From positions 42,070-106,069 of the forward strand of contig JBBTSO010000005.1 of the NCBI GenBank assembly GCA_038064695.1: a DNA stretch of 64,000 nucleotides, written 5' to 3'. The position numbers and the translations under genes are program-made. Shown one piece after another: positions 1-64,000 of the stretch. Under the pieces are notes generated by a model. That model was not told the origin of the DNA, ran no database searches, and worked only from the letters and a program-made list of their open reading frames with translations. Positions within the stretch are counted from its first letter, which is position 1. The number at the start of each line of letters is the position of its first letter. The DNA is from Patescibacteria group bacterium. Lineage in GTDB: Bacteria; Patescibacteriota; Minisyncoccia; Phycocordibacterales; Phycocordibacteraceae.

Positions 1-144
1 TTGAATACTCGCTTTGGAGTGCACCCACTCGCCATAGTGGAAAGCGTGGTCGTGGATCCTGATGAAACGGTGAGCACGGTGTACGCTCGCTCTCCTGTTT
101 CGTTTTCTGACATCGTGTACGTTACTTTTCTCCGTTCACTAGGA
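1..144 (+). CDS. 3' end of an upstream ORF (C-terminal about 47 aa, partial)
   Basis: Frame 1 runs open from position 1 to a TGA at 142-144. It lies directly upstream of a small membrane protein and a class B PBP, so an MreC-like C-terminus is possible by context only. Confidence 0.25.
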
Positions 145-149
145 ACGTT

Positions 150-407
150 ATGAAAAAAATCCACGCGGTACTTGGTCTCTACTTTATCGCTGTGTTCACC
201 ACTCCCTGGTTTGTGGTTCTGCCCTTTGGTTTAGCACTACTCGCGTTTTCTGAAAGGTACATCATTGTTCTTATTGGCGCGTTCATCTTTGATACGTTGT
301 TTGGAGCTCCCGTTCCATCGCTGGGAGGCATTTCATATGTTTTGACACTACTCTTTCTAGCGCTTTCGCTTCTCACCTTTGTTCTCCGAAGACGTTTGTT
401 AGAATAA
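150..407 (+). CDS. small integral membrane protein (85 aa); possibly MreD-like from its position before PBP2
   Basis: The ORF is predominantly hydrophobic (about 3 TM segments). It lies immediately upstream, with a 4-nt gap, of a class B PBP. Confidence 0.4.
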   Translation: MKKIHAVLGLYFIAVFTTPWFVVLPFGLALLAFSERYIIVLIGAFIFDTLFGAPVPSLGGISYVLTLLFLALSLLTFVLRRRLLE

Positions 408-411
408 GGAG

Positions 412-2091
412 ATGAGGATACGACGGAAACAGCGATACCAGGCAATAGAGCCGGATGAAATTTTGCTGGACGCGCAAAATTTGCCTGGGTTTGATGCAAC
501 TCGTCTTGAAGGGAAGTTAGAGCGTCCCTTGGAGCGAAATACATTTAGGAATTTTTTTATTGTCGTGGGACTCTTGGGTGCAGTGTTTATGGGACAACTG
601 GTGAAGCTCCAAGTGCTGGAGGCGGAAACATTAAAAGAACGCTCCGAAGCAAACCGTTTACAGCAGTCAATTATTATTTCTGAGCGCGGTGTCATTTTTG
701 ATAGAAACGGTGAGCTTTTAGCACTCAACACACCACAGCCAGATGTAGGTTTTTCTAAACGCACGTACCCCTTGGGGGAAGCAGCGTCACACGTGGTGGG
801 GTATGTGTCGTACCCGCGAAAAGACAGTAACGGTTTTTGGACTGAGATGGTCACGACGGGAAAATTTGGCATTGAACTCATAAAAGATGCTGAGCTCGCG
901 GGAGAAAACGGCATGGAAATAAAAGAGAGTAGCGCAACGGGGGACGTGGTGTCGGGGAGCACCATTCGTGTTCCGCAGGATGGTGATGACGTGACACTTT
1001 CTCTTGATGGCGCACTGCAAGAAAAGTTGTATTCACTTATCAAAACGCGAGCACTGGAAGCGTCATTTGTCGGTGGCTCGGGAGTTATTATGGATGTGCA
1101 TACGGGAGAGGTGTACGCGCTAACGAGTTTTCCTTCTTTTAATCCCGAAGTACTTGCCGAAGGAGAGGAGGTGGAGCTGATTGAAGAGTATTTTGGAGAC
1201 CTGCGCGCTCCACTTCTTGATCGAGCCATTGCCGGACTCTACACGCCAGGGTCAGTGGTGAAACCGTTTATGGCGCTCGCCGCTCTTGAAGAAAATGTTA
1301 TTTCTCCAGAAAAATCTATTTTTTCGTCAGGGTCAATTAGTATTCCTAACCCCTACAACTCTGAGTTACCATCGGTATTTCGTGACTGGAAAGCTCATGG
1401 GTGGACCGATATGCGAGAAGCACTTGCGGTTTCTTCAGACGTTTATTTCTACGCAGTCGGGGGCGGATACGAAGACCAACAGGGCTTAGGTATCAGCGCC
1501 ATTGAACAGTGGATGCGATCATTTGGTTTTGGCGAGCCGACAGGAATTGTGCTTTCTGGCGAAGAGGGTGGCGTTATTCCAAATCCAAAGTGGAAAGCAG
1601 AAAATTTTGAAGGTGAGCGGTGGTTTCTGGGAAACACATACCATACGGCAATTGGGCAGTACGGGTTTCAAGTGTCGCCACTGCAACTTGCACGAGGAAT
1701 TGCCGCAATCGCAAACGGGGGAACCGTGCTCACTCCATTGCTTGAAAAAGACGGACGTCCAAAAAAAGAGGTACTACCTATTGCCCCAAGCAGTGCCGAT
1801 GTTGTTCGTGAAGGAATGCGCCTCGCCGTAAAAGAAGGAACTGCCGCGGCACTCAATATCCCCGGTGTGTCAGTTGCCGCAAAAACGGGAACAGCTGAAG
1901 TAGGGGCACGGAAGGAATTCATCAATTCGGTGATCGTCGGATTTTTTCCCGCTGACGCGCCACGATTTGCGTTTGTCGTTGTCATGGAGCGAGCGCGTGC
2001 GGGAACTACTGCTGGCGCGCCATTGGTTATGCGACAGCTTTTGGAGTGGATGTATGTCGAACGTCCAGAGATGTTGGACGCTGTGGATTAA
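412..2091 (+). CDS. mrdA: penicillin-binding protein 2-like class B transpeptidase
   Basis: 559 aa with an N-terminal TM and a PBP dimerisation region. It carries SxxK (GSVVKPF), SSD (SxD, a variant of SxN) and KTGTA motifs. Confidence 0.8.
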   Translation: MRIRRKQRYQAIEPDEILLDAQNLPGFDATRLEGKLERPLERNTFRNFFIVVGLLGAVFMGQLVKLQVLEAETLKERSEANRLQQSIIISERGVIFDRNGELLALNTPQPDVGFSKRTYPLGEAASHVVGYVSYPRKDSNGFWTEMVTTGKFGIELIKDAELAGENGMEIKESSATGDVVSGSTIRVPQDGDDVTLSLDGALQEKLYSLIKTRALEASFVGGSGVIMDVHTGEVYALTSFPSFNPEVLAEGEEVELIEEYFGDLRAPLLDRAIAGLYTPGSVVKPFMALAALEENVISPEKSIFSSGSISIPNPYNSELPSVFRDWKAHGWTDMREALAVSSDVYFYAVGGGYEDQQGLGISAIEQWMRSFGFGEPTGIVLSGEEGGVIPNPKWKAENFEGERWFLGNTYHTAIGQYGFQVSPLQLARGIAAIANGGTVLTPLLEKDGRPKKEVLPIAPSSADVVREGMRLAVKEGTAAALNIPGVSVAAKTGTAEVGARKEFINSVIVGFFPADAPRFAFVVVMERARAGTTAGAPLVMRQLLEWMYVERPEMLDAVD

Positions 2092-2122
2092 TACCTATCT
2101 TTACCGTATACTGCTCTCTACT

Positions 2123-2620
2123 ATGGTATCAAAAAAAGCAGCGATTCCTGAAGCCCCGAGTAATGAAAACTTTTTAACTCAAGAAAAATTTGACGAAATT
2201 CAATCCGAGCTAGAACACCTCACCACCACGACGAGAAAGGAAATAGCGGAAAGCTTAGAATACGCGCGAAGTTTGGGCGACCTTTCTGAAAACGCTGAGT
2301 ATCAAGCGGCTCGCGAATTGCAGGCAGCAACCGAAGAGCGCATCCGACGTTTAGAGGGCTTGGTGAAGTCGGCCGTGATTGTTTCTGAAAAGAAAAAAGG
2401 GGTAGTTGGTTTTGGGAGTCAGGTGACTATTTGTAAAAAGGGTGATAAAGAAAAACACATCTATACCATCGTGGGAAGTGAAGAAGCAGATATGCGCGAG
2501 AAAAAAATATCACACCTCTCTCCCTTGGGCGAAGCGTTGATGAATCGTAAAAAAGGGGAGAAATTTGGGTTTAAAACACCGAGCGGAATGCAGGAGTATA
2601 CTATTATTGATATTGTTTAA
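2123..2620 (+). CDS. greA: transcription elongation factor GreA
   Basis: The MVSKK start is taken inside the longer track ORF. GreA coiled-coil signature (SENAEYQAARELQ) and a C-terminal FKBP-like domain are present. About 165 aa. Confidence 0.85.
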   Translation: MVSKKAAIPEAPSNENFLTQEKFDEIQSELEHLTTTTRKEIAESLEYARSLGDLSENAEYQAARELQAATEERIRRLEGLVKSAVIVSEKKKGVVGFGSQVTICKKGDKEKHIYTIVGSEEADMREKKISHLSPLGEALMNRKKGEKFGFKTPSGMQEYTIIDIV

Positions 2621-2626
2621 GAACAC

Positions 2627-4090
2627 ATGTCTAGTATTGATGATATCCGAAATGAACGCCTAAAAAAGGTAGCCAAATTGCGCGCGGAGGGGATTGACCC
2701 GTATCCGGCAGACTCGCTGCGGACTGAAGACAACGCCTCCTTTATTGCCTCGTTTGAGGAAAAAGAAAAATCTCAAAATATCATTACCCTTGCAGGACGC
2801 GTAATGTCACTCCGAGACCAAGGAGGTATTGTTTTTGTCGACCTTGATGACGGAACTCATCGGGTGCAAGCACTTATAAAAAAAGATGATGTGGAACCAG
2901 CGTCGTTCGCGCTCTTTCTTGAAACTGTTGACGTGGGAGATTTTATTGAAGTGACGGGGCATGCGTTTACCACTAAGCGCGGTGTCCAGTCTCTCTCAGG
3001 CACACACTGGCGCATGCTTACCAAAAGCATTCAGAACATTCCTAGTGAGTGGTTTGGAATTAAAGATGAAGATGAACGGTATCGAAAGCGCTACCTCGAT
3101 ATTTTGTTAAATGAAAAAACGAGTGATCTCATAAAGAAACGATCGGTGTTTTGGAATGCTATTCGTTCTTTTATGTTGGAACGCAACTTTGTAGAAGTTG
3201 AAACACCTGTGTTGGAAACAAAAACGGGAGGCGCCGACGCGCGGCCATTTGTGACACATCACAACGCGCTTGATATAGATGTTTACTTGCGCATCTCAGC
3301 GGGTGAGTTGTGGCAAAAACGTCTTTTGGTTGGTGGCATTCCTAAAACATTTGAAATCGGGAGAATTTTCCGCAACGAGGGAATGTCCTACGAGCACGCT
3401 CAGGATTACACGCAGTTTGAATTTTATGAAGCATACCAAAGTGGAGAACAGGGAGTCGCTATGCTCATTGATTTGTATAGAGCGGTTGCGCAAAAAACGT
3501 TTGGTACTCTCGCGTTCTCCATCAACGGATTTGAAGTTGATTTAGAAAAAGAGTGGACGCGCATTGACTTTAATACTGTTATGAAAAAGACGTACGGGTT
3601 TGACCCGCGCACGGTGACACTAAAAGAAGTAGTAGGACATCTCACCACCGAACACATTCCTTTTGAAAAAAATATTGATGTTGGTCGCGGTGTTGATCTT
3701 TTGTGGAAGCAGGTACGCAAAACAATCGGCGGGCCTTCTATACTCACTGGGATGCCGGTTTATCTTGAACCACTCGCCAAAAAGAATAAAGACGATAATC
3801 GTGTCGTGGATCGTTTTCAAATTTTAATAGGGGGAAGCGAGCTCGGTAAAGGATTTAATGAACTGAATGATCCTGTTGACCAAACTGAGCGTTTTATGAC
3901 TCAGCAAGCACTCCGCGACTCAGGTGATGAAGAGGCGCAGATGGCAGACTTAGAGTATGTTGAGGCACTTGAGTACGGTATGCCTCCCGCCTTCGGCTTT
4001 GGTGTATCGGAGCGTCTCTTCAGTTTTCTCGCGGGAGTTTCAATTCGCGAAGCACAGCTATTTCCTCTGATGCGTCCTCGTGGCGAATAA
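2627..4090 (+). CDS. lysS: lysine--tRNA ligase (class II)
   Basis: 487 aa with an N-terminal OB anticodon-binding domain and class II motifs (FRNEG, GGSELGKGFNELNDP). The overall LysRS-II layout is present. Confidence 0.92.
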   Translation: MSSIDDIRNERLKKVAKLRAEGIDPYPADSLRTEDNASFIASFEEKEKSQNIITLAGRVMSLRDQGGIVFVDLDDGTHRVQALIKKDDVEPASFALFLETVDVGDFIEVTGHAFTTKRGVQSLSGTHWRMLTKSIQNIPSEWFGIKDEDERYRKRYLDILLNEKTSDLIKKRSVFWNAIRSFMLERNFVEVETPVLETKTGGADARPFVTHHNALDIDVYLRISAGELWQKRLLVGGIPKTFEIGRIFRNEGMSYEHAQDYTQFEFYEAYQSGEQGVAMLIDLYRAVAQKTFGTLAFSINGFEVDLEKEWTRIDFNTVMKKTYGFDPRTVTLKEVVGHLTTEHIPFEKNIDVGRGVDLLWKQVRKTIGGPSILTGMPVYLEPLAKKNKDDNRVVDRFQILIGGSELGKGFNELNDPVDQTERFMTQQALRDSGDEEAQMADLEYVEALEYGMPPAFGFGVSERLFSFLAGVSIREAQLFPLMRPRGE

Positions 4091-4158
4091 TATGTAGTTG
4101 CACGGTGCGCCTCCACGGTGTACGGTGAAAGTAGGTTATAGATCATTACACAAAAACT

Positions 4159-4365
4159 ATGAAAGAATTATTGACACGAAAAAATGCATCACTCGTAGGC
4201 TACGCTGGTTTTGCTGGCTTCGGTTTGTATTCAATATTTGAAACAATGTTGGGAAATAACGAAGGAATGGGAAGCGAGGGCGCCGCGTTTCTTTCGCTCC
4301 TCGTTGGTTTATTTTTTGGTCAGCCAAAACCGATGGTGCATACAGGAGGAGGGGAAAAAGACTAG
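4159..4365 (+). CDS. hypothetical small membrane protein (68 aa)
   Basis: ORF with Gly-rich hydrophobic segments. No recognisable family. Confidence 0.3.
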   Translation: MKELLTRKNASLVGYAGFAGFGLYSIFETMLGNNEGMGSEGAAFLSLLVGLFFGQPKPMVHTGGGEKD

Positions 4366-4383
4366 GATCCGTAGCGACAAAAA

Positions 4384-4410
4384 GCGCCCGTTTTAGGGCG
4401 TTTTTTTAAT
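4384..4410 (+). terminator. rho-independent terminator-like hairpin (GC stem + T run)
   Basis: agcgcccgttttagggcgttttttt downstream of lysS and the 68-aa ORF. Confidence 0.5.
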
Positions 4411-4420
4411 GTTCCTATGT

Positions 4421-4490
4421 GTGGATAAAGGAGCAAAGGTGGGATGAAGTGTCATACAATGGTATCTATGTGGGAGAAAGTGGGATACTT
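4421..4490 (+). promoter_or_regulatory. mraZ promoter/operator region with GTGG(G/A) direct repeats
   Basis: GTGGAT at 4421 and GTGGGA at 4438, 4470 and 4480. The last two are spaced 10 bp apart. They flank a TACAAT -10-like hexamer at 4455, immediately upstream of mraZ. Confidence 0.55.
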
Positions 4491-4516
4491 TTAAAAAGTG
4501 CTCATCCACAACAAAC

Positions 4517-4951
4517 ATGCTGATTGGCGAATACCTCCACACCATTGATCCAAAAAAGCGTTTATCGCTTCCCGTAAAATTTCGCAAGGAATTGGGAAAA
4601 ACGGTTCTGGTGACGAGAGGTCTCGATCAGTGTCTCTTTGTCTTTCCACAAGCTGCATGGAAAAAGCTCGTTTCCAAATTTAGCGAACTTTCATTCGGTT
4701 CCGTTGAGGGGAGAAGCTTTAATCGCTTCATGCTCTCGGGGGCCGTGGAGGTTGACGTAGACTCCGCGGGGCGCATTTTGTTGCCAGAGTTCCTGAAGGG
4801 ATTTGCGGGACTCAAAAGCAAAGTGGTTCTTGCCGGAGTCAACGACCGTGTTGAAATTTGGGACGAGAAACGCTGGAATTCATACAAAGCAAAAATTGAA
4901 TCTCAAGGTGACGCGCTCGCGCAAAAGTTGGGTGAGATAGGCGTTATTTAA
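4517..4951 (+). CDS. mraZ: transcriptional regulator MraZ
   Basis: 144 aa, duplicated MraZ/SpoVT-AbrB fold. The N-terminal MLIGEY..DPKKRLSLP signature is present, and the gene is first in a dcw-type cluster. Confidence 0.92.
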   Translation: MLIGEYLHTIDPKKRLSLPVKFRKELGKTVLVTRGLDQCLFVFPQAAWKKLVSKFSELSFGSVEGRSFNRFMLSGAVEVDVDSAGRILLPEFLKGFAGLKSKVVLAGVNDRVEIWDEKRWNSYKAKIESQGDALAQKLGEIGVI

Positions 4952-4957
4952 AGCACC

Positions 4958-5851
4958 ATGCAGGGACACACTACCGTTCTTTTACACGAAGCAGTAGAGG
5001 GCTTATCACTTTCTCCGGGCAACACAGTCGTTGATGCGACGCTGGGCTTAGGAGGTCACAGCGTTTTGTTGGCGGACATTGTTGGAGCAGGGGGAGTAGT
5101 GGTGGGAATTGATGCTGACCAGAACGCGATTGATGAAGCACGTTCTCGACTTGCCACGGTTGAGGCACGCGTACACCTGATCAACGGAAATTTCCGTGAT
5201 CTTGCGACTCATCTTTCTGCCATTGGTTTCAGTGAAATACACGGGGCACTCTTTGACCTTGGATGGAACTCCACACAGTTGAACGCGGGAAGGGGATTCA
5301 GTTTTAAATCTGATGACCCACTGGTTATGACGTTGGACGCACATCCAGAAGAAGGGAGACTTACCGCGCATACGATTGTTAACCAGTGGAGTGAACGCGA
5401 CCTTGCCGACATCATTCGTACCCTCGGAGAAGAGAAGTTTGCAGGACGCATTGCGCGCGTGATTGTAGAGCATCGGAAAAAAACTCGAATCACTCGCGCG
5501 AATGAGCTTGCCGAAATCATTTCGTCCGCGGTGCCACATTTTTATCGCGTGGGAAGCATTCACCCCGCGACAAAAACTTTCCAAGCACTTCGGATGATGG
5601 TGAATGACGAGCTGACTTCACTCACTGCCGGACTTGAGCAAGCATTCTCACTCCTCGCCACCCACGGAAGAATCGCGGTCATTACCTTCCACAGCTTGGA
5701 AGACGGCCTCGTCAAACGATTATTTAGAGATCTTGCCAAAGAGGGACGTGCGATACTTGTCACCAAAAAACCACACATTCCAACACGAGAAGAAATTAGC
5801 AACAATCCTCGCGCGCGAAGCGCAAAATTACGAATTATTGAAAAAGTATGA
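4958..5851 (+). CDS. rsmH: 16S rRNA (cytosine1402-N4)-methyltransferase RsmH
   Basis: 297 aa with the HxPVLL-like start (HTTVLLHEAVEGL) and the GGHS motif. It follows mraZ. Confidence 0.92.
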   Translation: MQGHTTVLLHEAVEGLSLSPGNTVVDATLGLGGHSVLLADIVGAGGVVVGIDADQNAIDEARSRLATVEARVHLINGNFRDLATHLSAIGFSEIHGALFDLGWNSTQLNAGRGFSFKSDDPLVMTLDAHPEEGRLTAHTIVNQWSERDLADIIRTLGEEKFAGRIARVIVEHRKKTRITRANELAEIISSAVPHFYRVGSIHPATKTFQALRMMVNDELTSLTAGLEQAFSLLATHGRIAVITFHSLEDGLVKRLFRDLAKEGRAILVTKKPHIPTREEISNNPRARSAKLRIIEKV

Positions 5852-6165
5852 ACCGAACACACACCACGCGAGAAGTTTCTTTTGCATATGAAAAACGCAT
5901 CCTGTTCGGCGTGGGCGTTGTGATTTTAAGCTTGATGGTTATGTATACCTACTTCGTGTCGCTTTCTATCGCGCACGCGGTTTCTCGTGAATCATACGTG
6001 CGTGAATCAGAAGGTCTTGTAGACACGGTAGCGGCGCTTGAACGTGAGTACCTTACCCGTTCGAACAGCATGACCGAGCGCGTGGCGTATGGGTTAGGGT
6101 ATGTGCCTATTAGTACGCGTGTCTACGTAGAGCGCGGAGTGCTATCCTTGGGTAATGCGCGCTAG
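5848..6165 (+). CDS. ftsL: FtsL-like cell-division membrane protein
   Basis: 105 aa, single TM. It sits between rsmH and ftsI with overlapping stop/start codons. Identified by context and topology only. Confidence 0.5.
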   Translation: MNRTHTTREVSFAYEKRILFGVGVVILSLMVMYTYFVSLSIAHAVSRESYVRESEGLVDTVAALEREYLTRSNSMTERVAYGLGYVPISTRVYVERGVLSLGNAR

Positions 6166-7915
6166 CTTCATAAATAGAATTCGCGTACTCGCTCTCATAC
6201 TTCTCGGTGTGGGAGTTGTTTTATTGTTTAGGTTGTACACCATTCAAATCATAAACGGTGAATCGTATCGCGCCCGGGCTGAAACACAGTACTCATCTCA
6301 GAGCCCGCTGCACTTTGATCGAGGGTCAATTTTTTTTACCGCCCGTGACGGTTCACGAATAAGCGCGGCAACACTGGAAACAGGCTATACCGTGGCGCTG
6401 GTTCCTAAAGAGGTGACTAACGTCTCAGTACTCTATGAGTCACTTTCTCAACATCTTGAATTAGACGCAGAGGAATTTTTAGAAAAAGCGGGGAAAACAA
6501 ATGACCCATACGAAGAAATCGCGCGACGCGTTCCCCTTGATATTGGTGAAGCAATAAAAGAAAAAAAATTGCCAGGAGTGCAGGTTATACGTGAAAAATG
6601 GCGACTCTATCCGGGTAACGAAACCGCAGCGCAGACGATTGGGTTTATGGGGTATGGTTCTGGGGACACCCTGGTAGGTCAGTACGGGTTGGAACGTTTT
6701 TATGATGAGGTGTTAACCAAACCAAACACCGGCCTCTACGTCAACTTTTTTGCCGACCTCTTTGCAGGAATTCGCTCTCAATTTTTTTCACCCCAAGGGC
6801 AGGGAGGTGCCGACGTCGTGACCTCGCTTGAACCCAACGTGCAAACATTTTTACAGGGAGTGCTGGAGTCATACCAAACGGCGTGGAGCGCCGAAGAAGT
6901 TGGAGCGATTATCATTGACCCAAAAACAGGAAGCATTTACGCACTCGCGACGTACCCGACGTTTGACTTAAACCACATCACGCAAGCAAACCCCGATGCA
7001 TTTTCGAATAGATTAGTAGAGCGCGTGTACGAGTTTGGTTCTATTGTAAAACCACTGACGGTCGCTGCTGGCATTGACGCGGGTGTGGTGACTCCGGAGA
7101 GTACGTACAACGATAAGGGGTACGCGGTGTATGACGGTTCACGTATTTCTAACTTCGACGGCAAGGGAAGGGGAGTTGTTTCCATACAGGAGGTATTGAA
7201 TCAATCTTTGAACACGGGTGTCGCACACATTGTTGAAAAGCTTGGCTCCAACACGTTCCGTTCGTACCTTGAAGCGTATGGTTTGAAGGAAGAAACGGGG
7301 ATTGATTTGCCGAACGAAGCTGAGCCTCTTGTTTCAAACCTTGAAAGTCCACGAACCATTGAGTACGTTACCGCGTCGTTCGGGCAAGGCATTGCGGTAA
7401 CTCCCGTTGCGATGACGCGCGCGTTAGCCGTGCTGGCAAATCATGGCGTGGTTCCGTCCATTCACGTTGGCACGGCGCTGTCGTACGCGGGGCGCTTTGA
7501 TAAAAAGATTGGGTGGGTAAAAGAAGAGCGCGCGCTTTCGCCTGAAAGTGCCGAAACGGTAACACGTATGCTGGTTGAAGTAGTGGATACGTCGCTTCGT
7601 GGTGGATCGGTAAAAATTCCTGAACTTTCAGTGGCTGCCAAAACAGGGACGGCACAAATCGCGCGCGCAGACGCGCGCGGATATGAAGAAAACCGCTTCC
7701 TTCACTCATTCTTTGGATATTTCCCCGCCTATGATGCGCAATTTTTAGTTTTTCTATACGCGGTAGCGCCACAGGGCGCGCGGTACGCATCTGAAACGTG
7801 GACTGCTCCCTTTATGGAAACAGTGCGTTTTCTGGTATCCTATTACGATATACCTCCTGACCGTTTGCCCGTTGAGGCACACCGCACCGAAGAATCAGCA
7901 CGACACGATCTATGA
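6155..7915 (+). CDS. ftsI: peptidoglycan D,D-transpeptidase FtsI (class B PBP)
   Basis: 586 aa with an N-terminal TM and SxxK (GSIVKP), SLN and KTGTA motifs. Position is after ftsL and before murF. Confidence 0.85.
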   Translation: MRASFINRIRVLALILLGVGVVLLFRLYTIQIINGESYRARAETQYSSQSPLHFDRGSIFFTARDGSRISAATLETGYTVALVPKEVTNVSVLYESLSQHLELDAEEFLEKAGKTNDPYEEIARRVPLDIGEAIKEKKLPGVQVIREKWRLYPGNETAAQTIGFMGYGSGDTLVGQYGLERFYDEVLTKPNTGLYVNFFADLFAGIRSQFFSPQGQGGADVVTSLEPNVQTFLQGVLESYQTAWSAEEVGAIIIDPKTGSIYALATYPTFDLNHITQANPDAFSNRLVERVYEFGSIVKPLTVAAGIDAGVVTPESTYNDKGYAVYDGSRISNFDGKGRGVVSIQEVLNQSLNTGVAHIVEKLGSNTFRSYLEAYGLKEETGIDLPNEAEPLVSNLESPRTIEYVTASFGQGIAVTPVAMTRALAVLANHGVVPSIHVGTALSYAGRFDKKIGWVKEERALSPESAETVTRMLVEVVDTSLRGGSVKIPELSVAAKTGTAQIARADARGYEENRFLHSFFGYFPAYDAQFLVFLYAVAPQGARYASETWTAPFMETVRFLVSYYDIPPDRLPVEAHRTEESARHDL

Positions 7916-9204
7916 TGAAAGAATACATTCGCACCTTCATTGTGTATTTGCTCACGCTTGAAGCGCGTGCGGTACTGAAAAAGTACAAACCGCGACTCAT
8001 CGTGGTAACTGGATCAGTGGGAAAGACTTCCACTAAAGACGCCACGTACGCGGCACTAAAACAGGTCGCGTTTGTTCGAAAGAGTGAAAAAAGTTACAAC
8101 TCAGACATTGGCGCGCCGCTCACCATTTTGGGAGTGCCAAACGGGTGGAGCAACTTGTACCAATGGTTTAAAAATTTATTTGATGGCGCGATGCTCCTTT
8201 TAATTTCAACACCGTACCCAACGTGGCTGGTGGTAGAGGTTGGCGCGGACCGCCCCGGAGATATTTCCAAATCACTTTCTTGGTTAAAACCAACGGTCGT
8301 GGTTACCACGCGCTTTCCCGCCATACCGGTTCACGTGGAGTACTACGCTTCGCCAGAAGCGGTCATAGAAGAAGAACTGTACCCACTCTCTGCGCTTGCC
8401 GAAGGTGGGGTAGCGGTTATCAATGCTGATGAGCCTCATACGGCACAGGTCACTTTAAAATCCGGTGTGCGTACACTTACGTACGGTTTTTCAAAACGCG
8501 CTGATGTTCGCGCACATCGATATCGCGTGTCAAAAAAAGCAGGGTTACCGAGCGGCATTACCTTTGATGTGATGCACCAGGGTACTGAAATTTCAATTGT
8601 CATCCCGGGCGTTGTGGGGAAAACACACGTGTACGCAATTTTAGGCGGTATGGCAGGGGCGCTTGCCACAGGGGCCACTCTTTCTAATATTGCAAAGCTC
8701 GCGGATTCATACGATGCTCCTCCAGGACGGCTTCGCCTCGTTCCAGGAATGCACGAGTCACTCATCGTTGACGACTCATACAATTCTTCTCCCGCTGCGG
8801 TTGAAGAAGCACTGGAGGCACTGCAAAACGCCACGCACACCGGAAGGCGCATTGGAATACTAGGAGATATGTTGGAGTTAGGCTCATTTTCAGCCAAAGA
8901 GCACGCGCGCATTGGAGTACTCGCAGAGTCACGTCTCGATATGTTGATAACTGTCGGGGTTCGCGCGCGCGGTATTGCTGAAGCGGCCTTAGAGAAGGGG
9001 ATGCCGGTTTCTGCTGTGCACCTGTTTGAGCGGGGGAGCGACGCCGCTTCTTCAGTATTATCTGAATTAAAAAAAGGCGACGTGGTGTTAATAAAAGGGT
9101 CCCAGAGTATGCGTATGGAGCGTATTACTAAGGCACTTATGCAAAACCCTGAAGAGGCGGTAAAATTTCTCCCGCGTCAAGATACCGAATGGCTCGCTCG
9201 GTGA
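7912..9204 (+). CDS. murF: UDP-N-acetylmuramoyl-tripeptide--D-alanyl-D-alanine ligase MurF
   Basis: 430 aa, Mur ligase P-loop (TGSVGKTSTKD) and the Mur ligase C-terminal domain. Confidence 0.85.
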   Translation: MMKEYIRTFIVYLLTLEARAVLKKYKPRLIVVTGSVGKTSTKDATYAALKQVAFVRKSEKSYNSDIGAPLTILGVPNGWSNLYQWFKNLFDGAMLLLISTPYPTWLVVEVGADRPGDISKSLSWLKPTVVVTTRFPAIPVHVEYYASPEAVIEEELYPLSALAEGGVAVINADEPHTAQVTLKSGVRTLTYGFSKRADVRAHRYRVSKKAGLPSGITFDVMHQGTEISIVIPGVVGKTHVYAILGGMAGALATGATLSNIAKLADSYDAPPGRLRLVPGMHESLIVDDSYNSSPAAVEEALEALQNATHTGRRIGILGDMLELGSFSAKEHARIGVLAESRLDMLITVGVRARGIAEAALEKGMPVSAVHLFERGSDAASSVLSELKKGDVVLIKGSQSMRMERITKALMQNPEEAVKFLPRQDTEWLAR

Positions 9205-9265
9205 GTAGACGTTGGTCATTCCGCAGCACCACCACAGTAGCGTTTTTCCGTAGTAGAATTACGCT

Positions 9266-10219
9266 ATGAGTAAACAGAGAGTACTCCTTGCCTTTGGGGG
9301 GATTGTACTTATTCTTGTCGTTGGTATGTGGGGGTGGGTCGTATTTGGCCCCGTTCGGTATTCGCTATTTTATTTTTTTACCCTGCTCAATGCGCCTCAA
9401 GAAGTGAAAGATATGCTTTTTGTTGTTGACAGTGACAGCTCATCTTCGCTTGTCCGTATCCGTCTCGGGGGTCTTGAGACTCAAACATTTGAAGGAATTC
9501 ATATTTTAGGAGTTGAGCGCACAAACGACAAAACAGCAGTGCTGGTATTTCAACAAGGGAGTGGCGCTACGAATGTGGCTCGAGTGGAAGGGGATGCTCT
9601 GGTGCCCTTAACTGATGATGGAGAGATGAAAAAAAGTGTCGCTTTTTCTTCTGATGGAGCATATTTTGCCTACACTGTTCCGGTGAGTTTGTCCCTTCAG
9701 GAGAGTGACTCAGATTCAGGGGAAGTGCCGTCAATCTCATACTCTCCCAATGCGTTTAGTGTTCAAGTCTATGAACGTTCCGGTGCCTTTATTGAGTCTT
9801 TTTCAGGGAACCATCCGTTTTTTTTAGACAATGAGACACTCGGATTTTTTTCTGAAGAAGGGATTGAAACGAAGAATCTCGTCAAAGGCGACAAAACGTA
9901 TATTTACGACGACATCGCTTTTTTGGCAGATGAACGTCCGTATTTCGGGCGCAATAACACCATGATCGTCCGCAACCCTGTTTCCAATGAACTGGTCGTC
10001 TTTCAATTTATTTCCACGCCGCCCTTAGTGTATCGAATCGCCGGAGTGCTGCCTGGCTCGTCGAACGGTTTCGCGCTTTCCCGAGACGATGCTGTATACC
10101 ACGGGTTTTCAACTGACGGATCGTTTATAATACAGAAAGTGACTGATTTTGAACAGTCGCCAGAAGTCTTTTTTTCAATCCCGTCCTCGTTTTTTAGTCC
10201 CACCAGTGCGGTGTTTTAG
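9266..10219 (+). CDS. hypothetical membrane-anchored protein with a beta-rich extracytoplasmic domain
   Basis: 317 aa, N-terminal TM. SSDGAYFAY-type segments are reminiscent of TolB/PD40-like repeats, a weak match. Confidence 0.45.
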   Translation: MSKQRVLLAFGGIVLILVVGMWGWVVFGPVRYSLFYFFTLLNAPQEVKDMLFVVDSDSSSSLVRIRLGGLETQTFEGIHILGVERTNDKTAVLVFQQGSGATNVARVEGDALVPLTDDGEMKKSVAFSSDGAYFAYTVPVSLSLQESDSDSGEVPSISYSPNAFSVQVYERSGAFIESFSGNHPFFLDNETLGFFSEEGIETKNLVKGDKTYIYDDIAFLADERPYFGRNNTMIVRNPVSNELVVFQFISTPPLVYRIAGVLPGSSNGFALSRDDAVYHGFSTDGSFIIQKVTDFEQSPEVFFSIPSSFFSPTSAVF

Positions 10220-10241
10220 TTCTGATAATTTATAAAAGCAT

Positions 10242-11762
10242 ATGACATTCGTTTCAAAGTACAAGCCCTTTAAAAAAAAGACACTGGTGACGCTCATGGC
10301 CGCACTGTTTTTGTTTCCTTTTTTCGCCCAGGCTGCTACCCCGACAGCGACACTCACCGTAACCCCCTCGACGGTTTTTCCTCCAGCTACGGGGACAAAC
10401 AATACACAAGTGTATGTAACGTGGTCGTCAACAAACGCTACGAGCTGTTCAATCGTTCGTCAAAAGCCTGACCTAACCAAATCAACTCTCCCTACAGGTG
10501 GAGCAAAAAGCGGTTCATACATTGACCGTGCGCTTGAGGTTGGTTTTACTAATTATGAACTCACTTGCTTTGGCGGGGGCACGTCAGTGAAGGTTACAAA
10601 AACGGTAATAGGGCAGTCTCCGTATGCTGGTCCATCTACTGGTTATGGGACGGGAGCTGGACAGTGCGCGAGTGGTGTTTGTCTGTCATCGCCAGGTGTG
10701 CTGTACATTCCATGCAGCATTCTTCTGACCAGCGATAAAACCACCACGCTCGGTTTTACCAATGACTCTGCCGCGATCACGCTTGGTCAGAGTGTGAAAT
10801 TGATTTGGAGTAGTATCATTTTTGCCGGCAACACTGCAAATATTATTAACTACGGACCTATTTCGCCTCCATCAGGCGGTTCGGTAACGGTTACCCCAAC
10901 TCAAACAATCACGTACACTGCTCAGTGTACGTTTGGAGGCGCTGGCATTTACGGTTACTCAGGGGGTACCATTAACTCAAACTCAATCACTATCAACGTC
11001 GCACCGCCTTCGGTGTCCGGAACCTGTAGTGTCTCTCCTGCAGGCATCACCTCAGGCTCTTCGGCTACGTGGACTGCGGTACCAAGCGGAGGCGATGGAA
11101 CCTACACGTATTCTTGGAGTGGTACCAGCGGACTTACTGGTACTGCCCGCACGGTAACGAAATCATATTCAACGACCGGCACAAAAACCGGAACAGTCAT
11201 CATCACCTCTGCGGGCGTTTCAAAAACAGTCCAATGTTCCAACTCACTCATCGTTTCAAGTCCGACACCACAATGCTCAAACGGTATTGATGATGACGGC
11301 GATGGCCGCATTGACTCGGCAGACTATGGATGTACATCCTCCGGTGGAGGTGGAAACATTGCAAACGACCCTACTGAATCACCCAATCCTCAATGTTCGG
11401 ACGGGGTTGATAATAACGGCAATGGGTTGATTGACACTGCTGACGTGGGCGCGTGCACGGATCCTGCTGATAGTAATGAACAACCACTGCCTGGCTCAAC
11501 ACTTTCTCTTTCTGGTTCCGCGCTTGTTCAAAAGTCTTTACCCGCAACACTCATATGGTCGGTTTCTAATGTTCGCGCGGGGTCGTGTACTCTGTTCGGT
11601 ACCAATGGCGACTCCTGGGATCTTACAGGAACGTCGGGCGTTCTTGTATCATCGACTATTTCCGGAGAAACCACCTTCACCCTTCAGTGTCTTGATTTGA
11701 ACGGAAATCCCACAAGTAAAACTCATAACGTTAAAGTTGCACCCTCGTTTGAGGAAGTTTAA
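10242..11762 (+). CDS. secreted repeat protein with Ig-like modules and two Cys-bracketed Asp/Asn-rich (DxDxDG-type) motifs
   Basis: 506 aa with a signal peptide. It contains repeated modules of about 85 aa (W-S-S-x-N ... T-Y-x-L-x-C). It also has two copies of the motif C-S-[DN]-G-[IV]-D-[DN]-x-G-[DN]-G-x-I-D-x-A-D-x-G-(A)-C. Paralogous to the next ORF. Confidence 0.6.
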   Translation: MTFVSKYKPFKKKTLVTLMAALFLFPFFAQAATPTATLTVTPSTVFPPATGTNNTQVYVTWSSTNATSCSIVRQKPDLTKSTLPTGGAKSGSYIDRALEVGFTNYELTCFGGGTSVKVTKTVIGQSPYAGPSTGYGTGAGQCASGVCLSSPGVLYIPCSILLTSDKTTTLGFTNDSAAITLGQSVKLIWSSIIFAGNTANIINYGPISPPSGGSVTVTPTQTITYTAQCTFGGAGIYGYSGGTINSNSITINVAPPSVSGTCSVSPAGITSGSSATWTAVPSGGDGTYTYSWSGTSGLTGTARTVTKSYSTTGTKTGTVIITSAGVSKTVQCSNSLIVSSPTPQCSNGIDDDGDGRIDSADYGCTSSGGGGNIANDPTESPNPQCSDGVDNNGNGLIDTADVGACTDPADSNEQPLPGSTLSLSGSALVQKSLPATLIWSVSNVRAGSCTLFGTNGDSWDLTGTSGVLVSSTISGETTFTLQCLDLNGNPTSKTHNVKVAPSFEEV

Positions 11763-11875
11763 CCGTACTCACATAGGAGTGCATTGTATTTAGTATTATG
11801 GACATCTTAAACACTACCCCCAGTCGTTGATTGGAAGCACTTTTTGTGTTGGGTCAAGTGGTATGATACTGGTAT

Positions 11876-13243
11876 ATGAATATTCTTAATACGATAGGTT
11901 ATTTCATTGTTCAAGTTGTTGCGGGAGCATTAACATTTGTTGGAATACAAACCCCGATAAACCCCACACTCAACGTTACCCTCGGTGCATTACCAACCAC
12001 CATTAATGCGGGGGAGGTAGCAAAATTATCGTGGTCTTCTAATGGCGCGGTAGAGTGTACGAGTATTGATTTTAGTACAGGAAGCCAGGTTGTGGGCAAC
12101 AAAGACGTATCACCAACACAGACCACTACGTACAATATTTTGTGCTTTGATGCAAAATCAACCGCACTTGCAACACCAGGAACGTGGCAGCTAAGTGACA
12201 CTGACTATACCGATTTCGCCTGCCCGGTATCAACCGTGGAGCTTGATTTGGGGAACGGAGTCACTGAACCAATTCCTGAGTGTGCGGGGTCTGTGCCAAA
12301 ACAAAACTGCCCCGTGAACCAAAATGGCGGATGTAACTGGTCCAATTCATTTGAACCTTCGGGAACAGCGTGTTCAGGAACTGGTCAGTGTAAGGTGAGC
12401 TCTTCGAGTCAGAGTTGTGTCGTCAAAACAAAAATATATTCTTGTACACCTACACCAGTGACGACGGGAACGTGGACGCTCGTCGGAAGCGACCTCTCAG
12501 ATATCTTCATATTTCCTGGGGGAGATCCAAGCAAGAATCAAATTTACCGTGGAATGCAAGACTGCCCGGTACCAGACCCTGAAGGCAAGTCATGTACCAG
12601 TGCAAATCGATGCAAAACGAACAAAACGGTTGGATGGTTGGTTTACACCGACATTTATGCGTGCCAGGGAGGCGGAACAGCACCAAAACCCCAAAACCTT
12701 AATGCGGTGAGTTCACAAGTAACGGTGACAGTGAATCAAGCAGTTACTCCACCCGGGGGTGGAGGTGGGGGAAGCGGACAATGTTCTGACAAAAAAGATA
12801 ATGATAACGACGGAAAAGTTGATAGTGCCGATTTTGGTTGTTCAATAGGAACAGGGAACGAGAGCCCAAATCCGCAGTGTTCAGACGGCATTGATAATAA
12901 TAACAACGGGCTCATTGATCTTAAAGACACAGGAGCCTGCACAAGTTCTACTGATAATAATGAGCGGTTTCCTGACGGTGCAGCAACACTTTCGGCAGAT
13001 ACACTCGTGTTAAAAAATACTTCCGCCCGCATTTCGTGGAGTATCAGTAACGTTGTTGCCGGTTCGTGTGTCTTGAAAGGAACAAACGGTGACACATGGA
13101 CTCTCACTGGTAATTCAGGGACGGTGACTTCGTCTCCGCTCGCAAATGAAACTCAATTTACTTTAACCTGTACTGACCTCAACGCACGTTCAATTAAACA
13201 GTCGGTGACCGTAAAAATTGCTCCAACGTTCGACGAGCAGTAA
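11876..13243 (+). CDS. secreted repeat protein, paralog of 10242-11762
   Basis: 455 aa with the same domain order. The C-terminal 90 aa and the SPNPQCSDG[IV]DNNxNGLID motif are conserved with the upstream ORF. Nucleotide identity is only moderate, indicating an old duplication. Confidence 0.6.
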   Translation: MNILNTIGYFIVQVVAGALTFVGIQTPINPTLNVTLGALPTTINAGEVAKLSWSSNGAVECTSIDFSTGSQVVGNKDVSPTQTTTYNILCFDAKSTALATPGTWQLSDTDYTDFACPVSTVELDLGNGVTEPIPECAGSVPKQNCPVNQNGGCNWSNSFEPSGTACSGTGQCKVSSSSQSCVVKTKIYSCTPTPVTTGTWTLVGSDLSDIFIFPGGDPSKNQIYRGMQDCPVPDPEGKSCTSANRCKTNKTVGWLVYTDIYACQGGGTAPKPQNLNAVSSQVTVTVNQAVTPPGGGGGGSGQCSDKKDNDNDGKVDSADFGCSIGTGNESPNPQCSDGIDNNNNGLIDLKDTGACTSSTDNNERFPDGAATLSADTLVLKNTSARISWSISNVVAGSCVLKGTNGDTWTLTGNSGTVTSSPLANETQFTLTCTDLNARSIKQSVTVKIAPTFDEQ

Positions 13244-13248
13244 AAATA

Positions 13249-13279
13249 AAAAACATCTGCTTCGGCAGATGTTTTTTTG
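13249..13279. terminator. bidirectional rho-independent terminator
   Basis: aaaaacatctgc-ttcg-gcagatgttttttt: a perfect 9-10 bp stem with an A run before and a T run after. Confidence 0.7.
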
Positions 13280-13284
13280 GTAGG

Positions 13285-13301
13285 CATGACTCCACGGAGA
13301 A
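13285..13301 (-). repeat. 17-nt duplicate of the tRNA-Glu 3' end (att-like direct repeat)
   Basis: catgactccacggagaa is identical to 13492-13508. The extended form GTANNCATGACTCCACGGAGAA matches at 20 of 22 positions. Confidence 0.6.
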
Positions 13302-13493
13302 GTGTCCTGTTGGAGACAACAAGCACGCATCGGTCAAGCGCTCGTTCGTCGCCGGTCGCTCCTCACTCCGCCTGACCACGCTCGCGTCGTCCCGATAGCT
13401 TTCGGGTCCCGCGACGCTCGTCTTCGATTTTCCGTAGAGCCTCGGTGAAATACTAAAAAACTACATACGAATGTATGTAGTTTTAAGTATTCA

Positions 13494-13565
13494 TGACTCC
13501 ACGGAGAATCGAACTCCGATTTGAACCTTGAGAAGGTCCCGTCCTAGCCGTTAGACGATGGAGCC
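13494..13565 (-). tRNA. tRNA-Glu (anticodon CUC)
   Basis: The reverse complement folds as a canonical cloverleaf: 7-bp acceptor stem, D arm GTCT/GGAC, anticodon stem GGACC/GGTTC with loop TTCTCAA, T arm CGGAG-TTCGATT-CTCCG and discriminator A. CCA is not encoded. Confidence 0.8.
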
Positions 13566-13803
13566 AAAATCTAGGCCTATATAGGCGCTAGGCTTTTAGT
13601 ATAAACCAGAAAAGCATAAGAAATATACTACGAATTGGCAAAATAATAAAACAAACGCAACAGTGCCGTGGAACTTTGTTTGGCCGTTCCCTGACTTAGG
13701 TGGGGAGATTAACGACGGAGGCTTGAAGGGGTACCCAGACAAATTTTGTAGAATTTTCCACGTGCTACAGTGGTGAGGTGTGAGTTTATATATAACATAG
13801 TGC

Positions 13804-15633
13804 ATGCACTTTTCTATGAAACAACTTGCCCTTTTTGTGTTATTGGTTCTTGCTGCAGCAAGCATCCCCATAACCTTTATCGAACCTGAATTCAGAGTTG
13901 AAGCGCTCGCTTCATTTAAGAATGATTTTCGCACTCTCGTGGCGTCGCTTTCTTCAGTAGCGCCATCGGGACAGGTAGCGGGCGTCACTTCTCTCGATGT
14001 TTCAGGGGAGAGTTTTTTTAAACGAAGCGATGTACTGCTTTCTCCCCGTGGTGTGGAGAGCGGATGGAAGGCTGTCTACGATTCTTTTTTAGCAAATCGT
14101 ATTGCGTGGACGTACGCATGGAATACTTACGTTCCGCTTGGACAAAAACTTAACATTCCCGTGCAGTGTACGTTTACCTATTGGATTCCGGCAAGTGAGC
14201 CACTCGCGCCACAAATGGAGTGCCCAGGAGCAAAAGGCAAAACAGTTGGCCTTTTGCCCGACGTGCGTACTAAAGCGTGGCAAACGTTCCAGTTGGCAAA
14301 TGTAAAAAAACAAATTGACGCCGGCTGCACCGCGTTTCAACAGGACGGTATGGGAGCTTCGGAAGGCCTATCTTATGGGTGCGGGACGAAGGAAGAAATA
14401 GTCAGTTACAACACATGGCTCCATGATGAGACGCAAAAGTACGCGTGGAGTATTGATCCCTCGCGTCGTATCACATTCTCAACAAATATTACGAACAATC
14501 AATTCAAAAAGAATGACTTCGCATGGATTTTAGACAGTTTTGATTTTTTAGTAAACGAAACGTACGGTGACAGAGCAACTACGCTTTCCTCATTACGTTC
14601 AAGCGCCGCGGAAACTCGGTACTATGACCCCGCGGTGAGTGCGAGCACACTAGCAAGCGAAGACGTATGGCTTAACCAGCGGTTTATTGCATCTGCCTAC
14701 GCGCTAGGGATTCTCCCAATTGCTCCATGGAGTGTCTATACTGGTCCGACAATGCCACGGTTTTATGGGAATGCGACAGACTTTGCAAAGCTTTATAGTG
14801 TTGTCCGAAATAATCAAACCCTTTTTGATTCTTATACATTTCTTCGAGACTCGGACAACACTTCTGGAGTGATTGCCCCCCTTCAACCACTTCACTACTC
14901 AGTGACTCCTGGAGCCGACGGGGGAGTAAAGAGTGTTGATACCGTCACGTATCCTGATCGAGTCACTATAAAGTGGACCGGTCAATCCTCGTATAAAAAA
15001 GTGGTGAAAGGGCAAAAACTACGAATTGGTAGCACGGTATTTACCACCACTGGAGGAAGTAATGTAGGGAACATTTATCTTCCTGTTGGCTCTCAGGTTG
15101 CAGTAAACCAACCGGTATTTATGAAGGATCTCTCAATTCCACCCTCTCCTGTTCTTGTTTCTCAGGGGTTGGTAACCAAAGTGGACGCTACGACGTACCC
15201 GCAGCGTGTAGCGGTAACGTGGACCGGTCGTACGGACGCGGAAAATAAAAATGTCCCCAAGGGAACGACTGTAACCATTGCAGAAAAAAACTATTCAACG
15301 GTCGTTGACACCACGGTGGGTAACATCTATGTGCCAGCAGGTACTCCTGTTGCAGTAGGCGATACCTTCTCAATCTCTAAAACAAAACTTCATGTTGTGG
15401 TAACCACCTCTCAGGTTGATAAAGCAAAACGCGCGGTGCACCTAGTGAATTGGGACGACACAACGGTACGCCCGGGTCTTTCACTTTCAAAGTATGACTT
15501 TCCGAAACCACCAAATAAAATCGTTACCTCAGAGGCATCGGTCGCAACAGCGATTACTCCGGAGCTTCGAGGTAACTATTACGTCTACACACTTCCTCCG
15601 CTTGATACCTGGCTAATTTTATTCGCTGAGTGA
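13804..15633 (+). CDS. secreted hypothetical protein with a C-terminal internal tandem duplication
   Basis: 609 aa with a signal peptide. Two repeats of about 80 aa (TYP[DQ]RV..[KT]WTG...VGNIY[LV]P.G[ST].VAV) occupy the C-terminal third. Confidence 0.55.
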   Translation: MHFSMKQLALFVLLVLAAASIPITFIEPEFRVEALASFKNDFRTLVASLSSVAPSGQVAGVTSLDVSGESFFKRSDVLLSPRGVESGWKAVYDSFLANRIAWTYAWNTYVPLGQKLNIPVQCTFTYWIPASEPLAPQMECPGAKGKTVGLLPDVRTKAWQTFQLANVKKQIDAGCTAFQQDGMGASEGLSYGCGTKEEIVSYNTWLHDETQKYAWSIDPSRRITFSTNITNNQFKKNDFAWILDSFDFLVNETYGDRATTLSSLRSSAAETRYYDPAVSASTLASEDVWLNQRFIASAYALGILPIAPWSVYTGPTMPRFYGNATDFAKLYSVVRNNQTLFDSYTFLRDSDNTSGVIAPLQPLHYSVTPGADGGVKSVDTVTYPDRVTIKWTGQSSYKKVVKGQKLRIGSTVFTTTGGSNVGNIYLPVGSQVAVNQPVFMKDLSIPPSPVLVSQGLVTKVDATTYPQRVAVTWTGRTDAENKNVPKGTTVTIAEKNYSTVVDTTVGNIYVPAGTPVAVGDTFSISKTKLHVVVTTSQVDKAKRAVHLVNWDDTTVRPGLSLSKYDFPKPPNKIVTSEASVATAITPELRGNYYVYTLPPLDTWLILFAE

Positions 15634-15675
15634 TTTGAGTGTTGATTGGTGTATTTACTTTCGCAATTCAATAAA

Positions 15676-15710
15676 CAAAAACCCCCGCACCGCGAGGGTT
15701 TTTGTTTTTA
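15676..15710. terminator. bidirectional terminator-like hairpin
   Basis: aaaaacccccgcaccgcgagggtttttgttttt between convergent genes. Confidence 0.5.
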
Positions 15711-15962
15711 TATTACGCGTTTTGTTTTTACTGTTCGGCGCACAGCGTCAGCCATCAACAGAGCTCCTGTTGGGATAGTAGCTAAACCGGTAGCAGGGAG
15801 ATAGACATTTTCAACCATTTTGTCTTCATCGGTAAGGAATGTCTCGTTATCCGTGAAGAACTCGGTGAAACCAGCACCAAGAATTATGGCAGGAACAATT
15901 AAAGTTAAGATTGCTCCCGCGACATATTCTATCTTGTTTACTACTTCTTTATTAATTGCCAT
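15708..15962 (-). CDS. hypothetical small membrane protein (84 aa)
   Basis: ORF with two hydrophobic segments. No recognisable family. Confidence 0.35.
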   Translation of the reverse strand: MAINKEVVNKIEYVAGAILTLIVPAIILGAGFTEFFTDNETFLTDEDKMVENVYLPATGLATIPTGALLMADAVRRTVKTKRVI

Positions 15963-16064
15963 ATAAATTTCTTTTAAATTTTTTAATTAACACACTTTAA
16001 AAAGTGTTCCGAGCATTATACTCCACTGAGTGCTTATTGTCAAGTATTACGGGAATTAAAATCT

Positions 16065-16304
16065 TTATCCAGCGAAGGCGCGATTACCTGCAAGCGAAAA
16101 GGCAAACCATCCAGGGAAAAACGCCATAGCAAGTGCCGCTACGAATACTGCCGGTTCAGTAAAATCAACATATCCTTCGGAGGTTTCTGCAACAAGCCTA
16201 AAACCTTCTGTTCGGTGAGCTTCAAAACCTGCAACCGCTGTGAAACCTCCGAGTACGGTTCCTCCTACTAAAAACATCGAACTTCCAAATGCGTGAAAAC
16301 TCAT
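16065..16304 (-). CDS. hypothetical small membrane protein (79 aa)
   Basis: ORF with Gly/Ala-rich TM segments. Confidence 0.35.
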   Translation of the reverse strand: MSFHAFGSSMFLVGGTVLGGFTAVAGFEAHRTEGFRLVAETSEGYVDFTEPAVFVAALAMAFFPGWFAFSLAGNRAFAG

Positions 16305-16319
16305 AAAACTATATTTTAT

Positions 16320-16709
16320 TTACTTTGGGATTTTTGTCAATTTTTGATTATACTGTAAGGCAAATTCCATATCATTCTTTATTGCCAGCTTCAAATCTTC
16401 AAGATTGGCAAATGCTTCCTTTTCTCGTATTTTTTTAAATACTAAAACCCGCACTGGTTCCCCGTATATGTCTTTCGTAAACCCAAAAAGGTGCGCTTCA
16501 AGAATTCCACGTTCCGGGTCAGCGTAGAGTCCTGCGTTATAGGTAGCGCCACAGTACTCCACCACTCCCACAAAACTACCGGAGAAGTGGTGTTCTCCAA
16601 GAGGAATGTTTACGGTGGGGTACCCCAACGTTCGCGCGAACTGCCCACCTAGGGAGACAATGCCTGAAACAGTAAAGAGTGGAATGTTAGGTGAATGATT
16701 CATCAACAA
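16320..16709 (-). CDS. riboflavin kinase (flavokinase domain only)
   Basis: 129 aa with flavokinase motifs: LGYPTVNI (PTANI-like) and LEAHLFGFTKDIYGE (E.H..F..D.YG). Confidence 0.65.
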   Translation of the reverse strand: MLMNHSPNIPLFTVSGIVSLGGQFARTLGYPTVNIPLGEHHFSGSFVGVVEYCGATYNAGLYADPERGILEAHLFGFTKDIYGEPVRVLVFKKIREKEAFANLEDLKLAIKNDMEFALQYNQKLTKIPK

Positions 16710-17139
16710 CCGCCTTTACGTCGCCACCGTCTGCCTTGCCTGCAAGGTCTTTCATTACCATTCCCACCAAACGGCCCGCGTCTTTTTTATCACTAACATT
16801 TAGTTCAGCTTTTTTTGCGTCTACTATTTTTTTAATATCGTCTCTCCTCATCAGAGCAGGAAGGTATGCTTCTAGGAGCGCCTGTTCGGCTTCTTCTTTT
16901 TGCGCGGACTCTTCTCGGCCACCGGAGCGGAAGGCAAGAACTGATTCTTTACGCTTTTTTACCTCGCGTCGTATGACCGCGAGCGCGTCTTCGTCAGAAA
17001 GCTCGTCGGTAGGTTTTTTGCCTTTGGCGACAAGTTCATTGGTGAACGCCGCCGTGAGCCCACGGAGCACTTCGGTTTTAAGTGGGTCCTTCGCCTTCAT
17101 GGCGGTCATAATTCCATCTTTTATGCTTTTTTGTATCAT
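16687..17139 (-). CDS. GatB/YqeY domain protein
   Basis: The start is taken at MIQKSIKDG inside the longer track ORF. The YqeY signature (KAKD..K...LR.L.A.F.NE) is present. Confidence 0.75.
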   Translation of the reverse strand: MIQKSIKDGIMTAMKAKDPLKTEVLRGLTAAFTNELVAKGKKPTDELSDEDALAVIRREVKKRKESVLAFRSGGREESAQKEEAEQALLEAYLPALMRRDDIKKIVDAKKAELNVSDKKDAGRLVGMVMKDLAGKADGGDVKAVVDESFT

Positions 17140-17182
17140 TCCAACAGTATAACGCGTTACGTCGGAATGGTAGAATAGAGAT

Positions 17183-18223
17183 ATGAACGAATTTTTCTCG
17201 GTGGCGTTAGCGTTTTTGGTACTCATAAACCTCGCAGTTCTTTTTTTTGTTTTTACTCGTAAACAATCAGGTGGGTCAGAGGGTGTGCAGATGTTGAACG
17301 ATCGCATTGTGGAGCTGTCGCGGACTTTGGACGAACGCCTTGACCGCACTCAGCAGTCTTTACACGAGTCAGTGAAGACACAAATGTCGGAGTCGTTTCG
17401 ACTCATTAAAGACGTCACCGCAGGGCTCACCAAGTTGGATGAAACGAACCGCCAAGTGGTGTCGTTTGCCGACCAGCTTCAAAACTTGCAAGATATTTTA
17501 AAAAATCCAAAACAGCGAGGTATTTTAGGCGAATACTACCTCGAAACGGTTTTGAAAAACGTAATGCCGCCAGGGAGTTTCCAAATGCAGTACGGGTTTA
17601 AAAACGGTGAAATAGTGGACGCAGTCGTTTTTATGCGTGACCGTATTATTCCCATAGATTCAAAGTTTTCATTAGACAACTACAACAAGGCCATTGAGGC
17701 GCGTGAGGGAAGTGAGCGCGAAGGATACGAGAAAATGTTTAAACAAGACTTGAAAGTGCGCATTGACGAAACCAGCAAATACGTGCGACCTGAAGAAAAC
17801 ACGATGGAATTTGCGTTTATGTTTATCCCCTCAGAGGGTGTGTATTATGACCTGCTGGTGAACCAGGTGGGAGCAATGAAAACCAACACGCGGGATTTGA
17901 TTGAATATGCGTTTAGTAAAAAAGTGATCATTGTTTCGCCGACCTCATTTTTGGCGTATTTGCAAACGGTCTTGCAAGGACTCAAAGGACTTCAAATTGA
18001 AGAGCAGGCAAAAGAAATTCAAAAGAGGGTAGGGGAGTTAGGAAAACATATCAAGGCGTATGAGGATTATTTTGCAAAAATAGGCAATACGCTCCAGACT
18101 ACGGTAAACCACTACAACGCGGCCCACAAAGAGCTTGGTAAGGTAGACAAAGACGTGCTCCGCATTACCGGGGAAGCCCCAGGCATTGAAGTGGTGAGTC
18201 TCCAGGGGGTTGATAGGGAATAG
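17183..18223 (+). CDS. rmuC: DNA recombination protein RmuC
   Basis: 346 aa with an N-terminal TM, a coiled coil and the RmuC core (GEYYLETVL ... IPIDSKF). Confidence 0.8.
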   Translation: MNEFFSVALAFLVLINLAVLFFVFTRKQSGGSEGVQMLNDRIVELSRTLDERLDRTQQSLHESVKTQMSESFRLIKDVTAGLTKLDETNRQVVSFADQLQNLQDILKNPKQRGILGEYYLETVLKNVMPPGSFQMQYGFKNGEIVDAVVFMRDRIIPIDSKFSLDNYNKAIEAREGSEREGYEKMFKQDLKVRIDETSKYVRPEENTMEFAFMFIPSEGVYYDLLVNQVGAMKTNTRDLIEYAFSKKVIIVSPTSFLAYLQTVLQGLKGLQIEEQAKEIQKRVGELGKHIKAYEDYFAKIGNTLQTTVNHYNAAHKELGKVDKDVLRITGEAPGIEVVSLQGVDRE

Positions 18224-18225
18224 AC

Positions 18226-18876
18226 TTGACACTCATTCCTTCGTTTGGCATCGTTCGGAGAATGTCTGAACTCACTACCTTTTTTAAACATTCCGTACAC
18301 ACCACTAACTATTATTTTGGAGGGGATGAAGCGTCAAAAACAAAAACCAATGTTAGCGCTTTGGTATGGGCACTTGCGGTGGGTGCGGGTGTTGCAGTGT
18401 TTATCGCTCTTGAGCAAGGCGACGTCCCTGATGGAGACGATCAATCCCCCTATGGTACCGACCGAGCCGCGGGAGAAGATGAGGCAGGGCGTAAAGTGCG
18501 TGAGCGAGGGGGCGGGAGAGACAGCGGGGAAGTACGCGAGTATCGGAGTTGGATGTCCATGTCTAACGATGAACTTCTCGCTTACTATCATGAACATTAT
18601 GAGGGATTGTCTCGGGGGAAATTAGCGCAACTTGATGAGAATTTTTATAGCGCTCTCAGAAGGCGTGGCCTCATTGATGAAATTCCTTTCGCACAGCAAA
18701 ACGATTGGGCGTCTATGTCTGACCAACAACTTTTAGATTATTATCACGATCGTTACGAGGGTGTGTCTCGGGGAAAGTTACGGGAAGTTGATCAAAATCT
18801 TTATCACGCACTTTGGAAACGCGGTCTTCTTGACGAAATTCCAACCGCGAGAGAGCTGAAAGAAGAAAAACAATAA
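18226..18876 (+). CDS. hypothetical protein with a TM segment and two 48-aa tandem repeats
   Basis: The repeats are MSNDELLAYYHEHYEGLSRGKLAQLDENFYSALRRRGLIDEIP and MSDQQLLDYYHDRYEGVSRGKLREVDQNLYHALWKRGLLDEIP. Confidence 0.45.
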   Translation: MTLIPSFGIVRRMSELTTFFKHSVHTTNYYFGGDEASKTKTNVSALVWALAVGAGVAVFIALEQGDVPDGDDQSPYGTDRAAGEDEAGRKVRERGGGRDSGEVREYRSWMSMSNDELLAYYHEHYEGLSRGKLAQLDENFYSALRRRGLIDEIPFAQQNDWASMSDQQLLDYYHDRYEGVSRGKLREVDQNLYHALWKRGLLDEIPTARELKEEKQ

Positions 18877-18940
18877 CTGTTTTTATTCAGTTATGACGCA
18901 CCATTGCTAAAACAAGGGTTTTTAGGTAGTATAGGGCGAT

Positions 18941-19255
18941 ATGAAACTAGCTGTTATAAAGACCGGTGGGAAGCAGTACCTTGCGGAAGTGGGGACTGTT
19001 TTGACCGTTGAAAAGTTTGGGAAAGACCTCAAAAAAGGCGACAAAGTGAGCTTTGAAAATGTCCTTTTGACCGACGACGGAAAGAGTACGTCAGTGGGAA
19101 TGCCAGAGTTGAAGGGTGAAAAAGTTGACGCGGAAGTTATTGCCGTCGGGAAAGGTGAAAAGAAAGTGGTACTCCGCTACAAAGCAAAGAGTAACTACAA
19201 GAAGAAGAAAGGTCACCGACAGCCGTTTGTGAAGGTGAAAATTACTTCGGTGTAG
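18941..19255 (+). CDS. rplU: 50S ribosomal protein L21
   Basis: 104 aa with the bL21 signature (MKLAVIKTGGKQY). Confidence 0.92.
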   Translation: MKLAVIKTGGKQYLAEVGTVLTVEKFGKDLKKGDKVSFENVLLTDDGKSTSVGMPELKGEKVDAEVIAVGKGEKKVVLRYKAKSNYKKKKGHRQPFVKVKITSV

Positions 19256-19305
19256 TATGAGTCACCACAAAGAAACACTTGCTGGTTTCTTTGTAGATAT
19301 GGAAG

Positions 19306-19336
19306 AGGGATGGGGGACTAGTGCCCTCTTTTTTCT
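19306..19336 (+). terminator. rho-independent terminator for rplU
   Basis: agagggatgggggactagtgccctcttttttc. It is preceded by a second strong 10-bp hairpin at 19266-19295. Confidence 0.6.
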
Positions 19337-19523
19337 TACAGGCCTACTGGTCCTACGCCTTTGGTTTCGTCTTCGAGGCCGTTAACGTATGAGTATATTT
19401 GAACGTGATGCGTTTGTAATACAGGGAGACTCGGTCAGTATTGGGGAGTTGTTTTTTTGGAATGAGTGCAGCATCAGTTTTGGTGAGCTGCGCGCTCGGA
19501 GTCTTTTCTTCACGTAGGAAATT

Positions 19524-20129
19524 TTAGTGTCTCCCTGAAAGAGCACTACGGAGCGTTTCCTGGTCGGCGTACTCAATTTCAGCACCGAGCGAGAGCCCAC
19601 GTGCGGGAAGTGAAACGCGTAACGCGGGCTGTTTTTCGTTCAGTACATTTTTTATTTCTTTTGCGGTGAAGTCTCCTTCGGGAGTGGTCGCGAATGCAAG
19701 AATAACTTCCTTCACTTTTTGGTCATCGTGGAGGCGTTTCAAAAGGGCTTCAAGTCGTGGCGCTGAAGCAGTTTTGCGGTTACTCCGGAGTGGCATGAGC
19801 GCGCCGAGTACAAAGTAGTACCCTTTGTATGCGCCTGACGATTCTATACCTTCAATATCAACGTCTTTTTCTACCACCAGAAGAGTTTCCGTGTCTCGAG
19901 TTGAGTTGGCACATAGTGAACACAACACTCCTTGATGAATATCGTCAAAGCGAAAGCAGCTGCTGCACTGCTTCACGTGCGTTGCAAGTTCGCGCATTGC
20001 TTCAGAGAGTTTTTGGGGAAAGCGTTTGTCGCTCCTCAATATAAACTGCACAATGCGGCGTGCCTGGCGCGGGCCAATGCCTGGCAGCTCAGCAAAAAGA
20101 TCGGTGAGTGATTGAATCGGGTGAGTCAT
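19524..20129 (-). CDS. recR: recombination protein RecR
   Basis: 201 aa with the HhH (ELPGIGPRQARRI) and C4 zinc-finger (CSSC..C) motifs and a Toprim domain. Confidence 0.9.
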   Translation of the reverse strand: MTHPIQSLTDLFAELPGIGPRQARRIVQFILRSDKRFPQKLSEAMRELATHVKQCSSCFRFDDIHQGVLCSLCANSTRDTETLLVVEKDVDIEGIESSGAYKGYYFVLGALMPLRSNRKTASAPRLEALLKRLHDDQKVKEVILAFATTPEGDFTAKEIKNVLNEKQPALRVSLPARGLSLGAEIEYADQETLRSALSGRH

Positions 20130-20138
20130 GAGAAATGT

Positions 20139-21536
20139 TTAGAAGTCGTCCGCGAGGCTCGCGCCACCAGCAGGTGTTGCCACCGTATGAGGAGCGTAGT
20201 TACTCTTATCAATACTGAGGAAGGTGGTGCGCTTTTCGTCAAAGTAGAGGTCAATTTTTCCAACCGCGCCGTTTCGGTGTTTTTCAATCAAAATTTCAGC
20301 AATGTTATTTTGCTCCACTTCTGAGTTCATGCGATCTTCACGGTGAATGAACATAACCACGTCAGCGTCTTGTTCAATGGCGCCTGAGTCACGGAGGTCT
20401 GAGAGGCGCGGTTTGCCACGGCGCGTTTCAACGGCACGTGAAAGTTGAGAGAGCGCCAACACAGGGACTTCTAATTCACGGGCAAGTGTTTTTAGTGAGC
20501 GAGAAATTTCAGTCACCTGTTGCACCATAGAGTCGGACGCGCGCGTGGCGGTCGGCGCCATCAACTGCAAGTAGTCCACCACCAAGAGTCCGATGCCGTG
20601 TTCACGTTTAAGCCTGCGCGCTACAGAGCGCATGGTGACGGCGTTGGTTGCCGGTTGATCGTCAATGTAAATGGGCGCCTTAGAAAGTTTTTCCATCGCG
20701 GTGCGTACTTTTTGGAAGTCTTCATCACTTTTTATTTTTCCGGTACGCAAGTCCCACGCGCTCACTTTTGCTTCAGCGGCGAGCATACGATCCACCAACT
20801 GTTGAGAGCTCATTTCAAGCGAAAAGATTCCGACAGGAGTTTGGTAGTTGATCGCCGTTTGACGCGCGATGTCCAAGGCGAGTGCTGTTTTACCCATTGA
20901 GGGGCGTGCCGCGAGAATAATAAGGTCAGAGGGTTGGAACCCCGCGAGTATTGCGTCAAGGCCAGGGAAGCCGGTAGGAACCCCACGAAGCGCGTGATCT
21001 CCGCTATGGAGCGTTTCAAAGCGATCCCATGCTTCGCCCAACATATCCTTCATAGGCACAAACTTTCGCATGGTGGGTGAGGAGGTGACTTCGCTCATAC
21101 GTTTATCAGCGGTATCCAACAGTTGTTCAATGTTTTGTGATTCGTCGTAGCCAAGTTCAGTAATGTCACCCGCGGCGTCAATTAGGGCGCGCATCATTGC
21201 TTTTTTCTGAACAATTTCAGCGTAGTATTTGAGGTTTGCCGATGAAGGCACCATACCGACAAGCTCGGCGAGGTACGCGTTGCCACCGACGCGGTCCAGT
21301 TCGTTTATTTCTTTGAGGCGGTTTGCAACCGAGAGAAGGTCGATAGGGTTTGAACCACTCATCAGGTCAATCATGGCGCGAAAAATCGCGCGGTGTTTTT
21401 CAATATAAAAAGATTCCGCGGATATAAGGTCAATGGCGTCGTACACCGCCTCTGACTTGAGCATAATGGAGCCAAGAAGCGCGCGTTCTGCTTCTAGGTT
21501 TTGAGGAGGTACACGCGCGTGGAGTGGATCGGTCAT
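20139..21536 (-). CDS. dnaB: replicative DNA helicase DnaB
   Basis: 465 aa with the N-terminal DnaB domain (ERALLGSIM), Walker A (ARPSMGKTA), Walker B (LLVVDYLQLM) and an arginine finger region. Confidence 0.92.
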   Translation of the reverse strand: MTDPLHARVPPQNLEAERALLGSIMLKSEAVYDAIDLISAESFYIEKHRAIFRAMIDLMSGSNPIDLLSVANRLKEINELDRVGGNAYLAELVGMVPSSANLKYYAEIVQKKAMMRALIDAAGDITELGYDESQNIEQLLDTADKRMSEVTSSPTMRKFVPMKDMLGEAWDRFETLHSGDHALRGVPTGFPGLDAILAGFQPSDLIILAARPSMGKTALALDIARQTAINYQTPVGIFSLEMSSQQLVDRMLAAEAKVSAWDLRTGKIKSDEDFQKVRTAMEKLSKAPIYIDDQPATNAVTMRSVARRLKREHGIGLLVVDYLQLMAPTATRASDSMVQQVTEISRSLKTLARELEVPVLALSQLSRAVETRRGKPRLSDLRDSGAIEQDADVVMFIHREDRMNSEVEQNNIAEILIEKHRNGAVGKIDLYFDEKRTTFLSIDKSNYAPHTVATPAGGASLADDF

Positions 21537-21661
21537 CTCTATATTTTACCACCAGCACCACCAAAGTATGCATAGAGAAGGGGAGCGGCTTAGGAACAGC
21601 TTTATCCACGGTGTTATTAAGATTTGACAACCGTTATTTTTAATGTAATTTAAATACTATT

Positions 21662-21793
21662 ATGTCCGTCATTAGTGCACACGAAAAACCCCGAGTAGGT
21701 GACCCTACCTTTACCACCATTCAAGCATCTTTATGGATTGCCGTTATCGGTGCAATTTGTGTTGGTGCTGCCTTTAAAATGATTGACTCTTAA
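21662..21793 (+). CDS. possible 43-aa membrane peptide
   Basis: An ATG-initiated ORF (MSVISAHEK...AAFKMIDS) lies below the track cutoff. A TTGACA hexamer sits about 33 nt upstream. Speculative. Confidence 0.2.
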   Translation: MSVISAHEKPRVGDPTFTTIQASLWIAVIGAICVGAAFKMIDS

Positions 21794-21818
21794 AGGTTAG
21801 ACTTGAAATGATTTAGAG

Positions 21819-22733
21819 TTAAAACCACTTTTTTAGTTTAAAGTACGTAAAGAAGAGGAGGGTCAAAACAACCATACCGCCGACGATAATCCAAAAACCA
21901 TTGGGGTCGTTCACCACGGGGGTGTATGCGGTGTTCATGCCAAACACTGCCGCAATAACAGACAGCGGAAAGGTGAGGAAGGCCACTATGGTGAGATTTT
22001 TGGTGATTTCGTTTTGGCGCGTAAACAACAATGCCATGTTTGTATCGCGAAGTTCGGTGACAATGTCGTTCATAATGAGCGCGCGGTTGTGGACGCGGTA
22101 GTGGAGTGTGTTGGCAGCGCGAACGTACCGGCTCATCTCGTTTCCAAAAAGTGTCGCTACCGCTTTTTCAAACGCTTCCAAAATTTCGTGGTGAGTGCCG
22201 AGCAGGCGCTTGTGCATTAAGAGTTCACGTGAGGCAAACGAAAGCGCGGTAACCATTTTTCGCTCTTTTCCGCTGAAAATATTTTCTTCTATGGTTTCAA
22301 TGGTATCCTCTAGCGCGTCCAACTCATGGTCGGCGGCTTGGTAGAGACGCTGCGTGAGCTCAAGAAATATGAGTCCCGTTGGAGTTGCCGTGTCCTGATT
22401 TTTCCGCAGACTTGCGGCTTCCAGCGCTTTGGCGAGGTCAAAGGTGGCACTCGCGGTCGCGTAGTGTGTCGTAATAATAAAATCTTTTCCAAATACAATG
22501 TCAATTTCATGGTTTGCCTCAAGGCCGTGGGTGTAGCGAAGCGCGGGGAAGTGAAGTACCGCGTATACAAACCCAGGAAACACGTCCAAACGCGGTTTTG
22601 CGGTTGGCGTGACGAGTTCGTCAATTAAAATCTCTCCAAGGTCAAACTCATTTGAAATTGAAACAACTTCATCAATGGTGGGGTTTTCAATATCAACCCA
22701 TTTCACGCCACCGTGTTCGTATCGCGTAATCAT
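21819..22733 (-). CDS. corA: CorA-family Mg2+/Co2+ transporter
   Basis: The GMN motif (VFGMNTAY) lies before two C-terminal TM helices. The start is taken at MITRYEH inside the longer ORF. Confidence 0.8.
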   Translation of the reverse strand: MITRYEHGGVKWVDIENPTIDEVVSISNEFDLGEILIDELVTPTAKPRLDVFPGFVYAVLHFPALRYTHGLEANHEIDIVFGKDFIITTHYATASATFDLAKALEAASLRKNQDTATPTGLIFLELTQRLYQAADHELDALEDTIETIEENIFSGKERKMVTALSFASRELLMHKRLLGTHHEILEAFEKAVATLFGNEMSRYVRAANTLHYRVHNRALIMNDIVTELRDTNMALLFTRQNEITKNLTIVAFLTFPLSVIAAVFGMNTAYTPVVNDPNGFWIIVGGMVVLTLLFFTYFKLKKWF

Positions 22734-22759
22734 TATCACTAAAGTATACCCCAGAGTAC

Positions 22760-24016
22760 GTGCGCGCCAGTGTTTGGTATGGCACAATGCTGTGTATGTT
22801 GTTTCATCCTGAACAGTCAGAAAAAAAGTTTTTTCTCGCGCTCTTTTTCGGCGCTCTCTTGGTGTTTGGTGGTGGCGTATACGTGGGTGCGGTGAACGCG
22901 CCCTATGTGGGGGCTACCGAGGTTTCCGCTGTTCCTCCTGAAAACGTTGATTTTGCTCCGCTCTACAAATCGTGGCGCATTTTGGAAGAAAACTTTGTAA
23001 CGGCAACCACTACCGCAAGTAGTACTGAAGAAGAGCGCATGTGGGGTGCTATTGAAGGCTTAGCGCGTTCCTACGGAGACGACTATACCGTTTTTTTTAG
23101 ACCAGAACAAAAGGAAATTTTTGAAAGTGAAATTCGAGGTGATTTCCAGGGGGTTGGTATGGAAATTGGTGTCCGCGACGAAGTACTCACCGTGATCGCG
23201 CCCCTTAAAGACACTCCTGCCTATAGGGCGGGAATAAAGAGCGGGGATAAAATTTTGGAAATTGATGGCGAGAGTACCGAGGGGCTTACGACCGAAAGCG
23301 CGGTAAAAAAAATTCGTGGTGAGCAGGGGACGACGGTGGTGTTTACCATTTCGCGCGACGGAGGAGCTCCCTTTGAGGTGTCTGTGGTGCGCGACGTTAT
23401 AACCTTACCTACGTTGGATACGGAGCTCACTTCCGACGGAGTGTTCATTATCCGCCTCTACAGTTTCAACGCGCTTGCGCCGCAACTGTTTAGAGACGCA
23501 CTGAGTGAATTTGCAAACGCGCAAACCGACAAAATGATTCTTGACCTTCGGGGCAACCCGGGAGGATATTTGGAAGTTGCTGTTGATATCGCGAGCTGGT
23601 ACCTACCCGTGGGGAAAGCAGTGGTGATTGAAGATTACCAAGATGAAACAAAAAATAACGTGCACCGAAGTCGCGGATACGATGTTTTCACTGACCAACT
23701 AAAACTTGTCATTTTAGTTGACGAAGGTTCAGCATCGGCGTCTGAAATTTTGGCAGGGGCTCTGAGTGAGCATGGAGTGGCAACATTGATTGGAGCAAAA
23801 ACGTTTGGTAAAGGTTCAGTGCAACAGGTGTTCCCTGTTACCGACACGACCGCGCTTAAAATTACTATTGCGCGCTGGCTCACACCAAATGAAACCTCTA
23901 TTTCAGATGGGGGTATTACTCCGGATATAGAAATTGAAATTACTGAAGAAGACCGTGAAGCAGAGCGCGATCCTCAGTTTGAAAGAGCGGTACAGTTTCT
24001 GCTTCAAGGGAACTAG
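22760..24016 (+). CDS. ctpA: carboxyl-terminal processing protease (S41)
   Basis: 418 aa with a PDZ domain (GIKSGDKILEIDG), the S41 motifs LDLRGNPGG and DEGSASASEILAGAL, and an N-terminal TM. Confidence 0.85.
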   Translation: MRASVWYGTMLCMLFHPEQSEKKFFLALFFGALLVFGGGVYVGAVNAPYVGATEVSAVPPENVDFAPLYKSWRILEENFVTATTTASSTEEERMWGAIEGLARSYGDDYTVFFRPEQKEIFESEIRGDFQGVGMEIGVRDEVLTVIAPLKDTPAYRAGIKSGDKILEIDGESTEGLTTESAVKKIRGEQGTTVVFTISRDGGAPFEVSVVRDVITLPTLDTELTSDGVFIIRLYSFNALAPQLFRDALSEFANAQTDKMILDLRGNPGGYLEVAVDIASWYLPVGKAVVIEDYQDETKNNVHRSRGYDVFTDQLKLVILVDEGSASASEILAGALSEHGVATLIGAKTFGKGSVQQVFPVTDTTALKITIARWLTPNETSISDGGITPDIEIEITEEDREAERDPQFERAVQFLLQGN

Positions 24017-24021
24017 GCAGT

Positions 24022-24456
24022 ATGAAAATTATTTTATTAAAGGATGTAAAAAAGGTAGGGCGTAAAGATGAAATTGTAGACGTTTCTAACGGGTACGCGC
24101 AAAACGTGCTTTTACCACAGAAGCTGGGCATTCCCGCAACACCAGACCAAGTAGCGCGCCTAAAAAAACAAGAGGGAAGCGTGATAGAAAAGAAAGCGTA
24201 CGGTGAAGCGCTCCTTACAAAAAGTATAAACGAACTTCGTGGTCAGCGCGTGGTCATTCGCGCGCGTTCAAACGAACAGGGAACACTGTTTCAAACAATT
24301 CATGCGAAGGAAATAGCCGCAGAAATTAAAAAAACACTCCGAGTGGAAATTCCCGAAGATACGCTCGACGTAGAACCCATAAAAAAAACGGGTGAGTATC
24401 CACTCACTGCCCGTTCTTCCTCCGCCAGCGCTCCTTTTACGCTTAGGATTGAGTAG
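24022..24456 (+). CDS. rplI: 50S ribosomal protein L9
   Basis: 144 aa with the bL9 N-terminal signature (MKIILLKDVKKVGRKDEIVDVSNGYAQNVLLP). Confidence 0.9.
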   Translation: MKIILLKDVKKVGRKDEIVDVSNGYAQNVLLPQKLGIPATPDQVARLKKQEGSVIEKKAYGEALLTKSINELRGQRVVIRARSNEQGTLFQTIHAKEIAAEIKKTLRVEIPEDTLDVEPIKKTGEYPLTARSSSASAPFTLRIE

Positions 24457-24982
24457 TGTCTTCTTCAGCTTCTTTCTTTTTCTTTCGAGGTGGAAATAGT
24501 TTTTCCCACATACGCTGAGCAAATCCAATGGTTCTTGTTTGGACTTCTTTTTCTGCGCGTTTTCTTCCCATTATCATTGCGGAAGAAATAATACTCATTA
24601 GCACTTTTGAACCTTTCACCAAACCAACAAATTTTTGAACGTTCATAGCAATAATTCCAATCGTTCCATACCCTGGTGCCTCTTCAATAGGAACATCAAG
24701 TACCCAGTATGCGGCAAATGTAAGAGCACCAAATGCGAACGCGGTGTTTGTTGCGCGTTCTCGCATCTGGAGTTTACGCTTTTTCTTTGGAAGTTCTTCG
24801 CCGTCTCCAGAGTTTTGTTGAGCATCTCGAGGTACGCTTTGAAGAATGTGTGAAGCTCCCCGTTCTTGATAGGGAAGTATGGTTGGAAGATCCGTAGCGG
24901 CAAGTGCTCCTTCTGGCGCAGGTGTTTTTATCGCTTTATTTTGTAAAGCTTCCGACGTGCCTTCTTTTGTCTTGAATGACAT
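24443..24982 (-). CDS. hypothetical membrane protein (179 aa)
   Basis: ORF with two TM segments and Lys-rich termini. Its 3' end overlaps the 3' end of rplI by 14 nt (convergent). Confidence 0.4.
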   Translation of the reverse strand: MSFKTKEGTSEALQNKAIKTPAPEGALAATDLPTILPYQERGASHILQSVPRDAQQNSGDGEELPKKKRKLQMRERATNTAFAFGALTFAAYWVLDVPIEEAPGYGTIGIIAMNVQKFVGLVKGSKVLMSIISSAMIMGRKRAEKEVQTRTIGFAQRMWEKLFPPRKKKKEAEEDTTQS

Positions 24983-25030
24983 AGTGATTAGTATTATAAC
25001 ACAACAAAGATACTTTTGTCAATAAACAAA

Positions 25031-25053
25031 AACCCGCTTTGAAGCGGGTTTTT
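25031..25053. terminator. bidirectional rho-independent terminator (serves rpmA)
   Basis: aacccgc-tttgaa-gcgggttttt with A/T runs on both sides. Confidence 0.65.
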
Positions 25054-25071
25054 AAAAGGAGTGCAGGTGGT

Positions 25072-25344
25072 TTATTTAACGTCTACCACTTTACGGGTGG
25101 TGGTTGAACCGTCAAAGCGAGTTTTTCGTGCTGTTCGGAAAGAAACCACGCCAGCAATTTTTGAAAAAAGAGTGTGATCTTTACCCATATCAACGCCCAG
25201 TCCCGCCATAAATTTAGTGCCTCTCTGGCGCACAATAATGCTTCCTGGCTGCGCCTTTTGACCCTGAGCGAGTTTAACGCCCAGGTACTTTGGATTTGAA
25301 TCGGTTAGGTTTTTTGCCGAACCCGCGGCTTTCTTGGTTGCCAT
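25072..25344 (-). CDS. rpmA: 50S ribosomal protein L27
   Basis: 90 aa with the bL27 signature ([12 protein letters not shown]...[12 protein letters not shown]). Confidence 0.92.
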
Positions 25345-25348
25345 ATGA

Positions 25349-25381
25349 ATTAGGTTCTAGGTTCTAGGTGTTAGGTTCTAG
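25349..25381. repeat. heptamer tandem repeat (TAGGTTC x4, one variant)
   Basis: ttaggttctaggttctaggtgttaggttctag lies in the rpmA upstream region. Confidence 0.7.
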
Positions 25382-25417
25382 AAAAGAAACAAAACACTGC
25401 TACACTAGGTAAAAGAT

Positions 25418-25801
25418 ATGATACAAAATATTCTTGAAAAAATCAAGGAGTTTCCCCGTGAATATTGGAATGACCTCTTCGTTATTGGGGTCATTTTGGT
25501 GGTGTCTCTAGCCTCATTTGGTTTGGGCAGACTATCGGTCCTCTACACGGAGAAAGAAGAAGAATTTGCGATTTCCTACGTACCGCAGGTTCCTTCTGAG
25601 TCTATTCCACAGGTGGCTGGAGTAGAGGCAGCAACCCCAACAGCACAGGTGTATGTGGCTTCAAAATTGGGTTCTAAATACCACTTGCCGTGGTGTTCGG
25701 GCGCGCAAACTATGAAAGAGGAAAACAAAATTTATTTTAATAGTAAAGCAGAAGCGGAGGCAGCGGGGTACACCCCGGCTCTTAATTGTAAGGGGATATA
25801 A
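25418..25801 (+). CDS. membrane-anchored hypothetical protein with a C-terminal Cys-containing domain reminiscent of the Ada N-terminal metal-binding fold
   Basis: 127 aa with an N-terminal TM. The C-terminal region KYHLPWCSGAQTMKEENKIYFNSKAEAEAAGYTPALNCKG resembles the pattern ...C....ENR.FF.S..EA..AG..PC. It has only 2 Cys. Confidence 0.4.
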   Translation: MIQNILEKIKEFPREYWNDLFVIGVILVVSLASFGLGRLSVLYTEKEEEFAISYVPQVPSESIPQVAGVEAATPTAQVYVASKLGSKYHLPWCSGAQTMKEENKIYFNSKAEAEAAGYTPALNCKGI

Positions 25802-25864
25802 CAAACAACACAGAGCAATGAGCATTCGGGTTATCACTGTTATACGCTATGTGTTATTGTTTCC

Positions 25865-26488
25865 TTGAGTCTCTCTATGATTGTCCTTGATATTGAAGCT
25901 TCAGGAACAGATCCTCATAAACACTCCATTGTTTCCATTGGCGCGCTTGATTTTGATAATCCCGATAACCATTTTTATGACGAGTGTCAGGTGTGGGAAG
26001 GCGCGCACATAGACGACGAGGCGCTCGAGGTCAATGGCTTTACCGAGAATGAAATTACTGATTCTTCCAAAAAAACGGAAGAGGAAGTTGTCCGCGCATT
26101 TATTGGGTGGGCAAAAGATCTTCGCGATTGGACGATAGTAGGGCAAAACCCATCGTTTGATCGCAATTTTTTGCAAGCGGCGTGCGGCCGGGCACATATT
26201 GAATTTCCGTTCGCGCACCGCACGCTTGATACCCATACGCTTGCGTATATGCATATGGTGAAGCGGAACCTCACTCCACCGTTTGACAGTGAAAGACACC
26301 GCACCGCGCTTACCCTGGATAGCATTTTGCAGTACTGCGGAATCCCTGAAGAGCCTTCACCGCATAATGCCCTCACGGGGGCCATGAGCCATGCTGAAGT
26401 AGCGTCGCGACTCCTGTATGACCGAGGTCTTTTATCAGAGTTTGAAATGTTTCCGATTCCTTGGACCGTGAGGAAAATTGCAGAATAG
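25865..26488 (+). CDS. DEDD-family 3'-5' exonuclease (DnaQ/RNase T-like)
   Basis: 207 aa with Exo I (LDIEASG) and Exo II (VGQNPSFDRNF) motifs. The Exo III region (PHNALTGAMSHAE) retains His but lacks the usual Asp. Confidence 0.7.
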   Translation: MSLSMIVLDIEASGTDPHKHSIVSIGALDFDNPDNHFYDECQVWEGAHIDDEALEVNGFTENEITDSSKKTEEEVVRAFIGWAKDLRDWTIVGQNPSFDRNFLQAACGRAHIEFPFAHRTLDTHTLAYMHMVKRNLTPPFDSERHRTALTLDSILQYCGIPEEPSPHNALTGAMSHAEVASRLLYDRGLLSEFEMFPIPWTVRKIAE

Positions 26489-26511
26489 ACACCGTGCTAT
26501 AGTTTTTTGAT

Positions 26512-27231
26512 ATGGATGATCAAAAACCACTGATGCAAACGCCCGAGGAGCACCGTTTGGAAGCGGAGCTTCGTGTATGCGACCCGGAAAAAGTAGGTCG
26601 CGCTAAAGAGATAGAAGAAGCGCGGGTCATGCGCATGGGCACTGAACTGGCTGAAGGGTTTGCTCTTTTACGCAAATATCGCCTCGGGGCAACGTTCTTT
26701 GGTTCCGCGCGGTGTTCAATTGGCGATGATATTTATGAGTCGGCACGTGCGCTCGCCGAAAAATTAGCACAGTCTGGGTTTGCAATCATCACTGGCGGGG
26801 GTGGGGGAGTTATGGAAGCAGCAAACAAAGGAGCGTATGAGGTAGAAGGGGGGATGTCGGTGGGACTCAACATTAAACTTCCCCACGAACAGATCCCAAA
26901 CGGGTACGTTACGGAGAGCAAAACCTTCAATTACTTCTTCAGTCGAAAAGTGATTCTCACGTTTGCTGCTGAAGTCTATATTTACTTTCCCGGGGGTTTT
27001 GGTACCTTCGATGAGCTTTTTGAAATATTGACCCTTATTCAAACGAAGAAAATAAAGCAAGTTCCTGTGGTTTTATATGGAAAAATCTTCTGGGAGCCGG
27101 TCATTTCGTTACTCAAAAAACACCTTCTGGAGGCGTATAAAACCGTTGATGAGGCCGATTTAAGTCTGTTTAAGGTAGTTGATTCAGTTGAAGAAGCGCA
27201 TACGTATATTCTAGATTCGGTAAGGTGCTAA
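26512..27231 (+). CDS. LOG-family protein (TIGR00730-type Rossmann fold, putative nucleotide 5'-monophosphate nucleosidase)
   Basis: 239 aa carrying the GGGxGxME and PGGxGTxxE motifs. Confidence 0.8.
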   Translation: MDDQKPLMQTPEEHRLEAELRVCDPEKVGRAKEIEEARVMRMGTELAEGFALLRKYRLGATFFGSARCSIGDDIYESARALAEKLAQSGFAIITGGGGGVMEAANKGAYEVEGGMSVGLNIKLPHEQIPNGYVTESKTFNYFFSRKVILTFAAEVYIYFPGGFGTFDELFEILTLIQTKKIKQVPVVLYGKIFWEPVISLLKKHLLEAYKTVDEADLSLFKVVDSVEEAHTYILDSVRC

Positions 27232-27361
27232 AGCACCTTGCTCACTGCCTCGGTTCGGGAGTCTTTTTTTGAAAAAAAGATTTCCCTCACTTTACGTTGT
27301 GAGTAAAATGTTAAATACGGCTTTATAGAGCCATATTTTAATAAAAAAGCAAAATACAATC

Positions 27362-27390
27362 TTGACATAGTTTGTCAAGTATGCTACAAT
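27362..27390 (+). promoter_or_regulatory. sigma70-type promoter (TTGACA-17-TACAAT) with a palindromic -35
   Basis: ttgacatagtttgtcaagtatgctacaat. The -35 is embedded in the palindrome TTGACAtagttTGTCAA. Confidence 0.6.
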
Positions 27391-27427
27391 GGGCTCTCAA
27401 AGGAGCCCCACTCAGGGGCTTTTTTTG
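27391..27427 (+). promoter_or_regulatory. leader with mutually exclusive hairpins (antiterminator-like vs terminator-like + U tract)
   Basis: gggctc-tcaaag-gagccc (stem A) overlaps agcccc-actca-ggggct + tttttt (stem B). The two stems share gagccc. Confidence 0.45.
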
Positions 27428-27513
27428 TTGGCTCGACTTAGTCCGAACCGCGTCTGGTGAATTAGGATTTAAAGCACTTGTGCTAGATCCTCAGAAGCTA
27501 AACGCACAAAACA

Positions 27514-27918
27514 ATGTTTATTCCAGTCATTATATTCCTTGCCAGTGCTACCTTTGGGGCGCCTACCGCGCTTTCTCAAAGTGAAAGTTACGCATTGGCT
27601 TCGAATCCTGAAACCCTCGGTGCGTACGTTCGTGAGTACTTCAGTGACACTCCTCTCTTGGCAGATATCGCATGGTGCGAAAGCCGCATGCGCCACTTGG
27701 ATAAGAATGGTCAGGTACTCCGCGGAACCGTAGACGGGGATGATGTTGGGGTGATGCAAATCAATACCCGATACCATGGGGAGAAAGCAGAAGAGCTCGG
27801 ACTCAACCTTTACTCGCTCCAGGGCAACCTAGAGTACGCAGAGTATCTCTACGAGAAGCAGGGCTCTAAGCCTTGGCTCGCCTCAAGCCCTTGTTGGGGT
27901 AAGCTAGCCGCAAAATAA
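27514..27918 (+). CDS. lytic transglycosylase-like (SLT/lysozyme-like domain) small secreted protein
   Basis: 134 aa with a signal peptide, the catalytic E-S pair (AWCESRMRHL) and GVMQIN, as in SLT-domain proteins. Confidence 0.65.
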   Translation: MFIPVIIFLASATFGAPTALSQSESYALASNPETLGAYVREYFSDTPLLADIAWCESRMRHLDKNGQVLRGTVDGDDVGVMQINTRYHGEKAEELGLNLYSLQGNLEYAEYLYEKQGSKPWLASSPCWGKLAAK

Positions 27919-27932
27919 AACTAACATAAAAA

Positions 27933-27957
27933 CCTCCCCGTGTGGGGAGGTTTTTTT
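27933..27957. terminator. bidirectional rho-independent terminator
   Basis: cctcccc-gtgt-ggggagg-ttttttt. Confidence 0.75.
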
Positions 27958-27980
27958 AATGCGGACAAGAAAAACAATAC

Positions 27981-28394
27981 TTATGCCATGGGCATTTCTT
28001 TTTTCATCATTTTCGCGTCAACACTGTAACGGCCAGCGCCTGACACAACAACGTAGAACATACCACCTGCAATAGCAAGGTTCTTCATAAACATCGTGCT
28101 CTGGAGTTGGTCAGCAAGGTTCATGTGGAAGAGGAACGCGGCGAGCAAAGTAAAAATACCTATTGCTAGCGCGGCGTATTTTGTTTTGAATCCTACCAAC
28201 AACATAATGCCTCCAATAAGTTCAATCACGATAACAAGTGCGGTAACGACCTCCGGGAAGGGAAGTACGGTACCAACCCAGGCAACGATAGCTACAAAAC
28301 CACCAATCTTTGCCCATCCTGCTGAAATAAAAATTAACGACATCAACACGCGCGAAACAAGCATCACCTCATCAGAATATTTTTTAATCATCAT
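27981..28394 (-). CDS. DoxX-family membrane protein
   Basis: 137 aa, 4 TM helices, DoxX-like (RVLMSLIFISAGWAKI...). Confidence 0.75.
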   Translation of the reverse strand: MMIKKYSDEVMLVSRVLMSLIFISAGWAKIGGFVAIVAWVGTVLPFPEVVTALVIVIELIGGIMLLVGFKTKYAALAIGIFTLLAAFLFHMNLADQLQSTMFMKNLAIAGGMFYVVVSGAGRYSVDAKMMKKEMPMA

Positions 28395-28727
28395 ATTTTT
28401 TAATTTTTAATACCCCTTTATTGTACAGGAAGAACTCAAGGGAAGGGGTTTCTTCAAGATAGATAATGTTCGCACAATATATCTTTTGCGCACTTTATAC
28501 AGAGAAAGAATTTCCCATAAACTGCGCAAAAAATGGCATCATTTCGCGAACGTTGGTACAACTACGCGAAAGGAATTACGCGCAGGTAAGGGAGTTTTGT
28601 GTATATCCCCGCTAAGAGATTGGTAGCAATAAAATGTCTAAGATAGAATTCTTGAACCTCTTCCCCAGTTTGTATAGATATTTGACTATTTTATAAAAAT
28701 GTGTTATTTATATAAAAGTAATATTAT

Positions 28728-29096
28728 ATGTCTGCTGAAGGACCATGCCAAGATTGTAAACGCGAAAAAAGTGAAGCTTTTTGGGCTCGCTTACTCCCTT
28801 TTTTAAATTTCATTAAATGGCCTGTATGGATTGGTGCTGCTTTAATAGCAACGAAGGCCGTGTATACCCTTCGCCAAAACCCTCAACACTTTTCTGACAT
28901 TCAAGAAGAAGTAGCAGACGGAGTTACTTCGTCGTTTTCTGCCGCGGCCTCATCAGTCCGTAACGCATTTGTTGAAGCACTTGATCCGGTTGCGCAGCTT
29001 CTGATGCATTCTACTTTTTTTGCTCTTGGCGGCATTGGGATTGCACTGGTTGCTAACTTTTTTCACCAAGCACGGCCAAACAGCGAACGGTCGTAG
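28728..29096 (+). CDS. hypothetical membrane protein (122 aa)
   Basis: ORF with two TM segments. Confidence 0.35.
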   Translation: MSAEGPCQDCKREKSEAFWARLLPFLNFIKWPVWIGAALIATKAVYTLRQNPQHFSDIQEEVADGVTSSFSAAASSVRNAFVEALDPVAQLLMHSTFFALGGIGIALVANFFHQARPNSERS

Positions 29097-29132
29097 GCGT
29101 AACCCACCCTTTGAGGAGCGAGTCATAAAGGT

Positions 29133-29354
29133 ATGGACTCGTTTATCGATGAAACCTTCCATAAAGAGCTTCAAGCCCATAAAGACCCTGTAGCGGTGTC
29201 AGAAGCGCTTAAAACGAATGAAGGGGTTCATTTGGCAGAGGAGTTCCTAGAAAGCGTCCTTCCAATGCCATACGGCTTAAGTGCAACCGGTGAGTCAGCT
29301 CCAGAAGAGCTTGCCATGCTCGTTTTAGAACATATAGTTTTCCCCTACCTGTAG
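29133..29354 (+). CDS. hypothetical small protein (73 aa)
   Basis: ORF only. Confidence 0.25.
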   Translation: MDSFIDETFHKELQAHKDPVAVSEALKTNEGVHLAEEFLESVLPMPYGLSATGESAPEELAMLVLEHIVFPYL

Positions 29355-29381
29355 TATTGACAAACTTGTGGTTATGATATA

Positions 29382-29642
29382 ATGCTTTTTATGATTCCTC
29401 ACCCAGAAAGAATTTTAACTCCAGAAGTTATTTTTGAAACAGGCGTGCGTGAAGCGCGGCGTCCTGGTGTTGACCTGGAATATGGCGCGCGTACGAGCAA
29501 CATGGTGTTTCGGGAAACAGGAGGTACCGACTCCCCTCTCATGCAATTTTTAACCGAGGGTGAGTTTGGTGCGGTGTATTGGAAAAGTTTTGAAGAGCGC
29601 GCAGAATTAATTCAAGAATTTTTCTCAGTCCTATTTTTCTAG
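29382..29642 (+). CDS. hypothetical small protein (86 aa)
   Basis: ORF only. Confidence 0.25.
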   Translation: MLFMIPHPERILTPEVIFETGVREARRPGVDLEYGARTSNMVFRETGGTDSPLMQFLTEGEFGAVYWKSFEERAELIQEFFSVLFF

Positions 29643-29663
29643 TGGTACTGCAATAAATAGCAA

Positions 29664-29687
29664 AAACCCCGTTTAGGCGGGGTTTTT
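29664..29687. terminator. bidirectional rho-independent terminator
   Basis: aaaccccg-tttagg-cggggttttt. Confidence 0.75.
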
Positions 29688-29698
29688 GCTGTAAATCT

Positions 29699-29905
29699 CT
29701 ACATTGCCGAGCACTGCTTGCAGTCTTTCTTGTGAGTGAACACCAAGTAAAGTGCTGAAAGTCCAACCAAAATGTAGACAATCTGTTCTACACCTCCTAA
29801 CCCTCCTACGAGCATATGAACAGCATTGTATCCGAACGCCATCAACCCCCAGTTAAGACCACCAATGATAACTAATATGAAACTTACTGCGTGAGCGTAT
29901 TTCAT
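29699..29905 (-). CDS. DUF378-family small membrane protein
   Basis: 68 aa, 2 TM helices, GLNWGL motif. Confidence 0.65.
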   Translation of the reverse strand: MKYAHAVSFILVIIGGLNWGLMAFGYNAVHMLVGGLGGVEQIVYILVGLSALYLVFTHKKDCKQCSAM

Positions 29906-29989
29906 TTCGTGTCGTTTAAACTAATAATGCTACCTATTCATTAAACACCAGATTCCGAGGTTAGAAGGACGGGCTGTGCATAGCTTTTT

Positions 29990-31372
29990 TTATAGGTACG
30001 AAAGCGGGTTTAGATACCCGCTGGTTCCCGCAACAGGAATGCGGGCGTTAGCACAGTTTGTTTTTGTCTTTAAATCTCCCAAACGGACTATCTGTACAGC
30101 GTCAGACGCTAAAACCGTGAAGTGCAGGTGTGGTCCCGTTGAATAACCCGTGTTGCCTGAATATCCTAAAAGTCCTCCTGTGGCAACCGCCTCTCCTTGG
30201 CTGATACTGATGTGGGAGAGGTGCGCGTAGAGCGACGAGAGGCCGTTGGCATGACGGACCAAAACCCACTTGCCGTAACTGTAACAACCCTTTATTTCGT
30301 CCGTATTCCCTGTTGCTTCAACAATTCCGGAGAGTGACGAAATTACTTTTGTTCCTTCAGGGGCGCCAAAATCAATGCCGTTGTGGCCGCTCCCGTTGTA
30401 GGCGCCACTTTTCGCAAAGGTGGTGTTACCGAAGTACTGCGTGAGACAGTATAAGTTTCCAAACGTGCTTTTACGATCCGCACACCGGCTCATAAATTTT
30501 TCGTCCAGTGGAAATGAAAGCACCCCACTCCCCGCCGCGGGAATTTTAGAAGGGTCAAGCGTATATTCAAGCTGTGCTTCAAAGTCACGAATTTCCGATT
30601 CCAACTGTTCACGTGCAGTTTTTTTTTCGTTAAGTAGTTTTTGATACTCGGTCTCTTTACTTTTGGTAGCGCCCAAAACGGTGGACTGAGCTTTTTTGTT
30701 TTGATCGAGAACTGTTTTTTGTCCCGTGAGCTCTTTTTTAAATGACACTAACTGCCCTTGTTTTTTAGCAAGTTCTGTATAGTCAATTTGGAGTGATTCG
30801 CGAATTGCCGTGAGTTCCACTACCTCATCGCTGAGTGCTGTTTGCACGCGACGGAGACGATCTGATTCTTCCCACGCGAGAGAAAAATTTGCTCCGGCGA
30901 GAAAATGTTCAATGAGCGTGGTGTCGTCTATTTTTGAAATGAGGCGCAGCGATTTTTGTATGACGTTATTGCTCTCCACAATACGACGTTCTTTGTCTTC
31001 GATTTCTGTGCCGATTTCTTCTAATTGAAGCCCGGTGGTTGCGATCCGGTTTTCGGTTACCGCAATGTCGGTGGCGATTTTTTTACGTGAGAGGTCAAGT
31101 CGAGCAATTTCAGCTTCTAATGTTTTTCGATCCGCTCCCACTTTGGTGAGCTCCGCTTCGTACTTTGCAATTTCAGCTTCAAGAGCCGCGAGTTGCTCTG
31201 TTCGTTCAGTTATTTTACTTTGCAACTCTGAAACGACATCGGCGTGTACAGGAACAGGGACAGCAAAGAGTATAGAGTATAGAGTATAGAGTATGAAAAA
31301 ACAGGAGACAAAAAAACGATTACGCGTGAGCGAGTTTTGAAATGGCAGTGTGAATGCGCCGTATCGTTTCAT
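29990..31372 (-). CDS. M23 family metallopeptidase with an N-terminal coiled coil (EnvC/LytM-like murein endopeptidase)
   Basis: 460 aa with a signal/TM, a long coiled coil and a C-terminal M23 domain (HNGIDFGAPEGT ... HLHF). Its start overlaps the gltX 3' end by 52 nt. Confidence 0.85.
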   Translation of the reverse strand: MKRYGAFTLPFQNSLTRNRFFVSCFFILYTLYSILFAVPVPVHADVVSELQSKITERTEQLAALEAEIAKYEAELTKVGADRKTLEAEIARLDLSRKKIATDIAVTENRIATTGLQLEEIGTEIEDKERRIVESNNVIQKSLRLISKIDDTTLIEHFLAGANFSLAWEESDRLRRVQTALSDEVVELTAIRESLQIDYTELAKKQGQLVSFKKELTGQKTVLDQNKKAQSTVLGATKSKETEYQKLLNEKKTAREQLESEIRDFEAQLEYTLDPSKIPAAGSGVLSFPLDEKFMSRCADRKSTFGNLYCLTQYFGNTTFAKSGAYNGSGHNGIDFGAPEGTKVISSLSGIVEATGNTDEIKGCYSYGKWVLVRHANGLSSLYAHLSHISISQGEAVATGGLLGYSGNTGYSTGPHLHFTVLASDAVQIVRLGDLKTKTNCANARIPVAGTSGYLNPLSYL

Positions 31373-32669
31373 CTTTTCCTAGTATACCAGCGACCTCAAA
31401 CGGGTCCGGTGATTTATCTTTTCCAGTCAATGCAAAGCGAAAAGGCCACAGTACACTTCCCTTCCCTGCCGCTTCCGCGTAACTCCAGACGGCTTCACGG
31501 ACCGATTCTTTCGTCCACGTGCCCTCAGGGATTTTTGATACTGCTCCCAGTGTCGCTTCCAGATGTGTTTTTGTAACCGCAAGGTCAGGATCTTGTTTCC
31601 ATTTCAATTTCTCCGCTTCATAAATGGGAGCTTCAACAAGGTACTCAAGCTCGCCCGACTCCTCAAGGGCACGGATGTCGTCGTACGTTTCAATGCGTTC
31701 ACGTAAGAGAGAAAGAATAACCTCTGTTTGACCGGACTCTTTTAAAATGCCTTGCATGCGTTTTGAAAGGAATGGCAATCCTTCAGCGATAAAACGATCA
31801 CTCGAAATTTTCTTCAGGTGTTCGCGATTAAACCAACGAAGTTTTACTTCATCAAAAATGGCTCCCGACTTTTGTACTTGATCTAAGCTAAAACGTTCTA
31901 CGAGTTCTTCTTTTGAAAAAATTTCCTCAACACCTCCTGTGTTCCAACCCAAACTTGCAATGTAATTCAAAAGTGCTTCAGGGAGAAATCCAAGGTCACG
32001 ATATTCAGAAACCGCGCGCGCTCCTTTGCGTTTAGAAAGTTTTGAACGGTCGGGGGCAAGGACGAGCGGAAGGTGCGCGTAGGTCGGGATCGTGGCGCCA
32101 AGCGCTTCGTAAATAAGAATTTGGCGTGGCGTGTTAGAAATGTGATCATCTCCACGAATGACGTGATTGACCCCCGTCAGCGCGTCGTCAGCAACGACAG
32201 TTAAATGGAAGAGTGGCTCGGTAAAGCTTTTGGCGATGACGAAGTCTCCGAGGTCGGTGGTGTTCATGGTAATGGGACCGCGTATAGCGTCCGTGAACGT
32301 GACCACTTTATTTTGATTTCTGAATCGAACAAGTTCCCGTGTAACGCCATCTTCGCCTTTTTCTGGTGACACGTATGCCTGGTTTCTATTCACCAAATTT
32401 TTAATGATTGATTCGTGCTCTTTTACCCACTCACTCTGGCGGTGGAGGTAGTCGTATGAAAGACCCAACCAAGACATGGTTTCTAAAATGTTATCTTCGT
32501 AGACTTTCTTTGAGCGAATGCGGTCCGTGTCTTCAATACGGAGAATAAATGTTCCTTCATGGTGCCGCGCAAAGAGGTAGGCAAACACCGCGGTTCGATA
32601 CGTTCCGGCATGAAAAAGACCCGTAGGACTTGGTGCAAAACGTGTGACCACTTGCGGTTTAATTTTCAT
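31320..32669 (-). CDS. gltX: glutamate--tRNA ligase
   Basis: 449 aa, class I motifs: HIGN-like (HAGTYR) and KMSKS-like (SKLSKR). Confidence 0.88.
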   Translation of the reverse strand: MKIKPQVVTRFAPSPTGLFHAGTYRTAVFAYLFARHHEGTFILRIEDTDRIRSKKVYEDNILETMSWLGLSYDYLHRQSEWVKEHESIIKNLVNRNQAYVSPEKGEDGVTRELVRFRNQNKVVTFTDAIRGPITMNTTDLGDFVIAKSFTEPLFHLTVVADDALTGVNHVIRGDDHISNTPRQILIYEALGATIPTYAHLPLVLAPDRSKLSKRKGARAVSEYRDLGFLPEALLNYIASLGWNTGGVEEIFSKEELVERFSLDQVQKSGAIFDEVKLRWFNREHLKKISSDRFIAEGLPFLSKRMQGILKESGQTEVILSLLRERIETYDDIRALEESGELEYLVEAPIYEAEKLKWKQDPDLAVTKTHLEATLGAVSKIPEGTWTKESVREAVWSYAEAAGKGSVLWPFRFALTGKDKSPDPFEVAGILGKDETIRRIHTAISKLAHA

Positions 32670-32719
32670 AAAAAGTCCTTACAGTGTAACGCCAAAGGGC
32701 GCTGTTGGGAATGCGTTTT

Positions 32720-33859
32720 TTAAGTCTCGTGTTCTAGGGCGGTGTCTAAAACGGCAGTGGCGAGTGCATGTGCGGCGTCGGGTTTTGCGAATTTTTTTGC
32801 TGCTTCCGCCATGTCAGTGCGCGCTTTCGGATTGGTGAAAAGTCGGTCAATTTCCGCAACGAGAATATTCGGCGAGAGGTTTCCTTGCTCAATAACCACC
32901 GTAGCCCCCGCGTGCGCGTAGGCAAAGGCGTTCACGCGTTGGTCCCGACTCACTGATTCAGGAATGGGAATTATGATGGAGGCCTTCCCCCACGCAGCGA
33001 TTTCAAATATGCTACCGCTCCCCGCGCGACTCACCACCACGTCAGCGGCTCCCGCTGCCATTTTCAAGGCGAGCGAAGAAAGAAATCCGAATGATTTGTA
33101 GCGGTAGCGGCGTTCGTTTTGTTCCAAAATAACGCGCGCCGTATCTCGTATTACTTCAAAGTTTTTTTCACCGGTCTGATGTACCACCTGATACTTACTA
33201 ATGAGCTGTGGAAGCGCGGTAAGCACCGTGTCATTTATTTTTTCAGAACCGGTTGATCCTCCTAGAATTAAAATAGTAGGAATATTTTTTTCAAGTTCTA
33301 AAAATTCATGTGCTCCGTCACGCGCCGGGTTTCTCACCCCTTCGCGCACGGGGTTTCCAATAACTGCTGTTTTTTCTTTGACCTTCTCTGGCAGGTGTTC
33401 CAAGGCGTCGTTGTAGGAGAGGGCTATTTTTTTTGCAAAAGGAGCGGCAAGAAGCGTGGCGCGCCCAGGGGTTGCGTCTGAGTCGTGGAGAATTACGGGA
33501 ATACCCAGAATGCGTGATGCCATGAGCGTGGGAACCGCGCCGTATCCTCCCTTTGAAACCACCACGTCGGGGTACACCGAGTAGAGTTTAAAGAGTGTAT
33601 CAACAATACCAAAAAATGTTTTAAAAATATCTAAAAAATTCATCACTGAAAAATAGCGGCGCATTTTCCCCGCGGGAGTTTGAATAAACGTAATGTTGTT
33701 TTCAAAAAGAATTCGTTCGTCAAATGGAGCGGGTGCAAAAAAGTATAATTCTGGTTGTATAATTTTCCGCTCTTTGACGATTTTTTGTATTTCTTCGGCG
33801 ACAGCAATAATGGGGTAAAAGTGCCCCCCTGTTCCTCCACCGGTGAAAACGATGCGCAT
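32720..33859 (-). CDS. murG: MurG, undecaprenyldiphospho-muramoylpentapeptide beta-N-acetylglucosaminyltransferase
   Basis: MRIVFTGGGTGGHFYP N-terminal signature. The start is taken inside the longer ORF. Confidence 0.9.
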   Translation of the reverse strand: MRIVFTGGGTGGHFYPIIAVAEEIQKIVKERKIIQPELYFFAPAPFDERILFENNITFIQTPAGKMRRYFSVMNFLDIFKTFFGIVDTLFKLYSVYPDVVVSKGGYGAVPTLMASRILGIPVILHDSDATPGRATLLAAPFAKKIALSYNDALEHLPEKVKEKTAVIGNPVREGVRNPARDGAHEFLELEKNIPTILILGGSTGSEKINDTVLTALPQLISKYQVVHQTGEKNFEVIRDTARVILEQNERRYRYKSFGFLSSLALKMAAGAADVVVSRAGSGSIFEIAAWGKASIIIPIPESVSRDQRVNAFAYAHAGATVVIEQGNLSPNILVAEIDRLFTNPKARTDMAEAAKKFAKPDAAHALATAVLDTALEHET

Positions 33860-33866
33860 AGTGTGT

Positions 33867-34964
33867 TCAAGTGCGCGCGTAGCGCGAGATTTGTAACATG
33901 ATACCGACCGAGGCAAGTGCCATCGCCAGGGCGCTCCCGCCGTGACTGATGAAAATCAGAGGGAGTCCTGAAAGTGGAAATACCGCGAGCATGGCACCAA
34001 TGTTTAAAAACGATTGGACCGAGATCAGTATAGCAATTCCTACGACCACGAGTCCACTGAACAAATCGGGGGTACGAGCAGCTATAAACAGTGATCGCAG
34101 TGCAAAGGTAAGAAATCCCAAGACCAAAACAACGCTCCCCACAAACCCAAATTCTTCAGCGAACACCGCGAAAATAGAGTCTGAGGTTGGCTCAGGGAGC
34201 GTGGTGAATTTTTGTATGCTCTGACCAAAACCACGCCCTAACACTTGCCCGCTTCCGACCGCAATGAGCGACTTTTGAATTTGGTACCCCGCTCCCTGAG
34301 GGTCTTTCGCGGGATCTAGAAATGTTTGTATACGATCAAGCGCGTGAGGGTGCGTGACAATAAATCCCGACAGGGCAATCACGCCTGCAAGGGCGAGAAT
34401 CCCCATATCCTTAAAACGCGCTCCTGAAGCAAAGAACATTGCCCCTCCAGCGCTTCCTATAACCAAAAAGGTCCCCATATCGGGCTGTAACAGCAGTAAA
34501 AGCGCCACCACGGAGGTAATAGCCACAAACGGCCCAATACGCACCAGAAACGGAATATTCGCCTTACGGCGCTGTGAGAGCCAGGTTGCCAGGTAGAGTA
34601 CGTATCCAATTTTTAGTGCTTCAGCGGGTTGAAAGGTGGTAAACCCAAAATCAAGCCAACTTCGTGCTCCATTCAATTCGATTCCCAGTGGGGTGAAAAC
34701 AAGGAGACACAAAACACAGGCAAGAATAAAAATATAAAAAGAATACTGTTTCCAAAAACGATACGGGATATTGCTCGTCACAAAAAGTGCAATGAGTCCG
34801 CCAACGATACCTAAGAGTAGTTGCGAAGTGGCGATATCGGCAAATTCCGCTCCCTCGCGTGCTAAGAGCCCTAGTGATGCTGAGAGAAAAATCAAAAAGC
34901 CACCAATAACAAGCGCCAGTGTCGCAAAGAGAATGTACGAATCAACCGCTCGCTTTTTAGCCAT
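33867..34964 (-). CDS. ftsW: SEDS-family peptidoglycan glycosyltransferase (FtsW/RodA)
   Basis: 365 aa, about 10 TM helices, positioned immediately upstream of murG. Confidence 0.85.
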   Translation of the reverse strand: MAKKRAVDSYILFATLALVIGGFLIFLSASLGLLAREGAEFADIATSQLLLGIVGGLIALFVTSNIPYRFWKQYSFYIFILACVLCLLVFTPLGIELNGARSWLDFGFTTFQPAEALKIGYVLYLATWLSQRRKANIPFLVRIGPFVAITSVVALLLLLQPDMGTFLVIGSAGGAMFFASGARFKDMGILALAGVIALSGFIVTHPHALDRIQTFLDPAKDPQGAGYQIQKSLIAVGSGQVLGRGFGQSIQKFTTLPEPTSDSIFAVFAEEFGFVGSVVLVLGFLTFALRSLFIAARTPDLFSGLVVVGIAILISVQSFLNIGAMLAVFPLSGLPLIFISHGGSALAMALASVGIMLQISRYART

Positions 34965-34977
34965 TTTTTAATAGTAC

Positions 34978-35112
34978 ACCCCGTTAGAAATCTTTAAAAG
35001 AAAAATTACCATATAAAGTAATTTTTCTTTGTGAAAAATCAACATTTCCTTAAACTTTGAATTTGCATACCACTGCTATTCGACTCATTGTGAATTAGAT
35101 TTCTAACGGGGT
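34978..35112. repeat. inverted-repeat element (16-bp perfect arms about 100 bp apart, with a nested 11-bp hairpin)
   Basis: accccgttagaaatct at 34978-34993 pairs with agatttctaacggggt at 35097-35112. Inside, agaaaaattac-catataaa-gtaatttttct lies at 34999-35028. Confidence 0.6.
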
Positions 35113-35174
35113 ACACCACTCCCCTTCTCATTCGGGTCTATTTTCCTGTGGTTTGTTGTAATTAAAATACGCCA

Positions 35175-35906
35175 CTAACGGGAAGCTTTTTGCAGGTACA
35201 GCACGAAGTAATTTCGTTTGTAGAGCACTCCTTCAAAGCGCGTGTAGTGGTGTTTCTTCTCTTTTTTTATCAACAAAAATGACTCGTACAACGCAAGAAT
35301 ATCCTGCTCGGTGAACACTCGTTCATGAAAGTTACTTTTAGGCATAAGGTACGTATCCTTTTCTTTCCACGGGTGTTCTTTCAAAAGAGCGTGTGCATTT
35401 TTATCGCCATCTTTGCACAACGCGCGAACAAAGAGCCATCCTCCCGGTTTTAAAACGCGATGTATTTCTGACACGTACACACGCCGTTCGCCTTCGGTAA
35501 GTGAGTTAGATGACATCACATCAAGAACAATGTCTATACTTTGATCAGGAAGCGGGTATGGTTTTCCTATGTTCTGTTCAAAAAAAGTGACGGTACTTTT
35601 AGTTTCAACCACACGAGCGCGTGCGCTTTGAAGCGCGTTTCGTGCAATGTCGTATCCAATAACGGTTGCTCCAAGACTCTCAAAAAAGAATGCGTGCTTC
35701 CCTACCCCGCAGCCAAGGTCAAGTACGTGTGCGTCGGTGAAATCAACATCAGTTTTTTTGCGTAAAAATCGAGCAAAATTTTTCACCTCCTGAGAAGGCT
35801 CCATGCTTCCGCTCACAAAACGTTTTTTGCTGTATTCTTCCTCCCACGCTTTTTGTTGGTACGGTGACACTGTTTTATCCCAAAAGTGCAAAGGCAACAC
35901 CCGCAA
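35175..35906 (-). CDS. class I SAM-dependent methyltransferase
   Basis: 243 aa with motif I (VLDLGCGVGKH) and post-I (IGYDIA). Confidence 0.75.
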   Translation of the reverse strand: MRVLPLHFWDKTVSPYQQKAWEEEYSKKRFVSGSMEPSQEVKNFARFLRKKTDVDFTDAHVLDLGCGVGKHAFFFESLGATVIGYDIARNALQSARARVVETKSTVTFFEQNIGKPYPLPDQSIDIVLDVMSSNSLTEGERRVYVSEIHRVLKPGGWLFVRALCKDGDKNAHALLKEHPWKEKDTYLMPKSNFHERVFTEQDILALYESFLLIKKEKKHHYTRFEGVLYKRNYFVLYLQKASR

Positions 35907-36969
35907 ACGCGAGTACAGCGGTTAAGACCCAGTAACGCATGGTTACTTTGTAGGCTGGCCAGCCTAGCGCTTCAAAATGGTGGTGGAGTGGCGCGACACG
36001 AAACACTTTTTTCCCGAACCACTTTTTTGATGCCACCTGAATAATGTTTGAGAGTACTGTTCCCGAGAGTGGCAATGCAATGATGCCAAGGGTAAGAAAA
36101 CCGTGTCCTTCGCCCAAGGTGTCGGTCATAAAGGCAATGGTGGCGAGCGTGATGGTGAGACCCATCGTACCCGTTTCAGACATATAAAACCGCGCGGGAG
36201 GAATATTGAACCAGAGAAAGGCAAGAATGCCGCCCGCGATCGTTGCCGCAAACGCGGCTAAGTCAATTTGGTTTTGAAAAAAGGCAATACCGGCGTACGC
36301 GCCAAAAATAATGGCAAACACGCCTCCCGCGAGTCCATCGATGCCATCAATAACGCCTGACGCGTAAAAAAACAAAACGGTTAACACAAAGAGCGGCACG
36401 ATGAGCCACCCAATTTCTAGCGGAGCGTTAAAAGGAATGCCGATAGCAGTCACATCCAATTTATCAAAAAACCACCACCCGGCTCCGAGCGCCAATATTC
36501 CGACCGAGAGCAGACGAACGCGAAGCGATAGGCCTTTTGAAAAACCCGCTTGTGTTTGAATTTCAAGAAAGTCATCAGCGAGTCCAATAAGAGAACCCGC
36601 GCCGAGGAGGATGAGCGGAACCCACGTTTGGTTGCGTGAGAGAAAATTGAGTTTTTCAAAAATACTTCCCTCGTAGAGCATGCCCAAAATCCACAAAACA
36701 AAAATAGCAATAAAGACGCTTGCCCAAATAATAATACCCCCCATGCGCGGAGTGTTTGTTTCTTTATTTTTATGGAGTTCGTTAAACACCAAGGCCTCTT
36801 TTCCTTCCAAATCTACTTTCCCCGCGCTTTTTTTCCATGCGCGATGTTTATACAAAAAATGAGTTAAAAAAGGTGTAACCACTATGCCGGTGGTAAACGC
36901 AAATACCGCGGGAACAAAGACTTTTATAACATCAAGGAGTGCGGGATCCATAGGCGCTACTTTTTGCAA
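35875..36969 (-). CDS. mraY: phospho-N-acetylmuramoyl-pentapeptide transferase MraY
   Basis: 364 aa polytopic protein with MraY conserved blocks (PRMGGIIIW, DDF.E, HHHFE). Confidence 0.9.
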   Translation of the reverse strand: MQKVAPMDPALLDVIKVFVPAVFAFTTGIVVTPFLTHFLYKHRAWKKSAGKVDLEGKEALVFNELHKNKETNTPRMGGIIIWASVFIAIFVLWILGMLYEGSIFEKLNFLSRNQTWVPLILLGAGSLIGLADDFLEIQTQAGFSKGLSLRVRLLSVGILALGAGWWFFDKLDVTAIGIPFNAPLEIGWLIVPLFVLTVLFFYASGVIDGIDGLAGGVFAIIFGAYAGIAFFQNQIDLAAFAATIAGGILAFLWFNIPPARFYMSETGTMGLTITLATIAFMTDTLGEGHGFLTLGIIALPLSGTVLSNIIQVASKKWFGKKVFRVAPLHHHFEALGWPAYKVTMRYWVLTAVLAFAGVAFALLG

Positions 36970-37901
36970 AGTGTAGCACGCTTCAACGTTTTTTTTGCGT
37001 ATTCGTTGAGCGTCAGTATGTCACTATTTCTGCCGTCTCTGGTAGAGCCTAAGACCACGAGCGCCACGGGGTGACCCACGACAGGTTCAACAATAAGGGA
37101 CAAGTTTCCTCCCGCGAGGTCAGTAAATCCAGTTTTTGAAGCAATTTCTCCAGGTACGGTTCCTGTGATGCTACTCGTATGTTCCGCATGGTATGTTTTT
37201 CCTGTTGGAGTAACAAATGTTTTTTCTGCCGATGTTGATTGGCTGTAAACCGCTTCATCTTTTTGAGATATTTCTGCAAGTAAGAGTGCGGTGTCGCGCG
37301 CAGACCCGTACGCTCCAGCTAGGGTTTTTGAAACATCTAATCCCGTGTCATTTAAAAAATATGTTTGCGTGAGCCCCATGGTATGGGCGAGCGCGTTCAT
37401 GCGAGCAACAAAATCATTCGCGGTTTCTTTTTTGTAGCGTGAGGTAGCAAGACCGAGCGCGTGTGCCCCGTCGTTTGATGAAGTAATGAGGGTAAAGTCA
37501 ATGAGATCTTGTAAACGCCACACCTCACCAATCGTAAATTCCGAGTCCCCTTCTGGGGTTAATGCTTCTGGTTCAATAACCACCTCGCTGTGTGCTGGTA
37601 GTGTGCGTGAAGCAACCAGTACCGTCATTATTTTAGTAAGAGAAGCCAATGGCATTTGTGCGTCAGCATTTTTTTCAAAGATCGTTTGGCTTGTTTTTAT
37701 ATCGTATACGAAAGCAGATTTTGCAATAAGCGTTGGTGTATCAAACGAAGAACAGTCGTACTCAGCACCCTTTGTTATTTTTTGCGGAGTTACTCCGTGA
37801 AGGAATGACCCCCCTGCGATCAAAAGGAGTGTGAGCGTAGAAATAACAATGCCGGGCATACTACTCATGAGTTTCCTCGGTTGGGGCAGGACGTTCATCA
37901 A
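36957..37901 (-). CDS. D-alanyl-D-alanine carboxypeptidase (S11, PBP5/6-like)
   Basis: 314 aa with a signal anchor and SxxK (ASLTK), SxN (SSN) and KTG (KTGFT) motifs. Confidence 0.8.
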   Translation of the reverse strand: MMNVLPQPRKLMSSMPGIVISTLTLLLIAGGSFLHGVTPQKITKGAEYDCSSFDTPTLIAKSAFVYDIKTSQTIFEKNADAQMPLASLTKIMTVLVASRTLPAHSEVVIEPEALTPEGDSEFTIGEVWRLQDLIDFTLITSSNDGAHALGLATSRYKKETANDFVARMNALAHTMGLTQTYFLNDTGLDVSKTLAGAYGSARDTALLLAEISQKDEAVYSQSTSAEKTFVTPTGKTYHAEHTSSITGTVPGEIASKTGFTDLAGGNLSLIVEPVVGHPVALVVLGSTRDGRNSDILTLNEYAKKTLKRATLCKK

Positions 37902-38457
37902 GAATGTTTTGTATTTCAGCTTTTATTTTTTCAAAATCAGGGGCGTCACTCAAAGACGATATACCAAGAGATGCAGGAAGTTCTGGCGTTCCGCGGTAGA
38001 GAAAACTCCGTTTATCAGAAGGGTGCTCTGTTTTTTCCACGAGTCCTCGTATAAGGAGCGAGCGAAGAATAGACGATGAGTTTACTCCGCGGATGTATTC
38101 AATATCAGTTTTTGATAGTGGGCCGTGGTAGAGAATAATGGCCAGTGTTTCCAACCCCGCTTTCCCTAAGGGGCCTTCAAGTTCTTCTTTTCTTACCGCG
38201 TCAATAAGTGATTTTGTTTCTGGCGCAGTGGCGAGGCCGGCATACTCCCCCTCTCGGACGAGTCGTATGCCGCGACCCTCTAGAGCAGTGCCCAAAGAAC
38301 TAAGCGCGTTTTGAATATCACTTTCACTCGCGTGGAGAGAGGCGGCGAGATCGCGAATTTTAACAGGCTCACCTTTGTAGAAAAGGAGCGCCTCTAAACT
38401 AGTTTCTAGTTGTTGGTGGTTAGTGGGTAAGCTCATACGTGTGTTTTTTGCTAGCAA
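37861..38457 (-). CDS. scpB: segregation and condensation protein B
   Basis: 198 aa with ScpB winged-helix repeats (LEALLFYKGEPV...). Confidence 0.8.
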   Translation of the reverse strand: MLAKNTRMSLPTNHQQLETSLEALLFYKGEPVKIRDLAASLHASESDIQNALSSLGTALEGRGIRLVREGEYAGLATAPETKSLIDAVRKEELEGPLGKAGLETLAIILYHGPLSKTDIEYIRGVNSSSILRSLLIRGLVEKTEHPSDKRSFLYRGTPELPASLGISSLSDAPDFEKIKAEIQNILDERPAPTEETHE

Positions 38458-38482
38458 CTAAAAACTATACACTATCAACTCG

Positions 38483-39211
38483 TTAATCATACCGTGGAGG
38501 GGCAGTATTTCCCGCATAATTAATGGTGATATCGCTATAGTGTTTCTCCTGATCAACTAACAAAAGTCCTCGCTTGACGAGCTCCAGTACCGCTAAAAAC
38601 CCTACGACAATCTCGCGCTTATCTTCAGGGGTTCCCACGAAATCTTTGAAGGTAACTGAAAGAGCGCGTTCAATTCTATGTGAAAGACGATTCATCATAT
38701 CTTCCAGAGAGATTACTGTTTTAACGGAAATTTCTTTTTTCTTTTCGATTTTTGGTGAACGCATCAATACGTCGTTTGCCGCGCGAAAAAGTGATTCTGT
38801 GTTCATATCGCTCCCCGGTGAAAAAACAGGCGTGGTGTCACGCTTCAAACCACCAAAATACATTCGCTCTTTTAGTGTTCCCAACACACGGCTAGCGTCT
38901 CTAAAAATTTTGTAGAGCGCGAGGCGTTTTTCAAGGTCGTGAATGTCCCCCTCTTCTTCATTGGTTAACGACAATACGGGCAACAGTGAGCGCGATTTTA
39001 TTAAAAGAAGTGTAGCCGCAACCAAAATAAAGTGAGCCGCTTCACCTGACGGAAACGTATCACGTGATTTTACAAACTGAATAAAGTCGTCGGCGATTTT
39101 AGAGAGTGATACGTCCGAGACGAGCATTTTTCGCTCTTCTATTAACGTCAAAATAAGGTCCAGCGGACCCACGACTTCTCCTATTGAAACGGTAAATGGT
39201 GCACCCGACAC
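38483..39211 (-). CDS. scpA: segregation and condensation protein A
   Basis: 242 aa, ScpA kleisin N-terminal region (GPLDLILTLIEERKMLVSDVSLSKIADDF). Confidence 0.8.
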   Translation of the reverse strand: MSGAPFTVSIGEVVGPLDLILTLIEERKMLVSDVSLSKIADDFIQFVKSRDTFPSGEAAHFILVAATLLLIKSRSLLPVLSLTNEEEGDIHDLEKRLALYKIFRDASRVLGTLKERMYFGGLKRDTTPVFSPGSDMNTESLFRAANDVLMRSPKIEKKKEISVKTVISLEDMMNRLSHRIERALSVTFKDFVGTPEDKREIVVGFLAVLELVKRGLLLVDQEKHYSDITINYAGNTAPPRYD

Positions 39212-39236
39212 GCTTTTTAGTGTACCACTGAATGCC

Positions 39237-40646
39237 TTACCGATTTATCAAAAAATGAGCCACCCATTCGGTAATATTTTTTACCGTAGGGATATGGAGA
39301 TTTTCGTTCGGCCCGTGTGCGTTTGAAGATGGGCTGAGAATACCTGTTACCAGCTGGTCAGCGTTTGGGTATGTACGAGCCATCATGCCAATAAAGGGGA
39401 TTCCGGCGCCAACGCCTGTTTTTATTGGAGTGTCTTGGTACACAACCTGAGCGGCTTCGATTACTGCTTTTTCTGTGTTAGGAGATAAAGGTTTTGCAAG
39501 CCATCCATTGTCCATTTCTAACGCTTCATACGTTACGCGCGCCCCGTACGGTGGATTTGTTTCCAATAGTTCTTTTAACGTTTGCGCAACGACCTGGCAA
39601 TCAACGGTTGGTGGAATGCGCAGTGAAAGTTTTAGCTTGAGTGTCGCAGCGGTTACGTTTCCCGCTCTCTCAACTGGTGGAAGTCCATCAAAACCTGTCA
39701 CTTCAAGACCAGCATGAAAAAGGTTTCGTTCAATACTTTGTGTCAGTCCAGGTGCCACTGTTTTTAAATATGAGGGAAGGTTATACATGTCAAGGAACGT
39801 ATCGCCCACCGCATTCGCTATCGCCACAAATCGTTCCCGGACTTCTTTCGGAATAGGTGGGTTTATTTCAGGGTGCGATATGAGTCCGGTTTCTGAGTCT
39901 TCAATGCGGTTAAGAAGTATTCGTGCAATGCGGAATGCTGAAGGAACAATCCCTGTGGCAGCACCTGAGTGCATTGGTGTGTCTAATGTTTTAATAGTGA
40001 GTACTCCATTAACAATTCCTCTGAGTGAGTTGGTAAGCCATAGGTGGTTTACGTCACCTCCCTCTGCATCAAGTGTAATTATGACGTTTGGATTCCCAAT
40101 TTCGTCTTTGAGGAGTTCCAAATATACAGGAAGATCACCACTAGCACTTTCCTCACTCCCTTCAATCAAAAGCACAATGCGCGGGAGCTCGGCTCCGGAT
40201 TTTTTTGCTATTTCTATAGCTCCAATTGCGGCAAAGACTGCGTAACCGTCGTCGGCAAGCCCGCGTCCGTAAAGGTAGTCCCCTTCTCTGACAGGGTTCC
40301 ATGGCCCTAAACCCTCTCGCCAACCCGAGAGTTCCGGCTGTTTGTCAAAGTGACCGTAAATTAGAATCGTTTCGTCTCGCGTGCCTTTAATTTCAATGTA
40401 TAAAAGCGGAGTTCGGTCGTGTGCTTGTTGAATAATAACGGTATCGGCGATATTTTTTCTTTTGACCCAGTCAGCGAGGAACTCTACTGCGCGGTCCATA
40501 TGCCCGTTTTTCTTCCACTCTTTATCAAACGCGGGAGATACGTTCGGAATTTTTCCAAATTCAATAAGTGTGGGAAGTCCTTCCCGTTCCCAATATTCAC
40601 TAACAGTATCTTTAAGCGGTTTCATCGGATCGCAATAAAAGGTCAA
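39237..40646 (-). CDS. M20-family metallopeptidase (dipeptidase-like)
   Basis: 469 aa with M20 metal-binding blocks (HFDKQP, GRGLADDG, EGSEESAS). Confidence 0.75.
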   Translation of the reverse strand: MTFYCDPMKPLKDTVSEYWEREGLPTLIEFGKIPNVSPAFDKEWKKNGHMDRAVEFLADWVKRKNIADTVIIQQAHDRTPLLYIEIKGTRDETILIYGHFDKQPELSGWREGLGPWNPVREGDYLYGRGLADDGYAVFAAIGAIEIAKKSGAELPRIVLLIEGSEESASGDLPVYLELLKDEIGNPNVIITLDAEGGDVNHLWLTNSLRGIVNGVLTIKTLDTPMHSGAATGIVPSAFRIARILLNRIEDSETGLISHPEINPPIPKEVRERFVAIANAVGDTFLDMYNLPSYLKTVAPGLTQSIERNLFHAGLEVTGFDGLPPVERAGNVTAATLKLKLSLRIPPTVDCQVVAQTLKELLETNPPYGARVTYEALEMDNGWLAKPLSPNTEKAVIEAAQVVYQDTPIKTGVGAGIPFIGMMARTYPNADQLVTGILSPSSNAHGPNENLHIPTVKNITEWVAHFLINR

Positions 40647-41958
40647 TGCGGTTCATGTCGCGCGGGAATGCGCTTGCTTCTTTGACGTTTCCAAGTTCGA
40701 GCATTCGTGCGGTGAGGCGCTCCAACCCCGTTGAACATCCTCCGTGGGGTGGAATACCGTACTTAAACGCTTCAAGGTAGAACGTAAACTTCTCTGGGTC
40801 GAGTCCGCGCTCTTTGATGCGGGCAACCAACTCATCATATTGATGAATGCGTTGAGCACCACTGTTTATTTCAAGTCCGCGGAAAAGAAGATCGAACCCG
40901 CGGCTTAGTCCGTCGGTTTCGGTATCGCTCATGGTGTAAAAGGCACGTACACGGGTGGGGAATTTTGTAATAAAGACAAAATCACTTCCCTTCTCTTTTT
41001 TCGACCACTCGCAAATTGCGCGTTCGTGCTCAGGATCCATATCGTCACCCGATCCACCAACAATGTCGAGTGCCTCTTTCAGGGTAAGGCGTGGAAATGT
41101 TTCACTCATACGTGGCACTTCGGTATTAAAACGTTGAAAAACGTCGTGGTGCGCAGTAACAGTTGCATTCACCGTATCGCGTATTGTAGTTTCAAGCGCA
41201 TCCATTACATCATGTTCGTCATCAATAAATCCCATTTCAAAATCCATTTGCGTAAGCTCTGCAAGGTGTCTCGTGGTTGCACTTTTTTCTGCACGGAAAA
41301 TTTTTGCAATCGTGAACGCGCGCTCAAACGCCCCCACCATAATTTGTTTATATAACTGTGGTGAGGTTGCAAGGTACGCGGTCTGGTCGTAGTAGTAGTT
41401 AACTTTAAAGACCGCAGCACCTCCCTCAGCGTCACCCCCTACGAGCGCGGGCGCTTGGAAGTCTAAGAAACCCTGTCGCGTAAGAGAGTCTCGGTACGCT
41501 TTTACAATAGTTGCCTGTACTTTAAAAATATCTTGATCACGTTCACTTCGAAGCGTAAACGGTCTATGATCAAAACGTGTGTCAATGTTTATGTCAGCAT
41601 TTTTTTCAAAAGGAATTTCGTGCGCTTCGTTTAAAACTTTGATATTTAAAATTTCAAGCTCGATATCTCCATTAGGAACCCCTACGTTAATGTTTTTTTC
41701 TGGACGTTTATTTACCTTACCCGTCACTGATACCACATATTCAGAACGCAGTGTTTTCGCAACTTCAAGTGCTGGACTTGTTGCGAGCGTAACACCTTGA
41801 ACACTCCCCGAGCGATCGCGAAAATTAAAAAAGACCATTTTTCCCTGATCACGCCTCACATCAACCCATCCGGCAATGGACACCTCTTTTCCAACATGGC
41901 TCGACAACTCGTTTATCAAAATTCTGTCTTTCATAGCTTTTACACTATAACGCAACAC
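40612..41958 (-). CDS. aspS: aspartate--tRNA ligase, archaeal/eukaryal-type class IIb (possibly non-discriminating)
   Basis: 448 aa with an N-terminal OB domain, class II motif 2 (FRAEKSATTRHLAELTQMDFEMGF) and motif 3 (GGCSTGLERL). The size fits the short AspRS/AsnRS type. Asp vs Asn specificity cannot be decided by eye. Confidence 0.65.
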   Translation of the reverse strand: MLRYSVKAMKDRILINELSSHVGKEVSIAGWVDVRRDQGKMVFFNFRDRSGSVQGVTLATSPALEVAKTLRSEYVVSVTGKVNKRPEKNINVGVPNGDIELEILNIKVLNEAHEIPFEKNADINIDTRFDHRPFTLRSERDQDIFKVQATIVKAYRDSLTRQGFLDFQAPALVGGDAEGGAAVFKVNYYYDQTAYLATSPQLYKQIMVGAFERAFTIAKIFRAEKSATTRHLAELTQMDFEMGFIDDEHDVMDALETTIRDTVNATVTAHHDVFQRFNTEVPRMSETFPRLTLKEALDIVGGSGDDMDPEHERAICEWSKKEKGSDFVFITKFPTRVRAFYTMSDTETDGLSRGFDLLFRGLEINSGAQRIHQYDELVARIKERGLDPEKFTFYLEAFKYGIPPHGGCSTGLERLTARMLELGNVKEASAFPRDMNRIDLLLRSDETA

Positions 41959-42886
41959 CTACTTTCTGGCGAACCTCTTTCATCTTTGCGCTCGCTAATT
42001 TTTGAGCCCGCTTTGCTCCCTCCTTCAATACTTTTTTCACCTCAGACTCAGTAATTTTTTCGTATCGTTTACGCATTGGAGCAACGTATTTCTCAACGTC
42101 CTCAATGAGTTCTTCTTTCAAATCCTTATACTTTCCCTTCTTCTCTTCATAGAGCATTGCCAACTCGGCTTCAGGACGGAAGAGTTTATGAATTGCGTAG
42201 ACATTTTCTGGTCGCTCATTTGATGAATCAGTAACCACACTCATCACCGTTTTTGCTATTTCATCTTTTGTTCCAAAAAGTGGAATCGTGTTTCCATAAC
42301 TTTTACTCATCTTTTGTCCATCAGTACCCGGCACCACTCCCACCCCTTTCAAAATAAGTTCTTTTGGCTCTTTGAAGGATTCACCGAATGCATGATTAAA
42401 TTTTGCTGCTGCTTCACGTGTATACTCAATGTGTTGGCGCTGGTCTTCGCCTACGGGCACCACATCGGTGTCATAAAGCAAAATATCTGCCGCCATAAGC
42501 ATCGGATAGGTGAAAAGTCCGGCGTTCGCTTCTAACCCCTTCGCCACCTTGTCTTTGTAGGAGTGTGCCTGCATTAAAAATGGAACAGACACCAGACAAT
42601 TAAAAATCCATGCCAGTTCCGTGTGTTCGGGTACGTCAGATTGTTTAAAAATGACGGCTTTTTTTGGGTCTACGCCAACTGCAATGTAACTTCGAACAAT
42701 GTTAAAAATATTTTGCCTCAGGTTTTCAGAATCTTTTTTTGAAGTAAGGGCGTGGTAGTCGGCAACCATTAAAAAACTCTCATACTGTTCGTACTGATCA
42801 ACGAACGGTTTCAACACACCGAAGTAGTTTCCAATGTGAAGATCGCCAGAGGGCTGGAGTCCTGTAAGGAGGCGCTTTTTACTCAT
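41945..42886 (-). CDS. trpS: tryptophan--tRNA ligase
   Basis: 313 aa with HIGH-like (GDLHIGNY) and KMSKS (QKMSKS) motifs. Confidence 0.9.
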   Translation of the reverse strand: MSKKRLLTGLQPSGDLHIGNYFGVLKPFVDQYEQYESFLMVADYHALTSKKDSENLRQNIFNIVRSYIAVGVDPKKAVIFKQSDVPEHTELAWIFNCLVSVPFLMQAHSYKDKVAKGLEANAGLFTYPMLMAADILLYDTDVVPVGEDQRQHIEYTREAAAKFNHAFGESFKEPKELILKGVGVVPGTDGQKMSKSYGNTIPLFGTKDEIAKTVMSVVTDSSNERPENVYAIHKLFRPEAELAMLYEEKKGKYKDLKEELIEDVEKYVAPMRKRYEKITESEVKKVLKEGAKRAQKLASAKMKEVRQKVGVAL

Positions 42887-42904
42887 TTGTAAATAATAAC
42901 AGAC

Positions 42905-44518
42905 CTAATTCGTGAGAGGTAGTTCAACAATGAACCTACTTCCCTTGCCAGAACCATCGCTCTCAGCCCAAATTTTGCCCTTGTGGGCCTCTACGTGGGC
43001 CTTAGAGATATAAAGCCCTACTCCGGTGGACTTTGGGTTATAGGTGCGCGAATCGTCGCCTGGGCTAAATAACTTAAAGAGTTTTGAAATGGTTTCTTTG
43101 GTCATTCCAACCCCCGTGTCTTTAATGGTAAGACGAGCAGTTAAAACATTTTGTTCAAGAGAAACCGTGACATTTCCTTTTTGGGTGTACAAAATACTGT
43201 TATTCACCAGATTTTCAAATACTTCGCGTATTTTTGAAGCGTCTACTTTTGCTGTAAAATTTCCTGCGGGTTTTGTGTATAAAAGAGTAAGTCCTTTTTC
43301 TTTGGCAACCGCAGTAAATGAACTGATAGTTTCAGAAAGTATTTTTTCAAGATCGGTGGAGGCGAAATCATATTTCATTCTTCCCTGTTCAATACGCGAC
43401 ACGTTGAGGTAGTTGTCTACCATCGCCGCCATATCAGTGGCGCGGGTAAAGACTTGTCTCATTCCTTCTTCCGCGCCAGCGGGTATTTTTCCGAACGTTC
43501 CCTCTAACATCAGCGAGAGGAAGTTGCGAATGGCAGTGAGCGGCGCGCGCAAGTCGTGAGACGCGATAGAAAGGAACTGGCTCTTGAGTGTGTCCAACTC
43601 TTTGAGACGTTCATTCGCTTTCTGTAAATCTTTCGCCAAGCGTTCAATTTCTTCACGTTGTTCAACTTCTCTGTAGACGCTTTTTACCAGTATGTATCCC
43701 ATAACAACCGACATCCCAAAGAAAATAGATCGGAGGATATATTCAGTCGTTGATTCTGAAAGAATAAGTTGAATTAAAAGAACACCTGAAATAAAGATGA
43801 TCATCAACTCACTCGCAATAGCTTTCAAATTAAACAACCGGTGTTTAATTACGGCATATGCCAAAAAAAATGGAAAGAAGCCTGTGAGAACCGTACCGTA
43901 TGGTGGAATGAGAATATCAAACCACAAAAAGACATTGGTGTACCCTCCCCCAAAACCTAAAAGTGCGCCAAGCATTATATACAGTGCTTGCCCCCGCTGA
44001 GTAGGTGTGGCGGGTCGAGCAATATTTTTGAGTAGAATGTAGAAAGCTGGTAAAAGAGCCCCGATATAAATAATTGCAACGCTATAAAAATAGAGAACTC
44101 CCGCATCTGGCCAAAATGGAAAGAAAAGTTTCTGACTGACCCCCTCAACTATCAGTTGGGTCGGGGTTAATGCAACCGCAGTTAGGGTAACTACATAAAC
44201 AATGCGTATAAACCACCGGTATCGATGTTGTTCATTGAAAAGAACAATAATCCAATGTGAAAATAATGCCGCTGTCAGAAATGTCCCTATGGTGAGAATT
44301 TTTACCCAAAAAAGCGCTCCTGCTTCGTCATCAATTACGAGCCATCTCCAATAGGAAAAAGCCCACCCTAGATACGCAAGGATCATTAAAGAAAAAATTT
44401 GCCCCGCTAAACTTCCTGGGTCTTTTAATAGGACCACTAAGCCGAAAAGAAGAGCTACAATTGCGCCCAAAAGACCCGATATTGCAAATATTTCAAGCAT
44501 TGCCGCGTTCGGCCACAC
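42905..44518 (-). CDS. sensor histidine kinase with an N-terminal 7TM-type sensor domain
   Basis: 537 aa, about 7 TM helices, a coiled coil, an H-box (LSIASHDLRAPL) and a C-terminal HATPase_c (G-boxes). No response regulator is adjacent. Confidence 0.85.
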   Translation of the reverse strand: MWPNAAMLEIFAISGLLGAIVALLFGLVVLLKDPGSLAGQIFSLMILAYLGWAFSYWRWLVIDDEAGALFWVKILTIGTFLTAALFSHWIIVLFNEQHRYRWFIRIVYVVTLTAVALTPTQLIVEGVSQKLFFPFWPDAGVLYFYSVAIIYIGALLPAFYILLKNIARPATPTQRGQALYIMLGALLGFGGGYTNVFLWFDILIPPYGTVLTGFFPFFLAYAVIKHRLFNLKAIASELMIIFISGVLLIQLILSESTTEYILRSIFFGMSVVMGYILVKSVYREVEQREEIERLAKDLQKANERLKELDTLKSQFLSIASHDLRAPLTAIRNFLSLMLEGTFGKIPAGAEEGMRQVFTRATDMAAMVDNYLNVSRIEQGRMKYDFASTDLEKILSETISSFTAVAKEKGLTLLYTKPAGNFTAKVDASKIREVFENLVNNSILYTQKGNVTVSLEQNVLTARLTIKDTGVGMTKETISKLFKLFSPGDDSRTYNPKSTGVGLYISKAHVEAHKGKIWAESDGSGKGSRFIVELPLTN

Positions 44519-45386
44519 CTATTGCATGAATACGATGCGGCTCGACATATACTAGTATAGTATGTTTTCCGAAGTTTGATTTTGTGAGAAGTGACAAAAA
44601 AGTTTCTGGTTCTCTGTAAATTACTTTCCATCCAGCAAATCGTGACAGAAGTGGCTTCTCAGCATGTGCAATTATATTTCCAGTTATATAGACTCCTCCG
44701 GCATTTAATACATCGTAAATTTTGTTAAAAATTTCTACCGCTCGATCATCGTTGAAATAGTCCAATAATCCAACCATCTCAACAATATCAAACATATTGG
44801 TCCCTTTAGAGTTTGTTAAATACGTCCCGAGTGTTGCGTCGGTCCATTCAACTGGACATTCAATTTCAAATTCTTTGACCAAGATTTTACTATATTCGAG
44901 CGCAGTGCGATCCTTATCAAGAAAAACAAGTGAAAGATTTTTATTCTTCGCGTTGCCCGTTTCAACTACAGCTTCAATGACTGCCCGCGAAGAACCAGCC
45001 GCGATACTTAAAAGTCGTGCATTTTTGTTACGTTTCAAAGCGTCAGTAAGTGATTTTCTTAATTCACGCTTAACTAAACGAAGTCTGTTGCGGACTGCAA
45101 GTACATTAGCAGTTTCAAACCAGATAGAATAAAAAAATCTCTCAAAGGCATTACGTGAAGGATATTTCTCTCCGTGAGTGTATGCGACCTCAAGGGCTCG
45201 ATACGTCATTGCGTCTTTAATAAAAATATGAGCTGCACGGTGTGTTTTTTGAATTGGCCACCGCAACCACGCGGGAATACTATTTAAAAATGGTACAAGA
45301 ATCACATTTGCCGCTTTCCGTTTTTCTGAATGGTATTCATGCCCCACTGCAGGATCAGTGTCAGAAATTACTGTATGTTCTATCAT
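44493..45386 (-). CDS. Rossmann-fold methyltransferase-like protein
   Basis: 297 aa with a motif I-like segment (LLSIAAGSSRAVIE) and an acidic residue after beta2 (FLDKD). Family uncertain. Its start overlaps the FadE-like stop and its end overlaps the HK start. Confidence 0.45.
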   Translation of the reverse strand: MIEHTVISDTDPAVGHEYHSEKRKAANVILVPFLNSIPAWLRWPIQKTHRAAHIFIKDAMTYRALEVAYTHGEKYPSRNAFERFFYSIWFETANVLAVRNRLRLVKRELRKSLTDALKRNKNARLLSIAAGSSRAVIEAVVETGNAKNKNLSLVFLDKDRTALEYSKILVKEFEIECPVEWTDATLGTYLTNSKGTNMFDIVEMVGLLDYFNDDRAVEIFNKIYDVLNAGGVYITGNIIAHAEKPLLSRFAGWKVIYREPETFLSLLTKSNFGKHTILVYVEPHRIHAIGVAERGNA

Positions 45387-47425
45387 AAGGATTCAAACAG
45401 CGTAGCATCAAAATCGTCAACATCAAGGATTTTTCTTAAGTGTTTTAATTCTATTTGTTCCCCTCTCGTAACAATTTCCAATCCAGATTCTAGACAGCCG
45501 GTTTTGTCGTTTGAATCTCTATTGATATAAATTCCATTGGTTAACATATCACGAGTTATGTTTGTACTCATTAGCAATTTTGAAACTCTTTTATCATCAT
45601 CGATAGAAGGGAGTTTATAACGTTTGCCTCGTGGAAATACAACAGCGCGTGATATCCACTTCAAAAACGGGTTACCAAGATGGTGAATAATATCATCCAT
45701 ATATTGTTCAATGCGGTATGTGCTACGCTTAAAAATCCATTGGGTAAGAATGACATTATCTTCTTTAGTGTCATCATAAAAACGAAGCACTACACTCATA
45801 AAAAACATTTCACTAAGTACGTCAGCAAAATTGCCGGAAAGGCGTTCACGTTTTTTTAATGTTCCACCATACGAAATTAATGCCATCTCCACAAGCCAAG
45901 CGTAACGCGCGCTCATCAACGCAATAATTTTTTTATAAGCTGGTGATTTTATCTTTTGGGGAAAAAACGATTGCGCGCATGATCTGAAACCACTGACTAA
46001 CACATGAATAATATGGAGTAACACAACGCGGTCAAATTTTTTGAATTCACCAGTTCTGATTGATTCATATTCTGAAAGTAAAAATTTGTGACATCGCATC
46101 AGCCCGTGTCCAAAGGTAATGAAACATCGCGTGAGAATGTTAGCACCTTCAACGGTAATGATAATAGGTATCATCTGATAAATGGGAAATAAAATGTTGC
46201 GCGGACCTTCAAAGACGCCTCTTCCACCCAAAATATCCATACCATCGTTCACTACTTGTCGTGCCCGTTCTGTTGTTTGATATTTCATGAGGGCAGAAAT
46301 AACAGCTGGTACGGGTCCTGCATCCATCACTGCCATCGTTGTGCGACGTGCACACTCTAATATATGGGCTTCCGCCGCAATTGATGCTAATTTCATTTGT
46401 ACCCCTTCAAAATTGCCAATAGGATGTTTGAATTGTTCTCGAAGTTTTGCGTACGCACCAACATTGCGGGCAACGTATTGGACAGCACCAGTAGCAAGTG
46501 AGGGAATTGAAAGTGCGCGTCCTGTGTATAGCTGTTGTACAAACATTTTCCAACCTTTCCCCACCATTTCTTCACCGCCAATAACCATGCTCATTGGAAT
46601 GAATATGTCAGTACCAGACGTAGGTCCATTCATAAAATTTTGACGGGCAGGCCAGTGTCGTCTCCCAATTACTACCCCAGGGTGGTTTGTTGGAATTAAC
46701 GCGCAGGTCATTCCGATCTCCTCCCCGTCCTTAAAAGTTCTGAAGGCAAGCCCAAGCACAGTGGCAACCGGTGCAAGAGTGATATAACGTTTTTCCCATG
46801 TGACTCGGATGCCTAAGATTTTTTTACCTTTAAATTCTCCATACTCAACATGTCCGATGTCCGGTATATTCGCTAAGTCGCATCCCGCAAAAGGGCTAGT
46901 CATAGCGAAACACGGTATCTCATCACCTGTAGCAAGTCGTGGAAGATAATAGTCGCGTTGTTCTGACGTTCCGTAACTGGTAAGCAATCCCGCAGGTCCT
47001 AGTGAGTTTGGTATGAGAACCGTTGATGCAACTGTAGGTACGCGAGAAATAAGTTTTTTAATAATTGAAGAAAAAGCATTGTGTGAAAATCCTAAACCTC
47101 CGTGTTCTTTTGCAATCAAAATTCCAAAAAATTTGTTTTCTTTTAAAAAGTTCCACACTGATTGTGGCATGTCCTTTGTTCCCACTGTTATTTCCCACTC
47201 ATCGACCGTATTGCAAAGCTCTTCAACAGGCCCGTTAAGGAAATCTTGTTCCGCGTCCGTTAAAGGATTAATAGGTAATGACTCAAGAATTGAAAAATTT
47301 GGATTACCTGAAAAAAGTTCCTTGTCAAACCACACCTCACCTGTTTGAATAACGTCTTGTTCAGTGTCAGACATCGAAGGGATGGTTTTTTTTGCAAAAT
47401 GATGCAACGGTGAGAAGAGACTCAT
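45383..47425 (-). CDS. fadE: FadE-type long acyl-CoA dehydrogenase (lacking the N-terminal membrane anchor)
   Basis: 680 aa, collinear with enterobacterial FadE from about residue 60 onward. Shared blocks include VWFDKELFSGNP, FLNGPVEE, NSLGPAGLL, KRYITLAPVATVLGLAF, ITVEGANILTR and GGTLKKRERLSGNFADVLSE. The C-terminal VDDFD block of the FadE-specific C-terminal domain is also present. Confidence 0.8.
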   Translation of the reverse strand: MSLFSPLHHFAKKTIPSMSDTEQDVIQTGEVWFDKELFSGNPNFSILESLPINPLTDAEQDFLNGPVEELCNTVDEWEITVGTKDMPQSVWNFLKENKFFGILIAKEHGGLGFSHNAFSSIIKKLISRVPTVASTVLIPNSLGPAGLLTSYGTSEQRDYYLPRLATGDEIPCFAMTSPFAGCDLANIPDIGHVEYGEFKGKKILGIRVTWEKRYITLAPVATVLGLAFRTFKDGEEIGMTCALIPTNHPGVVIGRRHWPARQNFMNGPTSGTDIFIPMSMVIGGEEMVGKGWKMFVQQLYTGRALSIPSLATGAVQYVARNVGAYAKLREQFKHPIGNFEGVQMKLASIAAEAHILECARRTTMAVMDAGPVPAVISALMKYQTTERARQVVNDGMDILGGRGVFEGPRNILFPIYQMIPIIITVEGANILTRCFITFGHGLMRCHKFLLSEYESIRTGEFKKFDRVVLLHIIHVLVSGFRSCAQSFFPQKIKSPAYKKIIALMSARYAWLVEMALISYGGTLKKRERLSGNFADVLSEMFFMSVVLRFYDDTKEDNVILTQWIFKRSTYRIEQYMDDIIHHLGNPFLKWISRAVVFPRGKRYKLPSIDDDKRVSKLLMSTNITRDMLTNGIYINRDSNDKTGCLESGLEIVTRGEQIELKHLRKILDVDDFDATLFESL

Positions 47426-47434
47426 AGATACATA

Positions 47435-48130
47435 CTACGCTAAAGGCGAAGTTGAGCTCTGTTGATAAACAGCTTCCCAGACTGTGCGCATCACTTCTTG
47501 GGCGACCTGTTTATACTCAGTAACCTCGGGGCCAACGATAAGCGGGGGTAAAATAAAAACCTCAAAATCGGTATGTTCTAAAAATAACTTTTTGGGCCCA
47601 ACACGATGAGTCCCTTTAATGGCGATGGGAATAAGCGGGACTTTCATGTACTGTGCTAAAAACACCGCTCCCCCGTGAGCAGGAGCTCCTTCGCCTAAAA
47701 ATTTTGCCTTCCCTCCTTGTGGAAAAATACCCACGCGAAAACCGTCTTTTAAAAGATTTATATGGTGTCGCAGGGCTTGTTGATAGTTTCCTGTACCTTT
47801 GTACGCTGGATACGCTCCCCATGATCGAAAAAACCAGTCGTTATAAAGTAATCCTCTCCACCCAGTAAACTGCTCCATACCATGCTCGTCGTATACTTTG
47901 CGATGTCGCGCGACCCAGAATAGTGGTTTTGATAGAAATGGTTGTACGGCACGTTGAAAAACTGGATCCAAATCATTGACGTGGTTTGAAACAATGACTG
48001 CTGATCCTTTAATATTTTTTAAATGCTCACCCCCGTGAACCGTAAATGTACCGTTGAATCGAAGTATCGCGTGCGTAAAAGGCCACGCAAGTATTTGCAA
48101 CAAGCCCGGAACAATCGCGTAGAGTTTCAT
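47435..48130 (-). CDS. lysophospholipid acyltransferase (PlsC-like)
   Basis: 231 aa with the HX4D motif (NHVNDLDP) and an FPEG-like block (IFPQGGK). Confidence 0.7.
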   Translation of the reverse strand: MKLYAIVPGLLQILAWPFTHAILRFNGTFTVHGGEHLKNIKGSAVIVSNHVNDLDPVFQRAVQPFLSKPLFWVARHRKVYDEHGMEQFTGWRGLLYNDWFFRSWGAYPAYKGTGNYQQALRHHINLLKDGFRVGIFPQGGKAKFLGEGAPAHGGAVFLAQYMKVPLIPIAIKGTHRVGPKKLFLEHTDFEVFILPPLIVGPEVTEYKQVAQEVMRTVWEAVYQQSSTSPLA

Positions 48131-48142
48131 TGGCAGTGTTTC

Positions 48143-48652
48143 CTATCCCCTCCCAAATAAGAAAATACCGGCTAGTGGTGCTACAAGCCAGAAAAAGAAC
48201 GTTTCAGCAGAGTTAAAGAGGGCTAAAGTCGGCGCACTGAACGTATATACGTCTTGTACGGGCAAAATATGAATACTAATGGCTATAATTAATCCAGCCG
48301 TTACCGCGGAAAGAGCAATCATTTTTATCAAACCTACCGAACCGGAAGCAATAAATGCCCCGAGCCCCGAAAATGCAACGAGCCCTAAGAGGACAAATAT
48401 GACCCAAAGAGCGAGGGTAACAATTACCCCACCAAATGCTGAGGTGTCGTACGGAAAGAACACAAAGAGTGGAATTGAAGCGTAGAGCGAGGCAATTAAG
48501 GGCACGATACGGTCTCTTCCCACATAAAAAGCAAAAGCGGCAACGACCGCGGCAACCACGAGAAACGCAAAAAAGTCGGTAGCAAAGTGAACCAACAGAG
48601 TAGTTAGAGTTTCAAGCGTGGTACCCACGTCTCCCGGTTGAAAGTCATTCAC
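48143..48652 (-). CDS. hypothetical polytopic membrane protein (169 aa)
   Basis: About 5 TM helices. No recognisable family. Confidence 0.4.
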   Translation of the reverse strand: MNDFQPGDVGTTLETLTTLLVHFATDFFAFLVVAAVVAAFAFYVGRDRIVPLIASLYASIPLFVFFPYDTSAFGGVIVTLALWVIFVLLGLVAFSGLGAFIASGSVGLIKMIALSAVTAGLIIAISIHILPVQDVYTFSAPTLALFNSAETFFFWLVAPLAGIFLFGRG

Positions 48653-48672
48653 TCTATTAGGGTATCACGCCT

Positions 48673-49719
48673 TCATGTGTTCGCAACAGGTTCTGTAGTA
48701 TCCTTTCCTGTTATGTGTGCAATCGTTTTTGTTATTAACTTTGGTTTTTGTACAGGTGCATAGTGTCCTCCGGAAGTGATACTGTGCTGTTCGATGAAAT
48801 CATACTTCTGAAGTCGTTTTTGCACTGCTTTTGCTGGAAATAGAGAATCTTGCTCGTCGTTAATAAAGACAACAGACACTCCGTTTCCGTGTATTACTTC
48901 CAGAAAAGGCAAAATATCAACACTCGCGTTATCGTGGACCTCTCTCAAAAAGCGCAACTGAGGTAAATTTTGTACAAGATGTTGAAATGTACCCCGATCA
49001 ACATCGTTCATTCGTGAACGTTCTTCTTTATTAAAGATACTTTTTGCCAGTGAAGCGAGTTCAGATATAGTGAGCTGTAAAAACATTTTCATCCCCATTC
49101 CAAAATTTTCAAGTTTCTCCTTTGCTTCTAACTTCTTCGCTTCCGCGATTTTTCCTGATGCCATCAGTGACTTTGATGGTGCTATATCTTCTCTCCCACC
49201 CACAACTCCTGCAGGGTTAATAAAAATAAGAAGTGATTGTTCCTGCGTGTTCTGTGAAAATAAATCTGGTCTTAAAAATGCAGCGAACGTAAGTGTTTGT
49301 CCAGCAAGTGAGTGGCCAATTGCAGTAATTGGCTGTTTTTTCCCTGGTTGTATGTCATCCTCCAGTGCGCGTATTACCGAATATGCCTCTTCAAAAAGAG
49401 TAAGGGGAATTGATGCAAGGAGTGCCTCAATGCGTTCTTTTGGAACTTCAGGTCGGTGAATAGCGTACCACTCGCGTGCGAATGTTTTGTTTGTTTCAAA
49501 CGCTTCATATAAAACCTCAAATTCTTCAGAAGTTTTTGCGTATGAAGGATGGTTAAACGAGTATACATTGTGACCCTGTGCTTCTAACTCTTTTGCAAAA
49601 TCTTGGTTTGCTGATGCCTCTATACCAACCCCAGGAACAACCAACGTCGGATTCTTAAAAAGGTTATTTGCCTCCACGTGACGTTCAAAGGCGGGGCGTT
49701 CACCGGTTTTCTCACTCAT
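48673..49719 (-). CDS. alpha/beta-hydrolase fold protein (putative lipase/esterase)
   Basis: 348 aa with a GHSLAG nucleophile elbow (GxSxG) and a C-terminal His (GGHYAP). Confidence 0.6.
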   Translation of the reverse strand: MSEKTGERPAFERHVEANNLFKNPTLVVPGVGIEASANQDFAKELEAQGHNVYSFNHPSYAKTSEEFEVLYEAFETNKTFAREWYAIHRPEVPKERIEALLASIPLTLFEEAYSVIRALEDDIQPGKKQPITAIGHSLAGQTLTFAAFLRPDLFSQNTQEQSLLIFINPAGVVGGREDIAPSKSLMASGKIAEAKKLEAKEKLENFGMGMKMFLQLTISELASLAKSIFNKEERSRMNDVDRGTFQHLVQNLPQLRFLREVHDNASVDILPFLEVIHGNGVSVVFINDEQDSLFPAKAVQKRLQKYDFIEQHSITSGGHYAPVQKPKLITKTIAHITGKDTTEPVANT

Positions 49720-49734
49720 AGTATGTATTACACA

Positions 49735-50805
49735 CTAAATTCCGTCCTTTTTCAAATCCTCCAGCAATTTCTTCGCTGACTTTGAGAGTTTGTGCGGAAG
49801 CTCTACTTTGACTCTAATGAGCAAATCTCCACGTTTTCCCTGTTCCATCGGGACACCCTTCCCTTTCATTCTTAAAATCTCATCAGTTGAACGAAGTGGT
49901 GGAACTGAAACATTCACCTTTCCTTCCAACGTTTCTAGTACGTATTCCGCGCCCAAGAGTGCGTCGGTAATTTTTATAGGTAGTTCAGTAACTAAATTGA
50001 ATCCCTCTTTTCTAAATCGAGGATGCGTTTCCACATGTACTTTTATGTATAAATCGCCAGGTGATCCTCCTGGAATTGCTTCCCCACCTCCCGACATGCG
50101 AATCATTTGGCCGTTATCAATGCCGGGAGGAACGGCAACAGTGAGCTCTTCTTGTTTATGCTCCACGCCACGCCCCTTGCAGGTCGTGCAGGGTTTTTCT
50201 GGCACGACGCGGCGCCCGAAACAGGTGCCGCACGTGGAAACACTTTGAAAAACACCAAAGGGTGAGCGGCGTTGCTCCACCACTTGTCCTTTGCCGTTAC
50301 AGGTGGCGCATGTTTTTGTACCAGTTCCTGGTTCTCCTCCACTTCCCGCGCACCGTGAACAAGTGCTGTCTTTGGTAACCAACACTTTGCGGGTGGTTCC
50401 AAACACCGCGTCTTTAAAAGAAAGTTCAATATCAATGGAAATATCACGCCCGCGGTTGTTTCTCCTGCCACCAAAAATGTCAGAAAATCCACCGAAGAGA
50501 TCTTCCATATTTATGTCAAACCCCTGCGCGCTACCAAATCCTCCAAACTGAGAAAAGTCAAAGCCGTCAAACCCTCCTTGTCCTTGGGCTCCGCCAGAAA
50601 AGACGCGTCCATATGCGTCGTACTCCGCGCGTTTTTTGTCGTCGGAAAGAATGGAATACGCTTCAGATGCTTCCTTGAACTTTGCCTCGTCGCCTCCTTT
50701 TTTGTCGGGGTGGTACTTATGCGCGAGTTTTCTGAAAGCCTTTTTTATTTCATCTTTTGACGCTTTTTTTTCAACTCCGAGAATGGTGTAGTAGTCTTTT
50801 GCCAT
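49735..50805 (-). CDS. dnaJ: molecular chaperone DnaJ
   Basis: 356 aa with a J domain (HPD), a G/F region, four CxxCxGxG repeats and a C-terminal domain. Confidence 0.93.
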
Positions 50806-50860
50806 GAATAGCTGTTAGTGTTTAGCGGTTAGTGGATAGCAAAAACCAACAAACAGTAAA

Positions 50861-52723
50861 CTATACGTCGCGGATAGTGTCGTCGTTTTTCTGTTCATCT
50901 GACTGCTGGTTGCCGGACGCCGATTGCTCATTTACATGTTGCCCAATTTTTTGCATTTCCGTGGAGAGGTTTTGTACCGCGGTGTCCAATGCCGCCTTAT
51001 CTTCTCCTCCCTGAGCGCTTTTGACCGTGGCAATAGCGGAAGTTATTGTTGTTTTCAAGTCTTCAGGAATTTTGTCTTTATGTTCCGCCAGTGATTTTTC
51101 AGCCGTATAGACGAGCTGTTCAGAAAGGTTTTTTGTTTCAACAAATTCTCGTGTTTTCTGATCTTGGTCCGCGTGCGCATCAGCATCTTTCTTCATTCGC
51201 TCAATATCAGCGTCAGTAAGACCACTGGAGGCCTCTATTTTTATAGTCTGCGTTTTTCCGGTTGCTTTGTCTTTTGCCGTAACATTTAAGATGCCGTTCG
51301 CGTCAACATCAAACGCAACTTCAACCTGTGGAAGCCCGCGTGGAGCAGGAGGAATACCATCAAGAATAAATCTCCCGAGTGATTTATTGTCCTTAGCAAG
51401 CGCGCGCTCTCCTTGGGTAATGTGAATTTCAACCGAAGTTTGATTGTCAGACGCTGTTGAAAAGACTTGCGCTTTAGAAGTCGGGATGGTGGTGTTTCTT
51501 TCAATCAATTTTGTAGCGACACCCCCCATGGTTTCAATTCCCAGCGAGAGTGGAATGACATCAAGGAGAAGCACGTCCTTAACATCGCCCTGCATAATAC
51601 CTGCCTGTATTGCCGCACCTACTGCCACCACTTCGTCAGGATTGATTGAACGATTTGGCTCTTTACCAAAAAGTTCTTTAACCGCGGCCTGAATGAGCGG
51701 CATACGAGTCTGCCCACCCACCATCACTATTTCTTCTATTTCTCCCGGTTTTAATTTTGCCTGTTCCAATACCTGCTTGGTAATATCAATGGAACGGTCA
51801 ATAAATTCTCGAGAGAGTTCTTCAAGTTTTGCACGGCTCATTTTCATTAAGAGGTGTTGCGCTCCCGCATCGTTTGAGGCGATAAACGGTATGTTAATTT
51901 CTGTTTCAAGCGTTGAGGAAAGCTCGTGTTTTGCTTTCTCCGCTGCTTCATCAAGGCGTTGTAGCGCAAGTGGGTCATGCGACACGTCAATGCCACTTTG
52001 TTTTTTAAACTCGTCGGCGATGTACCGAACAATTTTTTGATCAATGTCACGTCCGCCCATGTGACTGTCACCCCCCGTTGATTTCACTTCGATCACGTCA
52101 TCTCCCACTTCAAGGACTGAGATGTCAAACGTTCCTCCTCCGAAGTCATACACGACGATCTGCTCATTTTTGCGCTTGTTAAACCCATAAGCAAGCGCGG
52201 CAGCGGTTGGCTCGTTGATAATGCGCTTCACGTCAAGGCCGGCGATTTTCCCCGCGTCTTTGGTTGCTTTACGTTGCGCGTCGTCAAAATACGCAGGAAC
52301 GGTGATGATGGCCTCTGTAATTGGTTCACCTAGTTTTGATTCCGCGTCCGCTTTCAATTTTTGCAAAATCATTGCTGAAACTTCTTCAGGGCGGTAGTCA
52401 CGGTCCCCTAGTTTTACCAACACGCCTTTGTCATTTGATTCTGAAATTTTATACGGAACAACGGTTTTGTCTTTTTGAACAAATGAGTCAGAAAATTTGT
52501 GACCCATAAAACGTTTAATACCGTAAATGGTATTAGTAGGATTGGTGACCGCTTGACGTTTTGCCACCAGACCCACCAGACGTTCACCGGTTTTTGATAT
52601 AGCGACCACCGAAGGAGTAGTGCGATTCCCTTCTGCGTTTTCAATAATGATTGGCTCACCACCTTCAATAACAGCCACTGCTGAGTTGGTGGTACCGAGA
52701 TCAATGCCTAGAATTTTTGCCAT
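50861..52723 (-). CDS. dnaK: molecular chaperone DnaK (Hsp70)
   Basis: 620 aa with Hsp70 signatures ([24 protein letters not shown]). Confidence 0.95.
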
Positions 52724-52737
52724 AGTTGTATTGAATA

Positions 52738-53214
52738 TTATGATTGGTAAGTGAACACCTCTACGCGAGCGGGTCTGAGTACGGTTTCTCCGATGACAAA
52801 ACCGCTCTGGAGTGTTGCCGATATAGTATTATCCTCTTTCTCGCTCTCACATGCAACTGAGCGAATTGGTTCGTGAAATTTTGAGTCAAACGCGTCTCCC
52901 GGAGAAGGAGAAAATCGCGAAACACCGATGTCTAAAAGAGCTTGTTCTAGCTGTCGAACGACCTGGTTCATGCCAGAGAGCACTGATTCAGAAACTCCGG
53001 CTGCCTTCGCGCCTGCCTCCGCCGCTTCTAGCGAGTCAAAGACAGCAATGATCCCCCGCGACAGTTTTCCAATAAGAATTTTTGACTGCCCTTCTCCATC
53101 TTCACGTACGCGCCGTGAGAGGTTAACGTAGTCCGCTTTAGAGCGTTGCCAGCCAGCAAGGTACTCGTCGCGTTCTTTTTTCGCAGTGGCAAGTTCAGTG
53201 CGGAGTTTTTTCAA
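52738..53214 (-). CDS. grpE: nucleotide exchange factor GrpE (TTG start as called; possibly N-terminally longer)
   Basis: 158 aa with the GrpE coiled coil ([20 protein letters not shown]) and beta-domain. An in-frame upstream ATG at 53280 is separated from the ORF by one TAA. Confidence 0.85.
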
Positions 53215-53294
53215 TTTCCCTTCAACTTTTTATCCCCCCGCGTCTTCTGGTTCTATTACTACATCTTCGGATTCGTCCATGTATTCTTATTATG

Positions 53295-53316
53295 GACTAA
53301 AGACAACCACTTAGTC
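53295..53316. promoter_or_regulatory. inverted repeat GACTAA-N10-TTAGTC upstream of grpE (candidate heat-shock operator)
   Basis: A perfect 6-bp dyad sits between the rpsI terminator U-tract and the grpE start. It is not a canonical CIRCE site. Confidence 0.35.
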
Positions 53317-53320
53317 AAAA

Positions 53321-53345
53321 AAACTCCTTTGATAAGGAGTTTTGT
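53321..53345 (-). terminator. rho-independent terminator for rpsI
   Basis: On the minus strand: aaactcctt-atca-aaggagttttttt. A second 9-bp hairpin lies at 53363-53384. Confidence 0.7.
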
Positions 53346-53386
53346 AAGTTTTGAATATCTGCAGAAAGCGAAGCAGTTCGCTTTCT

Positions 53387-53782
53387 TTAGCGCTTAGACC
53401 ATTGTGGTGCTTTGCGTGCTTTCTTGAGTCCAGGTTTCTTGCGTTCTTTTTTACGAGGATCGCGCTTGAGGTACCCTTTCTTTTTAAGCGTCGTACGCAT
53501 ATCCGGTTGGAATTTTGTCATGGCACGCGCAATACCGTGTCGTACGGCATCAGCTTGCGCCACCACGCCTCCTCCACGAACCACCGCGGTAACGACATAG
53601 GATTCATCCATCGCGTTCATAGGAGCGAGTACTGTTGCTTGAAGTTCTTTTGTAGGAAAGTAGGTTTCAAAAGGAAGCTCATTAATCGTTACCGACCGTT
53701 TTGAAGCAGGAGTAATGCGCACGCGCGCAGCTGCTGTTTTACGTCGTCCAATGCCCTCGGTGTAGGTAGTTTTTGTTGCCAT
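53387..53782 (-). CDS. rpsI: 30S ribosomal protein S9
   Basis: 131 aa with the uS9 C-terminal signature (GLKKARKAPQWSKR). Confidence 0.92.
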   Translation of the reverse strand: MATKTTYTEGIGRRKTAAARVRITPASKRSVTINELPFETYFPTKELQATVLAPMNAMDESYVVTAVVRGGGVVAQADAVRHGIARAMTKFQPDMRTTLKKKGYLKRDPRKKERKKPGLKKARKAPQWSKR

Positions 53783-53784
53783 AC

Positions 53785-54156
53785 TTATTCAGAAATTTCC
53801 AATCTTTTTAATATATCAGGACGGAGCTTATTGTCTGGAATCATGCCTTTCACGGCGCGACGCACCACTTCACCGATTCCGCGGCGGCCTTTAAGCTGTT
53901 CAATGGTTTCTTCCACAAAGTGGCCCGCGTACCCTGAAGCGCGTTTGTAGCGAACCTCATCCGTTCTTTTCTCAGTGAATACGATTTTTGAAGCATTCGT
54001 TACATGAACACGGGCGCCATTTTTCTTGTGTTTTTGAAACGCTGGCGAGTCCTTCTCCATAAGAAGGTGTGCTACTTGGGTTGCAAGGCGGCCAAGTTTT
54101 TTTCCTTTCGCGTCAATAGTGTGTGTTGTAGGTTCCATAACGTTATACCAATTCAA
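53785..54156 (-). CDS. rplM: 50S ribosomal protein L13
   Basis: 123 aa with uL13 blocks (IDAKGKKLGRLAT, YKRASGYAGH, AVKGMIP). Confidence 0.88.
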   Translation of the reverse strand: MNWYNVMEPTTHTIDAKGKKLGRLATQVAHLLMEKDSPAFQKHKKNGARVHVTNASKIVFTEKRTDEVRYKRASGYAGHFVEETIEQLKGRRGIGEVVRRAVKGMIPDNKLRPDILKRLEISE

Positions 54157-54496
54157 TTACTGCTGCGGCTCTCCCATCTGACGCCTTGAGGTGTACTTTG
54201 GTAATTCGTGTGTACCCCCCTTTGCGACTTTCGTAGCGCGGACCAAGATCATTTACTAGTTTCTTCATAATGACCTCACGACCGCCGAGCGTTTTAAGAA
54301 TCTGACGACGAGCGGCGAGCGTACCCGTTTTCCCTTTGGTAATAAGTTTTTCAACGTACGGGCGAATTTCCTTCGCGCGCGCCTCAGTGGTAAGTATTTT
54401 TTCTTGAAGAATAAGCGCTTCAGCAAGGGAACGAACCAACGCTATACGCTGGTCGCGCTCTCTTCCGAATGTTCGCATTGCTTTGTGGTGTTTCAT
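54143..54496 (-). CDS. rplQ: 50S ribosomal protein L17
   Basis: 117 aa with the bL17 signature (MRTFGRERDQRIAL...). Confidence 0.9.
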   Translation of the reverse strand: MKHHKAMRTFGRERDQRIALVRSLAEALILQEKILTTEARAKEIRPYVEKLITKGKTGTLAARRQILKTLGGREVIMKKLVNDLGPRYESRKGGYTRITKVHLKASDGRAAAVIELV

Positions 54497-54502
54497 AAAA
54501 TA

Positions 54503-55465
54503 CTACACTTTGAGTGAAAGTCCGAGTGCTTTGAGTGCATCTTTCACTTCCTTAACGCCGGCAGCACCGATTCCTTCAAGGGCGAGAATATCATCTTCTG
54601 ATTTTCTTGCCAAACCACCCACGGTTCTAATAGATGCGTTTATGAGTGCGTTTGCGGTGCGTGTTGAAAGTCCCTCAAGCGACTCAATGCGCGTTTTAAT
54701 CACGTCGGTATCACCGTCACTCATCTCTTCTTTAAGTTGTTCAGAAGTTGCCACTACTGAAGGAGCCTCTTCTTCCTCACGGAAGCCAACAACAGACTTT
54801 AGTTGCTGAATCATAATGGCAATTGAACGCTCCAATGCCTCACGAGGCGTGAGCGCGCCGTCAGTCTCAATCGTGATGCGAAGTCGGTTAAAGTCAGTTC
54901 GATCTCCCACGCGCATATTTTCTACTTCGTAGTTCACGCGACGAATAGGAGTAAAAATAGAATCCAGCGCAATGACGCCAACATCTACGCGATCTTTCTG
55001 AATTATTTCTTTTGGAACGTACCCAAGTCCGTTTTGTACCGTCAATTCAGCGATAATTTTTGCATCTTTTGAAGTGAGTTCAGCAAGGTGTTGCTCAGGA
55101 TTCAAAATTTGAACCTGACCAGGACACACCAAGTCGCCCGCAACGACCGTTTTTGTTCCCTTCACTGATAGTGAAATGGTATGCTCGCCGCCGTCAGAGA
55201 TGGCAACGCGTACCTTCTTTAGATTGAGGATAAGCGCAATAACATCTTCCTTAACGCCAGGGATAGTAGAAAACTCGTGAGAGACACCATCAATTTTAAT
55301 GGTGGTAATTGCTCCGCCAGGAATTGAAGAAAGAATAATTCTTCGAAGCGAGTTTCCAAGCGTGTGGCCGTACCCAGGGTACAAACCATCTATTTCATAA
55401 ACGCCAGAGTTGTCGCTTTCTGAAACGACACGTGGTTTTGAAGGTAATTGAATAGAATAATCCAT
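54503..55465 (-). CDS. rpoA: DNA-directed RNA polymerase subunit alpha
   Basis: 320 aa with the N-terminal dimerisation domain and the C-terminal HhH domain (LSTRTANALI). Confidence 0.92.
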   Translation of the reverse strand: MDYSIQLPSKPRVVSESDNSGVYEIDGLYPGYGHTLGNSLRRIILSSIPGGAITTIKIDGVSHEFSTIPGVKEDVIALILNLKKVRVAISDGGEHTISLSVKGTKTVVAGDLVCPGQVQILNPEQHLAELTSKDAKIIAELTVQNGLGYVPKEIIQKDRVDVGVIALDSIFTPIRRVNYEVENMRVGDRTDFNRLRITIETDGALTPREALERSIAIMIQQLKSVVGFREEEEAPSVVATSEQLKEEMSDGDTDVIKTRIESLEGLSTRTANALINASIRTVGGLARKSEDDILALEGIGAAGVKEVKDALKALGLSLKV

Positions 55466-55499
55466 AACGCAATCTTTTTTATTCTTAGGAACCTAATAA

Positions 55500-56105
55500 C
55501 TATCGAGTATAGAACTCGAACACCGCCTGCATATCGACACCCATTTCACCGGGTGTATATGAGGGAAGTTGTTTGAGAGAACCCTGAAAGGCCCCGGCAT
55601 CAAACAACACCCACTCAGGTGAGCGGTACTCCCCAAGTTTTTCGTTGAGGTTAGCGAAGAGTGTGCTTCCTCGTGAACCCTCCCGTACTTCAAGTACGTC
55701 GGTTGGTTTAACGCGGTAAGAAGGAATGGTCATACGCTTCCCGTTGACGGTGATATGCCCGTGAGAAACAACCTGACGCGCCATACGTCGCGTGCCCGCA
55801 AGACCCATTCGATACACTACGCTATCTAAACGACTCTCAAGAGCTTGGAAAAGTGTCTGCTGAGGGTTGGTGTGGTTTTCAAGTGCGGTTTCTACGTACT
55901 GCCCGAACTGCTTCTCAGTGAGTCCGTACATCAAGCGCATTTTCTGCTTTTCAAGCAACTGTCTGCTGTATTCGCTGCCCGCGCGACGACGTTTTTTATT
56001 TTTTGCGCTTCGTGCTTCAGAAACTTGAAAACGCTGTGTTTGGCATTTTTCAAAAATGCTTGAGCCGAGACGTTTACAGATTTTGTATTGAGGTCCAATT
56101 TTCAT
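55500..56105 (-). CDS. rpsD: 30S ribosomal protein S4
   Basis: 201 aa with the uS4 N-terminal region and an S4 RNA-binding domain. Confidence 0.9.
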   Translation of the reverse strand: MKIGPQYKICKRLGSSIFEKCQTQRFQVSEARSAKNKKRRRAGSEYSRQLLEKQKMRLMYGLTEKQFGQYVETALENHTNPQQTLFQALESRLDSVVYRMGLAGTRRMARQVVSHGHITVNGKRMTIPSYRVKPTDVLEVREGSRGSTLFANLNEKLGEYRSPEWVLFDAGAFQGSLKQLPSYTPGEMGVDMQAVFEFYTR

Positions 56106-56147
56106 ATCTTAGATTTTATTATGAGCGGAGCGAATTAAAAAATCTTA

Positions 56148-56239
56148 GACCCAGCCCTCTAAACCAATAACTGAAAATTGGTAGAATGTGAGCTGCGGTG
56201 TTATTTCTAATTTCTAATTTCATAACAGAGGGCTGGGTT
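56148..56239. repeat. 12-bp inverted repeat enclosing about 66 nt in the rpsK-rpsD spacer
   Basis: acccagccctct at 56149-56160 pairs with agagggctgggt at 56227-56238. The loop contains the tandem tttctaa repeated twice. Confidence 0.55.
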
Positions 56240-56274
56240 AAGTACATATAATTTACTTCGTTCATAATCATGTA

Positions 56275-56709
56275 CTAAACGCGACGTGGCTTAGGGGGAC
56301 GAGGTCCGTTGTGTGGAATGGGGGTAACGTCGTGAATTGCGGCGATCTGGATGCCCTTTCCTGCAAAAGAACGGAGCGCAGATTCACGTCCTGAACCAAC
56401 ACCTTTCACGAACACCTCAACCTCTTTTACGCCGATAGTGAGCGCTTTTTCACCAATAACCTCCCCTACTTTTGCGGCTGCGAAGGGAGTTCCCTTTCTG
56501 GTACCCGCAAAGCCCATAGACCCAGACGATGACCACATCAACGCGCCTCCCTGTTGGTCGGTTAATGTGACGCGAGTGTTGTTAAAGGTTGATTCAATGT
56601 GAAGCACTGCTTTGTCCAACTTTCTTTTTGGAGTACGGGAAAGCGCGCGGTCTCGTCGTCCACGGTCACCTCCACCACCTGACATTTTTGATACACGTCG
56701 TTTTCCCAT
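56275..56709 (-). CDS. rpsK: 30S ribosomal protein S11
   Basis: 144 aa, uS11 core (GKGIQIAAIHDVTPIPHNG). Confidence 0.9.
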   Translation of the reverse strand: MGKRRVSKMSGGGGDRGRRDRALSRTPKRKLDKAVLHIESTFNNTRVTLTDQQGGALMWSSSGSMGFAGTRKGTPFAAAKVGEVIGEKALTIGVKEVEVFVKGVGSGRESALRSFAGKGIQIAAIHDVTPIPHNGPRPPKPRRV

Positions 56710-56715
56710 ATTATT

Positions 56716-57096
56716 TTATGTTTTTTCAAGTTTACGCTTTCCTGATCCCATGGTTTTTCGAGTGTTTCCTCGGATGGTGCGAGAGTTCGTTTTAGTTCGC
56801 TGTCCTCGCGTAGGAAGTCCGCGCATATGACGCACGCCTCGGTACGCTTTAATATCTTTTAAGCGCTTAACGTTGCCGGCGACTTCACGACGGAGGTCAC
56901 CTTCAATGGTAAATGCTTCAATCAATGTTCTAATACGGAGCTCTTCATCAGCAGTTAACTCTTTTGCGGTTTTAGTGAAAGGCACCGACGCTTCAGTCAA
57001 CACTTTTTTCGCACGAGTATAACCAACACCGTATACCTCGGTGAGAGCAAAAGAAAGTTGTTTAGTGTCTGGAATGGTAATACCGGCGATACGCAT
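56716..57096 (-). CDS. rpsM: 30S ribosomal protein S13
   Basis: 126 aa, uS13 signature (MRIAGITIP...GVRHMRGLPTRGQRTKTN). Confidence 0.92.
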   Translation of the reverse strand: MRIAGITIPDTKQLSFALTEVYGVGYTRAKKVLTEASVPFTKTAKELTADEELRIRTLIEAFTIEGDLRREVAGNVKRLKDIKAYRGVRHMRGLPTRGQRTKTNSRTIRGNTRKTMGSGKRKLEKT

Positions 57097-57104
57097 AGAG
57101 TTGT

Positions 57105-57221
57105 TTATCCTTGTCGAGCTTTACGTCGAGGATTTTTTTTATTAATTCTAAATACTCGGCCACGGCGCTTTACCAAGATGTCTCCTGGCTGCTGCTTTTT
57201 AACCGATGATAGAACTTTCAT
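57105..57221 (-). CDS. rpmJ: 50S ribosomal protein L36, Cys-less (zinc-independent, YkgO-like) form
   Basis: A 38-aa ORF below the track cutoff: [38 protein letters not shown]. It has the bL36 fold signature (MKV..S.K......VKR.GR......NP..K..QG) with no Cys or His ligands. It sits in the canonical infA-rpmJ-rpsM position. Confidence 0.7.
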
Positions 57222-57230
57222 AAAAAAAAA

Positions 57231-57446
57231 TTAATGCCGACGTGTGATTCGGGCTCGGCCACCGTAAGGGTCAATAACAAGGCTGACTTTATCTCCTACC
57301 AAAACTTTGATTCGGTGGAGACGCATCTTCCCGGCGAGATACGCAAGTACCTCTTGCCCGCCCTCAAGCTGAACACGGAAAAGTGTGTTGGGGAGGGACT
57401 CAGTAACTGTTCCCTCTGCTTCGTCTTTTCCTTGTTTATCAGCCAT
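57231..57446 (-). CDS. infA: translation initiation factor IF-1
   Basis: 71 aa S1-like OB fold (GTVTESLPNTLFRVQLEGGQEVLAYLAGKMR). Confidence 0.92.
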   Translation of the reverse strand: MADKQGKDEAEGTVTESLPNTLFRVQLEGGQEVLAYLAGKMRLHRIKVLVGDKVSLVIDPYGGRARITRRH

Positions 57447-57506
57447 TATAATTGGAACCTTTTGTGGCTTCTATAGAATACCAAATTACCTGGTGTTTCG
57501 TCAACC

Positions 57507-58787
57507 CTAGGGGTTCATTTCAGGGCTTTGGATAACTACTTTTATGCGCTCAGCGTCCTTTGGAAGCACTCCTCTCCAAAAAGGATAAATTGATATTTTC
57601 ATATCTGAGATGGCTGGATAGCCAGAAAGAACACTTCCAATATTTCGTTGATCTTTCCCAGAAAGGTCCGAAATAAGCCGTTTTTCGTCGTAGACGCCGA
57701 CAAGGACCACGTCTCCAGAAATGGTGATGGCTATGTTTCCTTCAGTTTCAGAAGGTTTCGCGACGAATGAAAGTGTGTCTAGATTTTCAATCCGGAGTGG
57801 AGACTGATACTGCACGCCGCCTTCAGTTGCAATCACCGCTGCAAGTTTTTCTTCAAGAATAACGGATGATGAAGCAATAGCTTTTACTCGAACTACCGCG
57901 CCGTTTTGACCAGCAACATCAGCCTGCTCAATAAACTCAACAACTACTTCGGACTCCAACGGAAGTTCATTTTCTGCTAATTGTGACGCAAAAGAGTCGC
58001 GCACCTTTGATTCAAGTTGATTTTTTAGGTCAGAAACTGCCGCGTCTCGGACACTCTTCTCTACCACTGCCCTTTCCCCAACAAAACCACCAGAAAATGA
58101 CCCTTTTGAGCGAGCATACATAGTTTCAAATTGAGCACTTCCTTTGAGCCCAGGAATGGTGAAAGAAGTCATGCCGATATTGTATTTTTCACCTGGTTCG
58201 TCAGCGTAGACTGTAACTTCAATTTCACCAGGAACTTTCTTACCCTCAACCGTTTTATAGCCAGGAACGACCACGGGGTTTTGGATGCGGTAAATCAAAC
58301 CCTCGGGAGTTTCAAAACGCGTGTTCGTGATTAAGCGTTGAGTACCCGAACTGTATTCGTTATAAATAACAATCGTACCTGAGGCGCGTTCTTCAACGTA
58401 CTCGCTTCCCGATTGTGGAACCGTGGTGGTCAATTCTTCTTCAACTGTTTTTTTTGTGTATGAAAGAAGCAAACCATCGGGAGATGCTTCAAAGGTTTCA
58501 GAAACAGGAACGACGAACTGATTCAATTCAATGGAAACACTAGCGCGATGGAAGACCGTGCTCACGAGACCAAAAGCGATAACAATAACCGCAATAACTC
58601 CCACGGCGATAGCAAGTAGCGTAAAGGTGTGATTCACCATTTTTTTAGGTGGGCGTGGTGGTAGTGGAGGCGTGGCAGGAGGAGTCACGGGCGGTTTAAC
58701 TATCTCCTGTTGCGGGTCGCGCGTCACACGAATGGGTTTAGAACGTGCGGGAGGGATAATATCCTGGATGCTTCGTCGATCATTCAT
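57507..58787 (-). CDS. hypothetical bitopic membrane protein with a Pro-rich cytoplasmic N-terminus
   Basis: 426 aa. The cytoplasmic N-terminus (PPVTPPATPPLPPRPP) is followed by one TM and a large extracytoplasmic domain. Confidence 0.45.
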   Translation of the reverse strand: MNDRRSIQDIIPPARSKPIRVTRDPQQEIVKPPVTPPATPPLPPRPPKKMVNHTFTLLAIAVGVIAVIVIAFGLVSTVFHRASVSIELNQFVVPVSETFEASPDGLLLSYTKKTVEEELTTTVPQSGSEYVEERASGTIVIYNEYSSGTQRLITNTRFETPEGLIYRIQNPVVVPGYKTVEGKKVPGEIEVTVYADEPGEKYNIGMTSFTIPGLKGSAQFETMYARSKGSFSGGFVGERAVVEKSVRDAAVSDLKNQLESKVRDSFASQLAENELPLESEVVVEFIEQADVAGQNGAVVRVKAIASSSVILEEKLAAVIATEGGVQYQSPLRIENLDTLSFVAKPSETEGNIAITISGDVVLVGVYDEKRLISDLSGKDQRNIGSVLSGYPAISDMKISIYPFWRGVLPKDAERIKVVIQSPEMNP

Positions 58788-58815
58788 AGGTGGATTATAC
58801 CACTATACGACTCAA

Positions 58816-59955
58816 CTACTCTCCGATAAGTACCTTTTTATACGTGTGGAAAAAGAGCGCGCTTAAAGAAAGGAATATGTCGTAGGTCCCTTGATCTCCA
58901 ATGGTGAGCATATTTTGAACGAGTGGCGCAGACACAGGATTAATTGCGAGAGAAAAAGTGTTCTTTCTTTCAAACCCCTTGGTGAGCCAGGTGAGCACAT
59001 CCCGATCGCTTATGAGAAAGAGTGTTTGCGGAATAGGAACAATTTCTGCCGCGCTTTTTAACGTTGTTTCAAATTGAGCCACCCACTCGTCAAATGCTTT
59101 TTCAAATTTTTCTTTTAGTGAGGTTTGTTCCTCGCCAGTTAATTCGTTCCGAGCGTAGAGCGCAAGACGAGAAAGCGTGTCAGGAAGTGGCGCGTCTTTA
59201 GTGGCAACTGATCGGGCTATTCCGTAATATCCTTGCGGAATAGTGGATAGGTGGTGGATGCCGTCTTCGTAGAGCACTGAAACCTCAGTCACTTCCCCCG
59301 CAACATCCAAAACCACAAAACTCGTTTCCTCAGAAAGTGAGCGGAGCGCGACGGAAGAAACTAAAGGGAACGAGTGAAAAGAAACAACGGCGTGAGGAAA
59401 AGCACGTAGGGCCGCAGTACGAATTTTCTCTGCAACCATTTGCTGCATCTCGCTTTCAAAATAATGTAACTCTAAGGAACTTCCTAAAATGGGTTTAGTG
59501 AGCGCGGTACTGTACCCGTTAATTTTTACATGCATAACGAGCGCCTCTATGTCTACGTTGCCAGTTTTTGGAGGTGCCTCATTTTTATATTGCTCAATTG
59601 CCTTTTCAACGGTCTTTTGAGAAATAAGTGCTGGTTTTTCAGAATGCGAAACAATGGTGCGAATACGTGCCTCATGCCACGGCGCAGCAACCACGACACG
59701 TACTTCCTTAAGGTGAACCTTTTCGTACTTTTGGAGTAGTATTTTGAGTGATTCGTCTAAAAGTTGCGCCATCGACTCACGTGAGGTTTCCGACCCACTC
59801 CCAAGTTGCTGTCGCTCCACGTGCGAAAGTTCAGGGCCGTTCTGACCACCCATACTCAAAACACCAGCAGTAATAAACGCGGTGCCAACGTCAATGAGTA
59901 AACTTTTTTCTGATGCGCTCTTTTTATTTTTATTCACGGGTTTCTGAAAACTCAA
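58816..59955 (-). CDS. actin-like ATPase fold protein (PilM/FtsA-like)
   Basis: 379 aa with phosphate-1 like LLIDVGTAFITAGV and phosphate-2 like VVLDVAGEVTEVSV. Family assignment is tentative. Confidence 0.4.
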   Translation of the reverse strand: MSFQKPVNKNKKSASEKSLLIDVGTAFITAGVLSMGGQNGPELSHVERQQLGSGSETSRESMAQLLDESLKILLQKYEKVHLKEVRVVVAAPWHEARIRTIVSHSEKPALISQKTVEKAIEQYKNEAPPKTGNVDIEALVMHVKINGYSTALTKPILGSSLELHYFESEMQQMVAEKIRTAALRAFPHAVVSFHSFPLVSSVALRSLSEETSFVVLDVAGEVTEVSVLYEDGIHHLSTIPQGYYGIARSVATKDAPLPDTLSRLALYARNELTGEEQTSLKEKFEKAFDEWVAQFETTLKSAAEIVPIPQTLFLISDRDVLTWLTKGFERKNTFSLAINPVSAPLVQNMLTIGDQGTYDIFLSLSALFFHTYKKVLIGE

Positions 59956-61817
59956 GAAAGTATTGCTTTTATTCTACGGATGCCTGCCGATGATGCTTCT
60001 TCTTTAACTATACTAAATGTTCCCATACTTCCTGTGTTTTGCACATGCGGTCCTCCACAGAGTTCACGCGAGTAAATAGTGCCGTCGCTGCATACGACTT
60101 GGTACACATTCACGACATCGGGATATTTTTCCCAAAAACTTCCCTCAACACCTTCCGCTTGTGCTTGCGCTTTTGGCATTTGCACCATCACCATATCGCA
60201 TTTCTTTTGTATCGCTTTGTTAACATACTCTTCAATCTTTTTTAAAATCTCAGGTGGCACTTTCTCGGGGTGGTTAAAATCAAAACGTGTTCGTTCGCTC
60301 GTTATGTTTGACCCTGCTTGGTGCACGTGACTCCCTAGGTACTTTCTTAAACCCGCGAGCATAAGGTGGGTCGCTGTGTGAAGTTTGGTCGTTTGTTCAG
60401 ATGAATCTGCCAGTCCCCCCTTGAATTTCTGTTCCGCGCCAGCACGGGAAAGATCTTGATGTTTAACTTTTTCTTCTTCATACGTTTTTAAATCAACCGT
60501 TTTACCACTCTCTCCTGCAATCTCAACGAGCATTTCAATGGGAAAGCCATGCGTTTGAACCAAGAGTGAGGCTTCGGTACCAGAAATAGTGTTCCCTTGT
60601 ATTTTTGCGTATTCTTTTAACCCCACGGTGAGTGTTTTTCTAAATCGGATCTCTTCTTCCGTGATCGTTGAAAGGATTTTTTGATAACTAACCGAAAGTT
60701 TTGGATAGGCATCTCGATATGAAGTAATAATTGAATCAAGAACACGTCCCAGTGTTTCAGTTTTTACATTCAGTTTGTCCATATGAAAGATAGAACGACG
60801 GATGAGGCGACGGAGAATATACCCCTGTTCAGTGTTTGAAGGAATAACACCGTCCGCAATCATAAAAACCGCACCCTTTAAATGGTCTGCAACAATCCTA
60901 AAGGAGCGCTGGTACGCGGTGTCATTATAATTTTTTCCACCCGCCGCAGATAACTCGCGAATGCTATTGAGCAACGTGTCGATTAGAAATACATCCCCCT
61001 TGTCAACCGATGCGGCAGCAATGCGCTCTAACCCTCCACCAAAATCAACATTTGCCTTCGGGAGGAGTGCGAATGTTCCGTCAGCATTTTTTATGTACTG
61101 CATAAAAACGGAATTTCCGATTTCCATAAAACGTCCGCAATCACAGTTGGGGTGGCAATGTTCACCCCACTTCAAGTCGTGTGGGGTACCGAAGTCGTAA
61201 AACATTTCTGAATCCGGACCCCCCGGCTCACCTGCAGGCATTTTACTTGGAACACCTGAACGACTCCACCAATTTTTCTTTGCGTCGTACGCAAAAATAC
61301 GAGCACCCTGCATACCGACACGGTATCCGTTTTCTTCAGTTCCTATAACAACGTCATTCGCTTCCATTCCTTTCTCTTTGAAAAGCGATTTCCAAAGCGC
61401 GATTGACTCGACATCTTTTGGAATGCCTAGACTTTCATCTCCTGCAAACACGGTGACATATAACTTCTGTGGATTCAATCCGACTACGTTAGTGAGAAAG
61501 TCAAAAAACCATGGAAGTTGTTCTTTTTTAAAATAATCTCCAAATGACCAGTTTCCGATCATTTCAAATGACGACGTATGCCGATTATCGCCAATCTCCT
61601 CTATATCTTCAGTGCGAAATGAAGGTTGCACATTCACCACGCGAGTTCCTTGCGGATGCGGTGTTCCTAAAAAATAGGGCAACAGTGGTTGCATTCCTGA
61701 AGAAACGAAAAGAGTGGTTGGATCGTTTTCAGGGACCAGCGGCACTGAAGGAATCACCACGTGATGCTGGTTTTTAAAATATTCAAGATACTTTGCTCTA
61801 ATTTCAGAAACGGTCAT
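59952..61817 (-). CDS. alaS: alanine--tRNA ligase (short form, no C-terminal DHHA1 domain)
   Basis: 621 aa with an N-terminal class II catalytic core (FVSSGMQP, FEMIGNWSFGDYFK) and an editing-domain HxxxH (HTATHLM). The usual C-terminal domain is absent. Confidence 0.88.
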   Translation of the reverse strand: MTVSEIRAKYLEYFKNQHHVVIPSVPLVPENDPTTLFVSSGMQPLLPYFLGTPHPQGTRVVNVQPSFRTEDIEEIGDNRHTSSFEMIGNWSFGDYFKKEQLPWFFDFLTNVVGLNPQKLYVTVFAGDESLGIPKDVESIALWKSLFKEKGMEANDVVIGTEENGYRVGMQGARIFAYDAKKNWWSRSGVPSKMPAGEPGGPDSEMFYDFGTPHDLKWGEHCHPNCDCGRFMEIGNSVFMQYIKNADGTFALLPKANVDFGGGLERIAAASVDKGDVFLIDTLLNSIRELSAAGGKNYNDTAYQRSFRIVADHLKGAVFMIADGVIPSNTEQGYILRRLIRRSIFHMDKLNVKTETLGRVLDSIITSYRDAYPKLSVSYQKILSTITEEEIRFRKTLTVGLKEYAKIQGNTISGTEASLLVQTHGFPIEMLVEIAGESGKTVDLKTYEEEKVKHQDLSRAGAEQKFKGGLADSSEQTTKLHTATHLMLAGLRKYLGSHVHQAGSNITSERTRFDFNHPEKVPPEILKKIEEYVNKAIQKKCDMVMVQMPKAQAQAEGVEGSFWEKYPDVVNVYQVVCSDGTIYSRELCGGPHVQNTGSMGTFSIVKEEASSAGIRRIKAILS

Positions 61818-61832
61818 TTTTGCATTTTACCA

Positions 61833-63887
61833 CTAACCTTTTAATTCTTTAACCAAACGTGTTGCGCCATAAACGGTTTTTAAAACACTGTATATACCTT
61901 GCGTGTGAACCGATATGGTGTGTTCTGGCACGTGGTCCATATACATAAACGTGTCCCCTTGCGTATGAGTGAGACCGTCAAAAAGGAGTCCGACAATTTC
62001 TTTTTTGTAATTAAAAACAGGGCTCCCCGAGTTGCCGCCGTGAGTGTCGTGCGTCGTAATAAAGTTAAATGCCGATGAATCCTTCTCTAAGACGTAACGT
62101 TTCTTTTCCCAACGCTCTGGTAATTTCCAGTATTTTTCATAGTTATGAAGCGCACCGTGAGCAAACACTCCTCCAATCGTAGTGTACTTTTGTTCGGGAA
62201 CGGCGCGCATTACAAACGGCACCACGCGTCCATAGGCAAGTCGCAAGGTGAAGGTTGCATCAGGGTACATATTTTCTCCGTACAGTTCAAAAAGTGCTTT
62301 TGCAATTTTTCCGTATGCAACTTCAATAACTTCCTCTACGTTCGTTTCAATTTTTTCACGCACGCTGCGTGAACGTGCGTCAGTTAAGAGCGCGAGTTTA
62401 ACAAAGGGGTCTTTTGAAGTGGCGAGTCCTTTCACTCCGCCTTTCACCAATTTCTTACGCGCAGCAACCCGGTCGAGTGTAGTGCCTAGAACCAACGCGT
62501 GCGCGGTTTCTTCAATAGTTCTTCCCTGCAACACGCTCTTTACCCCACTATCTTCAGGCCCAAAGGTTTCAACAAAGAGGCGCAACGAGTCAGCAAGTTT
62601 CCACTCCTCAAGGTCTTTGTAGAGGGGTGCTGGAGAGTACAAACTCTCAAGGAGCGATTCGCGCCTTGCATCTCCAAACTCTTCAAGGCGAAGTGTGCTT
62701 GGTTTTTTATCTTCGTAAAGCATTCGCACGATAGTGCGCGCGATGCCAAAAAAATCTGAAGAAAACGCGCGCGCGCCTTCATACATAAGGTATTCGTCGC
62801 GTAGTTTGTGAAAATATAAAGTAGCATCCTTAATATCGTCCCAGGCGCCTCCGGTAACTTTTTTCAATGAGGGAGACTTTAAAACCGCCTTCCGAACCGT
62901 TTCTTCTCTTTCCTTCAATGCCGCAAAAAAATCGGGTGACTGAATGGAAGCAAGTTGTCCCTCAAAACGTTTTCGTACGTTCTGAATGCTATGAAGATCA
63001 TCATCCGCTCGTCTCGCACTTTCAGGTGAACGCCCTGAAAATTGTTGCAATAAAATTTCTTTCCGACGAACATAGTTCATCAAAAGAGGCATGCTAACGT
63101 CGCGCATATGGCGTATGCGGTCATACGTCGTCAATCGGTTAGTAGACCCTGGGTGACCAGACACAAAGAGCGTCTCGTTCATTTTTGGGGATGTAGTGCT
63201 CCACGTGAAGTGGTTCGGCGTCTTAAGCGGTTTCCCGTGTTCGTAAACGCGGAAAAAAGCAGCATCAAGCGAGTAGCGCGGGTACTCGTAGTTATCAATA
63301 TCACCACCGAACGAAGCGATCGCGGATTCAGGAGCAAATACGAGACGAACGTCAGTATATTTTTTGTACTGATAGAGGTGGTACTTCCCCCCATTGTAGA
63401 GTGTCACCACGTCACTGCGCATCCCGGTTTCTTTTTTAGATTCTTCTTCAATGCGTGCTATCACTGCTCGTCTTTTTTTTGACCGAAGTGACGCACTCTT
63501 CACGCTCTTAAGTGCGTTCTCTACGCGATCAGTAACGTCAGTAATGTTCCATAACACATTGACTTCAAGGTGCGGTGCCTTTTTTTCCTCTCCTAGAGTC
63601 TTTGCAAGGAACCCGTGTTTGAAATAGTCATACGATTCGCTACTCAGTTCATAGAGCACGCTTGCCGCAACGTGGTGGTTAGTAACTAACAATCCTTCCG
63701 GAGACACAAATGACGCTGAACCGCCATTGTTCATGCGAACAGAAGAACGTTGTACCTCAACAAGCCACTCCGGAGAAAGAGATACGCCGTACTTTTCTTT
63801 CACGCGACCAACGGGAACCAAATTCAAAGGCCACATCCCCTCGTCGCCCTGCAAAATAGTCTTCGTCGTTTTTCTTTTTGTTGCCAT
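61833..63887 (-). CDS. S46-family dipeptidyl-peptidase-like serine protease
   Basis: 684 aa with an N-terminal DEGMW motif, a chymotrypsin-fold catalytic His (VTNHHV) and Ser (GGNSGSPV), and a large helical insert. Confidence 0.65.
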   Translation of the reverse strand: MATKRKTTKTILQGDEGMWPLNLVPVGRVKEKYGVSLSPEWLVEVQRSSVRMNNGGSASFVSPEGLLVTNHHVAASVLYELSSESYDYFKHGFLAKTLGEEKKAPHLEVNVLWNITDVTDRVENALKSVKSASLRSKKRRAVIARIEEESKKETGMRSDVVTLYNGGKYHLYQYKKYTDVRLVFAPESAIASFGGDIDNYEYPRYSLDAAFFRVYEHGKPLKTPNHFTWSTTSPKMNETLFVSGHPGSTNRLTTYDRIRHMRDVSMPLLMNYVRRKEILLQQFSGRSPESARRADDDLHSIQNVRKRFEGQLASIQSPDFFAALKEREETVRKAVLKSPSLKKVTGGAWDDIKDATLYFHKLRDEYLMYEGARAFSSDFFGIARTIVRMLYEDKKPSTLRLEEFGDARRESLLESLYSPAPLYKDLEEWKLADSLRLFVETFGPEDSGVKSVLQGRTIEETAHALVLGTTLDRVAARKKLVKGGVKGLATSKDPFVKLALLTDARSRSVREKIETNVEEVIEVAYGKIAKALFELYGENMYPDATFTLRLAYGRVVPFVMRAVPEQKYTTIGGVFAHGALHNYEKYWKLPERWEKKRYVLEKDSSAFNFITTHDTHGGNSGSPVFNYKKEIVGLLFDGLTHTQGDTFMYMDHVPEHTISVHTQGIYSVLKTVYGATRLVKELKG

Positions 63888-63889
63888 AG

Positions 63890-64000
63890 ATTAAAGTTTC
63901 AACGCAATGAGTATTGCTCCTACTGCCATTAAAATAGAACCGGAGATAGTGCTCCAGGTGAAACTTTCTCCTAAGAATAACCCTGCGAGGATGACGACGA
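63890..64000 (-). CDS. 3' end of a membrane protein gene (C-terminal 36 aa, partial)
   Basis: Open frame ending ...GESFTWSTISGSILMAVGAILIALKL with TAA at 63890-63892. Loosely similar to the EamA/DMT C-terminus. Confidence 0.3.

Follow-up and report, generated by a model that had tools for sequence, protein, structure and literature searches.

Two anciently duplicated Patescibacteria proteins share a C-terminal cassette of probable Ca2+ loops and an Ig-like module

Genes A and B, adjoining each other in a Patescibacteria MAG, encode proteins with acidic, Cys-bracketed loops, and the locus raises the question of what these loops bind and what purpose the conserved C-terminal region around them serves. 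Based on analysis of the whole stretch of DNA (64 kb, the window) and comparisons to homologs and available structures, we propose, at a probability of roughly 45%, that A and B are exported to the cell surface as modular, disulfide-bonded proteins, stabilised by Ca2+ and docked by a constant cassette. The source organism is an uncultured, ultra-small bacterium of the Patescibacteria; the first-pass annotation, made from the letters alone, had considered an episymbiotic or small-genome organism. The locus contains the following elements.

9266..10219, + strand: partner gene, 317 aa, with an N-terminal TM helix and no Cys; 100% identical to a hypothetical protein listed at NCBI under 'Patescibacteria group bacterium'
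10242..11762, + strand: gene A, 506 aa, 14 Cys; stop codon within the coordinates
11876..13243, + strand: gene B, 455 aa, 20 Cys; stop codon within the coordinates
13248..13277, unstranded: hairpin with a perfect 13-bp stem, flanked by an A-tract and a T-tract (consensus scan only)
13493..13566, - strand: tRNA-Glu(CTC), a conserved syntenic neighbour

The coordinates and lengths of both ORFs match those of the first-pass annotation, the motif strings that it quoted are correct, and the acidic motif occurs exactly twice in each protein. The shared domain order that it had seen holds loosely: it applies to the C-terminal cassette, whereas the middle parts are unlike, with a second WSS-type and a PKD-type module in A and two Cys-rich modules in B. 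Likewise, the C-terminal module of 90 aa is indeed conserved, but the paralogy extends further, BLASTP aligning the C-terminal 162 aa, and these only, at 54% identity (A344-505 with B302-454, E=1e-50); the N-terminal Ig-like modules of A and B are related at the profile level only. We judge the duplication to be very old, as had been supposed, because the two cassettes share 53% nucleotide identity, give no BLASTN match to each other and agree at 34% of third-codon positions at identical residues. In another genome, A-type and B-type genes occur as separate orthologs, which also points to an old duplication.

The four acidic loops are located as follows.

11274..11333, + strand: A loop 1, residues 345-364, CSNGIDDDGDGRIDSADYGC; matched by NF033662 and aligned Cys to Cys with teneurin-4 C838-C857
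11394..11456, + strand: A loop 2, residues 385-405, CSDGVDNNGNGLIDTADVGAC; an Asn-rich variant whose D-N-N-G-N-G form is conserved across the family
12782..12841, + strand: B loop 1, residues 303-322, CSDKKDNDNDGKVDSADFGC; matched by NF033662 and aligned to teneurin-4
12878..12940, + strand: B loop 2, residues 335-355, CSDGIDNNNNGLIDLKDTGAC; matched by NF033662 and aligned to teneurin-4

Each loop is 20-21 residues long and bracketed by one Cys pair, and the consensus, D-x-[DN]-x-[DN]-G-x-[IV]-D-x-x-D, is that of the canonical EF-hand type of Ca2+ loop, which spans 12 residues. The two copies are differentiated, D-N-D-G-D-G being followed by D-N-N-G-N-G, with three Asp to Asn exchanges that reduce the charge of loop 2. 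By profile search, the loops belong to the acidic disulfide repeat NF033662 (acid_disulf_rpt, 'acidic double-disulfide repeat-containing protein'), which is widespread in prokaryotes and has the same ~20-residue unit, C-x-[DN]-G-x-D-N-D-x-D-G-x-x-D-x-x-D-x-x-C. The NCBIfam model matches two stretches in each protein, at 48 bits in A, above the cutoff of 41, and at 37.2 bits in B, below it (E=1.8e-9); it also matches orthologs and giant repeat proteins. Since A and B have two units each, their scores lie near the cutoff, with B just under, whereas the giant multi-repeat proteins found by the cassette profile reach 414 bits; moreover, the differentiated units of A and B form part of a fixed C-terminal cassette, joined to an Ig-like module and a tail. 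Repeats of the NF033662 type occur in tandem in giant proteins of many phyla. A literature search found no paper describing this repeat.

Among solved structures, the repeat profile matches a single family, the teneurin C-rich domain. The cassette profile has its best PDB match in teneurin-4 (7PLP, E=0.0014), and a single-loop profile of 91 units matches teneurin C-rich domains only, with 7PLP at E=3.1e-6 and Ten2, Ten3, Ten4 and Ten-m at E=0.003-0.024; by these matches, the loop repeat and the N-terminal half of this Ca2+-binding domain are homologs. The crystal structure of the domain (human teneurin-4 834-871; Meijer et al. 2022, PMC9058538), which is extracellular and part of an adhesion protein, contains three Ca2+, two of them in sites resembling thrombospondin T3. 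The bracketing Cys of the loops correspond to the C838-C857 disulfide, and, of the nine positions whose side chains are listed as Ca2+ ligands in teneurin-4 (PMC9058538), seven, namely D840, D843, N844, D845, D847, D851 and D854 in teneurin numbering, are D or N in all four loops of the window. The teneurin domain has three disulfides from six Cys, a C-terminal half of conotoxin type and three Ca2+ sites. The loops, in contrast, have two Cys each, four fewer than teneurin, with no C-terminal half and no equivalents of the ligands E835 and D856. Teneurin has one copy, A and B have two in tandem and other prokaryotic proteins up to about 30. Structure prediction of the acidic repeat, a check set in advance, returned the loops at low confidence (AF2, pLDDT 52-72). 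Overall, we consider it likely that the loops bind Ca2+.

The likeness to thrombospondin type 3 and MopE repeats noted at first pass thus named the right motif class, as NF033662 and the teneurin Ca2+ domain indicate, but not the families themselves. In a Pfam search of A and B, the MopE, TSP_3, EF-hand and dockerin models remained unmatched and nothing significant was found. The T3 repeats (TSP-1, 1UX6) similarly have Asp-rich D-x-D-x-D-G loops that are disulfide-stapled, irregular and folded by Ca2+, and in the homologous domain of teneurin, Ca sites I and II were described as matching T3 coordination (PMC9058538). With either profile no T3 PDB chain appears at E<=1, nor does Pfam TSP_3 match at E<=1; the resemblance of the A and B loops to T3 hence runs through teneurin and by pattern.

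Around the loops, the proteins consist of the following modules.

10335..10616, + strand: A residues 32-125, WSS-type Ig-like module 1 (Cys69, Cys109); hhalign, BLAST
10719..10991, + strand: A residues 160-250, second WSS-type module (W189, Cys229); hhalign
10992..11261, + strand: A residues 251-340, PKD-type Ig-like module (Cys262, Cys332); Pfam, homolog comparison
11478..11738, + strand: A residues 413-499, predicted C-terminal Ig-like beta-sandwich (Cys449, Cys483); AF2, Foldseek
11739..11759, + strand: A residues 500-506, conserved tail APSFEEV-COOH; alignment A1
11954..12166, + strand: B residues 27-97, WSS-type Ig-like module (Cys61, Cys90); BLAST copies in many homologs, hhalign 96.9% to the C-terminal Ig-like module
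12167..12451, + strand: B residues 98-192, Cys-rich 'GTWxL' module, copy 1; iterative HMM search, alignment A4
12455..12670, + strand: B residues 194-265, Cys-rich module, copy 2; iterative HMM search, alignment A4
12959..13240, + strand: B residues 362-455, C-terminal Ig-like module (Cys398, Cys432) and tail APTFDEQ-COOH; 54% identical to the A cassette

The Ig-like modules proposed at first pass are well supported. An AF2 model computed from alignment A1, in which B is one row, has 8-9 strands with pLDDT >90 at residues 79-165, and Foldseek against the PDB retrieves V-type Ig domains (E ~1e-4), the PKD-like domain of ColG (4aqo) and an alpha-2-macroglobulin MG domain, so that we are confident in predicting an Ig-like sandwich for the C-terminal module. 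The signature W-S-x-x-N…T-[YF]-x-L-x-C is found at W61, W189 and W439 in A and at W52 and W388 in B, and profile comparison indicates that the N-terminal WSS-type modules are homologous to the C-terminal one (hhalign probability 96.9%, E=1.7e-10). BLAST detects copies of the first WSS-type module of A in many homologs; the second reaches 96.9% (E=1.6e-10) against the WSS modules and 70.6% against the C-terminal Ig. The PKD-type module matches Pfam PKD_4 weakly (E=0.29) and is 50-70% identical to homolog modules with precomputed PF18911 matches. The Cys-rich module was found in 20 instances by iterative HMM search, all inside the A/B protein family; its copy 1 in B was modelled at pLDDT 67.5 and had no Foldseek match in the PDB. 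The Cys-rich modules of B have no known fold. Copy 1 has eight Cys, six conserved and two in an insertion, and copy 2 has four; we infer a C1-C5 disulfide because the conserved Cys 1 and Cys 5 are absent together from copy 2, a paired loss that the homolog P0022 shows as well.

The leaders, for which a signal peptide in each protein had been claimed, differ.

10242..10334, + strand: A residues 1-31, Sec-type signal peptide MTFVSKYKPFKKKTLVTLMAALFLFPFFAQA, followed by A; sequence inspection only
11876..11953, + strand: B residues 1-26, uncharged hydrophobic leader MNILNTIGYFIVQVVAGALTFVGIQT; sequence inspection

By inspection, the A leader is canonical: its n-region holds five Lys, its hydrophobic core reaches a Kyte-Doolittle maximum of 2.37 over 15 residues, and an AQA|A site is present. 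Most homologs, e.g. P0012 and L86_651, likewise have canonical cleavable signal peptides. The B leader has the hydrophobic core but neither K/R nor an AxA site, and is thus atypical; it may act as either a signal peptide or a signal anchor. P0022 and a 492-aa ortholog at locus L001 have conserved this leader, and the stop-to-stop ORF of B begins just 9 nt upstream of the B start. The signal peptide of A, the even Cys counts (14 and 20), which pair up within modules, and the Thr-, Ser- and Gly-rich composition together suggest an extracellular place for A and B, whose export is very probable.

Comparison to relatives, which carry one to three cassette genes each, so that copy number varies, a check proposed at first pass, adds a new element. 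In about 21 Patescibacteria homologs, as judged from their sequences, the cassette (~165 aa; loop 1, loop 2, Ig-like module and a tail P-[ST]-F-x-E-x-COOH, given across homolog cassettes as PSFxE(I/V)) ends the protein behind shuffled N-terminal modules of WSS-type Ig-like, PKD-type and Cys-rich kinds. Its end is the exact C-terminus in 20 of the 21 full-cassette homologs, the exception being P0014 with 16 extra residues, and in the tail P167 and E171 are invariant and F169 nearly so (alignment A1). The cassette is the most conserved part of these proteins. At L001, the cassettes of two paralogs are 95.8% identical compared to 59.5% for the whole proteins, a pattern of concerted evolution.

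The first-pass annotation had placed A and B in a surface-protein island next to a tRNA, a view that does not hold in that form. The 609-aa gene forms a unit of its own, unrelated and present in the source genome only, and the tRNA-Glu, considered as an integration mark and rejected, marks the downstream edge of the variable locus in inverted orientation relative to relatives. The 317-aa gene, in contrast, is a conserved partner. It ends 22 nt before the start of A, and at 9 of 11 loci its homologs (~310 aa) immediately precede cassette genes, forming 11 partner-cassette pairs in five unrelated genomic contexts; at L085, L086 and L090 the two genes overlap by 4-8 nt. At L087 and L005 cassette genes have no adjoining partner, and B and several other cassette genes have none of their own. 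The hairpin, beginning 5 nt past the B stop codon, resembles a bidirectional terminator and would close a 317-A-B unit. Searched against the PDB, the partner-family profile finds WD40-type blades and TolB (TolB at E about 1e-3), and the ectodomain is probably a beta-propeller; one blade-like motif is recognisable, Pfam PD40 gives E=0.06 only, and the E-value for 2ymu is a sum of repeated weak matches. The partner shares with TolB and PD40 (WD40-like) propellers the blade motif and a place outside the cytoplasm, here behind its N-terminal TM helix, but has no Tol-Pal context.

We regard as established the sequence family and its homology to a Ca2+-binding domain of solved structure, as well as the Ig-like fold, the protein architecture and the pairing of the genes, and propose the following mechanism. 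The loops most likely fold around Ca2+ held by Asp/Asn side chains and backbone carbonyls, and the disulfide would clamp each into a rigid element that is stable outside the cell only. The cassette would serve as a common docking module that keeps variable, outward-facing binding modules on the producer's own surface, perhaps via the membrane-anchored ~310-aa partner. We infer the docking role, which is tentative and stands somewhat below even odds, because a constant C-terminal cassette follows a shuffled front and the partner gene is nearly always directly upstream. It is doubtful that the 317-aa family is the receptor; with just 54% identity, the A and B cassettes resemble each other loosely for ligands of a single receptor. 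Dockerins offer a functional analogy only, docking by the cassette being proposed. Their Ca2+ loops of EF-hand type, D-x-[DN]-x-D-G-x-[IV]-[DN]-x-x-D, also come as a tandem pair, ~35-40 residues apart, and lie C-terminally on proteins with varied N-terminal modules, docking this repertoire onto a cell-bound partner (the cellulosome cohesin). However, their loops are helix-flanked and free of disulfides, the partner proposed here is a beta-propeller-like membrane protein and not a cohesin, and Pfam Dockerin_1 has no match in A or B at E<=1.

Alternatively, the loops may be Ca2+-rigidified spacers like the T3 'wire' repeats, with the proteins released or otherwise held, no docking, and the adjacency of the 317-aa gene a matter of co-regulation. 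The two loci without partner agree with this, as does the generic building-block look of a repeat that giant proteins of many phyla carry in 10-27 tandem copies. We nevertheless consider such a role rather unlikely, as it leaves unexplained that two differentiated loops, one Ig-like module and an invariant tail are kept as a C-terminal unit, that the cassette is homogenised between paralogs of one genome, and that the pairing recurs across unrelated contexts with overlapping stop and start codons.

The orientation might also be reversed, the cassette being a Ca2+-dependent ligand-binding tip, e.g. for host-surface glycans, on a stalk of N-terminal modules with the N-terminus in or near the membrane. 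A B leader without signal-peptidase site or positive charges, conserved in three orthologs, fits a retained anchor and a distal C-terminus; if it is such an anchor, C-terminal docking would be unnecessary for B. In addition, binding sites are often the most conserved part, and the homologous teneurin domain takes part in protein-protein packing (PMC9058538). Against these points, which leave a binding tip unlikely, A and most homologs would have free N-termini after signal peptide cleavage, the specificity parts of surface proteins are usually variable whereas the cassette is constant, and its extreme C-terminal position and pairing with a membrane protein suit anchoring better.

Binding of copper or another transition metal, with a role in metal acquisition, is suggested by the name of Pfam PF11617 (Cu-binding_MopE, 'putative metal-binding motif') and its weak match at A 345-358 (E=0.41), yet is highly improbable. 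The 11.4 bits are far under the gathering cutoff of 27, His, Met and free Cys are all absent from the loops, and the conserved candidate ligands are all Asp/Asn oxygens, a set that does not support a copper function. The MopE-type motif has a Cys where the A and B loops have Gly (D-N-D-C-D-G compared to D-N-D-G-D-G). Its related pattern, C-D-G-x-D-N-D-C-D-G-x-x-D-E, was earlier compared to the teneurin C-rich core (PMC3278476), and the sole solved homolog binds Ca2+ (PMC9058538). Finally, despite the biased Asp/Asn/Gly-rich composition and the silence of Pfam, a low-complexity artefact in ORFs that are no real genes is refuted by Cys that are invariant and in register, cassette-profile E-values down to 1e-80, 66 homologs of gene A (the named ones all Patescibacteria), conserved synteny and a six-frame scan of the whole window, in which the loop profile (E=3e-25 and 4e-20) and the cassette profile (E=6e-81 and 5e-77) match ORFs A and B only, far beyond chance.

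In conclusion, we favour surface proteins docked by their C-terminal cassette, whose N-terminal modules may, tentatively, mediate adhesion to a host or other surface. A and B represent a new family assembled from known parts, which is notable chiefly for a cassette gene that usually adjoins the gene of a membrane-anchored partner.

Profile searches and comparison of related loci show that the protein family of A and B (the 506-aa and 455-aa products of the genes listed below), as judged from sequence, combines Ig-like modules with a known acidic disulfide repeat homologous to a structurally solved Ca2+-binding domain. They also show that the C-terminal cassette of about 165 aa (loop 1, loop 2, an Ig-like module and a short tail) is constant, and that its gene is genetically coupled to a gene for a predicted membrane protein. 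The relevant features of the window are:

10242-11762, + strand: gene A, 506 aa
11876-13243, + strand: gene B, 455 aa
A residues 345-364, + strand: A loop 1, CSNGIDDDGDGRIDSADYGC
A residues 385-405, + strand: A loop 2, CSDGVDNNGNGLIDTADVGAC
B residues 303-322, + strand: B loop 1, CSDKKDNDNDGKVDSADFGC
B residues 335-355, + strand: B loop 2, CSDGIDNNNNGLIDLKDTGAC
12167-12670, + strand (B residues 98-265): two copies of a Cys-rich 'GTWxL' module, 70-95 aa each, with six conserved cysteines

Both open reading frames, with their acidic Cys motifs and Ig-like signatures, are present at the coordinates and lengths reported in the first-pass annotation. Each protein carries exactly two Cys-bracketed acidic motifs, four in the window, whose bracketing cysteines (C11, C30, C51 and C71 in the cassette alignment) are invariant, and A has three copies of the W-S-x-x-N…T-[YF]-x-L-x-C signature, B two. 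The number of cysteines is even in both (14 in A, 20 in B), with pairing module by module. In six-frame scans of the 64-kb window, A and B were the sole matches to the loop profile (E=3e-25 and 4e-20) and to the cassette profile (E=6e-81 and 5e-77), and hence neither motif nor cassette is due to chance. Homologs of A number 66, all named ones being from Patescibacteria (Kaiserbacteria, Paceibacterota). Pfam searches with A, B and both flanking proteins returned nothing over threshold, PKD_4, MopE and EF-hand being weak matches only, and no significant PDB match was obtained with the sequence of A.

The paralogy of A and B claimed previously is real and old, although its extent had been given imprecisely, as BLASTP aligns the two proteins over their C-terminal 162 residues only (54% identity, E=1e-50). 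Across this segment nucleotide identity is 53%, BLASTN finds no match and only 34% of third-codon positions at identical residues agree, which argues for an ancient duplication. It is also older than speciation, since the related genome of locus L001 encodes separate orthologs of both types, one of A (510 aa, 60% identity) and one of B (492 aa), the latter with the unusual N-terminus of B. Signal peptides had been assigned to both proteins. For A this probably holds, since by inspection its N-terminus resembles a canonical Sec leader with a positively charged n-region, a hydrophobic h-region and small residues at -3/-1, whereas B offers an h-region only: its leader (residues 1-26, 11876-11953) has a hydrophobic core without Lys or Arg and without an AxA cleavage site. 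The open frame 5' of the B start extends for 9 nt only, making a longer N-terminus impossible, and the same leader is kept in the ortholog P0022 and in the 492-aa L001 protein, i.e. it is shared by three orthologs. The B leader is, to judge from its composition, not a textbook signal peptide.

The full cassette is found in 21 of the 66 homologs of A and ends exactly at the C-terminus in 20 of these 21. It runs from loop 1 through E-S-P-N-P-Q, loop 2, D-x-N-E and the Ig module to the tail P-S-F-x-E-[IV], where loop 1 is always of the D-N-D-G-D-G type and loop 2 always of the Asn-rich D-N-N-G-N-G type. In front of it, WSS (W-S-x-x-N signature), PKD, CARDB and Cys-rich modules occur in shuffled combinations. 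A scan of GTDB genomes yielded a match extending beyond the loops in one Paceibacterota locus only, and the cassette hence appears to be specific to the Patescibacteria lineage. Two L001 paralogs, P0007 (5771-6976) and P0003 (8001-9533), are 59.5% identical overall and 95.8% identical over the cassette, their last 165 aa; this difference points to concerted evolution of the cassette inside a single genome, probably through gene conversion or a recent partial duplication.

An AlphaFold2 (AF2) model of A residues 335-506, built from a 20-sequence alignment, places the C-terminal module (model residues 79-165) in a sandwich of 8-9 strands with pLDDT >90. Foldseek returned 39 PDB matches to this module at E<=1e-3; among the matches listed, most are nanobody or antibody V domains (E about 1e-4), along with a few other beta-sandwich domains. 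The PKD-like domain of collagenase G (4aqo) comes next at E=1.1e-3, and an α2-macroglobulin MG domain is matched as well. The module is accordingly modelled as an Ig-like beta-sandwich. The WSS-type modules near the N-termini of A and B are homologous to it (hhalign, probability 96.9%, E=1.7e-10), and the second module of A joins the WSS-type set, likewise with a probability of 96.9%. Model confidence, Foldseek matches and hhalign together support the Ig-like fold suggested in the first-pass annotation. Residues 251-340 of A match Pfam PKD_4 (PF18911) weakly (11.6 bits, E=0.29, gathering cutoff 27 bits) and are 50-70% identical to modules of homologs with precomputed PF18911 annotation; we regard this segment as a probable PKD-type module. 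The Cys-rich 'GTWxL' module of B is seen inside the A/B protein family only. AF2 models the single module weakly (pLDDT 67.5), Foldseek finds no PDB match for this model, and the N-terminal 295 aa of B gave only three matches in a word-indexed protein database, too few for a deep alignment. Joint loss of Cys 1 and Cys 5 in the second B copy and in its P0022 ortholog suggests a C1-C5 disulfide.

The acidic loops fall into a family that is already catalogued. The NCBIfam model NF033662 (acid_disulf_rpt; curated cutoff 41 bits) matches two stretches in each protein, above the cutoff in A (48.0 bits, E=7.3e-13) and below it in B (37.2 bits, E=1.8e-9), the low score of B being due to the presence of just two repeat units; P0022, an ortholog, reaches 39.5 bits and the homolog P0012 46.3 bits. 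A literature search under the name 'acidic double-disulfide repeat' found no paper. Against 1.84 billion representative proteins the cassette profile reached 12,913 clusters at E<=1e-3, the best matches being giant proteins of 10-27 tandem units that align across the loop region only and match NF033662 with up to 414 bits; Pfam finds nothing in them. Three giant proteins from this search with many acidic units (P0067, P0070 and P0072, 1733-2171 aa) end in a common RWRE[LFW]W[DN]WNW-COOH, which looks like a different conserved C-terminal signal. In the GTDB scan, the loop unit is present in Patescibacteria, DPANN archaea, Methanosarcinales and Thermoplasmatota as well as in Myxococcota, Bdellovibrionota, Planctomycetota, Gammaproteobacteria, Actinomycetota, Gemmatimonadota and others. 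This breadth, together with the existing NF033662 model, marks the loop as a widespread, presumably extracellular building block.

The thrombospondin type 3 and MopE-like repeats invoked previously name the right class of motif, as the link to teneurins described below indicates, but Pfam membership fails for both. Cu-binding_MopE (PF11617) reaches 11.4 bits (gathering cutoff 27, E=0.41) at A residues 345-358 and has no match in B; TSP_3 has none in A or B at E<=1. Thrombospondin or COMP chains are likewise absent from the PDB matches of the single-loop profile at E<=1 and from the 60 PDB matches listed for the cassette profile at E<=10. All four loops fit the canonical 12-residue EF-hand pattern D-x-[DN]-x-[DNS]-G-x-[ILV]-[DSTN]-x-x-[DE] (e.g. 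D-D-D-G-D-G-R-I-D-S-A-D), and EF-loop pairs of calmodulin align weakly to the cassette profile (PDB, E=0.004-0.03). However, Pfam EF-hand_6 remains below threshold (E=0.6), and in the DSSP assignment of the AF2 model helical structure around the loops is limited to turns of 3 residues, without the helix-loop-helix flanks of an EF-hand, whose helices are replaced here by disulfides. Dockerin_1 has no Pfam match at E<=1 in A or B, and type I dockerins are analogous in layout only. The loops are thus best filed under NF033662, with the C-rich core of teneurins as their closest solved relative.

The relationship to teneurins was detected with the cassette profile (7PLP, E=0.0014) and with a single-loop profile of 91 diverse repeat units, which matched only teneurin C-rich domains in the PDB (7plp_A at E=3.1e-6; teneurin-2, -3, -4 and Drosophila Ten-m at E=0.003-0.024). 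We note that the prokaryotic acidic repeat has no Pfam model and that the teneurin core is the only PDB family matched. In 7PLP the C-rich domain binds three Ca2+ via E835, D840, D843, N844, D845, D847, D851, D854, D856 and three backbone carbonyls, and is cross-linked by the disulfides C838-C857, C852-C863 and C858-C869; Ca sites I and II fit thrombospondin T3 repeats and site III fits LDL-receptor A modules (PMC9058538, Meijer et al.). A parallel between the core and the MopE 'metal-binding motif', as well as sequences of algae and bacteria, had been drawn earlier (PMC3278476, Tucker et al.). In the alignment with teneurin, the C838-C857 bracket is retained in each of the four window loops, and seven of the nine ligand positions are occupied by D or N in all of them; the equivalents of E835 are T, N, S and N, and that of D856 is G. 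In contrast to the six-Cys, three-disulfide pattern of teneurin (1-3, 2-5, 4-6), the loops possess only Cys 1 and Cys 3, with S, T or L in place of C852 and the segment of C858, C863 and C869 absent. Conservation at seven of nine positions is enough to expect Ca2+ binding, not three sites. The loops are modelled at low confidence (pLDDT 52-72), as expected for ion-dependent loops free of secondary structure that are predicted without ions. That they are mere spacers is a less likely reading.

Upstream of the cassette gene lies a recurrent partner. In the window this is a 317-aa protein (9266-10219, + strand, directly upstream of A), which matches an NCBI 'hypothetical protein [Patescibacteria group bacterium]' at 100% identity. 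Genes for proteins of about 290-321 aa directly precede a cassette gene in 11 pairs, covering 9 of 11 loci and five genomic contexts, and overlap with it by 4-8 nt in several loci; the exceptions, without a partner beside the cassette gene, are L087 and L005.

Partner and cassette proteins encoded by adjacent genes in the window and in related loci (length of partner + length of cassette protein, aa)
Window: 317 + A
L001: 317 + 401; 316 + 510
L004: 313 + 532
L002: 290 + 457
L085: 312 + 568
L086: 321 + 491; 313 + 651
L088: 307 + 416
L089: 309 + 834
L090: 301 + 770

The upstream proteins are homologous to one another, with one N-terminal TM helix and no Cys, and in profile searches the family aligns with the PD40/WD40 blade motif and with TolB, Pfam PD40 itself not being significant. 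The building blocks of A and B are, by their profile matches, already known; the pairing of cassette and partner is apparently an undescribed and testable feature.

The first-pass annotation had further described a surface-protein island that included a 609-aa protein next to a tRNA, and this does not stand, as the 609-aa gene is unrelated and the tRNA is a conserved neighbour. The features concerned are:

13248-13277: hairpin with a perfect 13-bp stem and A6/T6 tracts, 5 nt 3' of the B stop codon
13493-13566, - strand: tRNA-Glu(CTC)
13804-15633, + strand: 609-aa gene, beyond tRNA-Glu

Core genes surround the locus, with FtsI and MurF upstream and YqeY, RmuC, RecR, DnaB, MurG, FtsW, aminoacyl-tRNA synthetases and DnaK elsewhere in the window. 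In syntenic relatives FtsI and MurF form one flank and tRNA-Glu(CTC), YqeY and RmuC the other. The stretch enclosed by these conserved flanks holds a varying number of cassette genes, from one to three (L087 one, window and L004 two each, L001 three), which answers the question of copy number raised earlier and points to a variable surface-protein locus amid conserved genes. A tRNA-linked mobile island was rejected on the basis of flat GC content and of the conservation of tRNA-Glu at the same place in relatives; the tRNA is hence better seen as a conserved neighbour than as an integration mark. In L001 (11091-11164), L004 (9717-9789) and L087 (6337-6408) it lies behind the final cassette gene and shares its strand, whereas its orientation in the window is opposite. 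None of the related loci compared contains a homolog of the 609-aa gene, Pfam and NCBIfam give no match to it, and an internal duplication suspected in it was not confirmed by self-BLAST. The gene was rejected as part of the system, having neither homologs nor family and forming a separate transcription unit past terminator and tRNA. The inverted tRNA and the window-only gene suggest a local rearrangement or insertion. The hairpin resembles a bidirectional intrinsic terminator that would also serve the convergent tRNA gene.

Other genes near these loci were recorded. In L001 (12396-14999) and L004 (12487-15129), YqeY and RmuC are separated by a P-type cation ATPase (867-880 aa), which is absent from that position in the window (about 16687-18223) and in L087. 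A type IV pilin-like gene (N_methyl domain; L004 10324-10863, - strand) is located some 700 nt downstream of a cassette gene, and a type IV pilus cluster was sought nearby in the window and rejected, since ten large genes (29990-61817) are housekeeping genes according to Pfam. At 45383-47425 (- strand) the window encodes a 680-aa bacterial-type acyl-CoA dehydrogenase, matched by ACDH_C, Acyl-CoA_dh_1, _N and _M. This is unexpected, as Patescibacteria are, to our knowledge, generally described as lacking fatty-acid metabolism.

From these data we infer the function of A and B as follows. Both proteins would be exported, A via its canonical Sec leader, and then oxidised; the loops would bind Ca2+ and turn rigid only outside the cell. 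The cassette would then dock the variable modules to the surface of the producer, most simply through the 317-aa partner, leaving these modules to point outward, where a role in attachment is possible. The docking logic is analogous to that of dockerin and cohesin, of which the cassette family is not a member. In its most specific form, to which we assign a probability of roughly one in five, the 317-aa and cassette families may constitute an undescribed, Patescibacteria-specific display system, in which a membrane beta-propeller captures domain-shuffled adhesins via Ca2+-dependent cassette recognition. Such a system would fill the role of cohesin-dockerin in bacteria whose adhesins of this kind carry no sortase-type C-terminal signals. 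Alternatively, the constant C-terminal cassette could form the distal ligand-binding tip, which we consider unlikely, the cassette gene being typically preceded by that of the membrane-anchored partner. Copper as the bound metal is highly improbable, and Ca2+ far more likely, because His, Met and free Cys are missing from the ligand set, which consists of oxygen alone, and Ca2+ is the ion bound by the homolog. Overall, the earlier interpretation was largely right in kind, but imprecise on family membership, the extent of paralogy, the B leader and the 'island'.

The Ca2+ core of the teneurin C-rich domain belongs to a very large prokaryotic repeat family of about 12,900 clusters in many bacterial and archaeal phyla, which bears on the debated diatom or bacterial origin of this domain (PMC3278476). 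In Patescibacteria/CPR, little is known of surface presentation and host attachment beyond type IV pili. Here, a fixed, probably Ca2+-dependent cassette is combined with shuffled N-terminal modules and usually encoded after a membrane-anchored partner. If the cassette docks, cassette searches would reveal the surface repertoire, and the protein-protein interaction would be testable. The proposed display system, if true, would bear directly on the way in which episymbionts keep hold of their hosts.

Follow-up and report, generated by a model that had tools for sequence, protein, structure and literature searches.

Why does the 3' end of a tRNA gene occur a second time, about 190 bp away, beside a tRNA that is itself intact? 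The question is raised by a stretch of 64,000 nucleotides from a Patescibacteria group bacterium, which was analyzed at its full length and is called the window here. A first-pass annotation had noticed the repeat and offered two readings of the interval between its copies: the decayed remnant of an element once integrated in the tRNA gene, or a small structured RNA lying next to it.

The repeat itself is as had been reported. The 17-mer CATGACTCCACGGAGAA has two exact copies that agree at 20 of 22 positions when the flanks are included, and the whole window holds no other site at up to two mismatches. The chance expectation for such a repeat is 0.01, and two hits were obtained in none of 100 shuffles. 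In the orientation of the tRNA it reads UUCUCCGUGGAGUCAUG and comprises positions 59-60 of the T loop, the 3' strands of the T stem and of the acceptor, the discriminator, and two nucleotides of the trailer. The assignment of one copy to the 3' end of a minus-strand tRNA-Glu(CUC) also stands: ARAGORN and Rfam (tRNA, 53.8 bits) agree on it, and each gives this tRNA as the only one of the 64-kb window. The interval between the two copies is GC-rich, with 0.63-0.65 in 100-nt windows versus 0.46 for the whole window.

Could the duplication be a chance repeat, or a product of assembly or binning? One point is in favor of such an origin, namely that all of the ∼20 family members described below are metagenomic assemblies or MAGs. 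Against it are the chance expectation already given, the recurrence of the same architecture in unrelated samples, and an independent assembly of the same population, the ENA Hain_H41 R2 contig (L005), in which a 560-bp intergenic region is identical to that of the window. This identity means that the window locus is not an assembly artefact, and the probability left to chance or artefact is negligible.

On the minus strand, the elements follow one another in the order promoter-like site, tRNA, AU-rich hairpin with a U6 run, GC-rich element, and bidirectional terminator (Table 1). The promoter-like site is the single sigma-70-like match on this strand within 13100-13900.

Table 1. Features of the tRNA-Glu locus, in window coordinates
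Feature	Position	Strand	Remarks
Promoter-like site TTGCCA-17-TATGCT	13613-13641	-	∼47 nt upstream of the tRNA; consensus match only
tRNA-Glu(CUC)	13493-13566	-	intact, no encoded CCA; ARAGORN and Rfam
Proximal 17-mer UUCUCCGUGGAGUCAUG	13492-13508	-	tRNA positions 59-73 and 2 trailer nt
Spacer	13442-13491	-	long AU-rich hairpin; core 13457-13484 terminator-like (12 bp, U6)
Whole module	13284-13445	-	limits from the covariance model built without the window
5' arm GGCUCUACGGAAAAUCGAA	13423-13441	-	antisense of tRNA 54-72: T loop, T-stem 3' strand, acceptor 3' strand
Core domain P2	13378-13422	-	long hairpin with CCCGA/UCGGG stem; fold and hand alignment of relatives
Core domain P3, GGUCAGGCG...CGCUUGACC around an inner helix	13332-13377	-	covariation
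Joining segment GAUGC	13327-13331	-	invariant; consensus of relatives
Core hairpin P4, GUGCUUGUUG-UCUC-CAACAGGaCAC	13302-13326	-	conserved bulged A; ends in invariant GGACAC; covariation
3' arm, distal copy of tRNA 59-73 and 2 nt	13285-13301	-	3' strand of closing helix P1
Strong bidirectional terminator hairpin	13248-13277	.	common to the module and the convergent gene 11876-13243

Several motifs had been picked out in this interval by eye, and they find their place in the anatomy of the locus. The 20-bp palindrome at 13461-13480 is the stem of the terminator-like hairpin, after which the minus strand has a U run; where the 5' arm is complementary to the tRNA 3' end, the match is prolonged by the two halves of the spacer hairpin, giving one long imperfect palindrome. 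The perfect cccga/tcggg hairpin is located at 13391-13406. The repeated "cgctcg" motifs are present as well, and are strands of RNA helices. The 3' arm repeats the tRNA at 17 of 17 positions, and together with the 5' end of the module, GGCUCUACGGA, it forms 11 contiguous base pairs, the closing helix P1. The 5' arm is less perfect: its best ungapped match to the tRNA complement is 17/23, with two G.U-compatible changes among the differences, and it is able to pair with either copy of the 17-mer. This antisense arm was not part of the first description of the locus.

Is the interval conserved, or did it drift at random after some earlier event? The answer comes from a covariance model, R1, built from seven relatives with the window excluded. 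It matches the window at the limits listed in Table 1 on the minus strand, with 106.6 bits and an E-value of 2.7e-25, over model positions 1-159 of 159, so that random drift is refuted. The window stretch is one copy of a conserved structured RNA module of ∼160 nt that is found on the 3' flanks of tRNA genes in Patescibacteria, and about 20 copies of it were recovered from Patescibacteria MAGs and metagenomes.

The relatives were reached by more than one path. A homologue of a flanking protein (53% identity) led to locus L006, where the same element adjoins that gene. Here the blocks UGACCGAUGCGUGC, ACAGGACACUUC, and AAUCGAA are common to both sequences, and the changes within the helices are compensatory. 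The pattern of these blocks then gave six JGI metagenome contigs and seven genuine loci in GTDB genomes, which belong to Paceibacteria, Saccharibacteria, and "Patescibacteria group" MAGs; two further matches of the genome scan (L014 and L022) lay inside coding DNA and were set aside as chance. More diverged copies within the loci already found were located via nhmmer. All complete copies come immediately after a tRNA gene and share its strand, an arrangement counted for 16 copies. The host tRNAs are Glu-CUC, Gly-UCC, Gly-GCC, initiator Met, a second Met, and Pro-UGG, and a fragment is present behind Arg-UCG.

The cores fall into two subtypes. Those of subtype A, behind tRNA-Glu and tRNA-Gly-UCC, are 77-83% identical, and those of subtype B, behind fMet, Gly-GCC, Gly-UCC, and Glu, are 80-90% identical. 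For both subtypes (seven A and six B sequences), RNAalifold returns the same elements: the closing helix P1 between the two arms, P2, P3 (GGUC...GACC), and P4. Paired cells amount to 93.0% and 93.9%, versus 37-49% when the partners are slid by 1-3 columns; pairs changed on both sides number 17 and 20, versus 3-10 in the slid controls; and none of 500 shuffles reached these measures. Even a strain SNP, at window position 13345 in contig L003, turns a U-A pair into U.G. The fold is specific to the tRNA strand because the G.U pairs are invariant, and in the window the fold of the minus strand has z = -3.5, versus z = 0.07 for the plus strand, which does not differ from shuffles. The module is thus a conserved structured RNA with strong covariation, and the small-RNA reading of the first-pass annotation is not only supported but sharpened: of the two strands of the closing helix, the distal repeat provides the 3' one and the antisense 5' arm the other.

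Does this RNA already have a name? In the window, the only Rfam 15 match at gathering thresholds is the tRNA, and nothing relevant appears at E ≤ 10 in 13150-13850; at E ≤ 1, three relatives give tRNAs only. Covariance models of RtT (RF00391), tmRNA, bacterial Y/YrlA RNA, 6S, SRP, group I and II introns, and IS605-orfB motifs do not match, and ARAGORN calls no tmRNA. By eye, SRP, RNase P, 6S, retron ncRNA, group I/II introns, and bulge-helix-bulge introns were rejected, the signature motifs, the size, or an adjacent RT being missing. Six-frame translation yields short Arg-rich frames only, and the variable length of P4 shifts the reading frame of spurious ORF translations, which makes them unsuitable for enlarging the family. 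In the window, the flanking ORFs have no Pfam domains, and all-against-all clustering of the ORFs from 16 loci reveals lineage synteny rather than a common neighbor protein. Searches of phage and plasmid collections with blastn, and pattern scans of IMG/VR, returned no match, and full-text literature searches no description of the element. The module is accordingly an RNA family absent from Rfam 15. Since it fails testable defining features of each of the systems with which it was compared, it is filed only under the family defined here, whose traits the window copy displays in its same-strand position 3' of the tRNA and in the terminator that follows.

How did a copy of the tRNA 3' end come to close this RNA? 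Elements that target tRNA genes reportedly duplicate the tRNA 3' end as attL and attR, and the T loop is said to be one sublocation at which such integration occurs. The 190 bp could then be the residue of an island or prophage inserted in the T loop by a tyrosine integrase. The module does resemble tRNA-targeting integrative elements, with a repeat that begins in the T loop and passes the 3' end of the tRNA, a complete tRNA that is kept, and sites that are empty in relatives and filled elsewhere. It differs from them in measuring only ∼200 bp, in having neither integrase nor cargo, in placing one core at no fewer than seven tRNA species, and in bearing an additional, antisense copy of the target. 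The absence of an integrase, already noted at first, extends from the 190-bp interval, which has no such ORF, and the neighboring genes, which have no integrase domain, to all of the ∼20 loci; none appears among the best 25 of the 86 Pfam families matched by 63 ORFs of the window. A tRNA-integrating island was rejected on the same grounds, a terminal tRNA repeat being present without an integrase, and with cores 77-90% identical behind Glu, Gly-UCC, Gly-GCC, and fMet. Integrases are specific for their target, whereas near-identical cores occupy at least seven; size and boundaries are constant everywhere; no phage, plasmid, or IMG/VR sequence matches; the antisense arm would have no role in an att scar; and the supposed remnant is under purifying selection for RNA structure. 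Of the idea of a decayed integrated element, the start of the repeat in the T loop and the empty sites in relatives stand, but the spacer is conserved and covarying, occurs at no fewer than seven tRNA species, and is never accompanied by an integrase. By the refutation that the first-pass annotation had itself set, both copies as part of a conserved longer RNA gene, the scar reading fails; we consider it very unlikely.

In general, an intact tRNA is followed by a short hairpin, the 5' arm, a core of three to four helices, the 3' arm, and a terminator. Beyond the invariant GGACAC, every copy continues with the sequence of its adjacent tRNA from position 59 on. The exact repeat in the 3' arm measures 15-17 nt in most copies, but in L015 the similarity is ∼85% over roughly 55 nt, and in L019 the repeat is perfect over 56 of 56 nt, CCA and terminator included. 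As a reverse complement, the 5' arm covers positions 54-73 of its own tRNA, and often some trailer too. Four T-loop/5'-arm pairs, each matching at 7/7, illustrate the point: UUCGAUU/AAUCGAA, UCCGAUU/AAUCGGA, UUCAAUU/AAUUGAA, and UGCAAGU/ACUUGCA. The T loop is mirrored in this way at 14 of 14 loci with a known tRNA, and this part of the 5' arm tracks the tRNA although it has no partner within the module. The window and locus L013, which share synteny and the same spacer type, offer a direct comparison: the 3' strands of their tRNA-Glu genes differ at three positions, and both arms have changed in parallel. The arm-arm helix has 11-14 bp, and its sequence is that of the stacked T stem and acceptor of the tRNA. 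The closing helix is not always fully kept, with degenerate distal repeats in L011b, L011c, and L019b.

Another question concerns the sites that lack the module. Locus L007 is syntenic with the window and has a nearly identical tRNA-Glu, but its terminator comes directly after the tRNA; no module is present, and R1 finds no match there. Likewise, AATGATTTG comes immediately after the tRNA-Pro of L011; in L020, the tRNA is separated by the module from a second TTCTCCGCACCCCGAC, after which the flank is the same as the AATGATTTG of L011. The module is therefore present or absent at orthologous tRNA sites. The direction of the change is not fixed by these pairs, because a deletion between the direct repeats would also generate the empty form. 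Compared with an empty tRNA gene, the insertion falls at T-loop position 58/59, and the complete tRNA is retained upstream.

Other copies are incomplete. Those of L009 and L021 are without the 5' arm; behind the Arg tRNA of L011, part of the core is all that remains; and behind the Pro tRNA of L012 the 5' arm alone is kept and makes up, together with the end of the tRNA, a perfect palindrome of 25 nt. Locus L018 has a tandem, partial second copy. In L010 and L017 it is the tRNA body that is lost or displaced, and in L017 an island of 2.4 kb, with an RHH antitoxin-like ORF and no integrase, separates the tRNA from the module.

Together, these observations may be explained by an insertion-prone RNA element, free of protein genes, that has moved among tRNA genes and has tRNA-matched ends, an explanation to which we give an even chance. 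Movement between tRNA genes would have occurred repeatedly, as suggested by cores that are 77-90% identical behind different tRNAs, by the filled and empty sites, and by the decaying copies. Because it extends to either side of the 58/59 junction, the 5' arm would be the sequence that recognizes or aligns the tRNA gene or its transcript. The module itself would be read through from the promoter of the tRNA and would act as an RNA; this draws on the single promoter-like site, on the spacers behind tRNA-Gly-UCC, which are without U runs, and on the terminator after the module, while the spacer hairpin of the window, which resembles a weak terminator, runs counter to it. The tRNA-like closing helix might then let the enzymes of tRNA processing release the module RNA and stabilize it. 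Other points weigh against a mobile element: no mobilizing enzyme or catalytic motif was identified, each move to a new tRNA would demand re-tailoring of both arms, and the copy number is low, with one or two exact-core matches per GTDB genome and no identical multi-copy set of the sort expected from an active transposon. A MITE or an IS-derived miniature was rejected for its copy number, and on account of arms that differ with each tRNA and a repeat of 15-56 nt.

Perhaps the element guides its own insertion. In such a scheme, the 5' arm would be an internal guide lying across T-loop position 58/59 and would align a tRNA gene or transcript, cut or opened there, with the spare 3' end that the module carries. 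The outcome could be insertion into new tRNA genes. Alternatively, the module could act in trans on a damaged tRNA and donate or template its new 3' end, much as a splicing or repair ribozyme or a telomerase-like template would. We regard this more elaborate version as unlikely. Group I introns (with the internal guide of P1/P10), group II introns (EBS/IBS), TnpB reRNA, IscB omega RNA, and the bridge RNA of IS110 all share with the module a conserved scaffold combined with variable segments matched to the flanking target. Like the internal guide of an intron, the 5' arm lies across the insertion junction, and a target-identical segment of ∼16 nt follows the scaffold at its 3' side, as in TnpB reRNA. 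The module departs from these RNAs in having no catalytic-core signature, no Rfam match to introns or to IS605-orfB motifs, and no adjacent nuclease, recombinase, or RT, and in that its target is duplicated. An identity as a TnpB, IscB, or IS110 guide RNA with its enzyme encoded in cis was rejected, there being no nuclease or recombinase gene within or beside the module across the loci; the likeness to guide-bearing element RNAs is a lead only.

Does the module need to move at all? Because both copies of the tRNA 3' end are possible partners of the 5' arm, the transcripts were folded under two constraints. Under the first, the tRNA keeps the 3' end that belongs to it, with P1 closing the module; under the second, the two ends are exchanged, so that the 5' half of the tRNA pairs with the distal copy while the proximal 3' end is held by the 5' arm. 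For the window, the constrained folds give -129.6 kcal/mol for the exchanged conformer versus -122.5 kcal/mol for tRNA plus closed module, and in all intact members the exchanged conformer is predicted to be lower by 7-19 kcal/mol, a calculation that ignores the tertiary structure of the tRNA and the order of folding. By these models, both states would be available to the tRNA-module transcript.

One may then imagine a resident RNA switch that acts in cis on the maturation of the upstream tRNA. The 3' third of the tRNA, the antisense 5' arm, and the decoy 3' arm would compete with one another, and the core would be a sensor of a ligand or protein that stabilizes the arm-arm helix; once this helix opened, the 5' arm would capture the 3' third of the tRNA, with the T-loop complement as toehold. 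Several features would fit. Five nucleotides of the 5' arm that complement the T loop are unpaired within the module and covary with the tRNA, the complementarity runs on into the trailer, and the greater predicted stability of the exchanged conformer would make two states available. Moreover, like an aptamer, the core has a P1-like closing helix, and the module lies between tRNA and terminator. The distribution argues in the opposite sense, being patchy, with empty orthologous sites and many decayed copies, and the same core is found behind at least seven tRNA species, which would have required re-tailoring of ∼35 nt each time. By the time that the antisense arm has been made, the tRNA is already transcribed and can have folded, and some copies are without the decoy arm, yet have kept the antisense arm. 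No regulated gene is located downstream. A switch of this kind is improbable, in our judgment.

A third possibility leaves the module in place and gives it a task elsewhere: a non-mobile small RNA that acts in trans, for which the mimic of the tRNA top half would be a signal for processing or stability (RNase P, RNase Z, CCA addition). Its ends would be kept the same as in the adjacent tRNA by local gene conversion between the direct repeats and by template switching at the quasi-palindrome, and not by function. The closing helix, with its sequence of stacked T stem and acceptor, suits this proposal; in subtype B, a hairpin emerges, to within one nucleotide, at the junction of acceptor and T stem, the point from which nucleotides 8-48 of a real tRNA branch off, and the module appears to be co-transcribed with its tRNA. 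Conversion between copies does occur, because the P4 hairpin is identical between two copies of the same genome, even across subtypes (L019a/b and L011b/c). The proposal leaves unaccounted for the spread to so many tRNA species, the end of the arm exactly at T-loop position 54, and the perfect 56-nt repeat of L019, and from a tRNA mimic one would expect a copy of the T loop, not its complement. We doubt that this is the correct answer, and return to the element that moves among tRNA genes as the preferred one.

Are there known RNAs that took a similar path? One is rtT of enterobacteria, each repeat unit of which carries the 3' end of tRNA-Tyr. Like the module, the rtT RNA (RF00391) has units of ∼170-180 nt located 3' of a tRNA gene, with a terminal copy of the tRNA 3' end, and is co-transcribed and processed to a small RNA. 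There is no similarity in sequence or by covariance model, and rtT is confined to one tRNA and to enterobacteria, with neither an antisense arm nor a family that extends across tRNAs. The tyrT operon of E. coli, in which the rtT repeats lie, has been described (bioRxiv 10.1101/2024.07.17.603846).

With the tRNA-like domain of tmRNA, YrlA, and mascRNA, the module shares 5' and 3' ends that pair as a tRNA-like helix and a foreign domain that replaces part of the cloverleaf. Compared with these RNAs, it has no T arm, the core taking the place of the T loop, no tmRNA call, and no Rfam match, and its helix copies the adjacent tRNA. In E. coli, the 3' external transcribed spacer of a tRNA, 3'ETS-leuZ, serves as a sponge for sRNAs. 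It is similarly a functional RNA that derives from the trailer of a tRNA transcript, but such spacers are short, unstructured, and lineage-specific, with no tRNA-matched arms and no conserved core. Finally, in archaea (Thermoproteales), non-canonical tRNA introns have spread among tRNA genes, and related intervening sequences are found at T-loop positions of many of them, as with the module. Those introns do not duplicate the exon and are spliced at a bulge-helix-bulge, whereas in the module an intact tRNA comes first and no such motif is evident.

If true, these findings imply that, in a bacterial radiation that is huge and little understood, tRNA genes are recurrently equipped with an RNA appendage that both copies and complements the 3' third of their own tRNA. 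They would also define a new RNA family with an explicit and testable design, made of competing helices, a T-loop toehold, and a mimic of the tRNA top half. How could non-coding elements home to tRNA genes without an integrase? Can tRNA maturation or repair be under RNA control in reduced genomes? And what share of att-like tRNA duplications has been misread as prophage scars? The module bears on each of these questions. On the practical side, programmable RNA tools have this very format, a conserved scaffold with swappable arms that match a target. As for its setting in the present genome, the gene content of the window is of the housekeeping type and would suit an ultra-small genome of the Patescibacteria type, as judged from the best 25 of the 86 Pfam families matched by its 63 ORFs.

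The module, the conserved structured RNA of about 160 nt that lies 3' of tRNA genes, is not always complete. At L012, one of the other loci, a terminator follows tRNA-Pro; its stem runs on into the 3' strand of the tRNA acceptor, making a perfect palindrome of 25 nt. Beyond it stands a 5' arm of the subtype-B type, which includes the inserted hairpin; the core is missing. This copy is a remnant, in which the antisense half alone has been kept. At L018, a second, subtype-A-like module (AAUCGAAAGCAAGCGCGGGUACCGAUUCAGCUGAAUCGGUCGCGCGGGG) starts directly after the 3' arm of the first and then breaks off incomplete, an arrangement that is tandem or nested. As for the short forms, L009 and L021, the core's UGUGACC segment is antisense, along with the preceding bases, to the tRNA-Glu end plus trailer (GGGUCACAAAAAU). 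This match suggests that an older tRNA-Glu end, together with its antisense, may itself be the source of P3, the GGUC...GACC helix of the long forms.

In several tRNA-Gly genes the T loop reads UCCGAUU, with C at position 55 instead of the near-universal U, and the module arm mirrors this variant. At L017, a 2.4-kb block of ORFs separates tRNA-Gly-UCC from its module. The island is bordered by a CCCGCAC repeat, corresponding to the last bases of the tRNA, and its ORFs include one of 61 aa of the RHH/CopG (VapB-like) antitoxin type; none of them has an integrase domain. The island has the look of a secondary insertion, made at the 3' end of the tRNA.

Coordinates of the features discussed
Sequence	Positions	Strand	Feature
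L012	6488-6600		tRNA-Pro terminator and remnant
L018	7418-7471	minus	second module
L019	3542-3615		tRNA-Gly, T loop UCCGAUU
L019	6514-6585		tRNA-Gly, T loop UCCGAUU
L020	2578-2650		tRNA-Gly, T loop UCCGAUU
L011	3894-3965		tRNA-Gly, T loop UCCGAUU
L017	7005..6934	minus	tRNA-Gly-UCC
L017	4543-6934		island
L017	4543..4381	minus	module
window	9266-15633		four large ORFs
window	13285-13566	minus	tRNA-Glu plus module
L013	449-731		compared with window 13285-13566
L007	7337-7408		compared with window 13285-13566
window	about 13375-13378		L002 and L003 contig ends
window	13345		T>C in L003

Between the 455-aa protein homologue and YqeY, RmuC and L21, the tRNA-Glu plus module unit of the window is inverted relative to the syntenic relatives L013 and L007, and that of L006 is apparently inverted like the window's. 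Four large ORFs (317, 506, 455 and 609 aa) flank the window tRNA, and none has a Pfam match. The 506- and 455-aa products are tandem paralogues, grouped by clustering, and the latter has only 17 homologues among 5.8 billion database proteins. All four are probably fast-evolving, lineage-specific proteins, perhaps of the surface.

The low-coverage contigs of the same population, L002 and L003, both stop inside the module, about 132-135 nt beyond the stop codon of the convergent gene (11876-13243). Do these breaks reflect coverage loss from GC or structure, or strain heterogeneity? Either may apply. L003 also has a T>C SNP that keeps an RNA pair, U-A becoming U.G.
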